From: Octopus vulgaris
Lineage: Eukaryota
Direction: 5' to 3'
Assembly: GCA_951406725.2 (NCBI GenBank)
Contig: OX597816.1
Location: forward strand, 17,298,001-17,362,000
Length of the DNA stretch: 64,000 nucleotides
Under the pieces are notes generated by a model that searched no databases, was not told the origin of the DNA, and worked only from the letters and a program-made list of their open reading frames with translations. This document shows, piece after piece, positions 1 to 64,000 of this stretch. Within the stretch, counting starts at the first letter, position 1. Every line of letters begins with the position of its first letter. The position numbers were made by a program, and so were the translations under genes.

Positions 1-218
1 ATCAATATATCAATTCATATAAAAGATGAAATATTTCATTTAAAATCAATACTCAAATCATATATTTCTCCAAATCAAATTCCTTTACCAATTGAATTAT
101 TAAACAAATTTACTGAACTACATCGTGTAGTACTATTCCATAATATAATTAAAGCACTTTGGATATTTTTCTTGTTTAATGGTCACAGTTGGATAGACAG
201 AAAGATCTATCTGTGTCA

Positions 219-633
219 GGGCAGCAAGCTGGCAGAAACGTTAGCACGCCGGGTGAAATGCTTAGCGGTATTTTGTCTGCCGCTACGTTCTGAGTTCAAA
301 TTCTGCCAAGGTCGACTTTGCCTTTCATCCTTTCGGGGTCGATAAATTAAGTACCAGTCACGCACTGGGGTCGATGTAATCGACTTAATACCTATGTCTG
401 TCCCTGTTTGTATCCTCTGTGTTTAGCCCCTTGTGGGTAATAAAGAAATAGGTATTTTGTCTGCCGCTACGTTCTGGGTTCAAATTCTGCCAAGGTCGAC
501 TTTGCCTTTCATCCTTTCGGGGTCGATCAATTAAGTACCAGTTACATACTGGGGTCGATATAATCGACTTAATCTCTTTTTCTGTCCTTGTTTGTCCCCT
601 CTATGTTTAACCCCTTTGGACAATAAAGAAATA
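219..633 (+). mobile_element. tRNA-derived SINE family A, dimer (one head + 2 x ~184-bp body)
   Basis: Head GGCAGCAAGCTGGCAGAAACGTTAGC, B-box-like GAGTTCAAATTC, core GCCTTTCATCCTTTCGGGGTCGATAAATTAAGTACCAG twice. Unit junction AAATAG|GTATTT at 451/452. Flanking direct repeat AGAAAGATCTATC(T/A)GTGT at 199-216 and 634-651. Confidence 0.9.
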
Positions 634-954
634 AGAAAGATCTATCAGTGTTTTACCCTGTAAGGTAGGATTCATGGCAGACGAACTGCAGACAGATACT
701 TCTCTGTGGGCTTGCTAGGAAGTTGGTCAGCAGGAAAGAAGAGGACTTCCAGGTGGAGAATGATAACAGAAGAATGTCAGCAGCATGTGTGAAATGAATC
801 TGAGGGAACTATACAAATATAACTGATGACTTAAGCCCTATTGTACCTAAAGTAATAAACCTTTAGTAAATGCATACTTATCTCCACTTGTTTGTTTATG
901 TATAACTTCACAAAGCTATAAGCCCATATTAAGAATATATGTATGTGTGTGTAT

Positions 955-1262
955 ATGTTTGTGGGAGTGGTTGTGTAGTAAGTAGCTTACCACAGTAAGA
1001 AACTGAAAGAAGCCTCTCATATATATGTATATATGTGTATGTGTGTGTATATGTTTGTGTGTCTGTGTTTGACCCCCAGCATTGCTTGACAACTGATGCT
1101 GGTGTGTTCACGTCCCCGTAACTTAGCAGTTCGGCAAAAGAGACCAATAGAATAAGAACTAGACTTACAAAAGAATAAGTCCTGAGGTTGATTTGCTCGA
1201 CTAAATATGGTGCTCCAACATGGCCGCAGTCAAATTACTGAAACAAATAAAAGAATAAAAGA
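955..1262 (+). mobile_element. SINE family B (internal AT/GT microsatellite), internally deleted copy
   Basis: GGAGTGGTTGTGTAGTAAGTAGCTT head and the ...CAGTCAAATTACTGAAACAAATAAAAGAATAAAA tail match the fuller copies at 59891 and 60852. Confidence 0.8.
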
Positions 1263-1881
1263 ATTCCTTAAAGGTAATACTTTCAGAAAAAGAGAGAGAG
1301 AGAGAGAGAGAGAGATGGCTGAGTTCATCACAGTTCAGCTAAAAAAAAAAAAAAGAGAAAACAGAATTAAAAGCATTGATTTAGAAACCTCAGCAATTTC
1401 TTGTATAACCACAAAATTGCAGGTTTATAGAAGAAAAGCAATGACACAGTTACACCTTTTTCAACTAAACATCAAAATAAAGTTATTGATATCATTTGCC
1501 ATCTTGTAATGCATTTTACACGTGCAATTGCTCTTCCGAACGTATATGATTCAAATTTCACTGTCATGTAGCAATAGATTGATGCCACATACATCATGTT
1601 TTCTTCTATTTGAACAGCGTATATCACTTAACTGAAACAGAGAATCTCCTTTTCCATCATATTTTATATCCGTAACATGTTGCTTTTATGCTATTTTTAT
1701 TGACTCCGCATTTACAATAAAATAGATTCCAGTAAAATATGATGTGCCATAAAACATGAAGGGTTTTTTTGAAGTACAATTCTTGGCTCCTTAGTTTATA
1801 GCAGAGAACGCATGAGAGAAAATCCCTAATCCTTGCATAGAAACCAATTTATCATGGGTAGCACTTTTACAGCAGGCAAAA

Positions 1882-2292
1882 TGGAGGCGCAAATGCCCAG
1901 TGGTTAGGGCAGCAGACTCGCGGTTGGAGGATGGCGGTTTCGATTCCCAGACTGGACGTTGTGTGTGTTTATTGAGTGAAAACACCTAAAGCTCCACGAG
2001 GCTCCGGCAGGGGGTGGTGGCAACCCCTGTTGTACTCTTTCGCCCCCAACTTTCACTCACTCTTTCTTCCTGTTTCTTGTCCCCGACTTCCTACGCAACC
2101 GTTGTGCCTGGATGCGCATTCATCCATCTGTCGATGCTCTCGGTGTCGGGGGTTGACCTGCTTTCTCTTCTGCGGGTCTTACAAATAGCAAAGGACCACG
2201 TTTCAGACTTCTCCCACTACAGACAATCCTGAGGCCCGATCTCTTCGGGGCTCTGGGATGAAGACCATTTCACTCAACAAACAAACAAACAA
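1882..2292 (+). mobile_element. tRNA-derived SINE family C (OR-like), (AAAC)n tail
   Basis: GGAGGCGCAAATGCCCAGTGGTTAGGGC A box and GGTTTCGATTCCC B box. Body shared with 6013 and 53017. Possible TSD CAGCAGGCAA at 1869-1878 and 2301-2310. Confidence 0.85.
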
Positions 2293-2734
2293 GCATCCAT
2301 CAGCAGGCAACAAATCTGATGGATGTAGAATTAACTCTAATGCTCACAAGCAGTGCAAAATTCTTTTTGTAGATTTGAACTCAAGACCTTTCAAAAATTA
2401 GAAGCAACTTAATTAACATACCTTCACCAGCACTTCTTTAATTGGATTATCTTGGTTACTTTATTACACACACTGTTCTGTCTAAGTTAGTTCTTTATTT
2501 GAAGAATCATTTGGTATCAATAGCACCAAAGTAGTCTTCCTGTGTAGGTGCTGGCATGGTTGTGTGGTTGGGAAGTCTGCTTTGCAACCTCAAGGTTTTC
2601 AGTTCAGTCCTACTGCTTGGCACCTTGGCAGTTTAGTCCTAGGCTGACCAAACTTTTGTGAGTTGATTTAGTGGACAGAAACTGAAAGAATCCCTTCATC
2701 ATCATCATGATTATCATCATTTCTTTTCGTTTGT

Positions 2735-3012
2735 ACTGTAAGCACAAGGCCCGAAATTTTTGGGGAGGGGGCCAGTCAATTAGATCAACCCCAGTACACA
2801 AATGGTACATATTTATTCACCACCAAAAGGATGAAAGGCAAAGTTGCCTCAGCGGGATTTGAACTCAGAATGTAAAGACAGATGAAATATCTATCTGTTT
2901 ACTACCCACAAGGGGCTAAACACAGAGGAGAAAAACAAGGACAAACAAATGGATCAAGTCGATTATATTGACCCCAGTGTGCAACAGTTACTTATTTAAT
3001 CGACCCCGAAAG
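2735..3012 (-). mobile_element. SINE family A chimeric dimer fragment (two tail types)
   Basis: Body with the TTGTGGGTAGTAAA tail is joined near 2890, at the usual junction, to a unit with the GGCCCCTCCCCAAAAATTTCGGGCCTTGTGC tail. Confidence 0.7.
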
Positions 3013-3182
3013 TATGTATTCTGAGCTGGCATGGGTTGGATGGTTTGACTGGAGCAGGTGATCCAGAAGAGTTGCACCAGGATTTAGTTTCTATTTTGGC
3101 ACAGTTTTTAAAGCTGGATGCCCTTCTTAACACCAACCATTTTACAGAACACACCAGGTGCTTTTAATATGGCACAATATGT

Positions 3183-3258
<76 letters not shown>

Positions 3259-3567
3259 ATATATATGTATGTACACTTGTGTGTGAATGTGAGTATGAGT
3301 GTTTCCTTGTGTTTCCTTGTCTTGGCATTGTGTGGGTTAGTTGTAAATGAGTGTCACTGTTAGATAAGCAGTGTCATTTGTTTCCATTATCCTACCAAAA
3401 CATGTCTGACCAAGTGAAAATATTATTTTGGTTGGAAGGTGGTAGGTGAGGGGTTGGCCACAAGATGAACATCTGGCTGCAGAAAAAAAAAAATCTTCCT
3501 CAATAAACTACGTCTGACCCGAGCTGATGCTTAAAGTGACGACGACGAGGAGAAGTATTACGATGCC

Positions 3568-3775
<208 letters not shown>

Positions 3776-5362
3776 TATTTTTTCCCAATTTGTCCAGCTA
3801 CAACATTAACAAGAACGACATTCATAAAGAAGATAAAGGGTCAGCCTGAATGTCTTTAGTTGATTTATTTCAGTATCTGATGGTATTTTGTCGAAATTCC
3901 ACTTGAGACAGACTTTTTCCTGAGCTGATGCGGAATTAATCAGGAAACATAAATAAATTGATGTTGCTGCTTCAATCAGAAAATACAACCAATATATTTC
4001 TTTTATCAATTCAATAACGATGAACATTTAAGTAGTTCTTGACAGAATTCAAATTCAAAACCTCACATTAGTTAAATGTTTTTTTCTTTTTCTTCTTGTT
4101 TTTTTTTTTTTTGTTTTTTTTCCTAAATGAGATGAAGAACAATAAAATACCATGACTCCTGCTTATGCAAGGAAGTATTTATTTGATTGACCCTGATTAA
4201 TAATATTAAGATATAAGAATAAAACGAAAGCAAAAAAAAAAATGAACCCTTAACGATATTTGAACACTGAATGTTATTTAGATTAATATGCCGAAATTAA
4301 AGCATCGTATATTATTCAATACTTGTTATAGCTCTTGGTTTTGTCGACGCTGTTTAATATACTGACTCATAGTAATGTTGATATTCTAAATTATCGCATA
4401 AATCAGCCAAGTGAAAACTGCAAATGTAATATAAAATGCTTGCATTCATTAAATTTGTAGTTGAGAAATATTACTGCGAACATACACAATTGCGAAATGT
4501 TTTGAAAGAGGAGAGAAGTGTGATGTACGGTAAATATTGTGATATAGTTCTGAATCGTTTGTAGCCAACGTTTTGATATTTAACATTTGCAGTTTTTCAC
4601 CGGAACATACTTGTTATATTTATATCTGTATTTATTTTTACTTGCTTTGTTGGCCGCAACGTCTTCTTAGTATTTATTTTGATGGTGATAGCAATTACGT
4701 AGCATGGAACGGTTGAAACAACCAAGAAGAAATTTAGCAAAAACAGTAAGAAGAAGAGTAAGAGGAATAGCAACAGTTACAATGTTGTGACAGGGAAGGG
4801 AAGAACGGAATGTGAAAGCGAAAGTGAAACAAAGATAAATGCATAATATATACATAGAGTTTACTGTTCTGAGTCAGTTGTTGCTAACTAGTTCATGTTC
4901 AATACATTTAATTGAATGCCTTCAAAAGAAACAATAAAAACTTGGCTTTTCTGCTATGATATTCTATATATTCAAGAAGAGGAAATCTACACTAGATGCT
5001 TAGTTGCTTTATGTATACAGAATTTCAAACTAGAAATATGTCAATAACAATGACCAGATACAACATTATTATTGCAGAATATTAAAGGAATATATTTTGG
5101 ATATTTTTATTTTTGTTTTGCATGAGAAATTAAGTCGCCTAAAAGCAGGAATATTATTTATCAAATTGCCCGTTATTCTTTTGAGTGTGTTTTATCGACA
5201 CGAACAATGCCAGCAATAACAACAACGGCAATGATAATAAAAATAATAACGATTTCTTGTATTTGCCAAAGGGACGAGGCATTAAGACAACATTACAAGG
5301 TGATGGAAGGGAATTGTGGTTCGTTTGAAAGCAATCGTGAAAGACAATAAATAAATAGATAA

Positions 5363-5665
5363 ATCATCATCATCATCATCATTGTCATCATCATCATTGT
5401 CATCATCATCATCGTCATCATTGTCATCATTATTGTCACCCCCACCACCACCGTCGTCGTCGTTGTCATCATCATCATCATCATTTAACATCTGTTTACC
5501 ATGCTGGCATGGGTTGAATGGTTTGATGGGAGTTAGCAAGGGCATGGGCCACATCAAGGTTCCATAGTCTGCTTTTGGCTTTGTTTCTACAATTGGTTGC
5601 CCTTCCTAATGCCAACCACCTTATAAAGTGCACTACTGAGTGCCTTCTACATGGCACCAACACCA
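5363..5665 (-). mobile_element. RTE-LINE 3' end with expanded (GAT)n tail
   Basis: (CAT)n followed by TTTAACATCTGTTTACCATGCTGGCATGGGTTG, the same terminus as the RTE at 32510-33530. Confidence 0.75.
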
Positions 5666-5908
5666 ATAATTAAGCATTGAAATAGCTTCAAGGAGGGACA
5701 GGCACCGAATCTTTACTTTGACTGCTCTGTATTATCTATCATCTTTTATCTTTTACTCATTTTGGTCATTGGACTGTGGCCATGCTGGGGCACCACCTGG
5801 AAGGGTTTTAGTCAAACAAATCAACACCAGCTATCAAGTGGTGTGAGGGACAAAAACTCTTACACACATACATATATGCATACATACATACATACATACA
5901 TACATACA

Positions 5909-5985
<77 letters not shown>

Positions 5986-6012
5986 ATATATATATATGCA
6001 CTAATATATACA

Positions 6013-6320
6013 GTGGAGGCACATGGCCTAGTGGTTAGAGCAGTGGACTCATTAGTAGAGGGGTCGTGGGTTCGAATCTCAGACTGGGCAATGTGTGTGT
6101 GTTTATGAGCAAAACACCTAAGCTCCACGCAGCTCTGGCAGAAGGTAATGGTGAATTTCTACTGACTCTTTTGCCACAACTTTCTCTCACTCTTTCCTCC
6201 TGCATCTTGCAGCTCACATGTGACAGGCTGGTGTCCCATCCAGATGGGGAACCTATATGCCAAGGGAACCAGGAAACCGGCCCTAATGAGCCAGGCATGG
6301 CTTGAGAAGGAACAAACAAC
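6013..6320 (+). mobile_element. SINE family C-related copy with alternative tail
   Basis: GGAGGCACATGGCCTAGTGGTTAGAGC head and GGTTCGAATCTC B box. Tail GGCTGGTGTCCCATCCAG...GGAAACCGGCCC is shared with the copy at 59520. Confidence 0.85.
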
Positions 6321-6663
6321 ATGTATATACAAGGTTGGCCAAAAGTCACCTGACAGTAAATCAAAACCATTTAACTCCAAGATTTATATTTAACAACTGA
6401 ATGAGACTGCACTAATAAATGGACAAGGAAAAAAAACTGATTTTTAACTCACAGCATTCAATTATTAAACATTTGTAATTGGAATGAATAAATAAAATTG
6501 ATTAAGTATTTATGGAATTTTGATTTACTGTCCTGGTGACTCTTGGCCAAACTTATAAGTACATAAATATATATTGTTGTATTTTGAGACAGTCATTTTT
6601 TTTTTGCCAAAGAAACACATGCACTATATATTTCTTCTTCACTTGTTTATTACTGTCCATATT

Positions 6664-6794
6664 TCATTGTCTTAACTCATGTCCATTGTCTGGAAATCCT
6701 TCATCAGACATCTGTGAACTCTTCAGTGACACTTCATTTTTGTGTCTGTTCTTGTTCCGGTGTGCGTGTTTATTTGACCAAAAAAATTGCCATC
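6664..6794 (-). CDS. Candidate terminal coding exon of an unidentified gene: (G)WQFFWSNKHAHRNKNRHKNEVSLKSSQMSDEGFPDNGHELRQ*
   Basis: Non-repetitive sequence. Minus-strand acceptor TTCTTATATTTCAG| at 6795, 42 open codons ending in TGA, AATAAA shortly downstream. No homology recognised and no partner exon established. Confidence 0.3.
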
Positions 6795-6814
6795 CTGAAA
6801 TATAAGAATATCAG

Positions 6815-7047
6815 TTTCAACTCACGATTTCAATTCACGAATCTTGCTCCATGATAAATCGTTAGCCACTACACACATTTTTTTCTCTCCCTGTTTCTAT
6901 CCTTGTTTTTTTCTGTGTCCCTTTCTGTAGAAGAGCGTAGGCTCGAAATGTAAAAGACTTTTTCTATTCCTGAGCATTATACTAATACATCTGTTTGTTT
7001 TGTACACCACCTGTCTTCATCTTTTGTTTTTTTCATAAACTCTCCCT
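6815..7047 (+). mobile_element. Penelope-like element terminus with variant minimal hammerhead motif, ending in (TA)n
   Basis: CTTT-CTGTAGA-A-GAGC-GTAG-GCTC-GAAA-TG-TA-AAAG at about 6921-6957. A related copy lies at 54060-54262 on the minus strand. Confidence 0.6.
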
Positions 7048-7201
7048 ATATATATATATATATATATATTGGCCTGCTCGCTTAGCCAGCGGGGTGGCGT
7101 CATTTGAAGGCTAAAACAATGCGAAGCGCATTGTGACCAGCGATGTGTAGCAACATCTGATAGCCTGGTCGGTCACGGTGACAGTTACGGTGATATATAT
7201 A

Positions 7202-7682
7202 TCTATATATATAAAACTGTAGTTGTGTGAGTGTCTGTCCCCTTCGGTGCAGTTTAACCAAATTCGGGTATCTTATAGTTGTGATTCATATCGAGCCCGT
7301 CTGAGTATTAGCGCGCGTCTACGATGAGTCTACGATTTTAAAAATAATTTAACATCATTTTTTATTCCATTTTAATGCATAATTTTTCGTGTGTCGATGG
7401 CGGCGGAGTTGGCGTCCATGGTCACACCTGCACCTGTTTGCTTCTCCCCCTTCTTCCCTCCCTCGTGAAGCTGTGGGGAAGGGAGTGTAAGGAAATCAAC
7501 GTCGTAAAGCGTTGTGAAGGAGACCAGCGTTCTTTTAGAACAACGACTTCATGGCTTGAAGACACCAAAACAGAAATGGCTAAGAAAGCCCAAATTGGCA
7601 TCTATAAGGGAAGTAACTCTCTAAAAATGCTTATATAGTTATTTCCCTTACAAACCCGAGCAACGCCGGGCGATACTGCTAG
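7202..7682 (+). mobile_element. Non-autonomous Helitron
   Basis: Starts TC (TCTATATATATAAAA) after A7201, ends CTAG before T7683, subterminal hairpin CCCG-AGCAACGC-CGGG at 7655-7670. No TSD. Confidence 0.85.
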
Positions 7683-7696
7683 TATATATATATATA

Positions 7697-7997
7697 TCAT
7701 CATCATCATCATCGTTTAACGTCCGCTTTCCATGCTAGCATGGGTTGGACGGTTCAACTGGGGTCTGGCAAGCCCGAAGGCTGCACCAGGCCAGTCAGAT
7801 CTGGCAGTGTTTCTACAGCTGGATGCCCTTCCTAACGCCAACTCCATATATATATATATATATATATATCATCATCATCATCATCACCATCGTTTAACGT
7901 CCGTTTTCCATGCTAGCATGGGTTGGATTGTTCGACCAGGGTCTAGGAAGCCAGGAGGCTGCACCAAGCTCCAGTTCTGATCAGGCAGTGTTTCTAC
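7697..7997 (-). mobile_element. Two tandem 5'-truncated RTE 3' ends separated by (TA)n
   Basis: (CAT)n-CGTTTAACGTCCG..CCATGCTAGCATGGGTTGG occurs at about 7697 and 7870. Confidence 0.85.
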
Positions 7998-8542
7998 AGA
8001 GATATCAGAGTGGACATGAGAGCAAAGCAAGCCCAAAACCTGCTCTGGTGGGGACAGTTAGCTTTTTTGAGATTGGTACCTGGATTTTGAATGTCTTTCA
8101 CAATAATTAACAACCAAGTATCAAAGCTTATGATGTATGAAAAGAGACCTCGTGAGACCTCTGACAGCAGGTTGCTGTCTGCTCTCACAGAATCAACCAA
8201 AGCAAACAAGTGTGAGAACTCTGAGAAGTAAAACAATAATATTCAAATATAATAAATGATTGTGTCCCTGTTGGTCATGTATGCTGTAGGGGAAAGAAAG
8301 GTAAACCAATGGATGAAGTGGGAGTGAGTGGCAGTGAGTGGTAGTCAGAGGTAACTAACTGCAGGTGAACTGTAGTGAGCTCTGAATTCACCAGTATTTT
8401 AATGAAAATGAAATTAGATCTTTATTGTAAATTATATTTATCCATTTCACAGACATACTTGCTCACACACAACACACACATACACACACACACACACACA
8501 CATATATACACGCACACAAACACACACATACACAAACACACA

Positions 8543-8596
<54 letters not shown>

Positions 8597-8639
8597 GACA
8601 TAGATACACACACAAATGCATATGTATGCCCATTTATAG

Positions 8640-9024
8640 ATGTTTTTCTCAGTTCTGCTGATTGTGGGTCTCCCAGAATGTTTGTCAATATCGACATTTT
8701 TTGGCCATCTTCGAAATGTCTGAACCACTCATATGCTTGTGTGCAGCTCATACACACCTCTCCATACACTTTCTGTGACTTTGCATAGGCTTCTGAGCTG
8801 GCATCACCATGACAACTTTCCCTTTCATTGTTAATGCAACAATCACATGTTACACACCTTCCTTCCAAGCACTGCTGTAAACAGCAGATATGAACTAGGA
8901 TGTTAAAACTTAGTGCACATGCACATCAGAAGTTAAGGCCAATTTTTGCCAAGGAGTTTCACTCTGTGTGCTTTAGCCTTGTTACTATGGCAACAGTATT
9001 GATACTTATTGACCAGATCTCGTA
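8640..9024 (-). mobile_element. Mariner transposon relic (5' TIR + frameshifted N-terminal HTH)
   Basis: Translation EAYAKSQKVYGEVCMSCTQAYEWFRHFEDG / VDIDKHSGRPTISRTE matches the mariner HTH-GRP motif. Terminus TACGAGATCTGGTCAATAAGTATC at about 9001-9024. Confidence 0.75.
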
Positions 9025-9619
9025 TTCTTGCACTTATAAGCATAAGGCATAAATTTCATGGGAGGAGGCTTATTGATTATATCAGCCTCATTGCTTGACT
9101 GGTACTTACACTTACTTTATCGACCTCCAAAAGGGTGAGAGTCAAAGTCGATCTCAACAGAACTTGAACTCAGAACATAAAACCAGATGAAATACTGCTA
9201 AGCATTTTTTCTGGCACGATAACGATTCTGCCAGCTCAGTGTCCTTAACATGAGATGTGTGTGTGTGTGTGTGTGCTCTCACGTGTGTGTGTGTTCCCAC
9301 GTGTGTGTGTGTGTATGTGTGTGCTTGTGTTCATCGTCCCCAGCACTGCTTTAGAAATGGTGCTGGTTTGTTTACATCCTCATAACTTATCAGGTAGGGG
9401 GATAAAAAACAAAAAGAATGGAGTATTTTGGTTTATTTGGCCAACTACAACACTTCAAGGTTGTGTCCCATGCTCCAGCATAGCCACAGTCCAGTGACTG
9501 AAACAAATAAAGATAGAATCTAATTTTATTAGATGCAACTTCAACTTTCATCTCTCTGGAAATGGTAAAATAAAACCTACAAAGAGGGATGATAAATATC
9601 ATTCTATATATTAAACAGT

Positions 9620-9960
9620 GTGAAGGCGCATGGCTCAGTGGTTAGAGCGTCAAGCTTATGATTGTGAGGTTGTGAGTTTGAATCCTGGACCGGGCTGAGT
9701 GTTGTATTCTTGAGCAAGACACTTTAGTTCATGTTGCCCCAGTTCACTCAGCTGTAGAAATGAGTTGCGACATCACAGATGCCAAGCTGTATCGGCCCCA
9801 TTTGCCTTTCCCTTGGATAACACTGGTGGTGTGGAGAGGGGAAGCTGATATGCATGGGTGACTGCTGGTCTTCCATAAACTACCTTGCCCGGACTTGTGC
9901 CTTGGAGGGTAACTTTCTAGGTGCAATCCTATGGTCTGTGTAGTGACTGAAGGGGGTCTC
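9620..9960 (+). mobile_element. tRNA-derived SINE family D
   Basis: GAAGGCGCATGGCTCAGTGGTTAGAGC head, TTCTTGAGCAAGACACTTT central domain, GACTGAAGGGGGTCTC end. Inverse copy at 51008-51325. Confidence 0.85.
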
Positions 9961-10239
9961 AGAATATATTAAACTGTTGGAACATTGTTTCTACATTCAT
10001 GAATCCTGTTTGTGCTGGGCATTTGATCAAGCTGTGGGAGTTTGGGAGCATTTCTCCTCTTATTTTTTATAACTTACATAGAGGGAAAAGAGCAGTCATT
10101 TGAAGCTGATTTTATTTTTCTGTCAGGAGAGAAGGCAACAGCAGTGACTCCTTACAGAACCTTAGAGATTGGTGGGAAGGAGGGAGGAAGGTATCTTTAA
10201 ATCTGAGATCTGGTCCGAATATTTGCAGCTGAGTGGACT

Positions 10240-10610
10240 TTGTTAACACTAATGTAAAAGCGGTGTTATTGTATGGGGCTGAGACATGGCGAACAACAGT
10301 TAAGTCAAATAAGCAAATACAATCATTCATCAACAGATGCTTGCGTAGTATACTTAAAATTAGATGGCCCGAACACATAAGCGATATGGAGCTATGGCAA
10401 AGAACAAATGAAGTTTTGATTAGGGAGCAAATATTTAAGAAAAAGTGGAAGTGGATTGGTAGCACAATTAGAAAAGACACACCAAATGTAGCGAAAAGTG
10501 CTTTACAGTGGAAACTGGATGGATCTAGAAGGAGAGGTAGGCCTTAGAACTCGTGGCAGAGATCAACACAGACCATGGGAAAAGTTGAAAGAGTTTGTGA
10601 CATCCAGAGG
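10240..10610 (+). pseudogene. RTE-clade LINE ORF C-terminal fragment
   Basis: NTNVKAVLLYGAETW...FINRCLRSILKIRWPEHIS...KWKWIGSTIRK...ALQWKLDGSRRRGRP is a typical RTE post-RT region. Confidence 0.85.
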
Positions 10611-10677
10611 CCTGGAATGAGAAGTGATATATCAATTTACTGAGTCATCCATATCCTGATATTGTGGGCTTCACACC

Positions 10678-10908
10678 TATTTCTTTACTACCCACAAGGG
10701 GCTAAACACAGAGAGGACAAACAAGGACAGACAAATGGATTAAGTCAATTATATCGACCCCAGTGCATAACTGGTACTTATTTAATCGACCCCGAAAGGA
10801 TGAAAGGCAAAGTCGACCTCAGCAGAATTTGAACTCAGAATGTAATGGCAGCCGAAATACCGCTGACCATTCTAACAGGCGTGCTAATGATTCTGCCAGC
10901 TTGCCGCC
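10678..10908 (-). mobile_element. SINE family A monomer
   Basis: One body plus a partly deleted head. TSD CTTCACAC on both sides. Confidence 0.85.
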
Positions 10909-11695
10909 TTCACACTTGTCCTCATACTGAAGACCAAGTCCAAATCCTTTCTATAAAATGGATTTTACTAAAAACATCCAAAAACCTGATGATTACCCAA
11001 CCTGATTCCATATATTTACTTTCTCTCATAAGACTTGCATCATTCTGAGACTAGGCTAGAAGACAACTTGCCTAAGGGACTATGCAGCAGTTTTGAACTC
11101 ACAACAGCATCATGGTGAGGCCTACATTTTAACCGAATACCAATGTCTGCATCCATCTCCTCTGTAAACTATTATAGAATTCTTCGATTAGACAGTGTCC
11201 CCCTCTAATATATCTCATGATAAATATTCTTGATTAGATTGTCTAAGCCATTAAGAATAAATTGTCTTTTTCCAGAGACACTACACAGCCACAATGATGG
11301 AATAGGACCTGTTGACTTTTCAGCTGTTAGGCTGTATCATATCAATTTAACCAGCTGCTTCTCTTACCAATAATATTGATTCAATAAATAATATCCTCTA
11401 TCCTACATAAATTCACTTTGTACTTACTTGAAAGGAATAACATTATCAATAATTGCTGTTGTTGTTGTTATTGTAGTTGTTCTTCTTGTTGTTTTTCTTG
11501 ATATACTCGGTCATTAGAGCGATGGATGGCAGAATAGTTACAGAATTTTGGGTAGTAAATGGTATGGCCATCTTGCTCCCGCATTCCACATTGCCTGGTC
11601 TAACACCATTATCATGTTGTAAAAAATATCGACACCTCCGCAGACCAGGGGCAGTGAAACCAGGCCTCCAGCCTGCGGGTATGTTAATATCTACT

Positions 11696-12655
11696 TCTTT
11701 ACTTCCCACAAGGGGCTAAACACAGAGGGGACAAACAAGGACAGACACACGGATTAAGTCGATTACATCGACCCCAGTGCGTAACTGGTACTTAATTTAT
11801 CAACCCCAAAAGGATGAAAGGCAAAGTCGACCTCGGTGGAATTTGAACTCAGAACATAACGGCAGACGAAATACCTATTTCTTTACTACCCACAAGGGGC
11901 TACACACAGAGAGGACAAACAAAGACAGACAAACGGATTAAGTCGATTACATCGACCCCAGTGTGTAACTGGTACTTAATTTATCAACCCAAAGGATGAA
12001 GGCAAAGTCGACCTCGGTGGAATTTGAACTCAGAACATAACGGCAGACGAAATACCTATTTCTTTACTACTCACAAGGGGCTAAACACAGAGGGGACAAA
12101 CAAGGACAGACAAACAGATTAAGTCAATTACATCAACCCCAGTGCGTAACTGGTACTTAATTTATCGACCTGAAAGGATGAAAGGCAAAGTCGACCTCGG
12201 TGGAATTTGAACTCAGAATGTAACGGCAGATGAAATACCTATTTCTTTACTACCCACAAGGGGCTAAACACAGAGAGGACAAACAAGGACAGACACATGG
12301 ATTAAGTTGATTACATCGACCTCAGTGCATAACTGGTACTTATTTAATCAACCCCGAAAGGATGAAAAACAAATTCGACCTCGGCGGAATTTGAACTCAG
12401 AACGTAACGGCAGACGAAATACCTATTTCTTTACTACCCACAAGGGGCTAAACACAGAGAGGAGAAACAAGGATAGACAAACGGATCAAGTCGATTATAT
12501 CGACCCCAGTGTGTAACTGGTACTTATTTAATTGACACTGAAAAGATGAAAGGCAAAGTCGACCTTGGCGGAATTTGAACTCAGAACGTAGCGACAGACG
12601 AAATACTACTGAGCATTTCGCCCGGTGAGCTAACGTTTCTGCCAGCTCGCTGCCT
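11696..12655 (-). mobile_element. SINE family A pentamer (5 bodies, 1 head)
   Basis: Units start at about 11698, 11881, 12062, 12245 and 12429, joined by GAAATAC|CTATTTC. Head at 12605-12655. Short TSD TCTACT. Confidence 0.92.
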
Positions 12656-12720
12656 TCTACTCTAAAGATATATATATATATAAAATGTACGTATGCTGCT
12701 AAATATATATATGTATATAT

Positions 12721-12951
12721 ATTTCTTTACTACCCACAAGGGGCTAAACACAGAGGGGACAAACAAGGACAGACACATGGATTAAGTTGATTACATCGAC
12801 CCCAGTGCATAACTGGTACTTAATTTATTGACCCCAAAACGATGAAAGGCAAAGTCGACCTCTGTGGAATTTGATCTCAGAACGTAACGGCAGATGAAAT
12901 ACCGCTAAGCATTTCGCCCGGCGTGCTAATGATTCTGCCAGCTCACCGCCT
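12721..12951 (-). mobile_element. SINE family A monomer
   Basis: Full head plus body. Confidence 0.9.
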
Positions 12952-14084
12952 TATGATTGATGCATTGGTTCCTTCTACTGTAAGAACCAATAAGTCGCAT
13001 GTTCTTCCTCTCTTTCTTCCTTGACCATTCTCTGAGGCCTTCCAGAATCTCATTGGTGTTTCCCTTACTCCTTTGATTAAGTAATAAAAGACACTATATA
13101 TAAAAATCAAAAAGAAAAAAATAAAGAAAAAAGGCAAAAAAAAAGAAGAAAGTAAAGAAAAATGGAAAAAAATGCCTTATGATATTTCGTTGTACCCCTT
13201 TACATTCTGAATTAAAATTCCACCGAGACTAACTTTGTTTTTCATCCTTCAGGAAGAGTCAATAAAATAAGTACCATTCTAATAACGAGATCAATATAAT
13301 GAACTGTTTCTTCTCTTTAATATTTCTAGCCTTGTACATATGTTAGAAATCAATATTATATACACATTGATTGTAAGGTCTTCTTTTCCACTAGAAAGTA
13401 TTTTCTTTAAAGTAATTTTACTTTCAATCAAATCAGAGATATGAGAAGTAACTTTATGTTTAATTTACAGAATAGTTTTCATGTGAAAGATTTCATGGTA
13501 TAAAAATCTTAAATATGTCTGTTAAGCAAGATATTTCAGACATCTGATTGTTAGCTATACTTCTATATCCTTTTGCCAATCTACAATTTCTGCTTTGTTG
13601 AGTGAGTAAGCTTCAGGCATCACACAACTTTCTCTCTTTCTTGTTTTTTTTTTTTTTTCCACTAAGTATAGCAATATACAGATGCAGTTTGAGTTGTTGT
13701 CGATTGGCCCCCAGGTCAGAGCTGTCAGACCACACTTATGACCAAAGATGTTCAAGCTCTGAACGTACCATCTTCGTTTTCAAGACTAAGAGTGTCTAGG
13801 ACTACATAATTTAATGTGTCTTTTTTTTTTTTAAAAAAAAAAGATGATAGACTCCAACCAGAGGAAGATTTAACTGCTATTTCTTGCAGTTAGGAAGCCC
13901 TCATTGAAGTTCCTTTCCTGATTTACACCGACACAACTTACATATTTTATTGTTGTTTATCAGCATTATCATAATTTATGCAAAGGCTAAAACATTTCAG
14001 TTATGTTTGACTGTACTTACTCTTGTTTCTCTCACCTCCATGGAATATTGGGTGATGAGGACCTGCATCACCTTACTACCTGCA

Positions 14085-14427
14085 TCTCCTTACAGGCATT
14101 TGTGCTGGTTGCACGTGAAAAAACATTCGAGCAAGGTCATTACCAGTGTCGCTGGACTGGCTCCTGTGCAGGTGGCACATAAAAAGCACCATTTGAGCAT
14201 GGCCATTACTAGTACCATCTGACTGGCCCTCATGCCAGTGTCACGTAAAAGCACCCACTACACTCTCGGAGTGGTTGGCATTAGGAAGGGCATCCCACTG
14301 TAGAAACTCTGCCAGATCAGATTGGAGCCTGGTGCAGCCAACTGGTTTGCCAGTCCTCAATCAAATCGTCCAACCCATGCTAGCATGGAAAGTGGACGTT
14401 AAACGATGATGATGATGATGATGATGA
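14085..14427 (+). mobile_element. RTE 3' UTR with (GAT)n tail
   Basis: GGAAGGGCATCC...CCATGCTAGCATGGAAAGTGGACGTTAAACGATGATGAT. Confidence 0.85.
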
Positions 14428-14659
14428 GAGACCTTCACAAAGCATAGTCATAAGTCTTGTCATGAACCTTCTTCAAGTTCAGATCTATGCCACTCAAGTT
14501 CTCCTCTTCAATCCTCAATAAGGGCCTTCACAGGTTAACCACACCTTCTATGTCTCCCAGGTCATGTGTAGCCCATGGCCAAGCATCTCCTATTATCCTA
14601 TAGCAATGGTTTTCCATAGCTTACTTAAACCATTATTGAAATCATTATTATTGCTACTA

Positions 14660-14985
14660 AGACAGTGAGCTGGCAGAATTGTTAGCACACCGGGCGAAAT
14701 GCGTAGCCGTATTTCGTCTGCTCTTACGTTCTGAGTTCAAATTCCGCCGAGTCGACTTTGCCTTTCATCCTTTTGGGATCGATAAATTAAGTACCAGTTA
14801 CGCACTGGGGTCGATTTAATTGACTTAATGCGTTTGTCTGTCCTTGTTTGACCCTTCTATGTTTAGCCCCTTGTGGGCAATAAAGAAATAAGAATTGTTA
14901 GCACACTGGGAAAAATGCTTAGTAGCATTTCATCCGTCTTCAAGTTCTGAGTTCAAATACTATTAATGCCGACTTTGCCTTAACT
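14660..14985 (+). mobile_element. SINE family A copy followed by partial second copy
   Basis: Head plus body, then re-entry into the head (AGAATTGTTAGCACAC) at about 14891. Confidence 0.8.
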
Positions 14986-15164
14986 TCTTTTATAAAATAG
15001 CTGCAGCATAAAATTCTTAGTATGGTCCTAAGGCAACACCTATGGAAAACTCACTTCCAATGTATTCCATTAATATAAATAGATTTCCTTGATATAATTT
15101 CTGGACGTTGCATCATCTGCTTTTCATTTTGACCAGAATTTGTTATTAGGATAATGATTGTTAT

Positions 15165-15178
15165 TGTAGTAGTAGTGT

Positions 15179-15244
<66 letters not shown>

Positions 15245-15701
15245 TGGTGGTGGTGGTAGTAGTAGTAGTAGTGGTAGTAGTAGTAGTAGTAGTAGTAGTG
15301 GTAATATTAGTGGTGATGGTGGTTGTAGTAGTAGTAGTAGTAGCCATAGTCGTAGTAGTAGTAGTAGTAGTAGTGGTAGTGGTGGTAGTAATAGTAGTAG
15401 AAACAGCAGCTGTAGTGGTCACAGTGGAGGTGGTGTAAGTGCCTAGTAGTAGTAGTAGTAGTAGTAGTAGCAGACATTTTGTGAGCTCTAACCTTAATTA
15501 TTCATAGCAGCGAGAAGAAAACACTAGCAGCTGGTTATCGTTAATAATATTATGTTTATCATCCGTGGTAATTATTATGATTAACGGCATTATAGTAAAT
15601 GGTATAGTAATGGTGATTATCACAATATATATAATTATCATCATCAATATCATCATTGTCGTCGTTATGATCATCATGATGATGATCATCATCATCACCA
15701 C

Positions 15702-15737
<36 letters not shown>

Positions 15738-15774
15738 TGTCATCATTACCATCACCATCATCATCATCACCACC

Positions 15775-15808
<34 letters not shown>

Positions 15809-15812
15809 TCAT

Positions 15813-15845
<33 letters not shown>

Positions 15846-15890
15846 TATCATCGTCATCATCATCATCATCATCGTCATCATCATCATTAT
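15165..15890. repeat. (GTA/GTG/GCA)n and (CAT)n trinucleotide tracts
   Basis: Two long tracts at about 15165-15470 and 15640-15890. Confidence 0.95.
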
Positions 15891-16478
15891 TGTTGTCAAA
15901 CATCAGCTTTCTCATGCTTGGATGCATCAGGCATGATTTGTTGTGTCAGATTTTTCTACGGCTGGATGCCTTTCCTGACGTCAACACTCACCTGTTTCCA
16001 AGCAAGGTGTGATATTTTCCCCAAGGCTGGACGTGTGTTTCACAGATGACTGGCAATGACTGGCACCTCTTGCGTGACAGCTTGGTATAATGTCAGGACA
16101 AGGATACACACATGCGCACACACACATGGACACACGGACACACATGGACACACACGGACACACACACACACACACATGCATATTTAATTCTACTTTTTTC
16201 TTTTTAATTCTTTTATTCCTTTACATGTTTCAGTCATTTCACTGTGGCCATGCTGGAGCACAACCTTCAAGGGTTTTAGTCAAACAAATCGACCTCAGGA
16301 TTTCTTTTTTAAAGCCTGGTATGTATTCTCTTGCAAAGTCACAGGGATGTAAACACACCAACATCGGTTGTCAAGCAGTGATTGGGGATAAACACAGGCA
16401 CAAAGACACACACAAACACACACACATACTTACATATATACATACTTACATATATACATACTTACATACATACTTATT

Positions 16479-16510
<32 letters not shown>

Positions 16511-16559
16511 GCAAGTAAGTGACAAGGATGTCCAGGTATCAATGCATTATACAGCTGTT

Positions 16560-16810
16560 TCAAACAAGGACACACACACACATACAAGGACACACACACA
16601 CATACACAAGGACACACACACACAAGGACACAACACACAAGGACACACACACATACAAGAACACATACACACAAGGACACATGCACACACAAGGACACAC
16701 ACACACACAAGGACACACACACAAGGATACACACACACAAGGATACATGCACACAAGGACACACACACACACAAAGACACACCCACCCACACACCAAGAC
16801 AAAAACACAC
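16560..16810. repeat. Cryptic minisatellite (AAGG(AC)n) inside a SINE-B variant
   Basis: Recurrent CAAGGACACACACA units of variable length. SINE-B head on the minus strand at about 16850-17010. Confidence 0.8.
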
Positions 16811-17302
16811 ACATGCACACGTACAAACCCACAAATGTACACACATAGCAGGTTTCTTTCAGATTTCGTTGACCCAACCTACCCATGAGGCCCTCCTCAG
16901 CCCGGGGTTATAACAGAAAACACTTTCCCAAAATGTCACCCAATGGGACCGAACCTGAAACCATGTGGGTTAGGAAACAAATTCCTTAACCACACAGCAA
17001 TGCCTGCACCTTATTGCGAATATACATTAATCTAATATGTGAGCCTCATCTACGAAATCAAAATTGCAAAAGCAGATCCATTTTGTACAGTAATGTTGAT
17101 AATCACTGCACCATAGTAATTAAGGGTGATTACCACGATGTTATACTAATGATGATTATCAACATTATTTACTTTCCTTCTGGATAATGACAGTAATACA
17201 CTTTTGTGCTAGATAATGACACTATCATGTATATTGGGTTTTGTGTCATGCTGAGGTGGTTATCTTGAAATTGCTGTATTTTGGTATTTTTCCACAAATC
17301 TT

Positions 17303-17304
<2 letters not shown>

Positions 17305-17336
<32 letters not shown>

Positions 17337-17850
17337 CCATCATCACCATCATCATCATCATCATCATCATCGTTATTCTCGTCATCCTCATCATCCTCAT
17401 CATCCTCATTCTCATCATTGTCGTCATCACCATCACCATCATCACCATCATCATCATCATCATCATCATCATCGTCATTCTCGTCATCCTCATTCTCATC
17501 ATTGTCGTCATCACCATCATCATCAATATCTTCGTCGTCGTCATCATCATCGTCATCATCACCATCATCATCATCATTATCATCGTCATCATCGTCATCA
17601 TCATCATCATCCTCATCATCATCACTATCATCACCATCATCATCAATATCGTCGTCTTCGTCATCATCATCATCCTCATCATCGTTTAACATCCGTTTTC
17701 GATGCTACCATAGGTTGGACGGTTCGACCAGGGTCTGGGAAGCCAGGTGGCTGCACCAGGCTCCAGTCTGATTTTGCAGTGTTTCTACAGCTGGATGCCC
17801 TTCCAAACGCCAACCATTCTGTGAGTGCAGTGGGTGTTTTTCACATGTTT
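17305..17850 (-). mobile_element. RTE 3' end with ~380-bp degenerate (GAT)n tail
   Basis: (CAT)n at 17305-17683, then CGTTTAACATCCG...GGATGCCCTTCC. Confidence 0.8.
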
Positions 17851-17906
17851 CGGGTACCATTTAAGCTAAACTCTCAAGTACTGAGGGTGCTGCTGTGAAT
17901 GCAGAA

Positions 17907-18021
17907 GTCACCATCTCATCACGTAGCAAAAGGGATGTCACCATCTCATCAGGCAGGAAAAGGGATGTCACCATCTCATCAGGCAGGAAAAGGGATGTCA
18001 CCATCTCATCAGGCAGCAAAA
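17907..18021. repeat. 30-bp tandem repeat, ~3.8 copies
   Basis: GTCACCATCTCATCAGGCAGGAAAAGGGAT at 17907, 17937, 17967 and 17997. Confidence 0.95.
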
Positions 18022-18273
18022 CAACTCTGTAGGGATGTCATCCTCTTGCACTACAACATCAGAGCTACTACCCAATGATGTAGGGAACAAAATTCCTCCC
18101 CAATAACATAAGTTTTGTTGAGTCTGATGCTGTGACACTCATCTTGCAACCTCAATGTTTCTTCTTGCTGCACCACTCATCCTCTTTCTTGAACAATGTA
18201 ATGGCTTGCTTTTTTTTATTATTTTAAAAATTAATTGAAATGAAGGCAGTGTATTTCAACTGAAGTATACACA

Positions 18274-18690
18274 CAGGAGTGGCAGTGTGGTAAGTAGCTT
18301 GCTTACCAGCCACATTGTTCTGGGTTCAGTCCCACTGCATGGCACCTTGGGCAAGGGTTTTCTACTATAGCCTCGGGTCGACCAAAGCCTTGTGAGTCGA
18401 TTTGGTAAACAGAAACTGAAAGAAGCCCGTCGTATATATGTATATATATATATATCTGTGTGTATATGTTTGTGTGTCTGTGTTTGTCCCCACAACATCG
18501 CTTGACAACCAATGCTGGTGTGTTTACGTCCCAGTAACTTAGCAGTTTGGCAAAAGAGACTGATAGAATAAGTATACTAGGCTTACAAAGAATAAGTCCT
18601 GGAGTCGATTTGCTTGACTAAAGGTGATGCTCCAGCATGGCCACAGTCAAATGACTGAAACAAGTAAAAGAGTAAAAGAGTAAAAAGAGT
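18274..18690 (+). mobile_element. SINE family B full copy
   Basis: Head, internal AT/GT microsatellite, (AAAAGAGT)n tail. Confidence 0.9.
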
Positions 18691-19299
18691 AACAAAAGAA
18701 TTAATACAAACGTGAGTGTAACAGTATAAATGTAATTTAAACAACGACTGTGGCTCATTCAAAAGGCAATAGTTTCGTGTTTAACAGGCTATGTCAGATC
18801 AAGTCACTTGCAAAGCATGGACAACCGTAAAATAAATGGCTGTTTCTCTACCTTAAGTGAAGTCAATATGAGCAATATAGATGCTAAAGAGAGAAGTGCT
18901 TCTAAGTATATGAGAAATCAGAGAATAAAAACAGTGTAAATCGAAGAAATTGAACTAAGATAATTCAGTTTCCATGTTTACAACCTTGCTTCTGTTTACA
19001 GCTGGGAAATTACAAGATGAAATTTAGGAATGTGTCAGTATTTAAGTACATGGAAGATGGTAATGGAGAATCTAAGAAATGTAAAAATTTGTGGAGAATT
19101 CAAAGCAAGATTAAATGCTGTTGCCGTAAAAGAGAAAATATGATCTTGTTTTCATTGGGTATATTCTAAATAAATGAATGGTTTGATCACTATCAGGAAA
19201 TGTAAATAAATATATGTTTGTGCTGATAAAGGAGAGTTTATAAGGTTGCTCGATCTACTAGAAATAACAGCTAAATTTTCCTAAAGAATCACATTCTAC

Positions 19300-19712
19300 C
19301 GTTCTATATTTAAGAGATGAGGAATTATGTACATTATTTGCATTATTTACATTTGGTTGGCTGGCTTCCGTGCCGGTGGCACGTTAAAAGCTCCAACCGA
19401 TCGTGGCCGATGCCGAACCCCCTGGCACCTGTGCAGGTGGCACGTAAAAAGCACCCACTACACTTGCGGAGTGGTTGGCGTTAGGAAGGGCATCCAACTG
19501 TAGAAACTCTGCCAGATCAGACCGGAGCCTGGTACAGCCCCTGGCTTCCCAGACTCCGGTCGAACCGTCCAACCCGTGCTAGCATTGAAAGCAGACGTTA
19601 AACGATGATGATGATGATGATGAAGATGGATATTTGTCCTTGTTTGTTGTTAACAACAAACAAGATGAGGACAAATATCTGTCAAATGTAAATAATGTAA
19701 ATAATGTTCATA
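19300..19712. mobile_element. Inverted Penelope-like termini interrupted by an RTE 3' end (19355-19624)
   Basis: Same family as 20218-20400. Folds back on a perfect 26-bp palindrome CTTGTTTGTTGTT|AACAACAAACAAG at 19639-19664. Confidence 0.7.
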
Positions 19713-19900
19713 TTCTACCATTTGAAAATGAAAACTATAACATCCTCCTCATTATCATCATCATTACTTATCTGTTTTTTATGCTGGCATGGGTTAGATG
19801 GTTCAACAGGAGCTGAGAAGCCAGGGAACTGCACCAGGCAATAAATTGCTTATATTTCTAAAATACACAAAATATAAAAAAATTTTTTTATGCAGTTCTA

Positions 19901-20215
19901 TAGGCGGAGGAGTGGCTGTGTGATAATTAGCTTGCTTACGAACCACATGGTTCTGGGTTCAGTCCCACTGTGTGGCACTGTGGGCAAGTGTCTTGTACTA
20001 TAGCCTTGGGCCGACCAAGGCCTTGTGAGTGGGTTTGGTAGACAGAAACTCAAAGAAGCCCGTCATATATATATATATATATGTTTGTGTGTCTGTGTTT
20101 CTCCCCCCAACATCACTTGACAACTGATGCTGGTGTGTTTATGTCCCTGTAACTTAGCAGTTTAGTAAAACAGACCGATAGAATAAGTACTAGGCTTACA
20201 AAGAATATGTCCTGG
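19901..20215 (+). mobile_element. SINE family B, 3' truncated at a Penelope-like element
   Basis: Family B head and body that break off into the 20218 element. Confidence 0.85.
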
Positions 20216-20217
20216 AT

Positions 20218-20400
20218 CTATATTTAAGGGACGAGGAATTATGTACATTATTTACATTACTTACCTTATTTACATTTGACGGATATTTGTCCTCATCTTG
20301 TTTGTTGTTAACACAATATTTTGGCTGATGTACTCTCCAGCCTTCATCAGGTGTCTTGGGGAAATTTCAAACCTGGGTTCTCATTCCTAAGGTATTTTTC
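20218..20400 (-). mobile_element. Penelope-like terminus with degenerate minimal hammerhead
   Basis: Minus strand GACAC-CTGATGA-A-GGCTG-(10 nt)-CAGCC-AAAA-TA-TT-GTGTT. The GAAACG expected of the core can be restored by reversing CpG decay. Confidence 0.65.
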
Positions 20401-20423
20401 GTTATTATTATTATTATTATTAT

Positions 20424-20845
20424 TCTATGTTTGACTTTTGCTTTATGTCTGTACAAGTTGGCTCCAAGTCTCACCCAGAGACCTCAAGAGACAACAGGTT
20501 GGAAGTTCTGTGCCATACATTTGGGGGGTTTTTTTGGTTTTTTTTGGTGTTGTACTAGTGAATGTCTAATACATAAAAATAAAAAATAAATAAATAAATA
20601 AATAAAAATAAATAAAAAAAAGTTTGTTTTAAAACTTGGGATTACATAGAGAGTATTTTGCGTAGGATATGAGCAGTTCCCATGAGCACTATCTTTTGAA
20701 TTTCTGCCATTTTGGGGTTTCCTGGTATCTGAGTTAGGTAGCAATCAGTCCCTTTCGCTATCATTCCCAGGACACCTATGACAACAGGTATTGTTTTAGT
20801 CTTCAGCTTCCACATTTTGCTGATTTCTATTTCAAGATCTTTATA

Positions 20846-20850
<5 letters not shown>
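20424..20850 (-). mobile_element. R4/Dong-clade LINE 3' end in (TAA)n
   Basis: KYKDLEIEISKMWKLKTKTIPVVIGVLGMI...IQKIVLMGTAHILRKILSM* is the C-terminus of a restriction-like endonuclease domain. (TTA)n on both sides. Confidence 0.85.
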
Positions 20851-20887
<37 letters not shown>

Positions 20888-21009
20888 GAAAATTAAAAGA
20901 AGAGTTCCATTGTATTCTCCTTCATAATTTTTAGCTTTGCCCCTGAATAAGTTGCACAATCCACATTTTTCAGTTAAAATGAAGTATAGAATAGTACAAT
21001 TTACACACA

Positions 21010-21675
21010 AACAGGTGTGACTGCATGGCAAGAAAGTTGCTCCCCAACCACATAGTTTCAGGTTCAGTCCCACAGCGTGGCACCTTGGGTAAATGTCTTC
21101 AACAAAAGCCTTGAGCCAATCAAAGTTTTGTGAGTGATTTTGGTAGATGGAAACTGAAAGAAGCCTATCACGTTTTTTTTGTATGTATATGTGTTTGTAT
21201 GTGCACATGTGTGTGTTTGTGTCAATTTGTGTCTTTGTGTCTGTGTATGTTCCCCACCACTACTTGATAACCTGTGTTGGTATGTTTACATTCTCATAAC
21301 TTAGCAGTTCAGCAAAAGACACCAATAGAATAAGAATCAGGCTTAAAAAAAAGTATTGGGTTTGATTTGGTTGACTAAAATTCCTCAAGGTGGTACCCCA
21401 GCATGGCCACAGTCTAATGACTGAAACAAGTAAAAGAATAAAAGAAATTAAAGCAAATATTTTAGGTATGATTACTCTTTTACTTGTTTCAGTCATTTGA
21501 CTGCGGCCATGCTGGAGCACCACCTTGAGTCGAGCAAATCGACCCCGGGACTTATTCTTTGTAAGCCTAGTACTTATTTTATCGGTCTCTTTTGCCGAAC
21601 CACTAAGTGACGGGGACATAAACACACCAGCATCGGTTGTCAAGCAATGCTAGGGGGACAATCACAGACACACAA

Positions 21676-21748
<73 letters not shown>

Positions 21749-21918
21749 TATATATGACGGGCTTCTTTCAGTTTCTGTCTACCAAATCCAATCACAAGGC
21801 TTTGCTCGACCCGAGGCTATAGTAGAAGACACTTGCCCAAGATGTCACACAGTGGGACTGAACCCAGAACCATGTGGTTGGTAAGCAAGCTACTTACCAC
21901 ACAGCCACTCCTGCACCT
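21010..21918. mobile_element. Tail-to-tail inverted pair of SINE family B copies
   Basis: Plus copy at about 21010-21445 and minus copy at about 21474-21918. Confidence 0.85.
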
Positions 21919-22235
21919 ATGATTCAAAATATTTGGCTGCTATTTCTTGTAAGGTGGATAATGACATTACCTACTTTATGTAAAATAGAAATTAATGTAT
22001 ATTCTGATTTATGGTCGGCCCGAGGCTATAGTAGAAGACACTTGCCCAAGGTTCCACACAGTGGGACTGAACCCAGAACCATGTGGTTGGTAAGCAAGCT
22101 ACTTAACACACAGCCACTCCTGCACCTATGATTCAAAATATTTGGCTGCTATTTCTTGTAAGGTGGATAGAGGCTCTGCTAACGACATTACCTACTTTAT
22201 GTAAAACATAAATTACTGTATATTATGATTTATGA
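21811..22235. repeat. Local ~210-bp tandem duplication (SINE-B head + flank)
   Basis: CGAGGCTATAGTAGAAGAC...GATTCAAAATATTTGGCTGC...ACATTACCTACTTTATGTAAAA occurs from about 21812 and again from 22021. Confidence 0.85.
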
Positions 22236-22652
22236 TTGTGAATACAGATGCTACAAGTGGGTAATCAACAACACAAAGAGGGAGAAAATTAGGATTGATT
22301 CAAGAGAAATTTGGCTGCTATTTCTAGCAATCTAAGCTACCTTATAGTGGTTCCTATATTGACTTGTGTGGCTTATGTTATCTACTTTATATAAAATGTT
22401 AAATTAGTGTGTATTTTGATTGTTGATTGGAGATACGGATGTTGCAGGTTGACAATCAACCATATGGACGGATGATAAAGAAATCAATGAACTAAATAAG
22501 ATATGGCACAATCATATAAAGAGACAGATGAATAGCATTTGGAAGAAATATTATAGATATGCTAGATGCATTAGATAATTATTTAATAAATTTAAAAGCC
22601 AAAAGCATAAATTGACATGGTGCAATGCCCAAGCTGTGCTGTTCCTGTATTA

Positions 22653-22693
<41 letters not shown>

Positions 22694-22864
22694 CATGTGT
22701 GTGTAATATTTTCATATGGAAGTTTAAATAAACAAATATTTATAGAAGTGAAAATAAGGAAATCAATGACAATATCTAAAGTAATCCAGTATCAGAAAGT
22801 TACGGAAATATATGTTATGAATACTGTAAGATAAATGACTTCTGCAATTAGAAAGCTAGCATAT

Positions 22865-23495
22865 AGGCACTGTCGTGGCTGTGTGGTGAGAAGCTGGCTT
22901 TCCAACCACTTGGTTCCGGGTTCAGTCCTGCTGCATAGCACCTTGGGCAAAATATCTTGTACTAAAGCCCCGGATTGACCCACGCCTTGCAAGTGGACGT
23001 GGTTGATGGAAAATGAAAAGCCCCCTGTATACGTGTGTGTGTGTATCTGTTACCAATTTCTTTACTACCCACAAGGGGCTAAACACGGAGGAGACAAACA
23101 AGGATAGACAGATGGATGAAGTCGATTATATCGACCCCAGTACATAACTGGTACTTAATTTATTGACCTCTGAAAGAATGAAAGGCAAAGTTGACCTCGG
23201 CGGAATTTGAACTCAGAACGTAGCGGCAAACAAAATACGGCTACACATTTCGCCTGGCGTGCTAACATTTCTGCCAGCTTGCCACCGTTTAACAACTGGT
23301 GTTTGTGTGTTTACATCTCTGCATCATAGCGATCGATTCAGCAAAGGAGACAGATAAAATAAATACCAAACTTGAAAACAAAAAAACAAAAAATAAGTAC
23401 CAGGGTCAATTCATTCGACTCGAAGTTCTTCAAGGCATGGTGCCCCAGCATGGCCACAGCCTAAAGACTGAAACAAGTAAAAGATAAAAGACAAA
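22865..23495 (+). mobile_element. SINE family B interrupted by a SINE-A monomer (23057-23286, minus)
   Basis: The B head and B tail are separated by a complete inverse A copy next to the internal microsatellite. Confidence 0.8.
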
Positions 23496-23674
23496 GATAT
23501 AAAAGAGGATTTCCCATGATAGCTTGACTTGCTAGAAATAATTGTCAAACCTCCTTCAAAGTTCACCTTGCTGCAATGGCTTTAAAACAGTATTGTGTGA
23601 AAAGGGATATTTTGAAATAAGGATTTAGATAATCCATACTAATGCTGTAAAAAGTGTTATAATATTGCTATACA

Positions 23675-24160
23675 ATCCTTTCATCCTTTCGGGGTCGATA
23701 AATTAAGTACCAGTTGCATACTGTGGTCGATCTAATCAACTGGTCCCCTCTTCAAAAATTTCGGGCCTTGTGCCTAGTGTAGAAAACAAGACAGCAAGCT
23801 GGCAGAAACATTAGCATGCCAGGCGAAATGCTTAGCAGTATCTCATCTGTTTTTACGTTATGAGTTCAATTTTTGCCGAGGTCAACTTTGCCTTTTATCC
23901 TTTAAGGGTCGATAAATTAAGTACCAGTTGCATACTGGGGTCGATACAATTGACTGGACTCCTCCCCAAACATTTCGAGCCTTGTGCCTTTTGTAGAAAA
24001 CAAGGCAGCAAGCTGGCGAGTTCAAATTCTGCCGAGGTCGACTTTACCTTTCATCCTTTTGGGGGTCGATAAAACAAGTACCAGCTGCGTACTGGGGTTG
24101 ATCTAATTGACTGGCCCCCTACCCTCAAAATTTCAGGCCTTGTGTCTAGAGTAGAAAAGA
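23675..24160 (+). mobile_element. Head-to-tail run of SINE-A subfamily copies (GGCCTTGTGCC..AGAAAA tail)
   Basis: Three cores, each later unit restarting at AAG(A/G)CAGCAAGCTGGC. Further copies at 24348-24560 and 24633-24845. Confidence 0.8.
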
Positions 24161-24600
24161 ATATTGCCATGCAAACATGATTAATTAATAAATGAATGTT
24201 AACCACAATTTTCTGCATATTTTGCATATTTTTAAATTTAAAACATTTTAAAAAATATTATTATATGCAGTGTTCGTTATCTTTTGTCAATAAACACAGG
24301 CATTATTTATTTGATCTTCACTTTTATTTTATTATTAATTATTATTTAAGGCAGTGAACTGGCAGAATCGTTAGCACACCAGTCAAGATGCTTAATGGTG
24401 TTTCATCAGTCCTTACATTCTGTGTTCAAATTCCACTAAGGCCAACTTTGCCTTTCATCCTTTCAGAGGTTGATAAATTAAATACCAGTGAAACAGTGGG
24501 GGTCAATGTAATTGACTAGTCCCCTCCAACAAAATTTCAGGACTTGTGCCTATAGTAGAAAGGATTATCATTTTTATTATTATTATTATCATTATTATTA

Positions 24601-24634
<34 letters not shown>

Positions 24635-24889
24635 GGTGGTGAGCTGACAGAATCATTAGCATGCAGGGCAAAATGCTTAGTGGCATTTCGTTTGTCATTG
24701 CATTCTGAGTTCAAATTCCACCAAGGTCAACTTTGCCTTTCATCCTTTTGGGGGTCAATAAAATAAGTATGAATTGAGCACTGGGGTCAATGCAATCGAC
24801 TTACTCCCTTCCCTAAAACACCCGATCTTATGCCTATAGTAGAAAGTATTATTATTATTATTATTCATTAGTTTTATTTTTATTATTAT

Positions 24890-25178
24890 GCTTTCACTAA
24901 CTACTGTGCGCAGCTCTGTGTGCCTTGGGTATGTGCTGTGATTTGTTGTGATGCTCTGATGGTTATTGTATTATTATTAGGATGTGTGCAGTGCCTAGTA
25001 GTGCAATTTTCTGTATGTTATATGTGTTTGTTACTCCTGGTGTTTTTGCTATGTATTTATCTGAATATTTTTTTATCATGCCTATTGCACCTACTATGAT
25101 AGGAATTGTGTCTGTTTTTAGATTCCACATTCTGGTTACCTCTATTTCCAGGCCTTTGTATTTTGAAAGTTTCTCCAT
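24890..25178 (-). mobile_element. R4/Dong LINE 3' fragment
   Basis: EKLSKYKGLEIEVTRMWNLKTDTIPIIVGAIGMIKK...IQKIALLGTAHIL, between trinucleotide tracts. Confidence 0.8.
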
Positions 25179-25280
25179 TTCTTCTTCTTCTTCTTCTTCT
25201 CCTCCTCCTCCTCCTCCTCCTCCTCCTCCTCCTTCTTCTTCTTCTTCTTCTTCTTCTTATTATTATTATCATTATTATTA

Positions 25281-25338
<58 letters not shown>

Positions 25339-25370
25339 CATCATTATTATTATTATTATTATTAATATTA

Positions 25371-25404
<34 letters not shown>

Positions 25405-26522
25405 CATTATTATTATTATTATTATGAAGGTGGCTATAGCCTGAGGCACCATGCAATGGGACTGAAATCAGTACAATATGGATCAGAAGCAAACATTACA
25501 ACCACAAATGTGCCTGTCAATATAAACGTTAAAATACATACTTGCATTTTAATATAAAATGGTATCTTGTGTGTATATTAGCTTATGATAGAATTTTCCA
25601 GAATCCATGATTTTGAGACATTGGTTAAAAAAAAAAAGAAAAAAAATCCATCCAGGTAATCCATCAAGACTAAAAATCAAAACGGTACTTCTGCTTTCGG
25701 TCATGGCATCAGAGTTTATTAACTGACCAGTAAGATTTCCATTTTTTCCGTCTCGGATATTGCAATTCTTTATAAAAGGCTTTGTTTCTTCTCAGGTGAA
25801 ACGTTTACCTTCTTTGCAAAAGCTTTATATAAAAGTTTCGTTGATCGACAGATAATTCCAAAGTGGTATATTTTCAGTCTTAGGATTGATTCAAGATTAG
25901 GGAAGTATTTCAAACTTCATAATACTTTATGATTTTGTTTGGTTCAAGAGAAAGAAGGTGGATGTCATGACATCCGGTAACAGCTTTTCATATTCTAATA
26001 TAGAGTTTATTAATTATTTATATCTAAAGAGTGAATCCACCTTTCCTTTAAGTCTCATTTCAGATTTTTGGTTTTACATTGTTTTATAATGCACAGATAG
26101 GAGACGGCTTGTGATGTTGCAAATCAGACAAAAGGTTGTAAGTCTTACACTTGGTAAACTAAAGGAAATTACACAAGTCTTTCCATAAATATTTCTTCAA
26201 TATTTCTTGCTTCCAAGTACAAAAATCTTCTGATTAATATGGTTTCAAATTTTAGGTACAAAGCCAGAAATTTAAAAGGGGAATTGGCAAGTTGATTACA
26301 TCGACCAGAGGGCTCAAATTGTCCTTATTTCATTGACCCCCCAAAAAATGAAAGGGAAAGATAGCCCCAGCAGAATTTGAACTCAGAACATAAAGGGTTT
26401 AGAAGAAATACTGCAAAGCACTTATCCCAATGTTCTAACAATTCCGCAGGCTTGCTGCCTTAATAATAATAATAATAATAGTAATAATAATAAAATTGAT
26501 TATAATAATAATAATAATAATG

Positions 26523-26578
<56 letters not shown>

Positions 26579-26579
<1 letters not shown>

Positions 26580-27002
26580 TTACTCTTTTCTTGTGATCAC
26601 AATATAGCGGCGAAAGAATTTGACAAGATCAGTAAATATAAAGACGTGCTAATAAAATTGAAAAAATGTGGCATCTCAAGGCAACTACAGTACCAGTGAT
26701 TGTAGGATCTCTAGGAATGATTAAAAAAGGTGCTGAAACCTATATGAAAATGCTACCAGGATTACTATCCCTACAGGAAGTGCAAAAAATCGTGTTAACT
26801 GGAATGGCTCATGTACTGAGAAGAGCATTGTCGCTGTGAAAACAACATCCATTCATGAATTTATTCATTTATTAAGTTTTAAATACATATTTTATCTGTG
26901 AATTTGCACATGTAATCTGGGAATGCATACAATGCCTTTCTCTGCCCTAGGTGTACGGAAAACACTTGGTGAGAAATAGAAGAAAATTTGAAGAAAGAAG
27001 GA
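26579..27002 (+). mobile_element. R4/Dong LINE 3' end in (TAA)n
   Basis: CDHNIAAKEFDKISKYKD...(frameshift)...LQEVQKIVLTGMAHVLRRALSL* plus 3' UTR. (AAT)n/(AAC)n flanks. Confidence 0.85.
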
Positions 27003-27056
27003 AATAATAATGATAATAATGATAATAATAATAATAAAAATAATAAACAACAACAA

Positions 27057-27189
<133 letters not shown>

Positions 27190-29489
27190 AATGGTTTCAA
27201 ATGTCGGCACAGGGCCAGCAATTTCTTGGAGAGGTCAAGTTGATTTACATCAGACCTAGTTTACAACTGGTACTCATTTAATTGTGTCCAAAAGGACAAA
27301 AGTCAAAGTCAGCATTGATGGAATTTGAACTCAGAATGCTAAGCATTTTGTCTGGCATATTAATGATTCTGCCAGCTCACCATCCTAATAATTATATTAA
27401 TAATAATAATTTTTCATTATTATTATTAATAATAATTTCTTTTGATTAAGCGTATGACCAAATTCTTCCGGAATAGAATCAGTGTCAGAATATTATTAGT
27501 ACTTAATTCATCAATTCTGGAGAAACGAAGGTCAAAAACGTCTTTGACAATGTTTGAACTCTGAATATAAAAAGGTTGAAGCTAAGTTCTTTAACAAACT
27601 TAATCCAAGTACTCTTTTATTTGCATAACTTTCTATCTTACAAATTAAGTTATTAACAATCATATGGCTTATAAAAATTATTCAAATATATGAATTCTCT
27701 GAAACAAGTTGAATGATTGAATAAAATGTGCTTTATTTTGTTCTAAAGTAAATTTAAAAAAAAAAAGTTAAATGATAGATTCAAATTTATAAAGTGAATC
27801 AAAGTAAATTTGACATATCTAACTTTTAAGAGAAATATTTATTGAATAAAATACTTTGGTAATTTCCAGTATTTTGATGTAGAAATGGCAAAACTGATTT
27901 GTCTGATGAAAAAAAAATCAATAACACAGTTCAATGCTGCTTTCAAGAGAATCTGTTAGCTCACTTAAAATTTTTCGCACATCGTATTGATAATTGATCA
28001 TAATTCAAACTGAATTTTTGCTGTTATGACAGGTTTTGTTGATAAGGGTAAACTTTGATCCTCTGTACAAGTGTTAAGAAAAAAATCAATAAAGAATAAA
28101 ACGAAAAGCGAAAACAGCTAAAGAAATTTTGTAAAACAGTTCATTAGTTACTGCAAATACATTGAAAGGAGAAGGAAAAACAAGAGATACATGAAATAAT
28201 GGAGGCTGTAGAGTTTAATGTTTTCTTCCCTCTTTTACAGAAAGAGTCCTTTTGAAAAACCCCAGAGACAATTAACATTGGTTCTGAAACGAAGAAGAGA
28301 TTTAAAGATTTACCACATTCATGAACAACTCGTATTAGAATAAGAAGAAGAAGAAGAAGAAAATATAAAAGAAAAGAAACGAGGTTCCATCAATGTCTAT
28401 GACAGAGTTGGAGATTGTAAAGAAGGTCGCATTCAGTTAAATCACTTTGATAAACAATTCGAAAACAAAACAAAACACACGGAGTAATTGTTGTAGAGAT
28501 AAATATTATTGATTGTGAAGACAGCTTTTGATCATCCAACACATTATTTAGATTTTGTATGGATCGTACAATATCTCTAAGATGTTAATTATTAGGATAT
28601 AGAATGTTTACAGAAAGTAATTTTTCTTTTCATAGCTTTGGGAAACACTGGTGGCATTATTATGATTATAAACGTGATTTATGTTCTCCCAGAGACAAAA
28701 TGACTCACCCCATTGCTTGTGAATGCCATTTCGTAGTGGAAAGAGTAGAGCATTAGTAAAGATATTACTATTAATTCTTTCTCTCTTATTGTTCAGCGCT
28801 AATAAATGGAATGTGAAAGACTTTTCATTCAGAAAAAAGTGTTTTAGAAGGACGCCTATTTGGAGAAGAATGAGTGAGTATGCTTTACAGCTAAAATATA
28901 TGCAACAGGCAGAGAAAATATGGCTGTGACATGGTATTTCACATGGAGTTATATTAATATCTTAGAGGACTTTATGGAAATCAGGATATCTAATGCATGA
29001 CTTGGGTTTCATGTTAAATAGAAGAGATAATATATCACAGTTAAGGCACTGTTGTTTCACCCATTTCTGATGGTGGGAGAATTTAAAGGCATAGAATTAA
29101 GTAACAAGCCAAGATATTCAAAAATTTCTCAGGAATTTAGTTTTTACAAGAGATCTTGTTATTAAGGGTGAATTTAGATAAACTGAAGACTTAAAAGTCA
29201 ATAATCCACTATTTTGTCCATTGAAAACATCTTGTCTTTCTGGAAGAAATACTTTGAATGATATCACAAGGATTGTTAATGGGGGGTCGACCCTTTCCAG
29301 CATGGAAAAAGAGATGCTTATGATGATGGTGATGATGAGGATGAAGATGATAATGATGATGATGATGAATGATGATGACAATGACGATGAAGACAACAAC
29401 AGTGAAGATGATGATGTATATGCAATGTGTGTGGATGATGACTGGTGTGTGCAAAAATAGTTGGTATTTCAAGTTAGCAGAACATATAG

Positions 29490-29612
29490 AAGAGAGAAAC
29501 CAAGGAAGACTTAGGATGAAGAGGTGAAGGCTGACCAGGACACATTGCATTCCACAGAGGACATGCCGACGACTGTAAGGATTGGAGATCAATGGTGTTA
29601 CAGAAGACCTAC
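29490..29612 (+). pseudogene. Decayed RTE ORF C-terminus
   Basis: REKPRKT*DEEVKADQDTLHSTEDM resembles RGRPR*TWDEVVKQDLQTLGLTEEM in the 32510-33530 element. Confidence 0.55.
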
Positions 29613-30277
29613 TTATCCTTGGCAAAATCTGCTTCAACACAGGGGTGGTCTCTGAAATTATACATATGTGCAATACATACGTACACACATACATGTATAT
29701 ATACATTCATACATTCAAAGTGACAGGTAGCGTATTTGGTGTGGGAGATTATTTATTGAAAATACGATGAATATTGTCTCCAACTTTTGAACCACAACTA
29801 TCAGCCTTGTTAAATAAATGGCTAATTTTCAGATGAATTAACTGACATTTTATTGATGATCATTGTGATTTTTCGGCTGAAATTTGACTTTAGTATGCAG
29901 ATAGTTACTATAAACAGCATGGCTGGACACAACATCAACAACAACACAATCGAGGAACAGAACAAAAACAACAGCTCAATATACACACGTGTATATATGT
30001 GCATGCACGTGTGCTTGTGTGAGTGCACAGCCACTCCTGCACCTTTGTTCATAAAGAAGAGATAAATTTCTTCCAGCCTTGTCCATTCTTAAATTCCTCA
30101 CATAAGTAACGGATTATAGTAATACAATAATCCCATAAGGTGATGAGGAAGCAAAACCGTTAAAATGCTGGGAAAATGCTTCCCTGCATTTTGATCCATA
30201 TTTATGTTTAGTTTAAATTCTGTCAATGTTGACTTTTGCCTTTTATCCTTTCAGAGTAAAACAAAGAATCAGTACCT

Positions 30278-30873
30278 ATTTCTTTACAACCCACAAGGGG
30301 CTAAACACAGAGAGGACAAACAAGGACAGACAAACGGATTGAGTCGATTATATCGATCCCACTGCATAACTGGTACTTATTTAATCAACCCCGAAAGGAT
30401 GAAAGGCAAAGTCGACCTCAGCGGAATTTGAACTCAAAATGTAGCGGCAGATGAAATACCTATTTCTTTACTACTCACAAGGGGCTAAACACAGAGGGAC
30501 AAACAAGGACAGACAAACGGATTGAGTCGATTATATAAACCCCAGTGCATAACTGGTACTTATTTAATCAACCCCGAAAGGATGTAAGGCAAAGTCGACC
30601 TCGGCGGTATTTGAACTCAAAACGTAGCGGCAGATGAAATACCTATTTCTCTACTACTCACAAGGGGCTAAACACAGAGGGGACAAACAAGGACAGACAA
30701 ACGGATTGAGTCGATTATATGACCCCAGTGCATAACTGGTACTTATTTAATCAACCCCAAAAGGATGAAAAGCAAAGTCAACCTCGGCGGAATTTGAACT
30801 CAAAACGTAGCGGCAGATGAAATACCGCCAAGTATTTCACCCGGCGTGCTAACGTTTCTGCCAGCTCGCTGCT
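30278..30873 (-). mobile_element. SINE family A trimer nested in an older plus-strand SINE-A
   Basis: Units at about 30282, 30466 and 30649, single head. TSD GAATCAGTACC at 30267-30277 and 30874-30884. Host SINE spans about 30138-30950. Confidence 0.92.
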
Positions 30874-31489
30874 GAATCAGTACCAGCTGGACACTGGGGT
30901 TGATAATTGAATAGCCATTCCTCTGAAATTGCTATCTTTGTGCCAAAATACGAAACCGATGGAGTGATGCCATATTGTTTTCACCTTCCAGCAATGTCTA
31001 ACTCTTCTCTTTTATTAGTGACACTAGCAAAATTCTTCTTCTTCTTCTTCTTGTTAATGCTTTCCATTCTGTAAATTAATGTTTCTTTTTGTTAAAATGT
31101 CAATTTTTCACTTGTCAAAATGTCTTTGTCTGTCTTATTGTTTTCTTGTTTATATTTGTATTTTCATTGTGTTTATTGTTGCAAGTTCTGGTCGATGTTT
31201 TTCCACTCCCTTAAAATGTGAAGCCATAATTACAAGAATGTAAACACATGAAAAGAAAATCTAATATTTTTAAAAAGCGGACTATTTTGTCGAGTCGATC
31301 GACAGGGATGGTATATTCCAAAGTCATCTGCTTACAAAATAACTTCCACTCAAAAATAGAAAACAAAACAAACGAATCCAGCAAGACTTGGTGATAATCT
31401 GATCATCTGAGAACGATCTGAAGACACGTTGGTTCATGCAAAACTAAAACATCTACAATATCACAATCATGTTGATGATGATGATGATC

Positions 31490-31716
31490 GGCATCATCAT
31501 CATTATTATTGATGAAACAATCATCATCATCACCATCATCACCACCGCCACCACCATCATCATCATTATCATCATCATCATCACCATCGTCACCATCATC
31601 ACCATCATCACCATCATCATCACCACCACCACCACCACCACCACCATCATCACCATCATCATCACCACTACCATCATCATCATCATCATTATCATCACCA
31701 TCACCATCACCATCAC

Positions 31717-31755
<39 letters not shown>

Positions 31756-31835
31756 TATCATCATTATCATCATCATCAACACCATCACCATCATCATCAT
31801 CATCATCATCGTTGTCATTGTCGTCGTCATCATCA
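31490..31835. repeat. (CAT/CAC)n tract
   Basis: Direct inspection. Confidence 0.95.
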
Positions 31836-32052
31836 ACAGCAACAATTGTTTCTTGACCAGGACTGTGCTGGGAGCTGTTGTTTGTTTACATTGACTAAAT
31901 ACTTGATTGGTACTTTATTTTATTGATCACAGAAGACGAAAGACAAAGTCGACCTTGGTGGGAATGGAATTCAGAATGTAAAGAACTGGCAGTAATACAA
32001 CAAGGTATTTTGTTCAAAGCTCAAATGATTGTGCCAGTCCATTGCTCTTAAC

Positions 32053-32092
<40 letters not shown>

Positions 32093-32120
32093 CGATAATA
32101 ATAATATAAATAATAATATA

Positions 32121-32181
<61 letters not shown>

Positions 32182-32197
32182 TTAATGATAATAATAA

Positions 32198-33681
32198 AAA
32201 GATCAGACAAAAAGGATGTGTTATTTTAATTGACATGAGTATTCCCTGTGATCACAATATAGCGGCGAAAGAATTTGACAAGATTAGTAAATATAAAGAC
32301 CTGCTAATAGAAATTGAAAAAATGTGGCATCCCAAGGCGACTACAGTACCAGTGATTGTAGGATCTCTAGGAATGATAAAAAAAGGTACTGAAACCTATT
32401 TGAAAATGATTCCAGGCTTACCATCCCTACAGGAAGTGCAAAATATCATATTAACTGGAACGGTTCATGTACTGAGAAGAGCTCTATCACTGTGAAAACA
32501 ACATCCATTCATCATCATCCTCATCATCATCGTTTAACGTCTGTTTTTTCTGCGCTAGCATGGGTTGGACGGTTCGACCGGGGATCTGGGAAGCCAAAAG
32601 GCTGCACCAGGCTCCGGTCTTATCTGGCAATGTTTCTACTGCTGGATGCCCTTCCCAATGCCAACCACTCCATAAGTGTAGTGGGTGCTTTTTACGTGTC
32701 ACCTGCACTGGTGCCAGGCGAGGCTGGCATCGGCCACGGTCGGATTGGTGCATTTTACGTGCCACCGGCACGGAAGCCACGATTCGGATGGTGCTTTTTA
32801 CGTGCCACCGACACGGAAGCCAGTCGAGGTGGCGCTGGCATCGGCCACGATTCGGATAGTGCTTTTTACGTATATCCAGTCCAGGGGTCCTGGCATCTGC
32901 CGGGTGCCAGTCATAGAATTGGTTCAATTTCGATTCTGATTTCACTTGCCCCAACAGCTCTTCACAAGCAATGGGGGGTTGGCATAGGTGCCTGTCATCG
33001 GATGAGGTTCGATATTGACTTCGCTTGCCTCAACAGGTCTTTGTGTGTCCAGGGAGGAAAGGCATGCATAAGTGGGCTGGACTCACTTGTCCTGCCTGGT
33101 CTTCTCACGCACAGCATATTTCCAAAGGTCTCGGTCGCTGGTCATTTCCTCAGTGAGACCTAAAGTTTGAAGGTCCTGCTTCACCACCTCATCCCAGGTT
33201 TACCTGGGTCTACCTCTTCCACGGGTTCCCTCCACTGCTAGGGATTGGCACTTTTTCACACACCTATCTTCATCCATTCTCACCACATGACCATACCAGC
33301 GCAATCATCTCTCTTGCACACCACAACTGATGCTCCTTAGGTCCAACATTTCTCTCAGGGTACTAACGCTCTGTCGAGCATGCACACTGACATTACACAT
33401 CCATCGGAGCATACTGGCTTCATTTCTTGCGAGCTTATGCATGTCCTCAGCAGTCACGGCCCATGTTTCACTGCCATGTAGCATGGCTGTTCATACACTT
33501 GCATCATACAGTCTGCCTTTTACTCTGAGCATGAACTCATTTATTTATTAAAGTTTTTAAATACGTATTTTACCTGTGAATTTGCATGTGTAATCTGGGA
33601 ATGCATACAATGAGCTTCTCTGCCCTAGGTGTATGGAAAATACTCGGCGAGAAACAGAAGAAAATTTGAAGAAAGGAGGAA

Positions 33682-33682
<1 letters not shown>
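32198..33682 (+). mobile_element. R4/Dong LINE 3' end split by an RTE insertion
   Basis: CVILIDMSIPCDHNIAAKEFDKISKYKDLLIEIEKMW...VLRRALSL* at 32198-32495. The 3' UTR resumes at about 33530. (TAA)n flanks. Confidence 0.88.
32510..33530 (-). mobile_element. 5'-truncated RTE LINE (ORF C-terminus + 3' UTR + (GAT)n tail)
   Basis: Minus translation LRVKGRLYDASV*TAMLHGSETWAV...MLRWMCNV...LRWYGHVVRMDEDR...GRGRPR*TWDEVVK. UTR has internal GTGCTTTTTACGTGCCACCGGCAC repeats. Confidence 0.9.
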
Positions 33683-33722
<40 letters not shown>

Positions 33723-33943
33723 TAATAGCAGCAGTAATGATGATTTCAAATGTTGGCACATGCCCAGCAATTTCAGAGGAGAGGGTACATCAATTACATT
33801 GACCCCAGTGCTTGACTGCAACTTATTTCATCAGATGAAGCACAAAGTTGACCTTGGCTGAATTTGAACTCAGAACACCATGATGGACAAAATGCCGCTA
33901 GGCATTTTTCCTGGCATGCTAATGATTCTGCCAGCTTGCTGTC

Positions 33944-33998
<55 letters not shown>

Positions 33999-34395
33999 GG
34001 CGAAAGAATTTGACAAGCTCAGAAAATATAAAGACCTGCTCATTGAAATTGAGAAAATGTGGCATCTCAAGGCGGTTACAATACCAGTGATCGTAGGAGC
34101 ACTAGGAATGATCAAGAAGGGAACCGAAAATTATATGAGAATGATCCCTGGCTTACCATCCCTGCAAGAAGTGCAAAAGATTGTCTTAACTGGTACATCA
34201 CACGTATTGAGAAGAGCATTGTCGATGTGAGAACTATTACTACCCATGTATTTTAATTTAACTTAAAAAGAAAAAAATGAACGAACTATTGAGAATAGTT
34301 TGGTGGCCTACCAATGTATACTATGAGTTTCTTTGCCCTAGGAGTCGGGAAGACACTCGGCAAGAAATGGAAGCAAATTTGAAAGAAGGAAAAAA
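33999..34395 (+). mobile_element. R4/Dong LINE 3' end (different subfamily) in (TAA)n
   Basis: AKEFDKLRKYKDLLIEIEKMWHLKAVTIPVIVGALGMIKKG...LTGTSHVLRRALSM*. Confidence 0.88.
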
Positions 34396-34413
34396 AAATA
34401 ATAATAATAATAA

Positions 34414-34448
<35 letters not shown>

Positions 34449-34759
34449 GTAATAATAATAATAATAATGTTAATGCTGGTAATAGGAGGATGACAGTGAA
34501 AAACAAATAAGTCAAATATAATTGACAATCTTGGTAGTAATCAGCTAAGTGAGGTTGATGAAATAGTCTGTAACCATAACGTTGGGCAAAATACATTAAT
34601 ATTGGATTAAACTAAGCTATTCCTAATATACTATTTTCCTAATATTATATTAACTTGCATAATAAATAAGCTCTGTATTAAACCGAAATATTATTTTGCA
34701 CCGGTAAAATTTCATCTTAAGTAGAAGAGCATCTGGTAAAAGCTAAAAGCATAAAGATT

Positions 34760-35990
34760 TTGAAGTACCAATTTAAGGAAGCAGAATATTCAAAGCCCAG
34801 AGGGTATTTTACAAACGGAGAAGCAAAAGTATAGGGTGCAAAATGACTATCTAGTATTTTTCTATGGATATGAAAATCAGAAAGAAGAAAACACATGATG
34901 ATGGAGAATATTCAGCATCAAATGGTTGCAAAGAGTCCAAAATGACATAATTGAGATGGCAATAGACATGAACAGGATCAGTGACAAAATAAGATGTAGT
35001 TGGATCTGGACCTTGTTGGGTCTGGATCAGACATGTTCTCAGATAAGATTGAGAACGTGATTATATGGTGGCACTAAAGGGACAGCCTGAGGGGAAAAGA
35101 GCAGCAAAGTGCTTTAGAGTCACCATGATATTTTTAACCCTTTTGATACCAACCCAGCTGAAACTACCTCTGGCTCTATGCTACAAATGTCTTGTTTTCA
35201 TAAGTTCTGAATTAAAATCTTCCACCAAACCTTAGTCACAATTTATGTTCCTAACACTAGCTTAATGATAACTAAGTTATTTTACTAAATTCTTTGTTAT
35301 ATTTAAAATTAATTGAAAGAAATACAGAGCATCTCAACAGAAATATGGTAAAAAAGGGTTAAAGTCACCATGATATTTTTAACAATTTTGATACCAACCT
35401 GGTTGAAACCACCTCTGGCTCTGAGTACAAATGTTTTGTTTTCATAAGTTTTGAATTAAAATCTTCCACCAAATCTTAGTCACAATTTATGTTCCTAACA
35501 CTAGCTTAATGATAACGAAGTTATTTCACTAAATTCTTTGTTATATTTAAAATTAATTGAAAGAAACACAGAGCATCTCAAAAGAAATATGGTAACAAAA
35601 GGGTTAAAATATATAATAGAGAAACAATTCTTAACCCTTTTGATATCAACCTGGCTGAAACCAGCTCTGACTCTGAGTACAAGTGTCTTGTTTTCATAAG
35701 TTTTGAATTAAAATCTTCTACCAAACCTTAGTCAAAATTTATCTTCCTGACACTAGCTTAATGATAACCAAGTTATTTTACTAAATTCTTTGTTATATTT
35801 AAAATCAATTGAAAGAAACATAGAGCATCTCAAAATAAATATGGTAACAAAAGGGTTAAAACTACATGGTTAAGGGTCATTGACAAAAAAGGAGACAAGA
35901 TGGGTGGAGAAGGTGGAATGGGACCAGAACAATAGTAGAAAACAGAACTGGTTGGAGATATTGTGTTGTGGCCTTGTGTGCCTCATGACA
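34760..35990 (+). pseudogene. Ancient RTE C-terminal relic interrupted by MITEs
   Basis: RISDKIRCSWIW...HVLR...VALKGQPEGKRA before the MITEs and TTWLRVIDK...ENRTGWRYCVVALCAS* after them. Confidence 0.55.
35138..35855. mobile_element. Three piggyBac-type MITE copies (~221 bp)
   Basis: TTAA|CCCTTTTGATACCA...TGGTAACAAAAGGG|TTAA at 35138-35358, 35383-35603 and 35635-35855. Confidence 0.9.
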
Positions 35991-36049
35991 AAGAGAGAAC
36001 TAACTTCTTCACTACTTTAAGAAGAACAAATGACCAATAACTTGTTTTC

Positions 36050-36285
36050 AAGCAACCCACCATCTGTGTCTGTGGCAATCTGGCAGACTGGCCCCCTGTG
36101 CAGGTGGCACATAAAAAGCACCCACTACACACTCAGAGTGGTTGGCATTAGGAAGGGCATCCAACTGTAGAAACACTGCCAGATAAGACTGGAGCCTGGT
36201 GCAGCTGCTGGCTCCCCAAACCTCAGTCAAACCGTCCAACCCATGCCAGCATGGAAAACAGACACTAAACGATGATGATAATGAT
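36050..36285 (+). mobile_element. RTE 3' end
   Basis: GGAAGGGCATCC...CCATGCCAGCATGG...AAACGATGATGAT. Confidence 0.8.
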
Positions 36286-37004
36286 GTGGATGAATAAGCA
36301 TTACACTTGACAAAGAAGTCTGAATGCTAAAGGGTTAAATGGCTACAAGGGTTCACATGAATAAAATAAGGATCTAAGGGGTCCCTGCGGATTACAAAAG
36401 GGTTGAAAATTGCTGATCTAGAGTGAGTGATGAGGAAATGATAAGCTTGCATATTCTTCCTTAAAAGACATAAAACAATTGCCTTTCTCTTTACTCTCCG
36501 AATAAGAACACAGATGTTGTTTCAAACAGGTAAATAACAACGGAAAACAAGACGAAAACTACTTCAAAACAATACATGTCCATAATACGTTGGCTTGTAG
36601 GTTTTTCGCCTCTTTTGTATTTGTCCTATTTATAAAGTTTAGATCTCAGACAGATTGTAGCCTGTCTCGAGTCACTAGTCAAAGAATGGTACTATAGCAA
36701 CAACATTAGAAAGATCATTTGCAGGCCAGTAGACAGTTCAGATGTCAATTCTTTCTGGAGTTGAGCAGCTCATTGTCAGGTTTATTGGCATTTTTCAGAT
36801 TAATTTTACCAGGCATCCTTTTAATTTTTCTATCATTGATGTCTGTGTTGAAATTGGAATTCTTTCATTACCTCTACTAAATATGTGCACAAATTGATTA
36901 TTTTCAATGCTGGCATTATACTTTTTTTTCTTTCCATTCTTCATTATAGGAGGGTTCCATATATGTTAAAAAAAAAAAAGATTGTAGTACAACCACTGTC
37001 ACTT

Positions 37005-37024
37005 CTATTATTATTATCATTATT

Positions 37025-37055
<31 letters not shown>

Positions 37056-37227
37056 TTGCTGTTGTTATTATTATTATTTTTTTTTTATTATTATTTTTAT
37101 TATTATTATTTTTATCATCATCATCATCATCATCATCATCATTATTATTGTTATTATTGTTATTATTGCTACTACTACTACTATTATTATTTTATTATTA
37201 TTATTATTATTATTATTGCTGCTGCTG

Positions 37228-37303
<76 letters not shown>

Positions 37304-37717
37304 TATTATTATTGCTACTACTACTACTACTACTATTATTATTGCTACTACTACTACTACTATCATTATTGTCGTTGCTCTTGTTGTTATTGTTGTTCTT
37401 GATGATGATGTTACGTTGTTGCCATCATTATCATCATCATCATCAGCAACATTTTTTTTAAAAGAAAGAAAAAAGACAAGTAAAAAAAAAGAACTGAAGA
37501 ATTTCTGGAAGTAACATTTTAAAATTTTGTTTTTTGTGAGTTTTGAACAAATCAATTACCAGTTCTCTCGTTGTAAGCCCTACCATAGTTTGTTGGAGCT
37601 GTTTGGTTTTTGTTAACCATTTTTTTTATAGTCTTTTTTAAAAAAAATTTCTTCTTGAGGAATGTCTTCACTCTCTATCAGCCAACTGCATAGATGGAAA
37701 ATTGGAAGTTACATCAC

Positions 37718-37750
<33 letters not shown>

Positions 37751-38120
37751 CAAACACACACTCACACAAACACACACACACACAAACACACGCACACTCA
37801 CACAAACACACACACATGCAAACACACACTCACACAAACAAACACACACTCACACAAACACACATGCACACAAACACACATGCAAACACACACACATGCA
37901 AACACACACACATGCAAGCATGCATGTACAAACACACACACACAAACACACACACATGCAAACACGCACAAACACACACACACATGCAAAAACACACACA
38001 CAGATGCAAACATGCATACACAAACACATACACACATAAACACACACACAGAAACACATACAAACACACACACATGCACATGTAAACACCCATACACAAA
38101 CACACACACACACCCCACAC
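37005..38120. repeat. (TTA)/(CAT)/(CTA)n tract and cryptic (CA)n tract
   Basis: Tracts at about 37005-37445 and 37720-38120. Confidence 0.95.
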
Positions 38121-38786
38121 AAGAAAATGACTGTTGTCTTTTTCCTTGTGTAAAAGGGGAAAATATAATTGGAGAACTTTTGTTGTAGCTGTTCACATCC
38201 AGGTCAGCTCTCATAGAGTAAACCTCTTCTGTCTCAGAGAACATGCAATGATCATGGGCTCTGTCCCTCCCTCCAGATTCAGCTAGTAAATATAAAAAGA
38301 GAAAATAGAAAGAAAAAAAAACAAAACAAATTTTGATTAAAGCATTTTAGTTAGGACCATTCTGGTTTTTGATACACCAGGGACAAGATAGCATGTGTCC
38401 TTCCTTTTCTAAGATTATTATCTTAGATGTTACAGGGAAATTTGACTGTCATTTCTAGTAGATCAAGTAACCATATAGGAGATCTTTCATTGGTCTGTTA
38501 TGGGCAAATGTAATCCCCCAAAGGAATTTCACATAATCCTTTCTATTATAGGCACAAGGCCTGAAATTTGGGGGAGGGGAACAGTTGATTACATTGACCT
38601 CAGTGCGTTACTGGTACTTATTTTAGTGACCCCAAAATGATGAAATGCAAAATTCGAACCTGGCAGGATTTGAACTCAGATCATGGAGACTGACAAAATA
38701 TCACTAAGCATTTTGCCCAATGGAATAGTGATTCTGCCTGAAAGACATTTCACATCTTAATATTTAATAATAATGGTGATAATATT

Positions 38787-39163
38787 AACAAGAGCACTCA
38801 GAGAGGGCAAGCCTCCACCAAGGCAACACTGACGTCCTCTCAATGATTAGCCGAAGATGAGTTTTAAAATGAGAATATCTTAAATAAACTCGACTGTTCT
38901 CACATATGAGAATACTAAAAATGAACCTGACCGCTCTCAAAAATTAAGTAAAAAAAAACGGGAAAATAATCCAGAATCCTTGTCTGGTACTGGATCGATT
39001 CCAAAATCTAACCAGTTCATGCCAGTTATAAGGCCAAACATCTCTGAAAGTTTCATCTGAATCCATCCTGCAGTTCTTGAGATAGCTTATCCACAGATAA
39101 AACAAATATGCTAACAAACATGACTGAAAACAATACCCCTGCCTTCGCTAAGGCAGAGGTAAT
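38787..39163. mobile_element. Helentron-associated (HINE-like) non-autonomous element
   Basis: Subterminal CCTCCACCAAGGC near 38812 and terminal hairpin CTGCCTT-CGCT-AAGGCAG followed by AGGTAAT at 39139-39163. No coding capacity. Classification from architecture only. Confidence 0.55.
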
Positions 39164-39187
39164 AATTATAATAATAATAATAATAAT

Positions 39188-39298
39188 ACCTGTGAATTTG
39201 CGTGTGTAATCTGGGAATGCATACAATGAGCTTCTCTGCCCTAGGTGTACAGAAAACACTTAGCAAGAAATGGAAGAAAATTTTAAGAAAGAAAGAAA

Positions 39299-39300
<2 letters not shown>
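39188..39300 (+). mobile_element. R4/Dong 3' UTR-only insertion in (TAA)n
   Basis: ACCTGTGAATTTGC..GGGAATGCATACAATGAGC matches the Dong UTRs at 26895, 33572 and 58746. Confidence 0.75.
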
Positions 39301-39374
<74 letters not shown>

Positions 39375-40185
39375 GGTTTCAAATTTTGGTACAAGGCCAG
39401 CAATTATCAGAGGAGGCAGTGAGTTGATTACATGAACTTCATTGCTCAAATGATACCATTTTTTATTGATCTTGAAAGGATGAAATGCAAAGCTAACCTA
39501 GCAGCATTTGAACTCAGAATGTAAGGATGGGCAAAATACCACTGAACATTTTGTTCATAACAGTAATGATTCTGTTGGCTTGCTGTCTAAAATTTTGGTT
39601 GAGGGCCAGAAGTTTTTGTGGGAAGGTAAAAATCGATTACATCTACCCCCAGTACTTGAGTGGTACTTATTTTATCAACCCTAAAAGGACAAAATACAAA
39701 TTCAACCTCAATGGAATATGAACTCAAGACGTAAAGACAAATGAAATGCTGCTAATGTATTGTCCAGGCCAGATCACTGCCTTAATAATGATGATGATGA
39801 TGGTGATGATGATGGTGATGACAGTGATGATATAACATGATGATGACGGTGATTACAATGACAACGACGATGATGACGATGATGATAATTTATACGTTGA
39901 CAAGGGAAACAGGATCCCTGTTCTTGTAAAAGTATCATAAATATGTATTCTGCAAAAAAGTATTGAATAATTCTTCTATCTAATGTGGAATTGTTTCCAT
40001 TATATTTCAACATAAAAAAACAAATGCAACCACACACATTTTGTACATACATACACACACACACACACACATACAAACACACACATTTAGTAATAGTAAA
40101 AGTATGACAACAAAAGAATGAATGAGACCTCGATATTATGTAAATAGAGGAATTTATCTGTAATATAATATGTAGCAATTATTCA

Positions 40186-40335
40186 GTTGCTATAATAAAA
40201 CTCTGAGTTTCGGATGTTGGCACGTAAATTTGCTCTGGCATCTCATTGGTTATTAAGACAAACCTTAATATCTGATGAGATGGCGGAGCAGTTTTCCGTC
40301 CTGACATCCGAAACTCAGAGTTTTATTATGGCAAC
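40186..40335. ncRNA. Head-to-head inverted pair of type I hammerhead-like motifs (~72-bp arms)
   Basis: Plus strand CCTTAATAT-CTGATGA-GATG...CATC-C-GAAA-CTC-A-GAG-TT-TTATTATGG at 40263-40331. A degenerate mirror copy lies on the minus strand at 40186-40257. Confidence 0.6.
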
Positions 40336-40424
40336 ATATTATATATATATATATATATATATGTGTGTATATATATATGTATGTGTGTGTATATATATAT
40401 ATATATATATAAATACATATATAC

Positions 40425-40473
<49 letters not shown>

Positions 40474-41014
40474 TACCAAAGTGATGTCACAATGCTTGAT
40501 TGCTGAAATTAGAACACTCAAATTAAATTGTTAGAATAAAACATAAAATAAGTGTTGGGGTAATTTGTTTGATTAGACCTGTTAAGGAGGTGCACCAGCT
40601 TGGCCACAATGCAACAAGTGACAACTAGAACCACAGAGCAATATCATTAATGTGTCAATTGTCTTACCTGTGGGAAACACACAATACTAACAGCAAAATA
40701 TAAAACTTTGACGTTAAAGTCAACTGACTAATACCCTCTCTTCTTGATCATACCATGTTATCCAGCCAAGTCCATGTCTATTTCACAGGTTTGGTTATGC
40801 AAATAGAGGAAAACTGAGTATGTATATTTTTTTTATTAATATTTAGCAAAAGCAAAGAGTGATTAAAAAAAATGAAAGTTTTATGCATTGGCATTTATCA
40901 AAGTTTTCTGTTTTTACAGCAGACATAAACTGTAACTAGTAGTTTTTACAGGAATGGGAAGCTTTTAGTACCAGGGGTAAATTGCATATCTAAAATAAGC
41001 CTGTTAGGATGTGT

Positions 41015-41640
41015 CCATGCTGAGAAGACTCGGCAAGCACAAGTGAGACCATAACCTTGTGGCCTACACCAGGAGTGTAACCAGTCCACTTATGTGTGCC
41101 TTTCCTTCATTGGACACTAAACTCTGCTTGTGAAGACTTGTTGAGGCAAGTGAAATCAATATCGAAATCAAATTTGATGACTGGCATCCATGCTAGTGGA
41201 GCACTAAGAGAACCATACGAGTGAGATCGGAGCTAGAGCAACAAGCTGGCCTCCGAGCCGATGGCACGTTAAAAACACCATTCTGAGTGTGATCATTACC
41301 TGCGTCGCCTACTATCACTTGTGCTGGTGGCATGTGAAAAAACATTTGAGCAAGGTTGTTGTCAGTGCCGCTGGACTGGCTACTGTACAGGTGGCACATA
41401 AAAAACACCATTTGAGCATTGCCGTTGCCAGTACCGCCTGACTGACCCTCATGCCGGTCGCACATAAAAGCACCCACTATACTCTTGAAGTGGTTGACGT
41501 TAGGAAGGGCATCCAGCTGTAGAAACTCTGCTAGATCAGATTGGAGCCTGGTACAGCCATCTGGTTTGCCAGTCCTCAGTCAAATCGTCCAATCCATGCT
41601 AGCATGGAAAGCGGACGTTAAGCAGCGATGATGATGATGA
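41015..41640 (+). mobile_element. RTE 3' end (last codons EKTRQAQVR + UTR + (GAT)n)
   Basis: Homologous to the 32510-33110 UTR. Confidence 0.8.
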
Positions 41641-41869
41641 TAATTTATAATTAATTTGGATATAACTTATAATGGTTTCAAATTTTTTCACAAGTCTAGC
41701 AATTTTGGGGAAGGGTAACTTCACTGTATCGACCACCCCAGTGTTCATCTGGTACTCATTTTATCGACTTCAAAAGGACGAAAGACAAAGTCAACCCCAG
41801 TGAAATTTGAACTCATGTTATAAAGACGGATGTAATGTGGCAAAGCATTTTGCCCATTGTTCTGCTGGT

Positions 41870-42070
41870 TTACTCTTTTACTTGTTTCAGTCATTTGACT
41901 GTGGCCATGCTGGAGCACCGCATTTAGTCAAGCAAATCGCCCCAGGACTTATTCTTTGTAAGCCTAGTACTTATTCTATCGGTCTCTTTTGCCGAACCGC
42001 TAAGTAACGGGGACGTAAACACATCAGCATTGGGGGACAAACACAGACACACAAACATATATACACTCAT

Positions 42071-42136
<66 letters not shown>

Positions 42137-42326
42137 GTACATGTACGTATATGTACATATATATGATGGGCTGCTTTCAGTTTCCGTCTACCAAATCTAC
42201 TCACAGGGCTTTGGTCGACCTGAGGTTATAGTAGAAGAAACTTGCCCAAAGTGCCATGCAGTGGGGCTGAACCTGGAACCATGTGGTTCGTAAGCAAGCT
42301 ACTTACCACACAGCTACTCCTACGCC
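41870..42326 (-). mobile_element. SINE family B
   Basis: Full copy with internal (AT)n. Confidence 0.9.
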
Positions 42327-43197
42327 TTTTTAGTTGCAACTTATATTAAATTTTTATTTTGGAACTAGGCTTATATCTATGTTTTATTTGTATGTTTTTA
42401 ATGAATTAATCAATGGTAAGTTTAAAAATTCATTATTTTACCCCTGGGTAAAAGATTTTCCCACTCCTGGCTCAGAGAAAGGAAAAAAAAATACATGCTC
42501 TATGAAAGGTAAGTTAACTTTAAAGTTATATAAGCAAAGTTATATAATTATATAATTTTTTATACATCACCAAATATAAAATACATATATTTATTAATTC
42601 AGTTTGACTTGTCTGTCATTATTATTTATTTGTATATATCGTCCTTGGAATTATAAGAAACAGTTCTTGTATATTATGATGGATAGAGAGACAACAAATT
42701 GTCTGACTTTTGGGAGGTTTCACACAAATTATGAATATATGTCGACAGCAATTAAATGAGTTTAACTCACAGGACATGAATCATGCAAGTGAAAGATATT
42801 TTTCTTTTCAGTTATATATCATCATCTCATTACTTAGAACAGTTATATTCAATGTATTCATTGCTTTGACAACTGATTTTTAAATAGATGTCATAAAATT
42901 ACTTGCAATGAATTTCATGTCAGCTACAATCAAAATAGCTAAATATTAAGTAAAATTTCATCGTCTTCGTCAAATGTGTTTAAAGAAGGATATGAAATTA
43001 TAGCTTAAAGGCCATAGAATTATAAGCATCAAAAACTAGCATCTGATACATATATGAATACCTTCAATAAACTAAGAATTCATGATTGTAAAATTTGTAT
43101 CTTTCTAACAATTATTCCCTGATTATGAAATTTGGAAATGGTATAAATACTCTTATGTCATCGACATATCTCGTTCTGGTAATGAAGAGACATCTTA

Positions 43198-44773
43198 TTA
43201 ATCATTTTGAAACCAACACATCTTTTTTTTTTTACTACCCACAAGGGGCTAAACACAGAGAGGACAAACAAGAACAGACAAATGGATTAAGTCGATTATA
43301 TTGACTCATTGACCCCGAAAGGATGAAAGACAAAGTCGACCTCGGCGGAATTTGAACTCAGAACGTAGCAGCAGACGAAATACCTATTTCTTTACTACTC
43401 ACAAGGGGCTAAACACAGAGAGGACAAACAAGAACAGACAAATAGATTAAGTCGATTATATCGACCCCAGTGCATAACTGGTACTTAATTTATCGACCCC
43501 GAAAGGATGAAAGGCAAAGTCGACCTTGGTGGAATTTGAACTCAGAATGTAAAGACAGATGAAATAACTATTTCTTTACGACCCACAAGGGGTTAAACAC
43601 AGAGAGGACAAACAAGGACAGACAAAGGGACTAAGTCGATTATATCGACCCCAGTGTGTAACTGGTACTTAATTTATCGACCCTGAAAGGATGAAAGGCA
43701 AAGTTGACCTCGGCGAAATTTGAACTCAGAATGTAGCGGCAGATGAAATACCTATTTCTTTATTACCCACAAGGGGCTAAACGCAGAAGGGACAAACAAG
43801 GACAGACAAATAGATGAAGTCGATTATATCGAGCCCAGTGCGTAACTGGTACTTAATTTATCGACCCTGAAAGGATGAAAGGCAAAGTCGACTTCGGTGG
43901 AATTTGAACTCAGAACATAGCGGCAGACGAAATACCTATTTCTTTACTATCCACAAGGGGCTAAGCACAGAGAGGACAAACAAGGAGAGACAAATGAATT
44001 AAGTCGATTATATTGACCCAGTGCGTAACTGGTACTTAGTTGATCGACCCTGAACGGATGATAGGCAAAGTCGACCTCGGCGGATTTTGAACTCAGAACG
44101 TAATGGCAGACAAAATACCTATTTCTTTACTACCCACAAGGGGCTAAACACAGAGAGGACAAACAAGGACAGACAAACGGATGAAGTCGATTATAACGAC
44201 CCCAGTGCGTAACTGGTACTTAATTTATCAACCCCGAAAGGATGAAAGGCAAAGCTGACCTCGGCGGAATTTGAACTTAGAAATGTAGCGGCAGATAAAA
44301 TACCTATTTCTTTACTACCCACAAGGGGTTAAACATAGAGGGGACAAACAAGGATAGACATAGGTATTAAGTTGATTACATCGACCCCAGTGCATAACTG
44401 GTACTTAATTTATCGATCCCGAAAGAATGAAAGGTAAAGTCGACCTCGGCAGAATTTGAACTCAGAATGTAGCGGCAGACAAAATACCACTAAGCATTTT
44501 ACCCGGTGTGCTAACGATTCTGCCAGTTTGCTGCCTTCAATGATACCAACACATCTGAGACTGTCCCAGGTTCTATGATACAAACTTCCTGTCTTTAAAG
44601 CGATCTAAATTGAAATCTTTTATCAAAATTTCATGTTATGTTCCAAACACCAGCTCAATAATAATAACAAAGATATTTTCCTGAATTCTTCATTACTTTC
44701 GAAATTAATTGAGAAAAATAAACAGGAAAACAGATAGGGTGCTTCAACAGAAATATGATAACAAAAGGGTTAA
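43198..44773. mobile_element. Diverged piggyBac-type MITE split by the SINE-A heptamer
   Basis: Left end TTAATCATTTTGAAACCAAC and right end ATGATAACAAAAGGGTTAA resemble the 35138 MITE termini. Confidence 0.7.
43224..44537 (-). mobile_element. SINE family A heptamer (7 bodies, 1 head)
   Basis: Units at about 43232, 43391, 43575, 43759, 43943, 44126 and 44311. Head at 44488-44537. TSD ACCAACACATCT at 43212-43223 and 44545-44556. Confidence 0.93.
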
Positions 44774-45029
44774 TATTTCAGATGACTTTCAATTTCTATG
44801 TTTTGCGTCAGTTTTCTGTTATGAATAACATAGGCTAAATTTTATGAGGACTTCATTTTAACAACAACCAAACACTGAAGCAGATAATCGAATTGCAATT
44901 TTAAAATCAATAATATGTCTTGTGAGTGAATTCAGTAAATGGTAATAATGTGGAAGCCCATAATGAGTGTATGCATATGTGTGTATAATTGTGATTGTGT
45001 ATATGTGTGGTGTGTGCTCAAATGGATAC

Positions 45030-45330
45030 ATACGTACAGACATACATATGTATGCATGTGTGTATGTATGTATATATGTATGTATATGTATGTATGTATG
45101 TATATATGTATGTATATATGCATGCATGTATGTATGTGTGTGTATGTATGTATGTATGTATGTATGTATGTATGTATGCATGCATGTATGTATGTGTGTA
45201 CGTACGTATGTACGTATGCATGTATGTATGTATGTATGTATGTATGTATGTGTGTGTGTATGTATGTATGTATGTATGCATACATGCATGTATGTATGTC
45301 AGTGTGTACATATATATGTATGTATGTAGG
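45030..45330. repeat. (ATGT)n tract
   Basis: Direct inspection. Confidence 0.95.
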
Positions 45331-45424
45331 TATATAATTATGAACCAACCCAATATACAGGGGTTGAATGTAGTAAATGGTGAACAGTGGTGAGAGTAAA
45401 ATTCATATAAACACGTACATAGTT

Positions 45425-45599
45425 GCAGGCATGACTGTGTTGTAAGAAGCTTGCTTACCAACCACATGATTCTGGGTTCAGTTCCAATGTGTGGCACCTT
45501 GTGCAAGTGTCTTCTACTATAGCCTTGGGTTGACGAAAGCCTTGTGAGTGGATTTGGTAGATGGAAACTGAAAGAAACCTGTTGTATATATGTATATAA

Positions 45600-45659
<60 letters not shown>

Positions 45660-46025
45660 TGTTGTGTCTGGAGAGAGTCATTTTCTTTTTGTGCCTTATG
45701 ATGTAACACACTCACTGGTAAAATTTCCACTGTTTTCTTATTTTTATTTTCCTAAAATTTTCATTGCATCATGCAACCTTTTCAATAGTCTTGACTAAAT
45801 CCAAAAAGAAATATGTGTGTGTGTGTATGTTTGTGTGTCTGTTTTCGTCACCCCACCGTCACTTGGCAACCAATGTTGGTGTGTTTATGTCCCTGTAACT
45901 TAGTGGTTTGGCAAAAAGAGACCACTAGAATAAGTACCAGGCATACAAAGAGTAAGTCTTTGACTAAAGGCAGTGCTCCAGCATGGCTGCAGTCAACTGA
46001 CTGAAACAAGTAAAAGAATAAAAGA
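45425..46025 (+). mobile_element. SINE family B carrying a Penelope-like insert (45657-45800) in its (TA)n
   Basis: The minus strand of the insert reads CTA-TTGAAAA-G-GTTGC-ATGAT-GCAAT-GAAA-AT-TT-TAG, a degenerate hammerhead-like layout. Confidence 0.7.
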
Positions 46026-47641
46026 ATATGCACATATATATGAATATATGTAATAAAAGCAGAATGCGTTTTCTGGTACTGCTACAATTGTTTCAATAAA
46101 AATCTTTATTGTGATGCAAACACAGTACAGTCAAGTATGCAGTATGCACAGCATGTAATATGTTGCGCAACTCCCAACTCATCAGGTTTACCATGTAAAC
46201 AAACTAGCAGTGAAATGTTGATTAATCCACAGATCATCATCAACATGTGAAATTTCTTATCAGAATTACCAACATTTAAGAAACATAAATGAATGGGACT
46301 ACAGTTTGTCAGTCACAGAATGCATGTCAGCATGAAAAACAGACGTTAAAAGTTGATGATAATGATGATGATGATGGTGATGTGATGATGATGACGACGA
46401 AGATAAGTTAAAAAGGTATTTCTTGCTCATCAAAGGTGACATTGGTAAAACATGCTTGTATTAGCAGCAGGTAGCAGGTGCCAAATATGACATTTGACTT
46501 TTCTAAACATATTTGAATACAGTTAGGACTTTGTTCTAAAAAACTTATTTACTATGTTATATTGTTCTGTATGTTAAGGAGTGACATGGTTGATAAATTA
46601 TTGTTACTTTTTTCATTTGCTAATTTCATCTTGATTAAAGTACTCCAATTAATTATCACAAAACTAATAAAATATTAGCTTTAATTAAGGGAGATTCAGC
46701 TAATCCTAATTCTGAGAAAATAACTTTAGGGAAATTGCTGAAGCTAGAAAAGGTTTCTGCAAAATTTCAGCAGAAAAGGAGGGAAGAAAGGAGAAGGGAA
46801 AATAAAATAAAATCATTAATAAACAGAGATAACCATAATCAGAGTACAAGCAATTATAACATGTAAATACTTAAATAGAAAGAGTATAGGATAAATCTAA
46901 TAGTAAAGGTGGTCAACTCATTATGAGAAGACAGTATTGGTACAGACAAATAAATATGTATACTGGACTAATGAAAGTAACTTCGGCAATAATCAGTGTT
47001 AACATAAACATGTAAATCTATAAATTTATAAATTTATGTTAGTTAAATATCAAAATTTAGAGAGATCATTTATATAGCTGCAACAAAGTTATGAGTTGAA
47101 AGGCCAGAAATAACAGTGATAGAAAAACAGACCCAATATTACCAATAAAAATTTTAAAAATGAAAGAAACCATGTATACTAATGATTCTTTAACCAATAT
47201 TGTCAGAATATTATTGAGAATAAAGCAAATCAATTAAAATCATGTAGGTTCAGTGGCTAGGTTAGTTCACTACTATAATAAATTAAAATTATGGGGAGTA
47301 TTAAAAAAATATTAAAAGAATTCATAGGAATTATAAAGAATTATAAAGACCATAACTAGGGAGGGTAAAGCAAATATAAAGATATCACCTAAGGTTAGAA
47401 GCAAATTGAATAAAGTTATTAAATTAAATTATATTTTTAGATTGTTTTAGATTCTTTTGGATACTGTTGGATTTGTGGTTTACCAAACAATAGTGAACTT
47501 CCCTTCATCAATCCTTTCTGTGTTCTGATAATGGATTACTGAAGTGTCTGAATTACATCATTCTGTGGTGCCAATAATTGTGGCCTGCTTCACTTTGATA
47601 TGCCTCAATCATTCATGGATCTCATTAATCAAATTTATCTG

Positions 47642-48429
<788 letters not shown>

Positions 48430-49125
48430 ATCTATCTATTTCTCTCTCTCTCTGTTTGTCTATCTCTATCTATCTATCTATCTATCTATCCATCTATCTA
48501 TCTATCTATCTATCTATTTATCTATCATATGTATATATAATACATACATATAGATAAATATAACACATATACACAAAGCACATGAAAAAACACACACACA
48601 CATACACACACAACATACACACCCCATCCAGATTTTATATATACATGCATATACCATTTGCCATATCCTATATTCCTCATCTATTATTTCCATTATTTTT
48701 TCTGTCACATTCTGTTCAATTCTGAGCACTGTTCAATTCAAACTATTTCCACTATTATTATATTTTTATGCTTCCATATAATCCTTACACATATCATGAT
48801 GCAATTCTATTCAAGCTGTTGTTATGCAAGAAGACTTTCAGTCTGGTAATTCTAAAACTTCACAGTGGCAAGAAAAGATTTTCAATGATCGACATTATTT
48901 ATCCGCTGCAAGGCTTAACATTGATGTGACAAGTAATCTCTGATTGCATTTTAATGGCCTGGGGGAATTTGCGAGTAATCCTTGAGTATGTTTTTCTTTA
49001 TATGTTTTTTCAGATTTATGTCAGATTTTGTTTACAGCGGACAGAAAAGTATAAGACTAGATCTTTGTTTTCAGATATTTGGTCACCGTTAAAATATGTG
49101 AAGGCAAGGATATGCGTCTTCGTTC

Positions 49126-49178
<53 letters not shown>

Positions 49179-49180
<2 letters not shown>

Positions 49181-49513
49181 CCCTGGGAATGATAGCAAAA
49201 GAGGCTGATTGCTACCTAACTCAGATACCAGGAAACCCAAAAATGGCAGAAATTCAAAAGATAGTGCTCATGGGAACTGCTCATATCCTACGCAAAATAC
49301 TTTCTATATAATCTCAAGGTTTAAAACAAACATAATTTTCGGTTTTTAAAAAAAATTTTTTTTTTAGACATTCATTAGTACAACACCCCCCTCCCCCAAA
49401 TATATGGCACACTAGACATAACAACAACATGAACTTCCAACCTGTTGTCTCTTGAGGTCTCTGGGTGAGACTTGGAGCCAACTTGTACAAATATAAAGCA
49501 AAAGTCAAACATA

Positions 49514-49514
<1 letters not shown>
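49179..49514 (+). mobile_element. R4/Dong LINE 3' end in (TAA)n
   Basis: ALGMIAKEADCYLTQIPGNPKMAEIQKIVLMGTAHILRKILSI* plus UTR. Pure (AAT)n on both sides. Confidence 0.88.
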
Positions 49515-49571
<57 letters not shown>

Positions 49572-49804
49572 CCTTTCTACTCAGGGCACAAGGCCTGAGA
49601 TTTGTGGGGAGAGGACTAGTCGATTATGTCAATCCTAGGGTTTCACAAGTACTTAATTTATTGACCCCGAAAGGATGAATGGCATAGTCTACCTTGGCAG
49701 AATTTGAACTCAGAATGTAGCTGCTGAGAAAATAACGCTAAGCATTTCACCGATGATAATAATGATAATAATAATAATTATAATAATAATAATAATAATA
49801 ATAA

Positions 49805-50153
49805 ACAATAAAACAATACCTGTTGTCATAGGTGCCCTGGGAATGATAGCAAAAGGGGCTGATTGCTACCTAACTCAGATACCAGGAAACCCCAAAATGG
49901 CAGAAATTCAAAAGATAGTGCTCATGGGAACTGCTCATATCCTACGCAAAATACTTTCTATGTAATCTCAAGTTTTAAACCAAACAAAATTTTCGTATTT
50001 TTTTTTTTAGACATTCACTAGTACAGCACTAAATACAAAACAAAATATATGGCATACAAACAACAATACAAACTTCCAACCTGTTGCCTCTTGAGGTCTC
50101 TGGGTGAGACTTGGAGCCAACTTGTACAAATATAAAGCAAAAGTCAAACATAG
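49805..50153 (+). mobile_element. R4/Dong LINE 3' end in (TAA)n
   Basis: KTIPVVIGALGMIAKGADC...AHILRKILSM* plus UTR. Confidence 0.88.
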
Positions 50154-50204
50154 AATAATAATAATAATAATGATGATGATGATGATGATGATGATGATAA
50201 TAAT

Positions 50205-50248
<44 letters not shown>

Positions 50249-50971
50249 CAACACAGCAGAAAGTGATAAGTGCAGAATCTGTGGACAAAATGGTGAAACT
50301 CTATGGCATATTACCAGCCAATGTACGCCACTAGCCTAGAAGGAATATATGCGTGAATGAGAAAAAGAAGAAAATGGAGAAATTTACTTATAGCCATATT
50401 ACACACACATGCACGCAACTATATCATACATATTTGTTTATATGTATGTATATACTCATAACGGCTTTTTTTAAATACATTCATTACCAAAATGCATGCA
50501 TTTGAGTCTGTCAAGGGTCAACTACCTTGCTGGAATGTAACTTCTTGCTGGGAAATTCCCCCCTGATGAAATACCAAATTAACCAGTTTCATGAGGAAAA
50601 ATTTAAATCCATTTAATTTTAAAATAATTTCTCAAATTGAATTAATTGGATATGGAAACAGCTGTAGGGATAAGAATTTCATATTATATTGATTTGAATA
50701 TCTTTGAATAAACTGATGTCTATATGCAAATTTTTCCATTTTCTTCTTTTCCTCATTCATAAATATTTTAAATACCAATATGCATAAATGCAAAACTAAG
50801 GTATTTAGTTTTTCCAGAACACTGCTATAAACCTGAGAACTAGGATGCAAACATCCCTCAAAGGATTATAGGTCCTTAGCATGATTATATATATATATAT
50901 ATAAGTTCAGCAAAAATTTAGATTTGAAACGATTGTACTATACTACCTTTGGATATCCTTGTTGCTTATTT

Positions 50972-51007
<36 letters not shown>

Positions 51008-51325
51008 TGAGACCCCCTTCAGTCATGACTGACCATGAGATTGCACCTAGAAAGTTACCCTCTCAGGTACAAGTCCAGGCAAAGCTGTTTTATGGAAGAC
51101 CACCAGTTGCCCATGCATACTGGGCTCCCCTCTCCACGCCACTGATGTTATCCAAGGGAAAGGCAAAGGCTGATACAGCTTGGAACCTGTGACATTGCAA
51201 CTCATTTCTACAGCTGAGTCAACTGGAGCAATGTGAATAAAGTTTCTTCCTCAAGAACACAACACAGTCCGGTCCGAGATTTGAACTCACAACCTCATGA
51301 TCGTAAGCTCGATATGTGCCTTCAC
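51008..51325 (-). mobile_element. SINE family D
   Basis: Inverse homologue of 9620-9960. A matching head fragment on the plus strand lies at 51772-51810. Confidence 0.8.
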
Positions 51326-51396
51326 ATATATGTATATATAAATATCTATATCTATATCTATCTATCTATCTATCTATCATATATCTATATATATGA

Positions 51397-51457
<61 letters not shown>

Positions 51458-51459
51458 AA

Positions 51460-51570
51460 ATAAGGGCAAAAGAAAAATTCTAATGCCAAGTATGCCGAAA
51501 AAAAGACAAAATTGACAATTTTGTCTTTTTTTCGGCATACTTGGCATTAGAATTTTTCTTGTGCCCTTAT
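51460..51570. repeat. Near-perfect 111-bp palindrome
   Basis: 55-bp arms, one mismatch, 1-nt spacer at 51515, next to (TA)n. Confidence 0.95.
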
Positions 51571-51819
51571 CTTATAAATTTTTTATAAATTTAACCTTTA
51601 AAGGTATTTTTTGATATGCTGGCCATTGATAAAATTTTTTTCCCGAAAAAAATTTATCCTACATTAGATATATATATATAGCGGATGTTAAATGATGATG
51701 ATGATCATCATATAGATCGATAGATAGATATATAGATAGATATAGATATAGATATTTATATATACATATATGTGAAGGCACATGGCTCAGTGGTTAGAGC
51801 ATCGAGCTTAAGTGTGTAG

Positions 51820-52142
51820 AGTGTGGTTGTCTCAAAAGGATCAGATTTCAACTGCACAAGATCTCCTTAATTGTGTTGAGGAAGATGAAATCTATTTTGT
51901 AAAAAAAATTACATAACAAGCGATGAATCATGGGTCAGTGGCTATGACCCCACAACCAAGGCTGATTCTTCTTTGTGGAAGACACCAACAAGATCTCAAG
52001 ATGTTGAAGATATACATGCAATAAAATGCCACAAGGCAGCTGCTTAGTATCCCAAACATTTCCAGGAATTCTTCCATGAATGGAAACGATGCTGGATACA
52101 GTGTGTGTCTTCAGAAGGGGTCGACTTTAAAAGGAGATTAAA
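51820..52142 (+). pseudogene. Internally deleted mariner transposase relic
   Basis: ITSDESWVSGYDPTTKADSSLWKTP (TGDETW motif) and FQEFFHEWKRCWIQCVSSEGVDFKGD* (mariner C-terminus). Confidence 0.8.
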
Positions 52143-52159
52143 TGCCAAACTAATATATA

Positions 52160-52575
52160 CTCTTTACTCTTTACTCTTTTACATGTTTCAGTCATTTGAC
52201 TGTGGCCATGCTGGAGCACACCCTTTTAGTCGAGCAAATCGACCCCAGGACTTATTCTTCGTAAGACTAGTACTTATTTTATCGGTCTCTTTTGCCGAAC
52301 CGCTAAGTTATGGGGACGTAAACACACAAGGATCAGTTGTCAAGTGATGTTGGGGAGACAAACACAGACACACAAACATATACACACACATACATATATA
52401 TGCATATATACGACGGGCTTCTTTCAGTTTCCGTCTACCAAATCCACTCACAATGTTTTGGTTGGCCCGAGGTTATAGTAGAAGACACTTGTCCAAGGTG
52501 CCACGCAGTGGGACTGAACCCAGAACCATGTGGTTGGTAAGCAACGTACTTACCACACAGCCACTCCTACGCCTA
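52160..52575 (-). mobile_element. SINE family B
   Basis: Full copy. Confidence 0.9.
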
Positions 52576-53016
52576 TATGTTGTAGTCTCCTTTTTATATC
52601 ATCTGTCATGACACTTTTTGATCAGATCTCATTTGTATATGTTTCTTTACATTATGTTTTTTGCTTCTTAAAATTCCTGTCCTGTCATTCATTTCCATAA
52701 CCATTTGATATGTGGACGTCATCAGCTCAAGTTTAACATTTAACTAATATGGAATTAGAACTATTAAATTAGAATTAACAACCAGCAAAATAATATTAAA
52801 TTTAAAAAAAACAAACAAACATAAAAGAACTAAAAGAAACTTGAAAAATAATTTGAAATTTCTTTAATGAAGATTCAGCAAAATTATGATTTATTAGATT
52901 AAAGCATAATAATTTATTAGATTAAAGCATAATAAAGTGCATTCCCAAAAAATATGGTTTTAATTGAACAGGGCAATTCAAAAGTCCTTTCATCATTAAC
53001 TTAAATACGCACAAGT

Positions 53017-53397
53017 GAAGGCACAATGACTCAGTGGTTAGCGTAGTGGACTCATGGTTGTAGGATCACGGTTTCGATTCCCAGACTGGGCGTTGTGAGA
53101 GTTTATTGAGCGAAAACACCTAAAGCTCCATGAGGCTCCAGCAGTGGATGGTGGTAATCCCTACTGTACTCTTTCACCACAACTTTCTCTCAGTCTTTCT
53201 TCCTGTTTCTGTTGTACCTATATTTCAAAGGGCCAGCCTTGTCACACTCTGTGTCACACTGAATAACCCCCGAGAACTATATTAAGGGTTCATGTGTCTG
53301 TGGAGTGCTCAGCCACTTGCATGCTAATTTTATGAGAAGGCTGTTCCGTTGATCATATCAACTGGAAACCTCATCGTCGTAACCGACAGAGTGCCAA
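53017..53397 (+). mobile_element. SINE family C with third tail type
   Basis: GAAGGCACAATGACTCAGTGGTTAG head and GGTTTCGATTCCC B box. Matches the 1882 copy up to TTCTTCCTGTTTCT, then diverges. Confidence 0.85.
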
Positions 53398-53407
53398 AAT
53401 GAAGTGG

Positions 53408-53850
53408 GCACAGGCATGGCTGTGTGGTAAGTAGCTTGCTTACCAATCACATGGTTTCAGGTTCAGTCCCACTGCATGGCTCCTTGGGCAAATGTCTTCT
53501 ACTATAGCACTGTGTGAACCAAAGCCTTGTGAGTGGATTTGGTAGATGGAATTTGAATGAAGCCCTGTGTGTAAAAATATATGTACATGAATGTATGTAT
53601 ATGTGGGAGGGTATATCAATGTGTTTCCTTGTCCTGGCATTGTGTGATTGTTGTAAACGAATGTCATTCATATCCAATATTCTGCAAAAACATGTCTGGC
53701 CATGGTGAAACATTAACTTGTTTAGAAGCAGGTAATGGTTTGCAACAGGAAAGGCATCCAGCTGTAAGATATATGTCACAATAAAACTCTGATCCATGCA
53801 AGCACAGAAAAGTGGATGTTAAAATTTTGATGAAGATGGTGATGAAGAGG
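53408..53850 (+). mobile_element. SINE-B head with RTE-like 3' tail
   Basis: B head followed by GGAAAGGCATCCAGCTGTA...CCATGCAAGC...GTGGATGTTAAA and (GAT)-like repeats. Confidence 0.7.
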
Positions 53851-53973
53851 ATGTATAGATTTGTCTATGTGTTTGTGTGTATGTGTGTGTACGTTTGTGT
53901 CTTTGTTTTGGTATCGTGCAAAACACACCAGCATCTGTTATCAAGCGATGTTGGGAAGACAAACACAGACACA

Positions 53974-54059
<86 letters not shown>

Positions 54060-54062
<3 letters not shown>

Positions 54063-54262
54063 CGGGAAGCTTTATGAAAATAAACAAAAGACGAAGGCAG
54101 GTGGAATACAAACAAACAATTGTATTAGTATGGCGCTCAGGAATATCAATAAAACAAGTCTTTTACGTTTCGAGCCTACGCTCTTCAACAGAAGATACAC
54201 AGAAAAGAAACATGGAGATAAACAAGGAGAGAAAGAAAATGTGTGCAGAAGCTAGCGAATCA
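54060..54262 (-). mobile_element. Penelope-like terminus with variant hammerhead, inside the (TA)n of a SINE-B
   Basis: Minus strand CTGTTGA-A-GAGC-GTAG-GCTC-GAAA-CG-TA-AAAG at about 54160-54191. Confidence 0.6.
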
Positions 54263-55252
54263 ACATATATATATATATATATTGGCCTGGTGCAGCCTTC
54301 GGGTTCCCCGGACCCCAGTTGAACCGTCCAACCCATGCTAGCATGGAAAACGGACGCTAAATGAATGATGATATATATATACACATATGCATATATATGA
54401 CGGGCTTCTTTGAGTTTCCATCTACCAAATCCACTCACAAGGCTTTGGTCAGCCCGAGGCTATAATAGAAGACACTTGCCAAAGGTGCCACACAGTGGGA
54501 CTGAACCTGGAACCATGTAGTTAGTAAGCAACTACTTACCACACAGCCACTCCTATGCCTATCATCATTATCATCATCATCATCACCACCAGATCCACTC
54601 ACAAGCTTCAGGTCTGCCTGAGGCTTCAATTGAAAGCCACTTTCCTAAGGTGCCACACAGCGGGATTATTGCTGGAACCATGTAGCTGGAAAGCAACAGC
54701 CATTCTTACCACACAGCCATTCTTGCGTCTGTTTATTAATTTATTTTCGAAAATAAAACCACGGTAAGACTTATTTGCTTATGAAACTAATGTTACGTAA
54801 TATTTTGGTATGTCATTATCACTGCATTAATATAAATATTATTATGGTTTGTTTTATAAAGCAGTAATTATAACAAATGTTATCCTGTCTAAAAATGATT
54901 GACTACAATGAAGCAGAAACTCTGTCATGGTATATCACCTCAAACTCTCAGTGATTAAACTGCTACAGGAGAAAAATCGCATAAAATAAAATGAAAGTAA
55001 ATTATGATGTAGAACTGTCTGAACGAGGAAAAAAAAAAAATAAAATGCAATTACAGGAAAACATTATTTTGTCGACAAACCAACATGGCTTACAAGAATG
55101 AAAGAGAATTAGAATGGAAATATCATTTGTAAAAATGTCCTTCATTTAAATGTAAAAAAAGATATTTAGATGCATAGAGGGTGACATATTAGATGTTGGG
55201 TTGTGGGTCAGTAGATCATATCTTCATATTTTAATCCCTTTCTCTCTCTCTT

Positions 55253-55293
<41 letters not shown>

Positions 55294-55299
55294 CTATCT

Positions 55300-55879
55300 A
55301 TCCTTTTATTCTTTCATTTGTTTCAGCCATTTGACTGTGGCCATGCTGGAGCAACACCTTTAGTTGAACAAATCGACCCCAGGACTTATTCTTTGGAAGC
55401 CTAGTACTCATTTTATCGGTCTTTTGCTGAACCGCTAAGTTACTGGGACATAAACACACCTGCATCGGTTGTCAAGTGATGTTGGGGGACAAACACACAC
55501 ACACACACATACGATAGTCTTCTTTCAGTTTCCATCTACCAAATCCACTCACAAGCCTTGGTTGGCCCGAGGCTATAGTAGAAGACACTTACCCAAGGTG
55601 TCACGCAGTGGGACTGGACCCGGAACTATGTGGTTCATAAGCAAGCTACTTACCACACAGCCACTCCTGTGCCTATACACACACATATACACATACACAC
55701 ACATATATATGTATATATGACAGGCTCCTTTCAGTTTCTGTCTACCAAATCCATTTAAAAACCTTTGGTCAGCCCAAGGCTAAAGTAGAAGGTACATGCC
55801 CAAGGTGCCAAGCAGTGGGATTGAACCCAGAACCATGTGGTTGGTAAGCAAGCTACTTACCACATAGCCACTCCTGCAC

Positions 55880-55923
<44 letters not shown>

Positions 55924-56086
55924 GACAGGCTTCTTTCAGTTTCTGTCTACCAAATCCACTTAGAAAGCTTTGGTCAGCCCAAGGCTAAAGCAGAAAATAC
56001 TTGCCCAAGGTGCCAAGCAGTGGGACTTAATCCGGAACCATGTGGTCAGGAAACAACCTTCTTCCTTCACATCTCCACCTGCACCT
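55300..56086 (-). mobile_element. SINE-B with two additional tandem 5' halves
   Basis: The head segment repeats at about 55515-55675, 55717-55880 and 55922-56086, separated by (CA)n. Confidence 0.8.
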
Positions 56087-56655
56087 ACGTCTATCTATGT
56101 CTGCACGTATGTCTATCTATAATAGACAGAATATTTATTATCAACAGAATTGTCTATAGTAATTAAAGAATCAATTAATGAATCAATTTGAGCATAAGAA
56201 CCATTTAGTTAATGAGACTTCATTCATTTTAGCATATCCATTGAATTTTCTATAAAAAGAATGATGCAATTTGCAGGTGTGAAGTATAAAATTTTGAACA
56301 TAAGATATATTTTGTTTCATGACAAAAATGTATTGACTAATAAAATTGTGCTGTTTCCCAGGAGGTTGTGTCTGTATATGCTGATAGGAAAAATAAGCAG
56401 GAAGAGAAAAATATATTCAAACAGCATACAATTACTCTTATACAAGTAACATGTACATGCACATTAATGATTCCACCATGAATTTTTAACTAATATCTAC
56501 CTCATACAGTGTCTGATAACTGTTGCCCTCAAAACTTCTGGCAGAATCAGTCATTAAACCGATATTGTTTATTGTATCTCTGCATTTTTATATTTTCATT
56601 TCTAGCATTATCAATACTGGGTCTCTAACTTTGTGGTACGAAGCTTGCTTACATA

Positions 56656-57530
56656 GGAGTAGGAGTGGCTGTGTGGTATGAAGCTTGCTTACCAATCACA
56701 TGGTTCCAGGTTCAGTCCCACTGTGTGGCACCTTGGGCAAGTGTCTTCTACTATAGCCTTGGGCCGACCAAACGCTTGTGAGTTGATTTCGTAGATGGAA
56801 ACTGAAAGAAACCTGTCATATACATGTATATATATATATATCATCATCATCATCATCATCATCATCATTTAGCGTCCGCTATCCATGCTGGCATGGGTTG
56901 GACGGTGCAACTGGGGTCTGGGAAGCCAGAAGGCTGCACCAGGCCCAATCTGATCTGGCAATGTTTCTACGGCTGGATGCCCTTCCTAACGCCAACCACT
57001 CCATGAGTGTAGTGGGTACTTTTTACGTGCCACCGGCACAGGTGCCAGACGAGGCTGGCAAACAGCCACGGTCAGATGGTGCTTTTTACGTGCTACCGGC
57101 ACGGAGGCCAGGCGAGGCTGGCAAATGGCCATATATATATCATCATCATCATCATTATCATTTAACGTCAGTTTTCCATGCTAGCATGGGTTGGACGGTT
57201 TTGACTGAAGGCTGGCAACCAGCTGGCTGCACCAGGCTCCAGTCTTGATCTGGCAGGGTTTCTACAGCTGGATCTGTATATATATGTATGTATGTATGTG
57301 TGTGTATATGTTTGTGTGTCTGTGTTCATCCCCCCAACCGTCGCTTGACAACCGATGCTGGCGTGTTTATGTCCCCGTAACTTAGCGGTTCGGCAAAAGA
57401 GACCGATAGAATAAGTACTAGGCTTACAAATAATAAGTCCTGGGGTCGATTTGCTCGACTAAAGGCGGTGCTCCAGCATGGCCACAGTCAAATGACTGAA
57501 ACAAGTAAAAGAGTAAAAGAGTAAAAGAGT
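56656..57530 (+). mobile_element. SINE-B with two RTE 3' ends (56842-57128, 57140-57272, minus) in its internal microsatellite
   Basis: B head, two (CAT)n-RTE termini, then B tail (AAAAGAGT)3. Confidence 0.85.
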
Positions 57531-57693
57531 ATATATGTGTCTGACACAAATTTCAAGGTCTCTCTCTTTCTGTTTCTCTCTGTCTCTTTGTCTCTCTCTG
57601 TCTGTCTGTTTCTCTCTCTCCCTCTCTCTCTTCCCCACTCTCTCTCTCTCTCTCTCTCTTCCCCACTCTCTCTCTCTCTCTCTCTCTCTCTTC

Positions 57694-57731
<38 letters not shown>

Positions 57732-58327
57732 CATCGTGACTAATTAAATCTGTTTCTATTTCTGCTTGTTAGATATTTGTGTTTGACATTTGTCGTCGTG
57801 TTGTGAGTTGAGACAGACAATTTCTAGGATGGAAAACTTAAGAAGCTTTTACAGAACTTGCATTTTACAGAATGATATTATTATTATGTGGTTAATAGCT
57901 GGAATATTAAGCTATTCTTACTTGTGATTTAAACTATCGATCAGATATGGAACAGAATGAGATTATTGATGTTTTATGTGTGTTTCAGACACCAACATAG
58001 GAAAATGTGGAACTAAAACAACCATTATTTAGGATATCATTATTCAGTCTGTCTTCATATAAGGATCTTGCTGAAGAAAATTCTATGCTTTATCGGCATC
58101 ACCATCATCATCATAGTCCTCACTGTCATCACTGCCATTACCACCACCACTGCCACCACCACCACCACCACCACCACCACCACCACCACCACCACCACCA
58201 CCATAATGACTTTCATCATCATCATCATCATTGTATGTATTACATACATATATCAATTTTTCTTAGTGGTCAGACCATATGGGGTTTACATTTAGCATAT
58301 TAGGAGTCCACCTAGTGGTCATTCTTC

Positions 58328-58359
<32 letters not shown>

Positions 58360-58525
58360 TATATATTCAGGCTTATTCCCCGCTTTTTTAGGAGGGGGTG
58401 GCCACAACAAGACACACACCAGTCATTCCATTAATTTCCCAGCTCAAAGAGGTGAGCCCCGTTCTATGCTCGCGTCAAGGCATAGAATGCAACTCCCAAT
58501 ATCAGCAGCGGGGCCCGACCATATA

Positions 58526-58854
58526 TGGCAACTACAGTACCAGTGATTGTAGGATCTCTAGGAATGATAAAAAAGGTACTGAAACCTATTTGAAAATGAT
58601 ACCAGGCTTACCATCCCTACAGGAAGTACAAAAAAAAATCATGTTAACTGGAATGGCTCATGTACTGAGGAGAGCATTATTGCTGTGAAAACAACATCCA
58701 TTCATGAATTTATATATTCATTAATTTTTTTAAAATACATATTTTACCTGTGAATTTGCATGTGTAATCTGGGAATGTATACAATGAGCTTCTCTGCCCT
58801 AGGTGTACGGAAAACACTTTGCGAGAAATGGAAGAAAATTTGATGAAAGAAGGA

Positions 58855-58856
<2 letters not shown>
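58526..58856 (+). mobile_element. R4/Dong LINE 3' end followed by (TAA)n
   Basis: ATTVPVIVGSLGMIKKGTETYLKMIPGLPSLQEVQK...AHVLRRALLL* plus UTR. Confidence 0.85.
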
Positions 58857-58923
<67 letters not shown>

Positions 58924-59060
58924 TAATAATTTCTTAAGTAACCAGAAGACGGATTTGGTATTAATCTTTATTTTGTAAAATGGTCGCTTCAACCCATCCC
59001 GCTAATGTCTCCTATGGGTGGGACTCTTGTTCAATGTGTTGTGTTGCATCCATTTTGCAG

Positions 59061-59123
59061 TCAGGGTCTCATTAGGTACATCCATACATACAGTTGTATG
59101 TATGGATGTACCTGAGATCCTGA
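59061..59123. other. Hairpin: perfect 19-bp arms + 2-nt loop, extended by a 10-bp basal stem
   Basis: AGGTACATCCATACATACA-GT-TGTATGTATGGATGTACCT at 59074-59113, closed by TCAGGGTCTC/GAGATCCTGA. Confidence 0.85.
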
Positions 59124-59351
59124 GTTTTAGATCCTGAGTTTTGGCTGTCATGTTGTAATATGCCTTTCTAGTATATAACAGATGGGCATATAACAACATG
59201 CACATATATATATGTATGTGTATGTGTGTGTGTGAGTGTGCATGTTTGTGATTCTGCCTGCGTTTGTCCCCCACCACTGCTTGACAACCAGTGTTGGATT
59301 AAATACATCACTGCAACTTAGCAGTTTGACAAAAAAGACCAATGGAATAAG

Positions 59352-59761
59352 CAGCGTTACTCATTTTTTGCCAGCTGAGTGGACTGGAGCAATGTGAAAT
59401 GAAGTGTTTTGCTCAAGAACACAATGCGTTGCCCGGCCCAGGAATCGAAACCACAATCTTACGATCATGATGCTGACACCCTAACCACTAAGCTACGTGC
59501 CTCCACTAAATAAATGCTCCTTTTTAAAGCCTAGCCAGGCTCATGGGCCTGGTTTCCTGGTTTCAATGGCATATGTGTTCCCCAGCTGGACGGGATGCCA
59601 GTCCATCGCAGCGTTACTCATTTTTGCCAGCTGAGTGGACTGGAGCAACGTGAAATGAAGTGTTTTGCTCAAGAACACAACGCGTTGCTCAGTCCAGGAA
59701 TCGAAAGCATAATCTTACTATCATGATGCTGACACCCTAACCACTAAGCCACGTGCCGCCA
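59352..59761 (-). mobile_element. Dimeric tRNA-SINE inserted into a SINE-B
   Basis: Full copy at 59520-59761 plus 3'-truncated copy at 59352-59506. TSD CAATGGAATAAG at 59340-59351 and 59762-59773. Confidence 0.85.
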
Positions 59762-59890
59762 CAATGGAATAAGTACTGGTTTAAAAAATAACAACTAGGG
59801 TTATTTATTTGATCAAAGTTCTTCAAGGTGATGCCCCAGCATGACCACAGCTTAATGAATGAGACAAGTAAAAAATAAAAAATAAAAGAT

Positions 59891-60300
59891 AGGCGCAGGA
59901 GTGGCTGTGTGGTAAGTAGCTTGCTAACCAACCACATGGTTCCGGGTTCAGTCCCACTGCATGGCATCTTGGGCAAGTGTCTTCTGCTATAGCCCCGGGC
60001 CGACCAATGCCTTGTGAGTGGATTTGGTAGACGGAAACTGAAAGAAGCCTGTCGTATATATGTATATATATATATATGTGTGTGTGTATGTGTTTGTGTG
60101 TCTGTGTTTGTCCCCCTAGCATTGCTTGACAACCGATGCTGGTGTGTTTACGTCCCCATCACTTAGCAGTTCGGCAAAAGAGACCGATAGAATAAGTACT
60201 GGGCTTACAAAGAATAAGTCCCGGGGTCGATTTGCTTGACTAAAGGCGGTGCTCCAGCATGGCCACAGTCAAATGACTGAAACAAGTAAAAGAAAAGAAA
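59891..60300 (+). mobile_element. SINE family B, young subfamily
   Basis: Shares diagnostic GGCATCTTGG..CTGCTATAGCCCCGGG with 60852-61268. Confidence 0.92.
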
Positions 60301-60851
60301 AGAGAAAAAAAAGAATATCTTTGTCCAGGAAGGCCAAGCAAAATTTATATTTCTCTTCTCTCTATCTTCTTCTACCAATGCATACAAAATACTCTGACCT
60401 TTGTTTTACAGTGCACAGTCGTAGTTCACTGATACACGGACAGAAGACATGCTGCGTACACCAAGGATTGCTCAAAATATCATTAATGTTTCTATAGAGA
60501 TTTAGCAATCACCACCAGAACAAATCAAATAAGCAATTAAGCTTGACATCGTAAAATGCTTTTAAAGTACAATCTACAACGCAAAATGCCTGAAATTGCA
60601 CAAACATAAATTTGATTTAGCAGGGGGGGGGGGGGAGAAAAAAAAAACTGGAAAAAAAACACGATATAAACTGTAAAAAAAAAGAAGAAAGCAATTTAGT
60701 AAATTCTTTTGTTATATTAGTGTGTGGTGGAATACGAAAGTTAAATCTGTAAACTGGCAAGAGGTTGTTACTGATGTTTGCACTGTGCAGCTAATTGATG
60801 CGAATTAGAGTTACAGTGTTTCAAACATATTAAGAAAAAAAAAAAAAAAAT

Positions 60852-61268
60852 AGGCGCAGGAGTGGCTGTGTGGTAAGTAGCTTTCTAACCAACCGCATGG
60901 TTGCGGGTTCAGTCCCACTGCGTGGCATCTTGGGCAAGTGTCTTCTGCTATAGCCCCGGGCCGACCAATGCCTTGTGAGTGGATTTGGTAGACGGAAACT
61001 GAAAGAAGCCTGTCGTATATATGTATATATATATATATATAATGTGTGTGTGTGTTTGTGTGTCTGTGTTTGTCCCCCTAGCATTGCTTGACAACCGATG
61101 CTGGTGTGTTTACGTCCCCGTCACTTAGCGGTTCGGCAAAAGAGACCGATAGAATAAGTACTGGGCTTACAAAAGAATAAGTCCCGGGGTCGATTTGGCC
61201 GACTAAAGGCGGTGCTCCAGCATGGCCGCAGTCAAATGACTGAAACAAGTAAAAGAGTAAAAGAGTAA
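60852..61268 (+). mobile_element. SINE family B, young subfamily
   Basis: CpG-rich, near-identical to the 59891 copy. Confidence 0.92.
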
Positions 61269-61679
61269 AGAAAATAAATGCCATATCTAAACTATAATTC
61301 TCTCTGTCACATATCAAAGATGCATGAGATTCATGCTATATTTAATGGCAGGATGCAATATTGATAAAATTTTCGGTACCTTGCATCCATTTTAAATGTC
61401 CCTTATAATATGCTATAGTATGATAAATGTGAAATGAGAAACAGAGAGAGAGAGAGCATTTCCACAAATATAACACAAATATAATTAAGTTATTCTAAAG
61501 TTATACTAAATTTCCTACGACTAGCTGAGCATCTGATTCTACTGGAATGTTAGAATAAATTGAAAGATATCCCATGTTCAGAAGCTGGAATATCAGCTTT
61601 GTCTTTACGTGGTTCCATTGTTTGCTGTTCAATTAGGGTATGGAACAACTGTTCATATTTACATCTGTTATACTAGAGA

Positions 61680-61869
61680 TATCATTATCATCATCATCAT
61701 CATCATCATCGTCATCATCATCATCACCATCATTGTCATCATCATCATCGTCATCATCATCATCATCACCCTCACCATCATCATCATCATCATCGTCGTC
61801 ATCATCATCATCATCATCACCACCATCATTATCATCATCATCATCGCCATCGTTTTTATCAATCACCAC

Positions 61870-61907
<38 letters not shown>

Positions 61908-62150
61908 CCATTGCTGTTGTTCTCATCATTGTCTTTGTTGTCGTCGTCTTTGTTGTCATTGTCATCGTCGTTGTCATTGTCATCGTCGTCATCATCATCA
62001 TTGTCATCATCATCGTCATCATTTTAATGCCCACTTCTCCATGCTCGCATGGGTCTGATGGAGTTTCTTGAGGCAGGTTTTCTATAGCAGGATGCCCTTC
62101 CTGTCACCAACCCTTACCTGATTCAAAGCAAGGAGATATTTTCTCCATGG
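61680..62150 (-). repeat. (CAT)n tract with RTE-type tail
   Basis: (CAT)n at 61680-62020, then TTTAATGCCCACTTCTCCATGCTCGCATGGG. Confidence 0.8.
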
Positions 62151-62379
62151 CCCTAATTCTTTTACTTGTTTCAGTCATTTGACTGTGGCCATCCTGGAGC
62201 ACCTCCTTTAGTCAAAGAAATCGACCATAGGACTTATTCTTTGTAAGCCTAGTACTTATTCTATTGGTCTCTTTTGCCAAACTGCTAAGTGACAGGGATG
62301 TAAACACACCAACATCAGTTGACAAGCGATGGTGGTGGACAAACACAGATACAAACACACACACACACACACACACATT

Positions 62380-62612
62380 AAGGGTGGTGAGCTGGCAGAA
62401 ATGTTAGAATGCAGGGTAAAATGCTTAGCAGGATTTTGTCTGCTGTTATGTTCTGAGTTCAAATTCCACCGAGGTTGACTTTGCCTTTCATCCTTTTGGG
62501 TTTGATTAAATAAGAACCAGTTACACACTGGGGTCGATGTAATTGAGGTAATCCCTTTGTCTGTCCTTGTTTGTCTCCTCTATGTTTAGCCACCTGTGGG
62601 CAATAAAGAAAT
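62380..62612 (+). mobile_element. SINE family A monomer inside SINE-B microsatellite
   Basis: Full A copy between the B tail (62155-62370) and B head (62700-62865), both minus strand. Confidence 0.8.
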
Positions 62613-62668
62613 ACATACATCATCATCGTTTAACGTCCATTTTCCGCGCTAGCACGGGTTATGCATAT

Positions 62669-62701
<33 letters not shown>

Positions 62702-64000
62702 ACAAGCTTCTTTCAGTTTCTCTCTACCATATCCATTCACAAAGCTTTAGTCAGCACGAGGCTATAGCAGAAGATACTTGTCCAAGGTGCCATGCAGTGG
62801 GACTGAGCCCGGAACCATGTTGTTGGGAAGCCAGCTACTTACCACTCAGCCACATCTGTACCTATAGCCACTTCTGTATATATGAATGCAGAATATTGGA
62901 AAGGAATGATTTTCAATTAAATCAATTACTCTCTCTCTCTCTATCTCTCTTTCTCACCACACACACATGCACACATATTCGTATACATATGATGAGCTTC
63001 TTTCAGTTTCCATATACTAAATCCACTCATATGTCTTTGATTGGTCCAGAGTTATAGTAGAAGGCCTTTGCCCAAGGTGCCATGCAGTGGGACTGAACCC
63101 GGAACCATGTGGTTGGGAAGCAAACACAGGTAAAACAGAATAAATGTTGATGATGATGATGATGGTGATGATACATTCATCAGATACTGATTCCACCAAT
63201 TATAACAGGTATGACGAGGAAAAATATTTATTACGAATGCGTGGGCAGTTACAATTAGCTTGTATAATTGATCAGCAATTAGTCTCCCTAGCTGTGCTCA
63301 AATCATTAATCTTAATGATGTTGCTAATTATCATGATCAAATTAGAAAAAAAAAATGATAAAATTCTGCAAAATATGTATTTGTGGTATTTGTTCTTAGA
63401 CTTTGTATTCTGGATTCAAATTCTGCCAAGGACAAATTTGTCTTGTATTCCTTTAGGGATGGTAAAATAAAGTATCTGCTAATTACAGGGGTAAGTGATG
63501 TTAACAAACTCCTTATCATCAAAACTGCAGAATGAGACAACTGGGCGTAGCTCTTTGGGCACCGATGATCTGGCATGGCTGACCAGACATTTGATCATTT
63601 TATTCTAGTGACAGTGCTATTTGGCACTGGAGGCAAACACACACACACACAGAGACAAGCACACACACACACACAGACAAGCACAGACACACATATACAC
63701 GCATATACATATACATGCATACACATAAAAATACACATACAGATAGAGATACAGAGAAAGAGGGAGGGGGCGAGAGAGAAAAGGAGAGAGAGAGTGTGTG
63801 AGAGAAAGAGAGAGAGAGAGAGAGAGTGAGAACAATAGAAGTACAGGTTTTCAAAATTTTGGCACAAGGTCAGCAATTTCGTGGGAGGTGTAAGTCAGTT
63901 GCATCGACCCTCTGTGTTCAACTGGTATTTATACTATTGTTGTAATGCCAATATTCATGATGATACATTTTTTACATTATAACCGTGTAGTAACAGTAAA

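Follow-up and report, generated by a model that had tools for sequence, protein, structure and literature searches.

How does a short interspersed element come to stand in a genome as a chain of bodies behind a single promoter head? The question is raised by four arrays in the 64,000-nucleotide stretch of Octopus vulgaris DNA analysed here (contig OX597816.1, positions 17,298,001 to 17,362,000; hereafter the window). Read on its sense strand, the array-family element consists of a 49-base head and a 184-base body, giving a monomer of ~233 bp. A body unit covers element positions 50–233, and the leading unit of each array bears the head. Nine loci of the family (four arrays and five monomers) make up 7% of the window, and the arrays hold two (array A), five (array B), three (array C) and seven (array D) bodies. 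The copies are arranged as follows.

43224–44537, minus strand: array D, a head and seven body units
44488–44537, minus strand: head of array D, element positions 1–49, with an A-box match at 44511–44525
44304–44487, minus strand: unit D1, with a B box at 44451–44461; 109G, 123A, 125C and 127A are common to D1 and A1
44119–44303, minus strand: unit D2, with a 1-base insertion
43936–44118, minus strand: unit D3
43752–43935, minus strand: unit D4
43568–43751, minus strand: unit D5
43384–43567, minus strand: unit D6, of sister-family type in its first ~16 bases (13T, 15T, 16T)
43224–43383, minus strand: unit D7, the terminal unit, with about 24 bases deleted and an A-rich end
43212–43223, no strand: 12-bp direct repeat on the tail side of array D
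44545–44556, no strand: 12-bp direct repeat on the head side of array D
219–633, plus strand: array A, a head and two units, with the CAAT tail type in the terminal unit
11696–12655, minus strand: array B, a head and five units
30277–30873, minus strand: array C, a head and three clonal units
10675–10909, minus strand: monomer whose tail continues as GGT, overlapping an 8-bp direct repeat
12720–12951, minus strand: monomer about 65 bp upstream of array B and nearest relative of unit B5
14660–14890, plus strand: monomer that meets an older copy of the sister family at head position 16
23051–23287, minus strand: monomer whose tail continues as GGTA
62382–62613, plus strand: older monomer, 14% from the consensus, with the CAAT tail type
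2735–3011, minus strand: headless chimera, a 5′-truncated array-family unit (2891–3011) joined to a sister-family body and tail

The chains of one promoter head and two to seven copies of the 184-base body are a real feature. The original prediction had described four loci with two, five, three and seven bodies behind a single A-box head, and we find all four in place, array C spanning 30277–30873. Its seven-copy array at 43224–44537 does contain seven units, the last of which lacks about 24 bases (TRF counts 6.4 copies). Units are spaced 181–185 bp apart in the four arrays. The claim that the internal junctions sit at one same point proved exact to the base, as the tail ...GAAATAG runs into element position 50 (GTATTT) in 13 of 13 cases. 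When 14 joints are aligned, all are free of gaps at the point of joining; two of the 13 internal junctions carry a nearby substitution. A motif scan of the four arrays with the A- and B-box consensus found one A-box match per array and one B-box match per unit, as putative Pol III promoter boxes. Thus, the A box alone is single, and the joint falls between the two boxes. The A-box head is absent from all 13 internal units, and units diverge from the family consensus by ~5–9%. An assembly artefact was considered and rejected, the units being 4–15% apart and present at several loci. The family, we assume, may be one of the octopus SINEs (OK, OR1, OR2; Ohshima and Okada 1994) or a Repbase entry.

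A sister or older family shares approximately the first 170 bases of the element, ends in another tail, has at least 10 heads and is more numerous in the window. It forms a head-to-tail chain of its own at 23677–24160 (plus strand), three elements long, in which the heads are kept and the tail runs into position 1. Among the joints listed, a few reads on 12690–13040 show back-joints like those of this chain. A clear gene is absent from the window, whose long frames are microsatellites and transposon remnants. Three tandem units of ~205 bp from another SINE-like family, with (CA)n stretches between them, lie at 55489–56088 (plus strand). An AT-rich repeat of 252 bp, whose ends resemble TAACCCTTT and AAAGGGTTA, is present in three tandem copies at 35114–35860 (plus strand) and as a fragment near 44600–44780. 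Remnants of one same short reading frame occur at 20642–20860 (minus strand), 32214–32495 (plus strand) and 34000–34230 (plus strand); they resemble, we presume, the 3′ end of a LINE, and the two LINE-like remnants tested gave no Pfam family. A weak match to the Mos1 transposase helix-turn-helix at 8422–8925 (minus strand) falls below the cut-off.

The arrays are bounded as wholes, each by one direct repeat, as originally predicted. The repeats measure 18 bp with one mismatch (13 exact) at array A (199–216/634–651), 6 bp at array B (11690–11695/12656–12661), 11 bp at array C (30266–30276/30874–30884) and 12 exact bp at array D (43212–43223/44545–44556), where 7 bases separate the repeat from the head. 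As a chance control, 28-base windows were paired at random 1,500 times; 0.2% of the pairs had an exact match of at least 11 bases and 13.7% one of at least 6 bases, so the 6-bp repeat of array B is weak on its own. Among the monomers, an 8-bp direct repeat is found at one (10675), and a search for target-site repeats found none at three. The outer repeats fit the retrotransposition of whole arrays, which is the leading reading of the sequence. Array C sits antisense in an older sister-family copy (30210–30905), at a GGTAC site matching the array C tail, and its target repeat starts with GGTA. Sister-family heads at 24349, 24641, 26460 and 33944 are preceded by (TTA)n runs, which may hint at a microsatellite-targeting partner; a (TTA)n rule of this kind was sought at the array-family insertions in the window and was not found.

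The joint coincides with a predicted structural element of the head. In nine heads, a long hairpin is predicted for the region ~32–61, looped at ~45–48, and in these the joint falls at the loop edge, at the foot of the 3′ arm. The tail GAAAT is predicted to pair with ATTTC just past the joint and to be able to replace the 5′ arm of the hairpin, so that the joint itself would form a small stem-loop with a 4-base loop. Covariation gave no real support for the head hairpins and none beyond shuffles for the junction stem. The terminal ends of the copies are variable while the internal joints are constant. Two tail types exist, CAAT (...GAAATA) and TAGT; the CAAT type is terminal at three of the nine loci and internal in none of the 13 units. 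Three of the six TAGT terminal tails extend into GGT or GGTA, with which the sequence past the joint begins, and these run-on bases may derive from the target, since they overlap the target repeat in two of the three tails. At 48300–48373 (plus strand), the tail of another element related to the CAAT type is followed by (TATC)n, a likeness that suggests a shared partner LINE. A partner LINE sharing the family tail was not found in the window, where this tail matches only family copies.

Two joints involve the sister family. The chimera at 2735–3011 has a standard-site joint at 2890 to a sister-family body and no head upstream, and unit D6 starts in the sister type. The combination of 13T, a non-G at 15 and 16T is present in 6 of the 10 sister heads, and 13T and 15T occur together in only 1 of the 22 array-family units. 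Just two of the 14 joints do not begin with G, namely the chimera at 2890 and D6. Plain recombination over the ~117 shared bases would, by our estimate, place the switch within ~12 bases of the chimera joint about once in ten. The monomer at 14660 shows another kind of contact between the families. Here (14660–14991, plus strand), a young copy with 13 mismatches in 182 interrupts the head of a sister copy that is old (19 in 64); 16 bp within that head are duplicated (14675–14690, 14891–14906), and one seamless head is left. The 5′ end of the young copy is in register, hence an insertion into a relative can end with an in-register 5′ side.

The units of an array are clonal in one case and mixed in others. 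CpG sites were left out of the following divergences, and the old monomer at 62382 was excluded from the between-locus controls. Units of array C diverge by 3.7% from one another versus 8.5% between loci (P = 0.001), with seven changes common to all three. Array D (7.9% within versus 8.1% between loci, P = 0.41) and array B (7.3% versus 8.0%, P = 0.21) are as diverse within as between loci, no change being common to all units of B or to all units of D, and the longest array, the 7-mer D, is the least homogeneous. With C2 and C3 excluded from the shuffle pools, the units of D have 0.67 shared derived sites and those of B 1.9 (P = 0.03), versus 0.95 in random sets. The linked markers 77T and 80A pick out one same set of 7 units among the 22; B1 and B2 have both, and B3–B5 have neither. 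The non-CpG set 109G, 123A, 125C and 127A is present in A1 and D1 and, as a set, absent from A2 and D2, a pair whose likeness ranks 146 of 231. In run X1, contigs often carry 125C as well, at a depth of 8.5 out of 26.6 million with the sister family counted in. Lineage markers cut across the arrays, and arrays B and D therefore hold units of several lineages. All four combinations are present in 18 of 21 marker pairs, as expected from exchange between templates, and such patterns can alternatively come from recurrent mutation or conversion.

Neighboring units also carry a local likeness. Outside array C, adjacent units share 2.8 changes versus 1.8 between loci (P = 0.005, for pairs that are not independent). 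A1 and A2 differ at one position in their first 76 bases, where the minimum among 175 between-locus pairs is five. B4 and B5 are identical over their first 57 bases, and the nearest relative of B5 is the monomer 65 bp away. Given this likeness within A, within B and between adjacent units, local conversion or related templates are part of the story.

RNA-level searches gave the following picture. No hammerhead core (CTGAnGA) was found on either strand of a unit dimer, Rfam searches with E limits of 5 and 10 gave no match, and ARAGORN found 0 tRNA genes. The predicted 184-nt circle folds at −34.0 kcal/mol versus −36.6 ± 3.8 kcal/mol in 200 shuffles (z = +0.7). The unit consensus lacks four consecutive T, and Pol III could therefore transcribe across the arrays; present copies have acquired T runs of this length. 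Four of 24 listed runs were aligned to the monomer region 12690–13040, the RNA reads coming from about 6% of each of runs X23 and X24, with 12690–12731 masked as repeat. The two RNA runs gave 65,656 and 57,095 reads, evenly on both strands and mostly less than 90% alike, and outside the masked tail these libraries, weak for a small circle, show no pile-up of RNA starts or ends on the monomer. In the same region, the RNA of X23 and X24 shows A>G at 18 and T>C at 15–17 places, versus 4–5 and 8–9 in DNA contigs, and changes at 12745 and 12747 reach 16–31% of reads; this excess over unmatched DNA may reflect A-to-I editing or high expression of a few loci. At 80% likeness, 242,313 (X1) and 114,148 (X8) contigs match a 351-base stretch, sister family included. 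Their summed depth at the tail and head peaks is 81 versus 51 million (X1) and 9.5 versus 6.8 million (X8), compatible with an excess of bodies over heads; we give this difference no weight, summed depth being no copy number and the tail being CpG-poor. Exact scans for the family motif in metagenome, viral and prokaryote collections gave 0 matches, and blastn against plasmids and phages gave none.

Our preferred reading, to which we assign somewhat less than an even chance, is that the arrays arise by template switching, guided by homology, from one SINE RNA to another at the head hairpin, each array within one insertion. A partner LINE reverse transcriptase would copy the SINE RNA from the tail towards the head, meet the long predicted hairpin (~32–61) and leave a cDNA stalled there. 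RNAs of the main tail type (TAGT) would end in ...GAAAUAGGUA(UUU), repeating positions 49–55, and the RNA 3′ end expected under switching is ...AAAUAGGUA(UUU). By pairing with another RNA at its 3′ end, the cDNA end could let copying continue, in a manner like terminal-repeat-guided strand transfer. Each switch would add one headless body, and once the hairpin is read through, a head would close the chain. On this model, switching would have taken place in about 13 of 22 passes, and the unit numbers (1, 1, 1, 1, 1, 2, 3, 5, 7) fit, as judged by eye, a geometric series with p = 0.59. An array would be clonal (C) when the switch goes to the same or a sibling RNA and mixed (B, D) when it goes to different RNAs, a pattern that later local conversion probably blurred. 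We infer the RNA end, the stall and the enzyme, and the model draws on nine loci only. Such switching would account for the outer repeat, the exact joints, the one head, the mixed units, the sister-family joints, the absence of the CAAT type from internal units and the array lengths. Against it stand the lack of any pile-up of RNA ends in the two RNA runs, the run-on bases that may derive from the target, the local likeness of units within A and B and of adjacent units, the hairpins without real covariation, the partner LINE not found in the window, the other possible sources of the four-combination patterns and the once-in-ten chance that plain recombination made the chimera joint. Non-LTR enzymes are reported to jump and switch templates (PMC8857657, PMC4476161), and blunt jumping of the R2 type is described as relying on non-templated additions (PMC8857657). 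Blunt end-to-end jumping was rejected, as it would likely leave ragged joints and the joints are gap-free. The proposal that the enzyme jumped onto RNAs cut at a fixed site is likewise a poor fit to gap-free joints beside variable terminal ends.

The main rival, possible if doubtful, is that multimeric source genes carry a junction made by one old duplication and inherited ever since. Pol III would read the whole array from its single head, the enzyme would prime at any unit tail, and in-register crossover or conversion in source and daughter loci would set the unit number and mix the markers; such genes may also act alongside switching. The inherited junction covers the 13 of 13 exact joints and the head on all four arrays with no further step, read-through is possible with a consensus that lacks four T in a row, and internal priming accounts for the GGTA run-on. 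The local likeness of adjacent and neighboring units speaks for it too, as does the ascription of like-built squamate arrays to recombination in PMC10702118. However, no ordered marker series is common to two arrays (A1 and D1 have markers in common, unlike A2 and D2), homogeneity is lowest in the longest array, opposite to the squamate arrays, and the two sister-family joints require extra events. The original prediction had argued that independent crossovers would hardly reuse one breakpoint, with GAAAT microhomology as a possible bias. This argument holds only in part: a GAAAT crossover gives the wrong joint, but in-register exchange after the first dimer keeps the junction, so that a fixed junction alone shows no independent events. 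That local DNA duplication multiplied a separate monomer at each array, through slippage or an unequal crossover between stretches of GAAAT microhomology, is very improbable. It would suit the clonal array C, the near-identity of A1 and A2 over 76 bases and the match of B4 and B5 over 57, yet a GAAAT crossover would give GAAAT-GCTTAG and not the joint seen 13 times, and the units of B and D bear markers of different lineages. As the origin of the joint, local duplication is largely refuted.

Stepwise homing, in which a new copy primes at the GGTA site of an existing head or junction through pairing of its tail, is unlikely. The duplicated target would anneal inside the new cDNA, so that the new head is lost and one body is gained per event. 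The copy at 14660 shows the same outcome at another site, the target repeat of array C starts with GGTA, the mixed units fit, and tail-to-target overlap is known for RTE, CR1 and L2 elements (PMC6007223). Yet a body at position 50 was sought in 10 sister-family heads with the same site and found in none, as against 13 additions in nine array-family loci; the chimera at 2890 has no upstream head; and no age gradient was found along the arrays. Nor are the shared changes expected as an inner footprint of target duplication significantly enriched in the first 20 bases of adjacent units (7 of 11 versus 85 of 196, P = 0.16). Quite unlikely, in our judgement, is a circular or ligated RNA, in which a cut in the head hairpin loop and the junction stem-loop would let a host ligase join the 184-nt piece, and the enzyme would roll round the circle or chain before switching onto a head-bearing RNA. 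The same small chance is given to its form as a ribozyme-free circular SINE, with an anticodon-like cut in the hairpin loop, a tail that folds onto the new 5′ end, and circles or chains copied with switching. There are precedents both for circles formed after cleavage of the tRNA type and for RNA ligated ahead of retrotransposition. The exact joint, its place in a predicted 4-base loop that mimics the head hairpin, and the clonality of array C with its seven changes in all three units agree with a circle. Against it, arrays B and D are not clonal, there is neither a hammerhead core nor an Rfam match, no pile-up of RNA ends appears in the weak libraries, the junction stem lacks covariation, and the unit folds no better than shuffles, whereas retrozyme circles are described as highly self-paired (PMC7229834). 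Moreover, a full head ends all four arrays, and position 50 is not the start of any copy. The rolling-circle copying first proposed, with a single circle as template, thus suits array C, but not D or B, and leaves the heads on four of four arrays unexplained.

If template switching is the true origin, a short terminal repeat would make it the majority outcome (13 of 22 passes) at one exact base, an unusually frequent and exact form of the process. It would then offer a retrotransposition route from SINE to tandem array, the published route to satellites being recombination. The arrays would also record which RNAs met in one reverse-transcription complex, which bears on the swapping of SINE modules. 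Should multimeric source genes alone account for the arrays, the result is a modest structural note on one family. As the family makes up 7% of the window, thousands of arrays should exist for testing.

By most of its features, the family is a probable tRNA-derived SINE. It has A and B boxes, target-site repeats, at least 100 genomic copies by contig matches that include the sister family, and a length below 1 kb, the limit given for short interspersed repeats in PMC3531059, which only the 7-mer exceeds. The closest build is that of the squamate satellites sSat1–3 (Vassetzky, Kosushkin and Ryskov 2023; PMC10702118), where, as here, tandem units comprise part of a tRNA-derived SINE and one longer terminal unit reaches the SINE end; sSat3Ati2 (179 nt, with part of the head, the body and the LINE-derived region) and sSat3Gja1 are described with nearly the same build. 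The squamate arrays become more uniform with length, lean to subtelomeric positions and are ascribed to unequal recombination (PMC10702118). In contrast, the octopus arrays are dispersed among monomers (four of nine loci in 64 kb) and are flanked by outer repeats, and the 7-mer does not exceed the family in uniformity. The main text of the squamate paper makes no mention of TSDs (PMC10702118). An sSat is defined by a subtelomeric, heterochromatic position, by at least four middle units, of which D has five and A, B and C fewer, and by homogeneity above that of the parent SINE that rises with unit number, a rise not seen here, where only the 3-mer is homogeneous.

Metazoan non-LTR retrozymes form comparable tandem arrays, with units of 150–450 bp, dimers to multimers, and TSDs longer than 4 bp (PMC7229834). 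As described there, each retrozyme unit has a type I hammerhead and yields a self-paired circular RNA; here the former was not found and the latter not predicted, and the array family has a Pol III-type head, unlike retrozymes. Multimers of Dip of the jerboa, B2 and B1 are reported as frequent, head-to-tail and up to eight units long (PMC8466645), with full-length units (PMC10702118), whereas none of the 13 internal units here has a head. The array family is thus neither a retrozyme nor a chain of full-length SINEs. The U6/LINE and U6/SINE chimeras of the L1, L2 and RTE clades join several RNA templates within one TSD (PMC4476161). They are described as rare, at most tripartite and variable in their LINE breakpoints, in contrast to up to six consecutive joints at one base within one family. 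The Cassandra TRIM (PMC7215508) is a Pol III-promoter retroelement found in tandem arrays, with alternating LTR and internal parts; the octopus arrays have no LTRs. A short-motif search of one MetaSINE supplement gave no match to the array family, and the structure is not described in the available sections of PMC13282606, PMC12988792, PMC9795677, PMC4758252, PMC4824008, PMC5804259 and PMC3531059. We found no description of a one-headed SINE chain in a cephalopod, and Ohshima and Okada (1994) and repeat databases may bear on this novelty. SINE-derived satellites and rare template-switch chimeras are known, and what appears to be new, judging from the sequence, is the dispersed, TSD-flanked and non-homogenised one-headed array.
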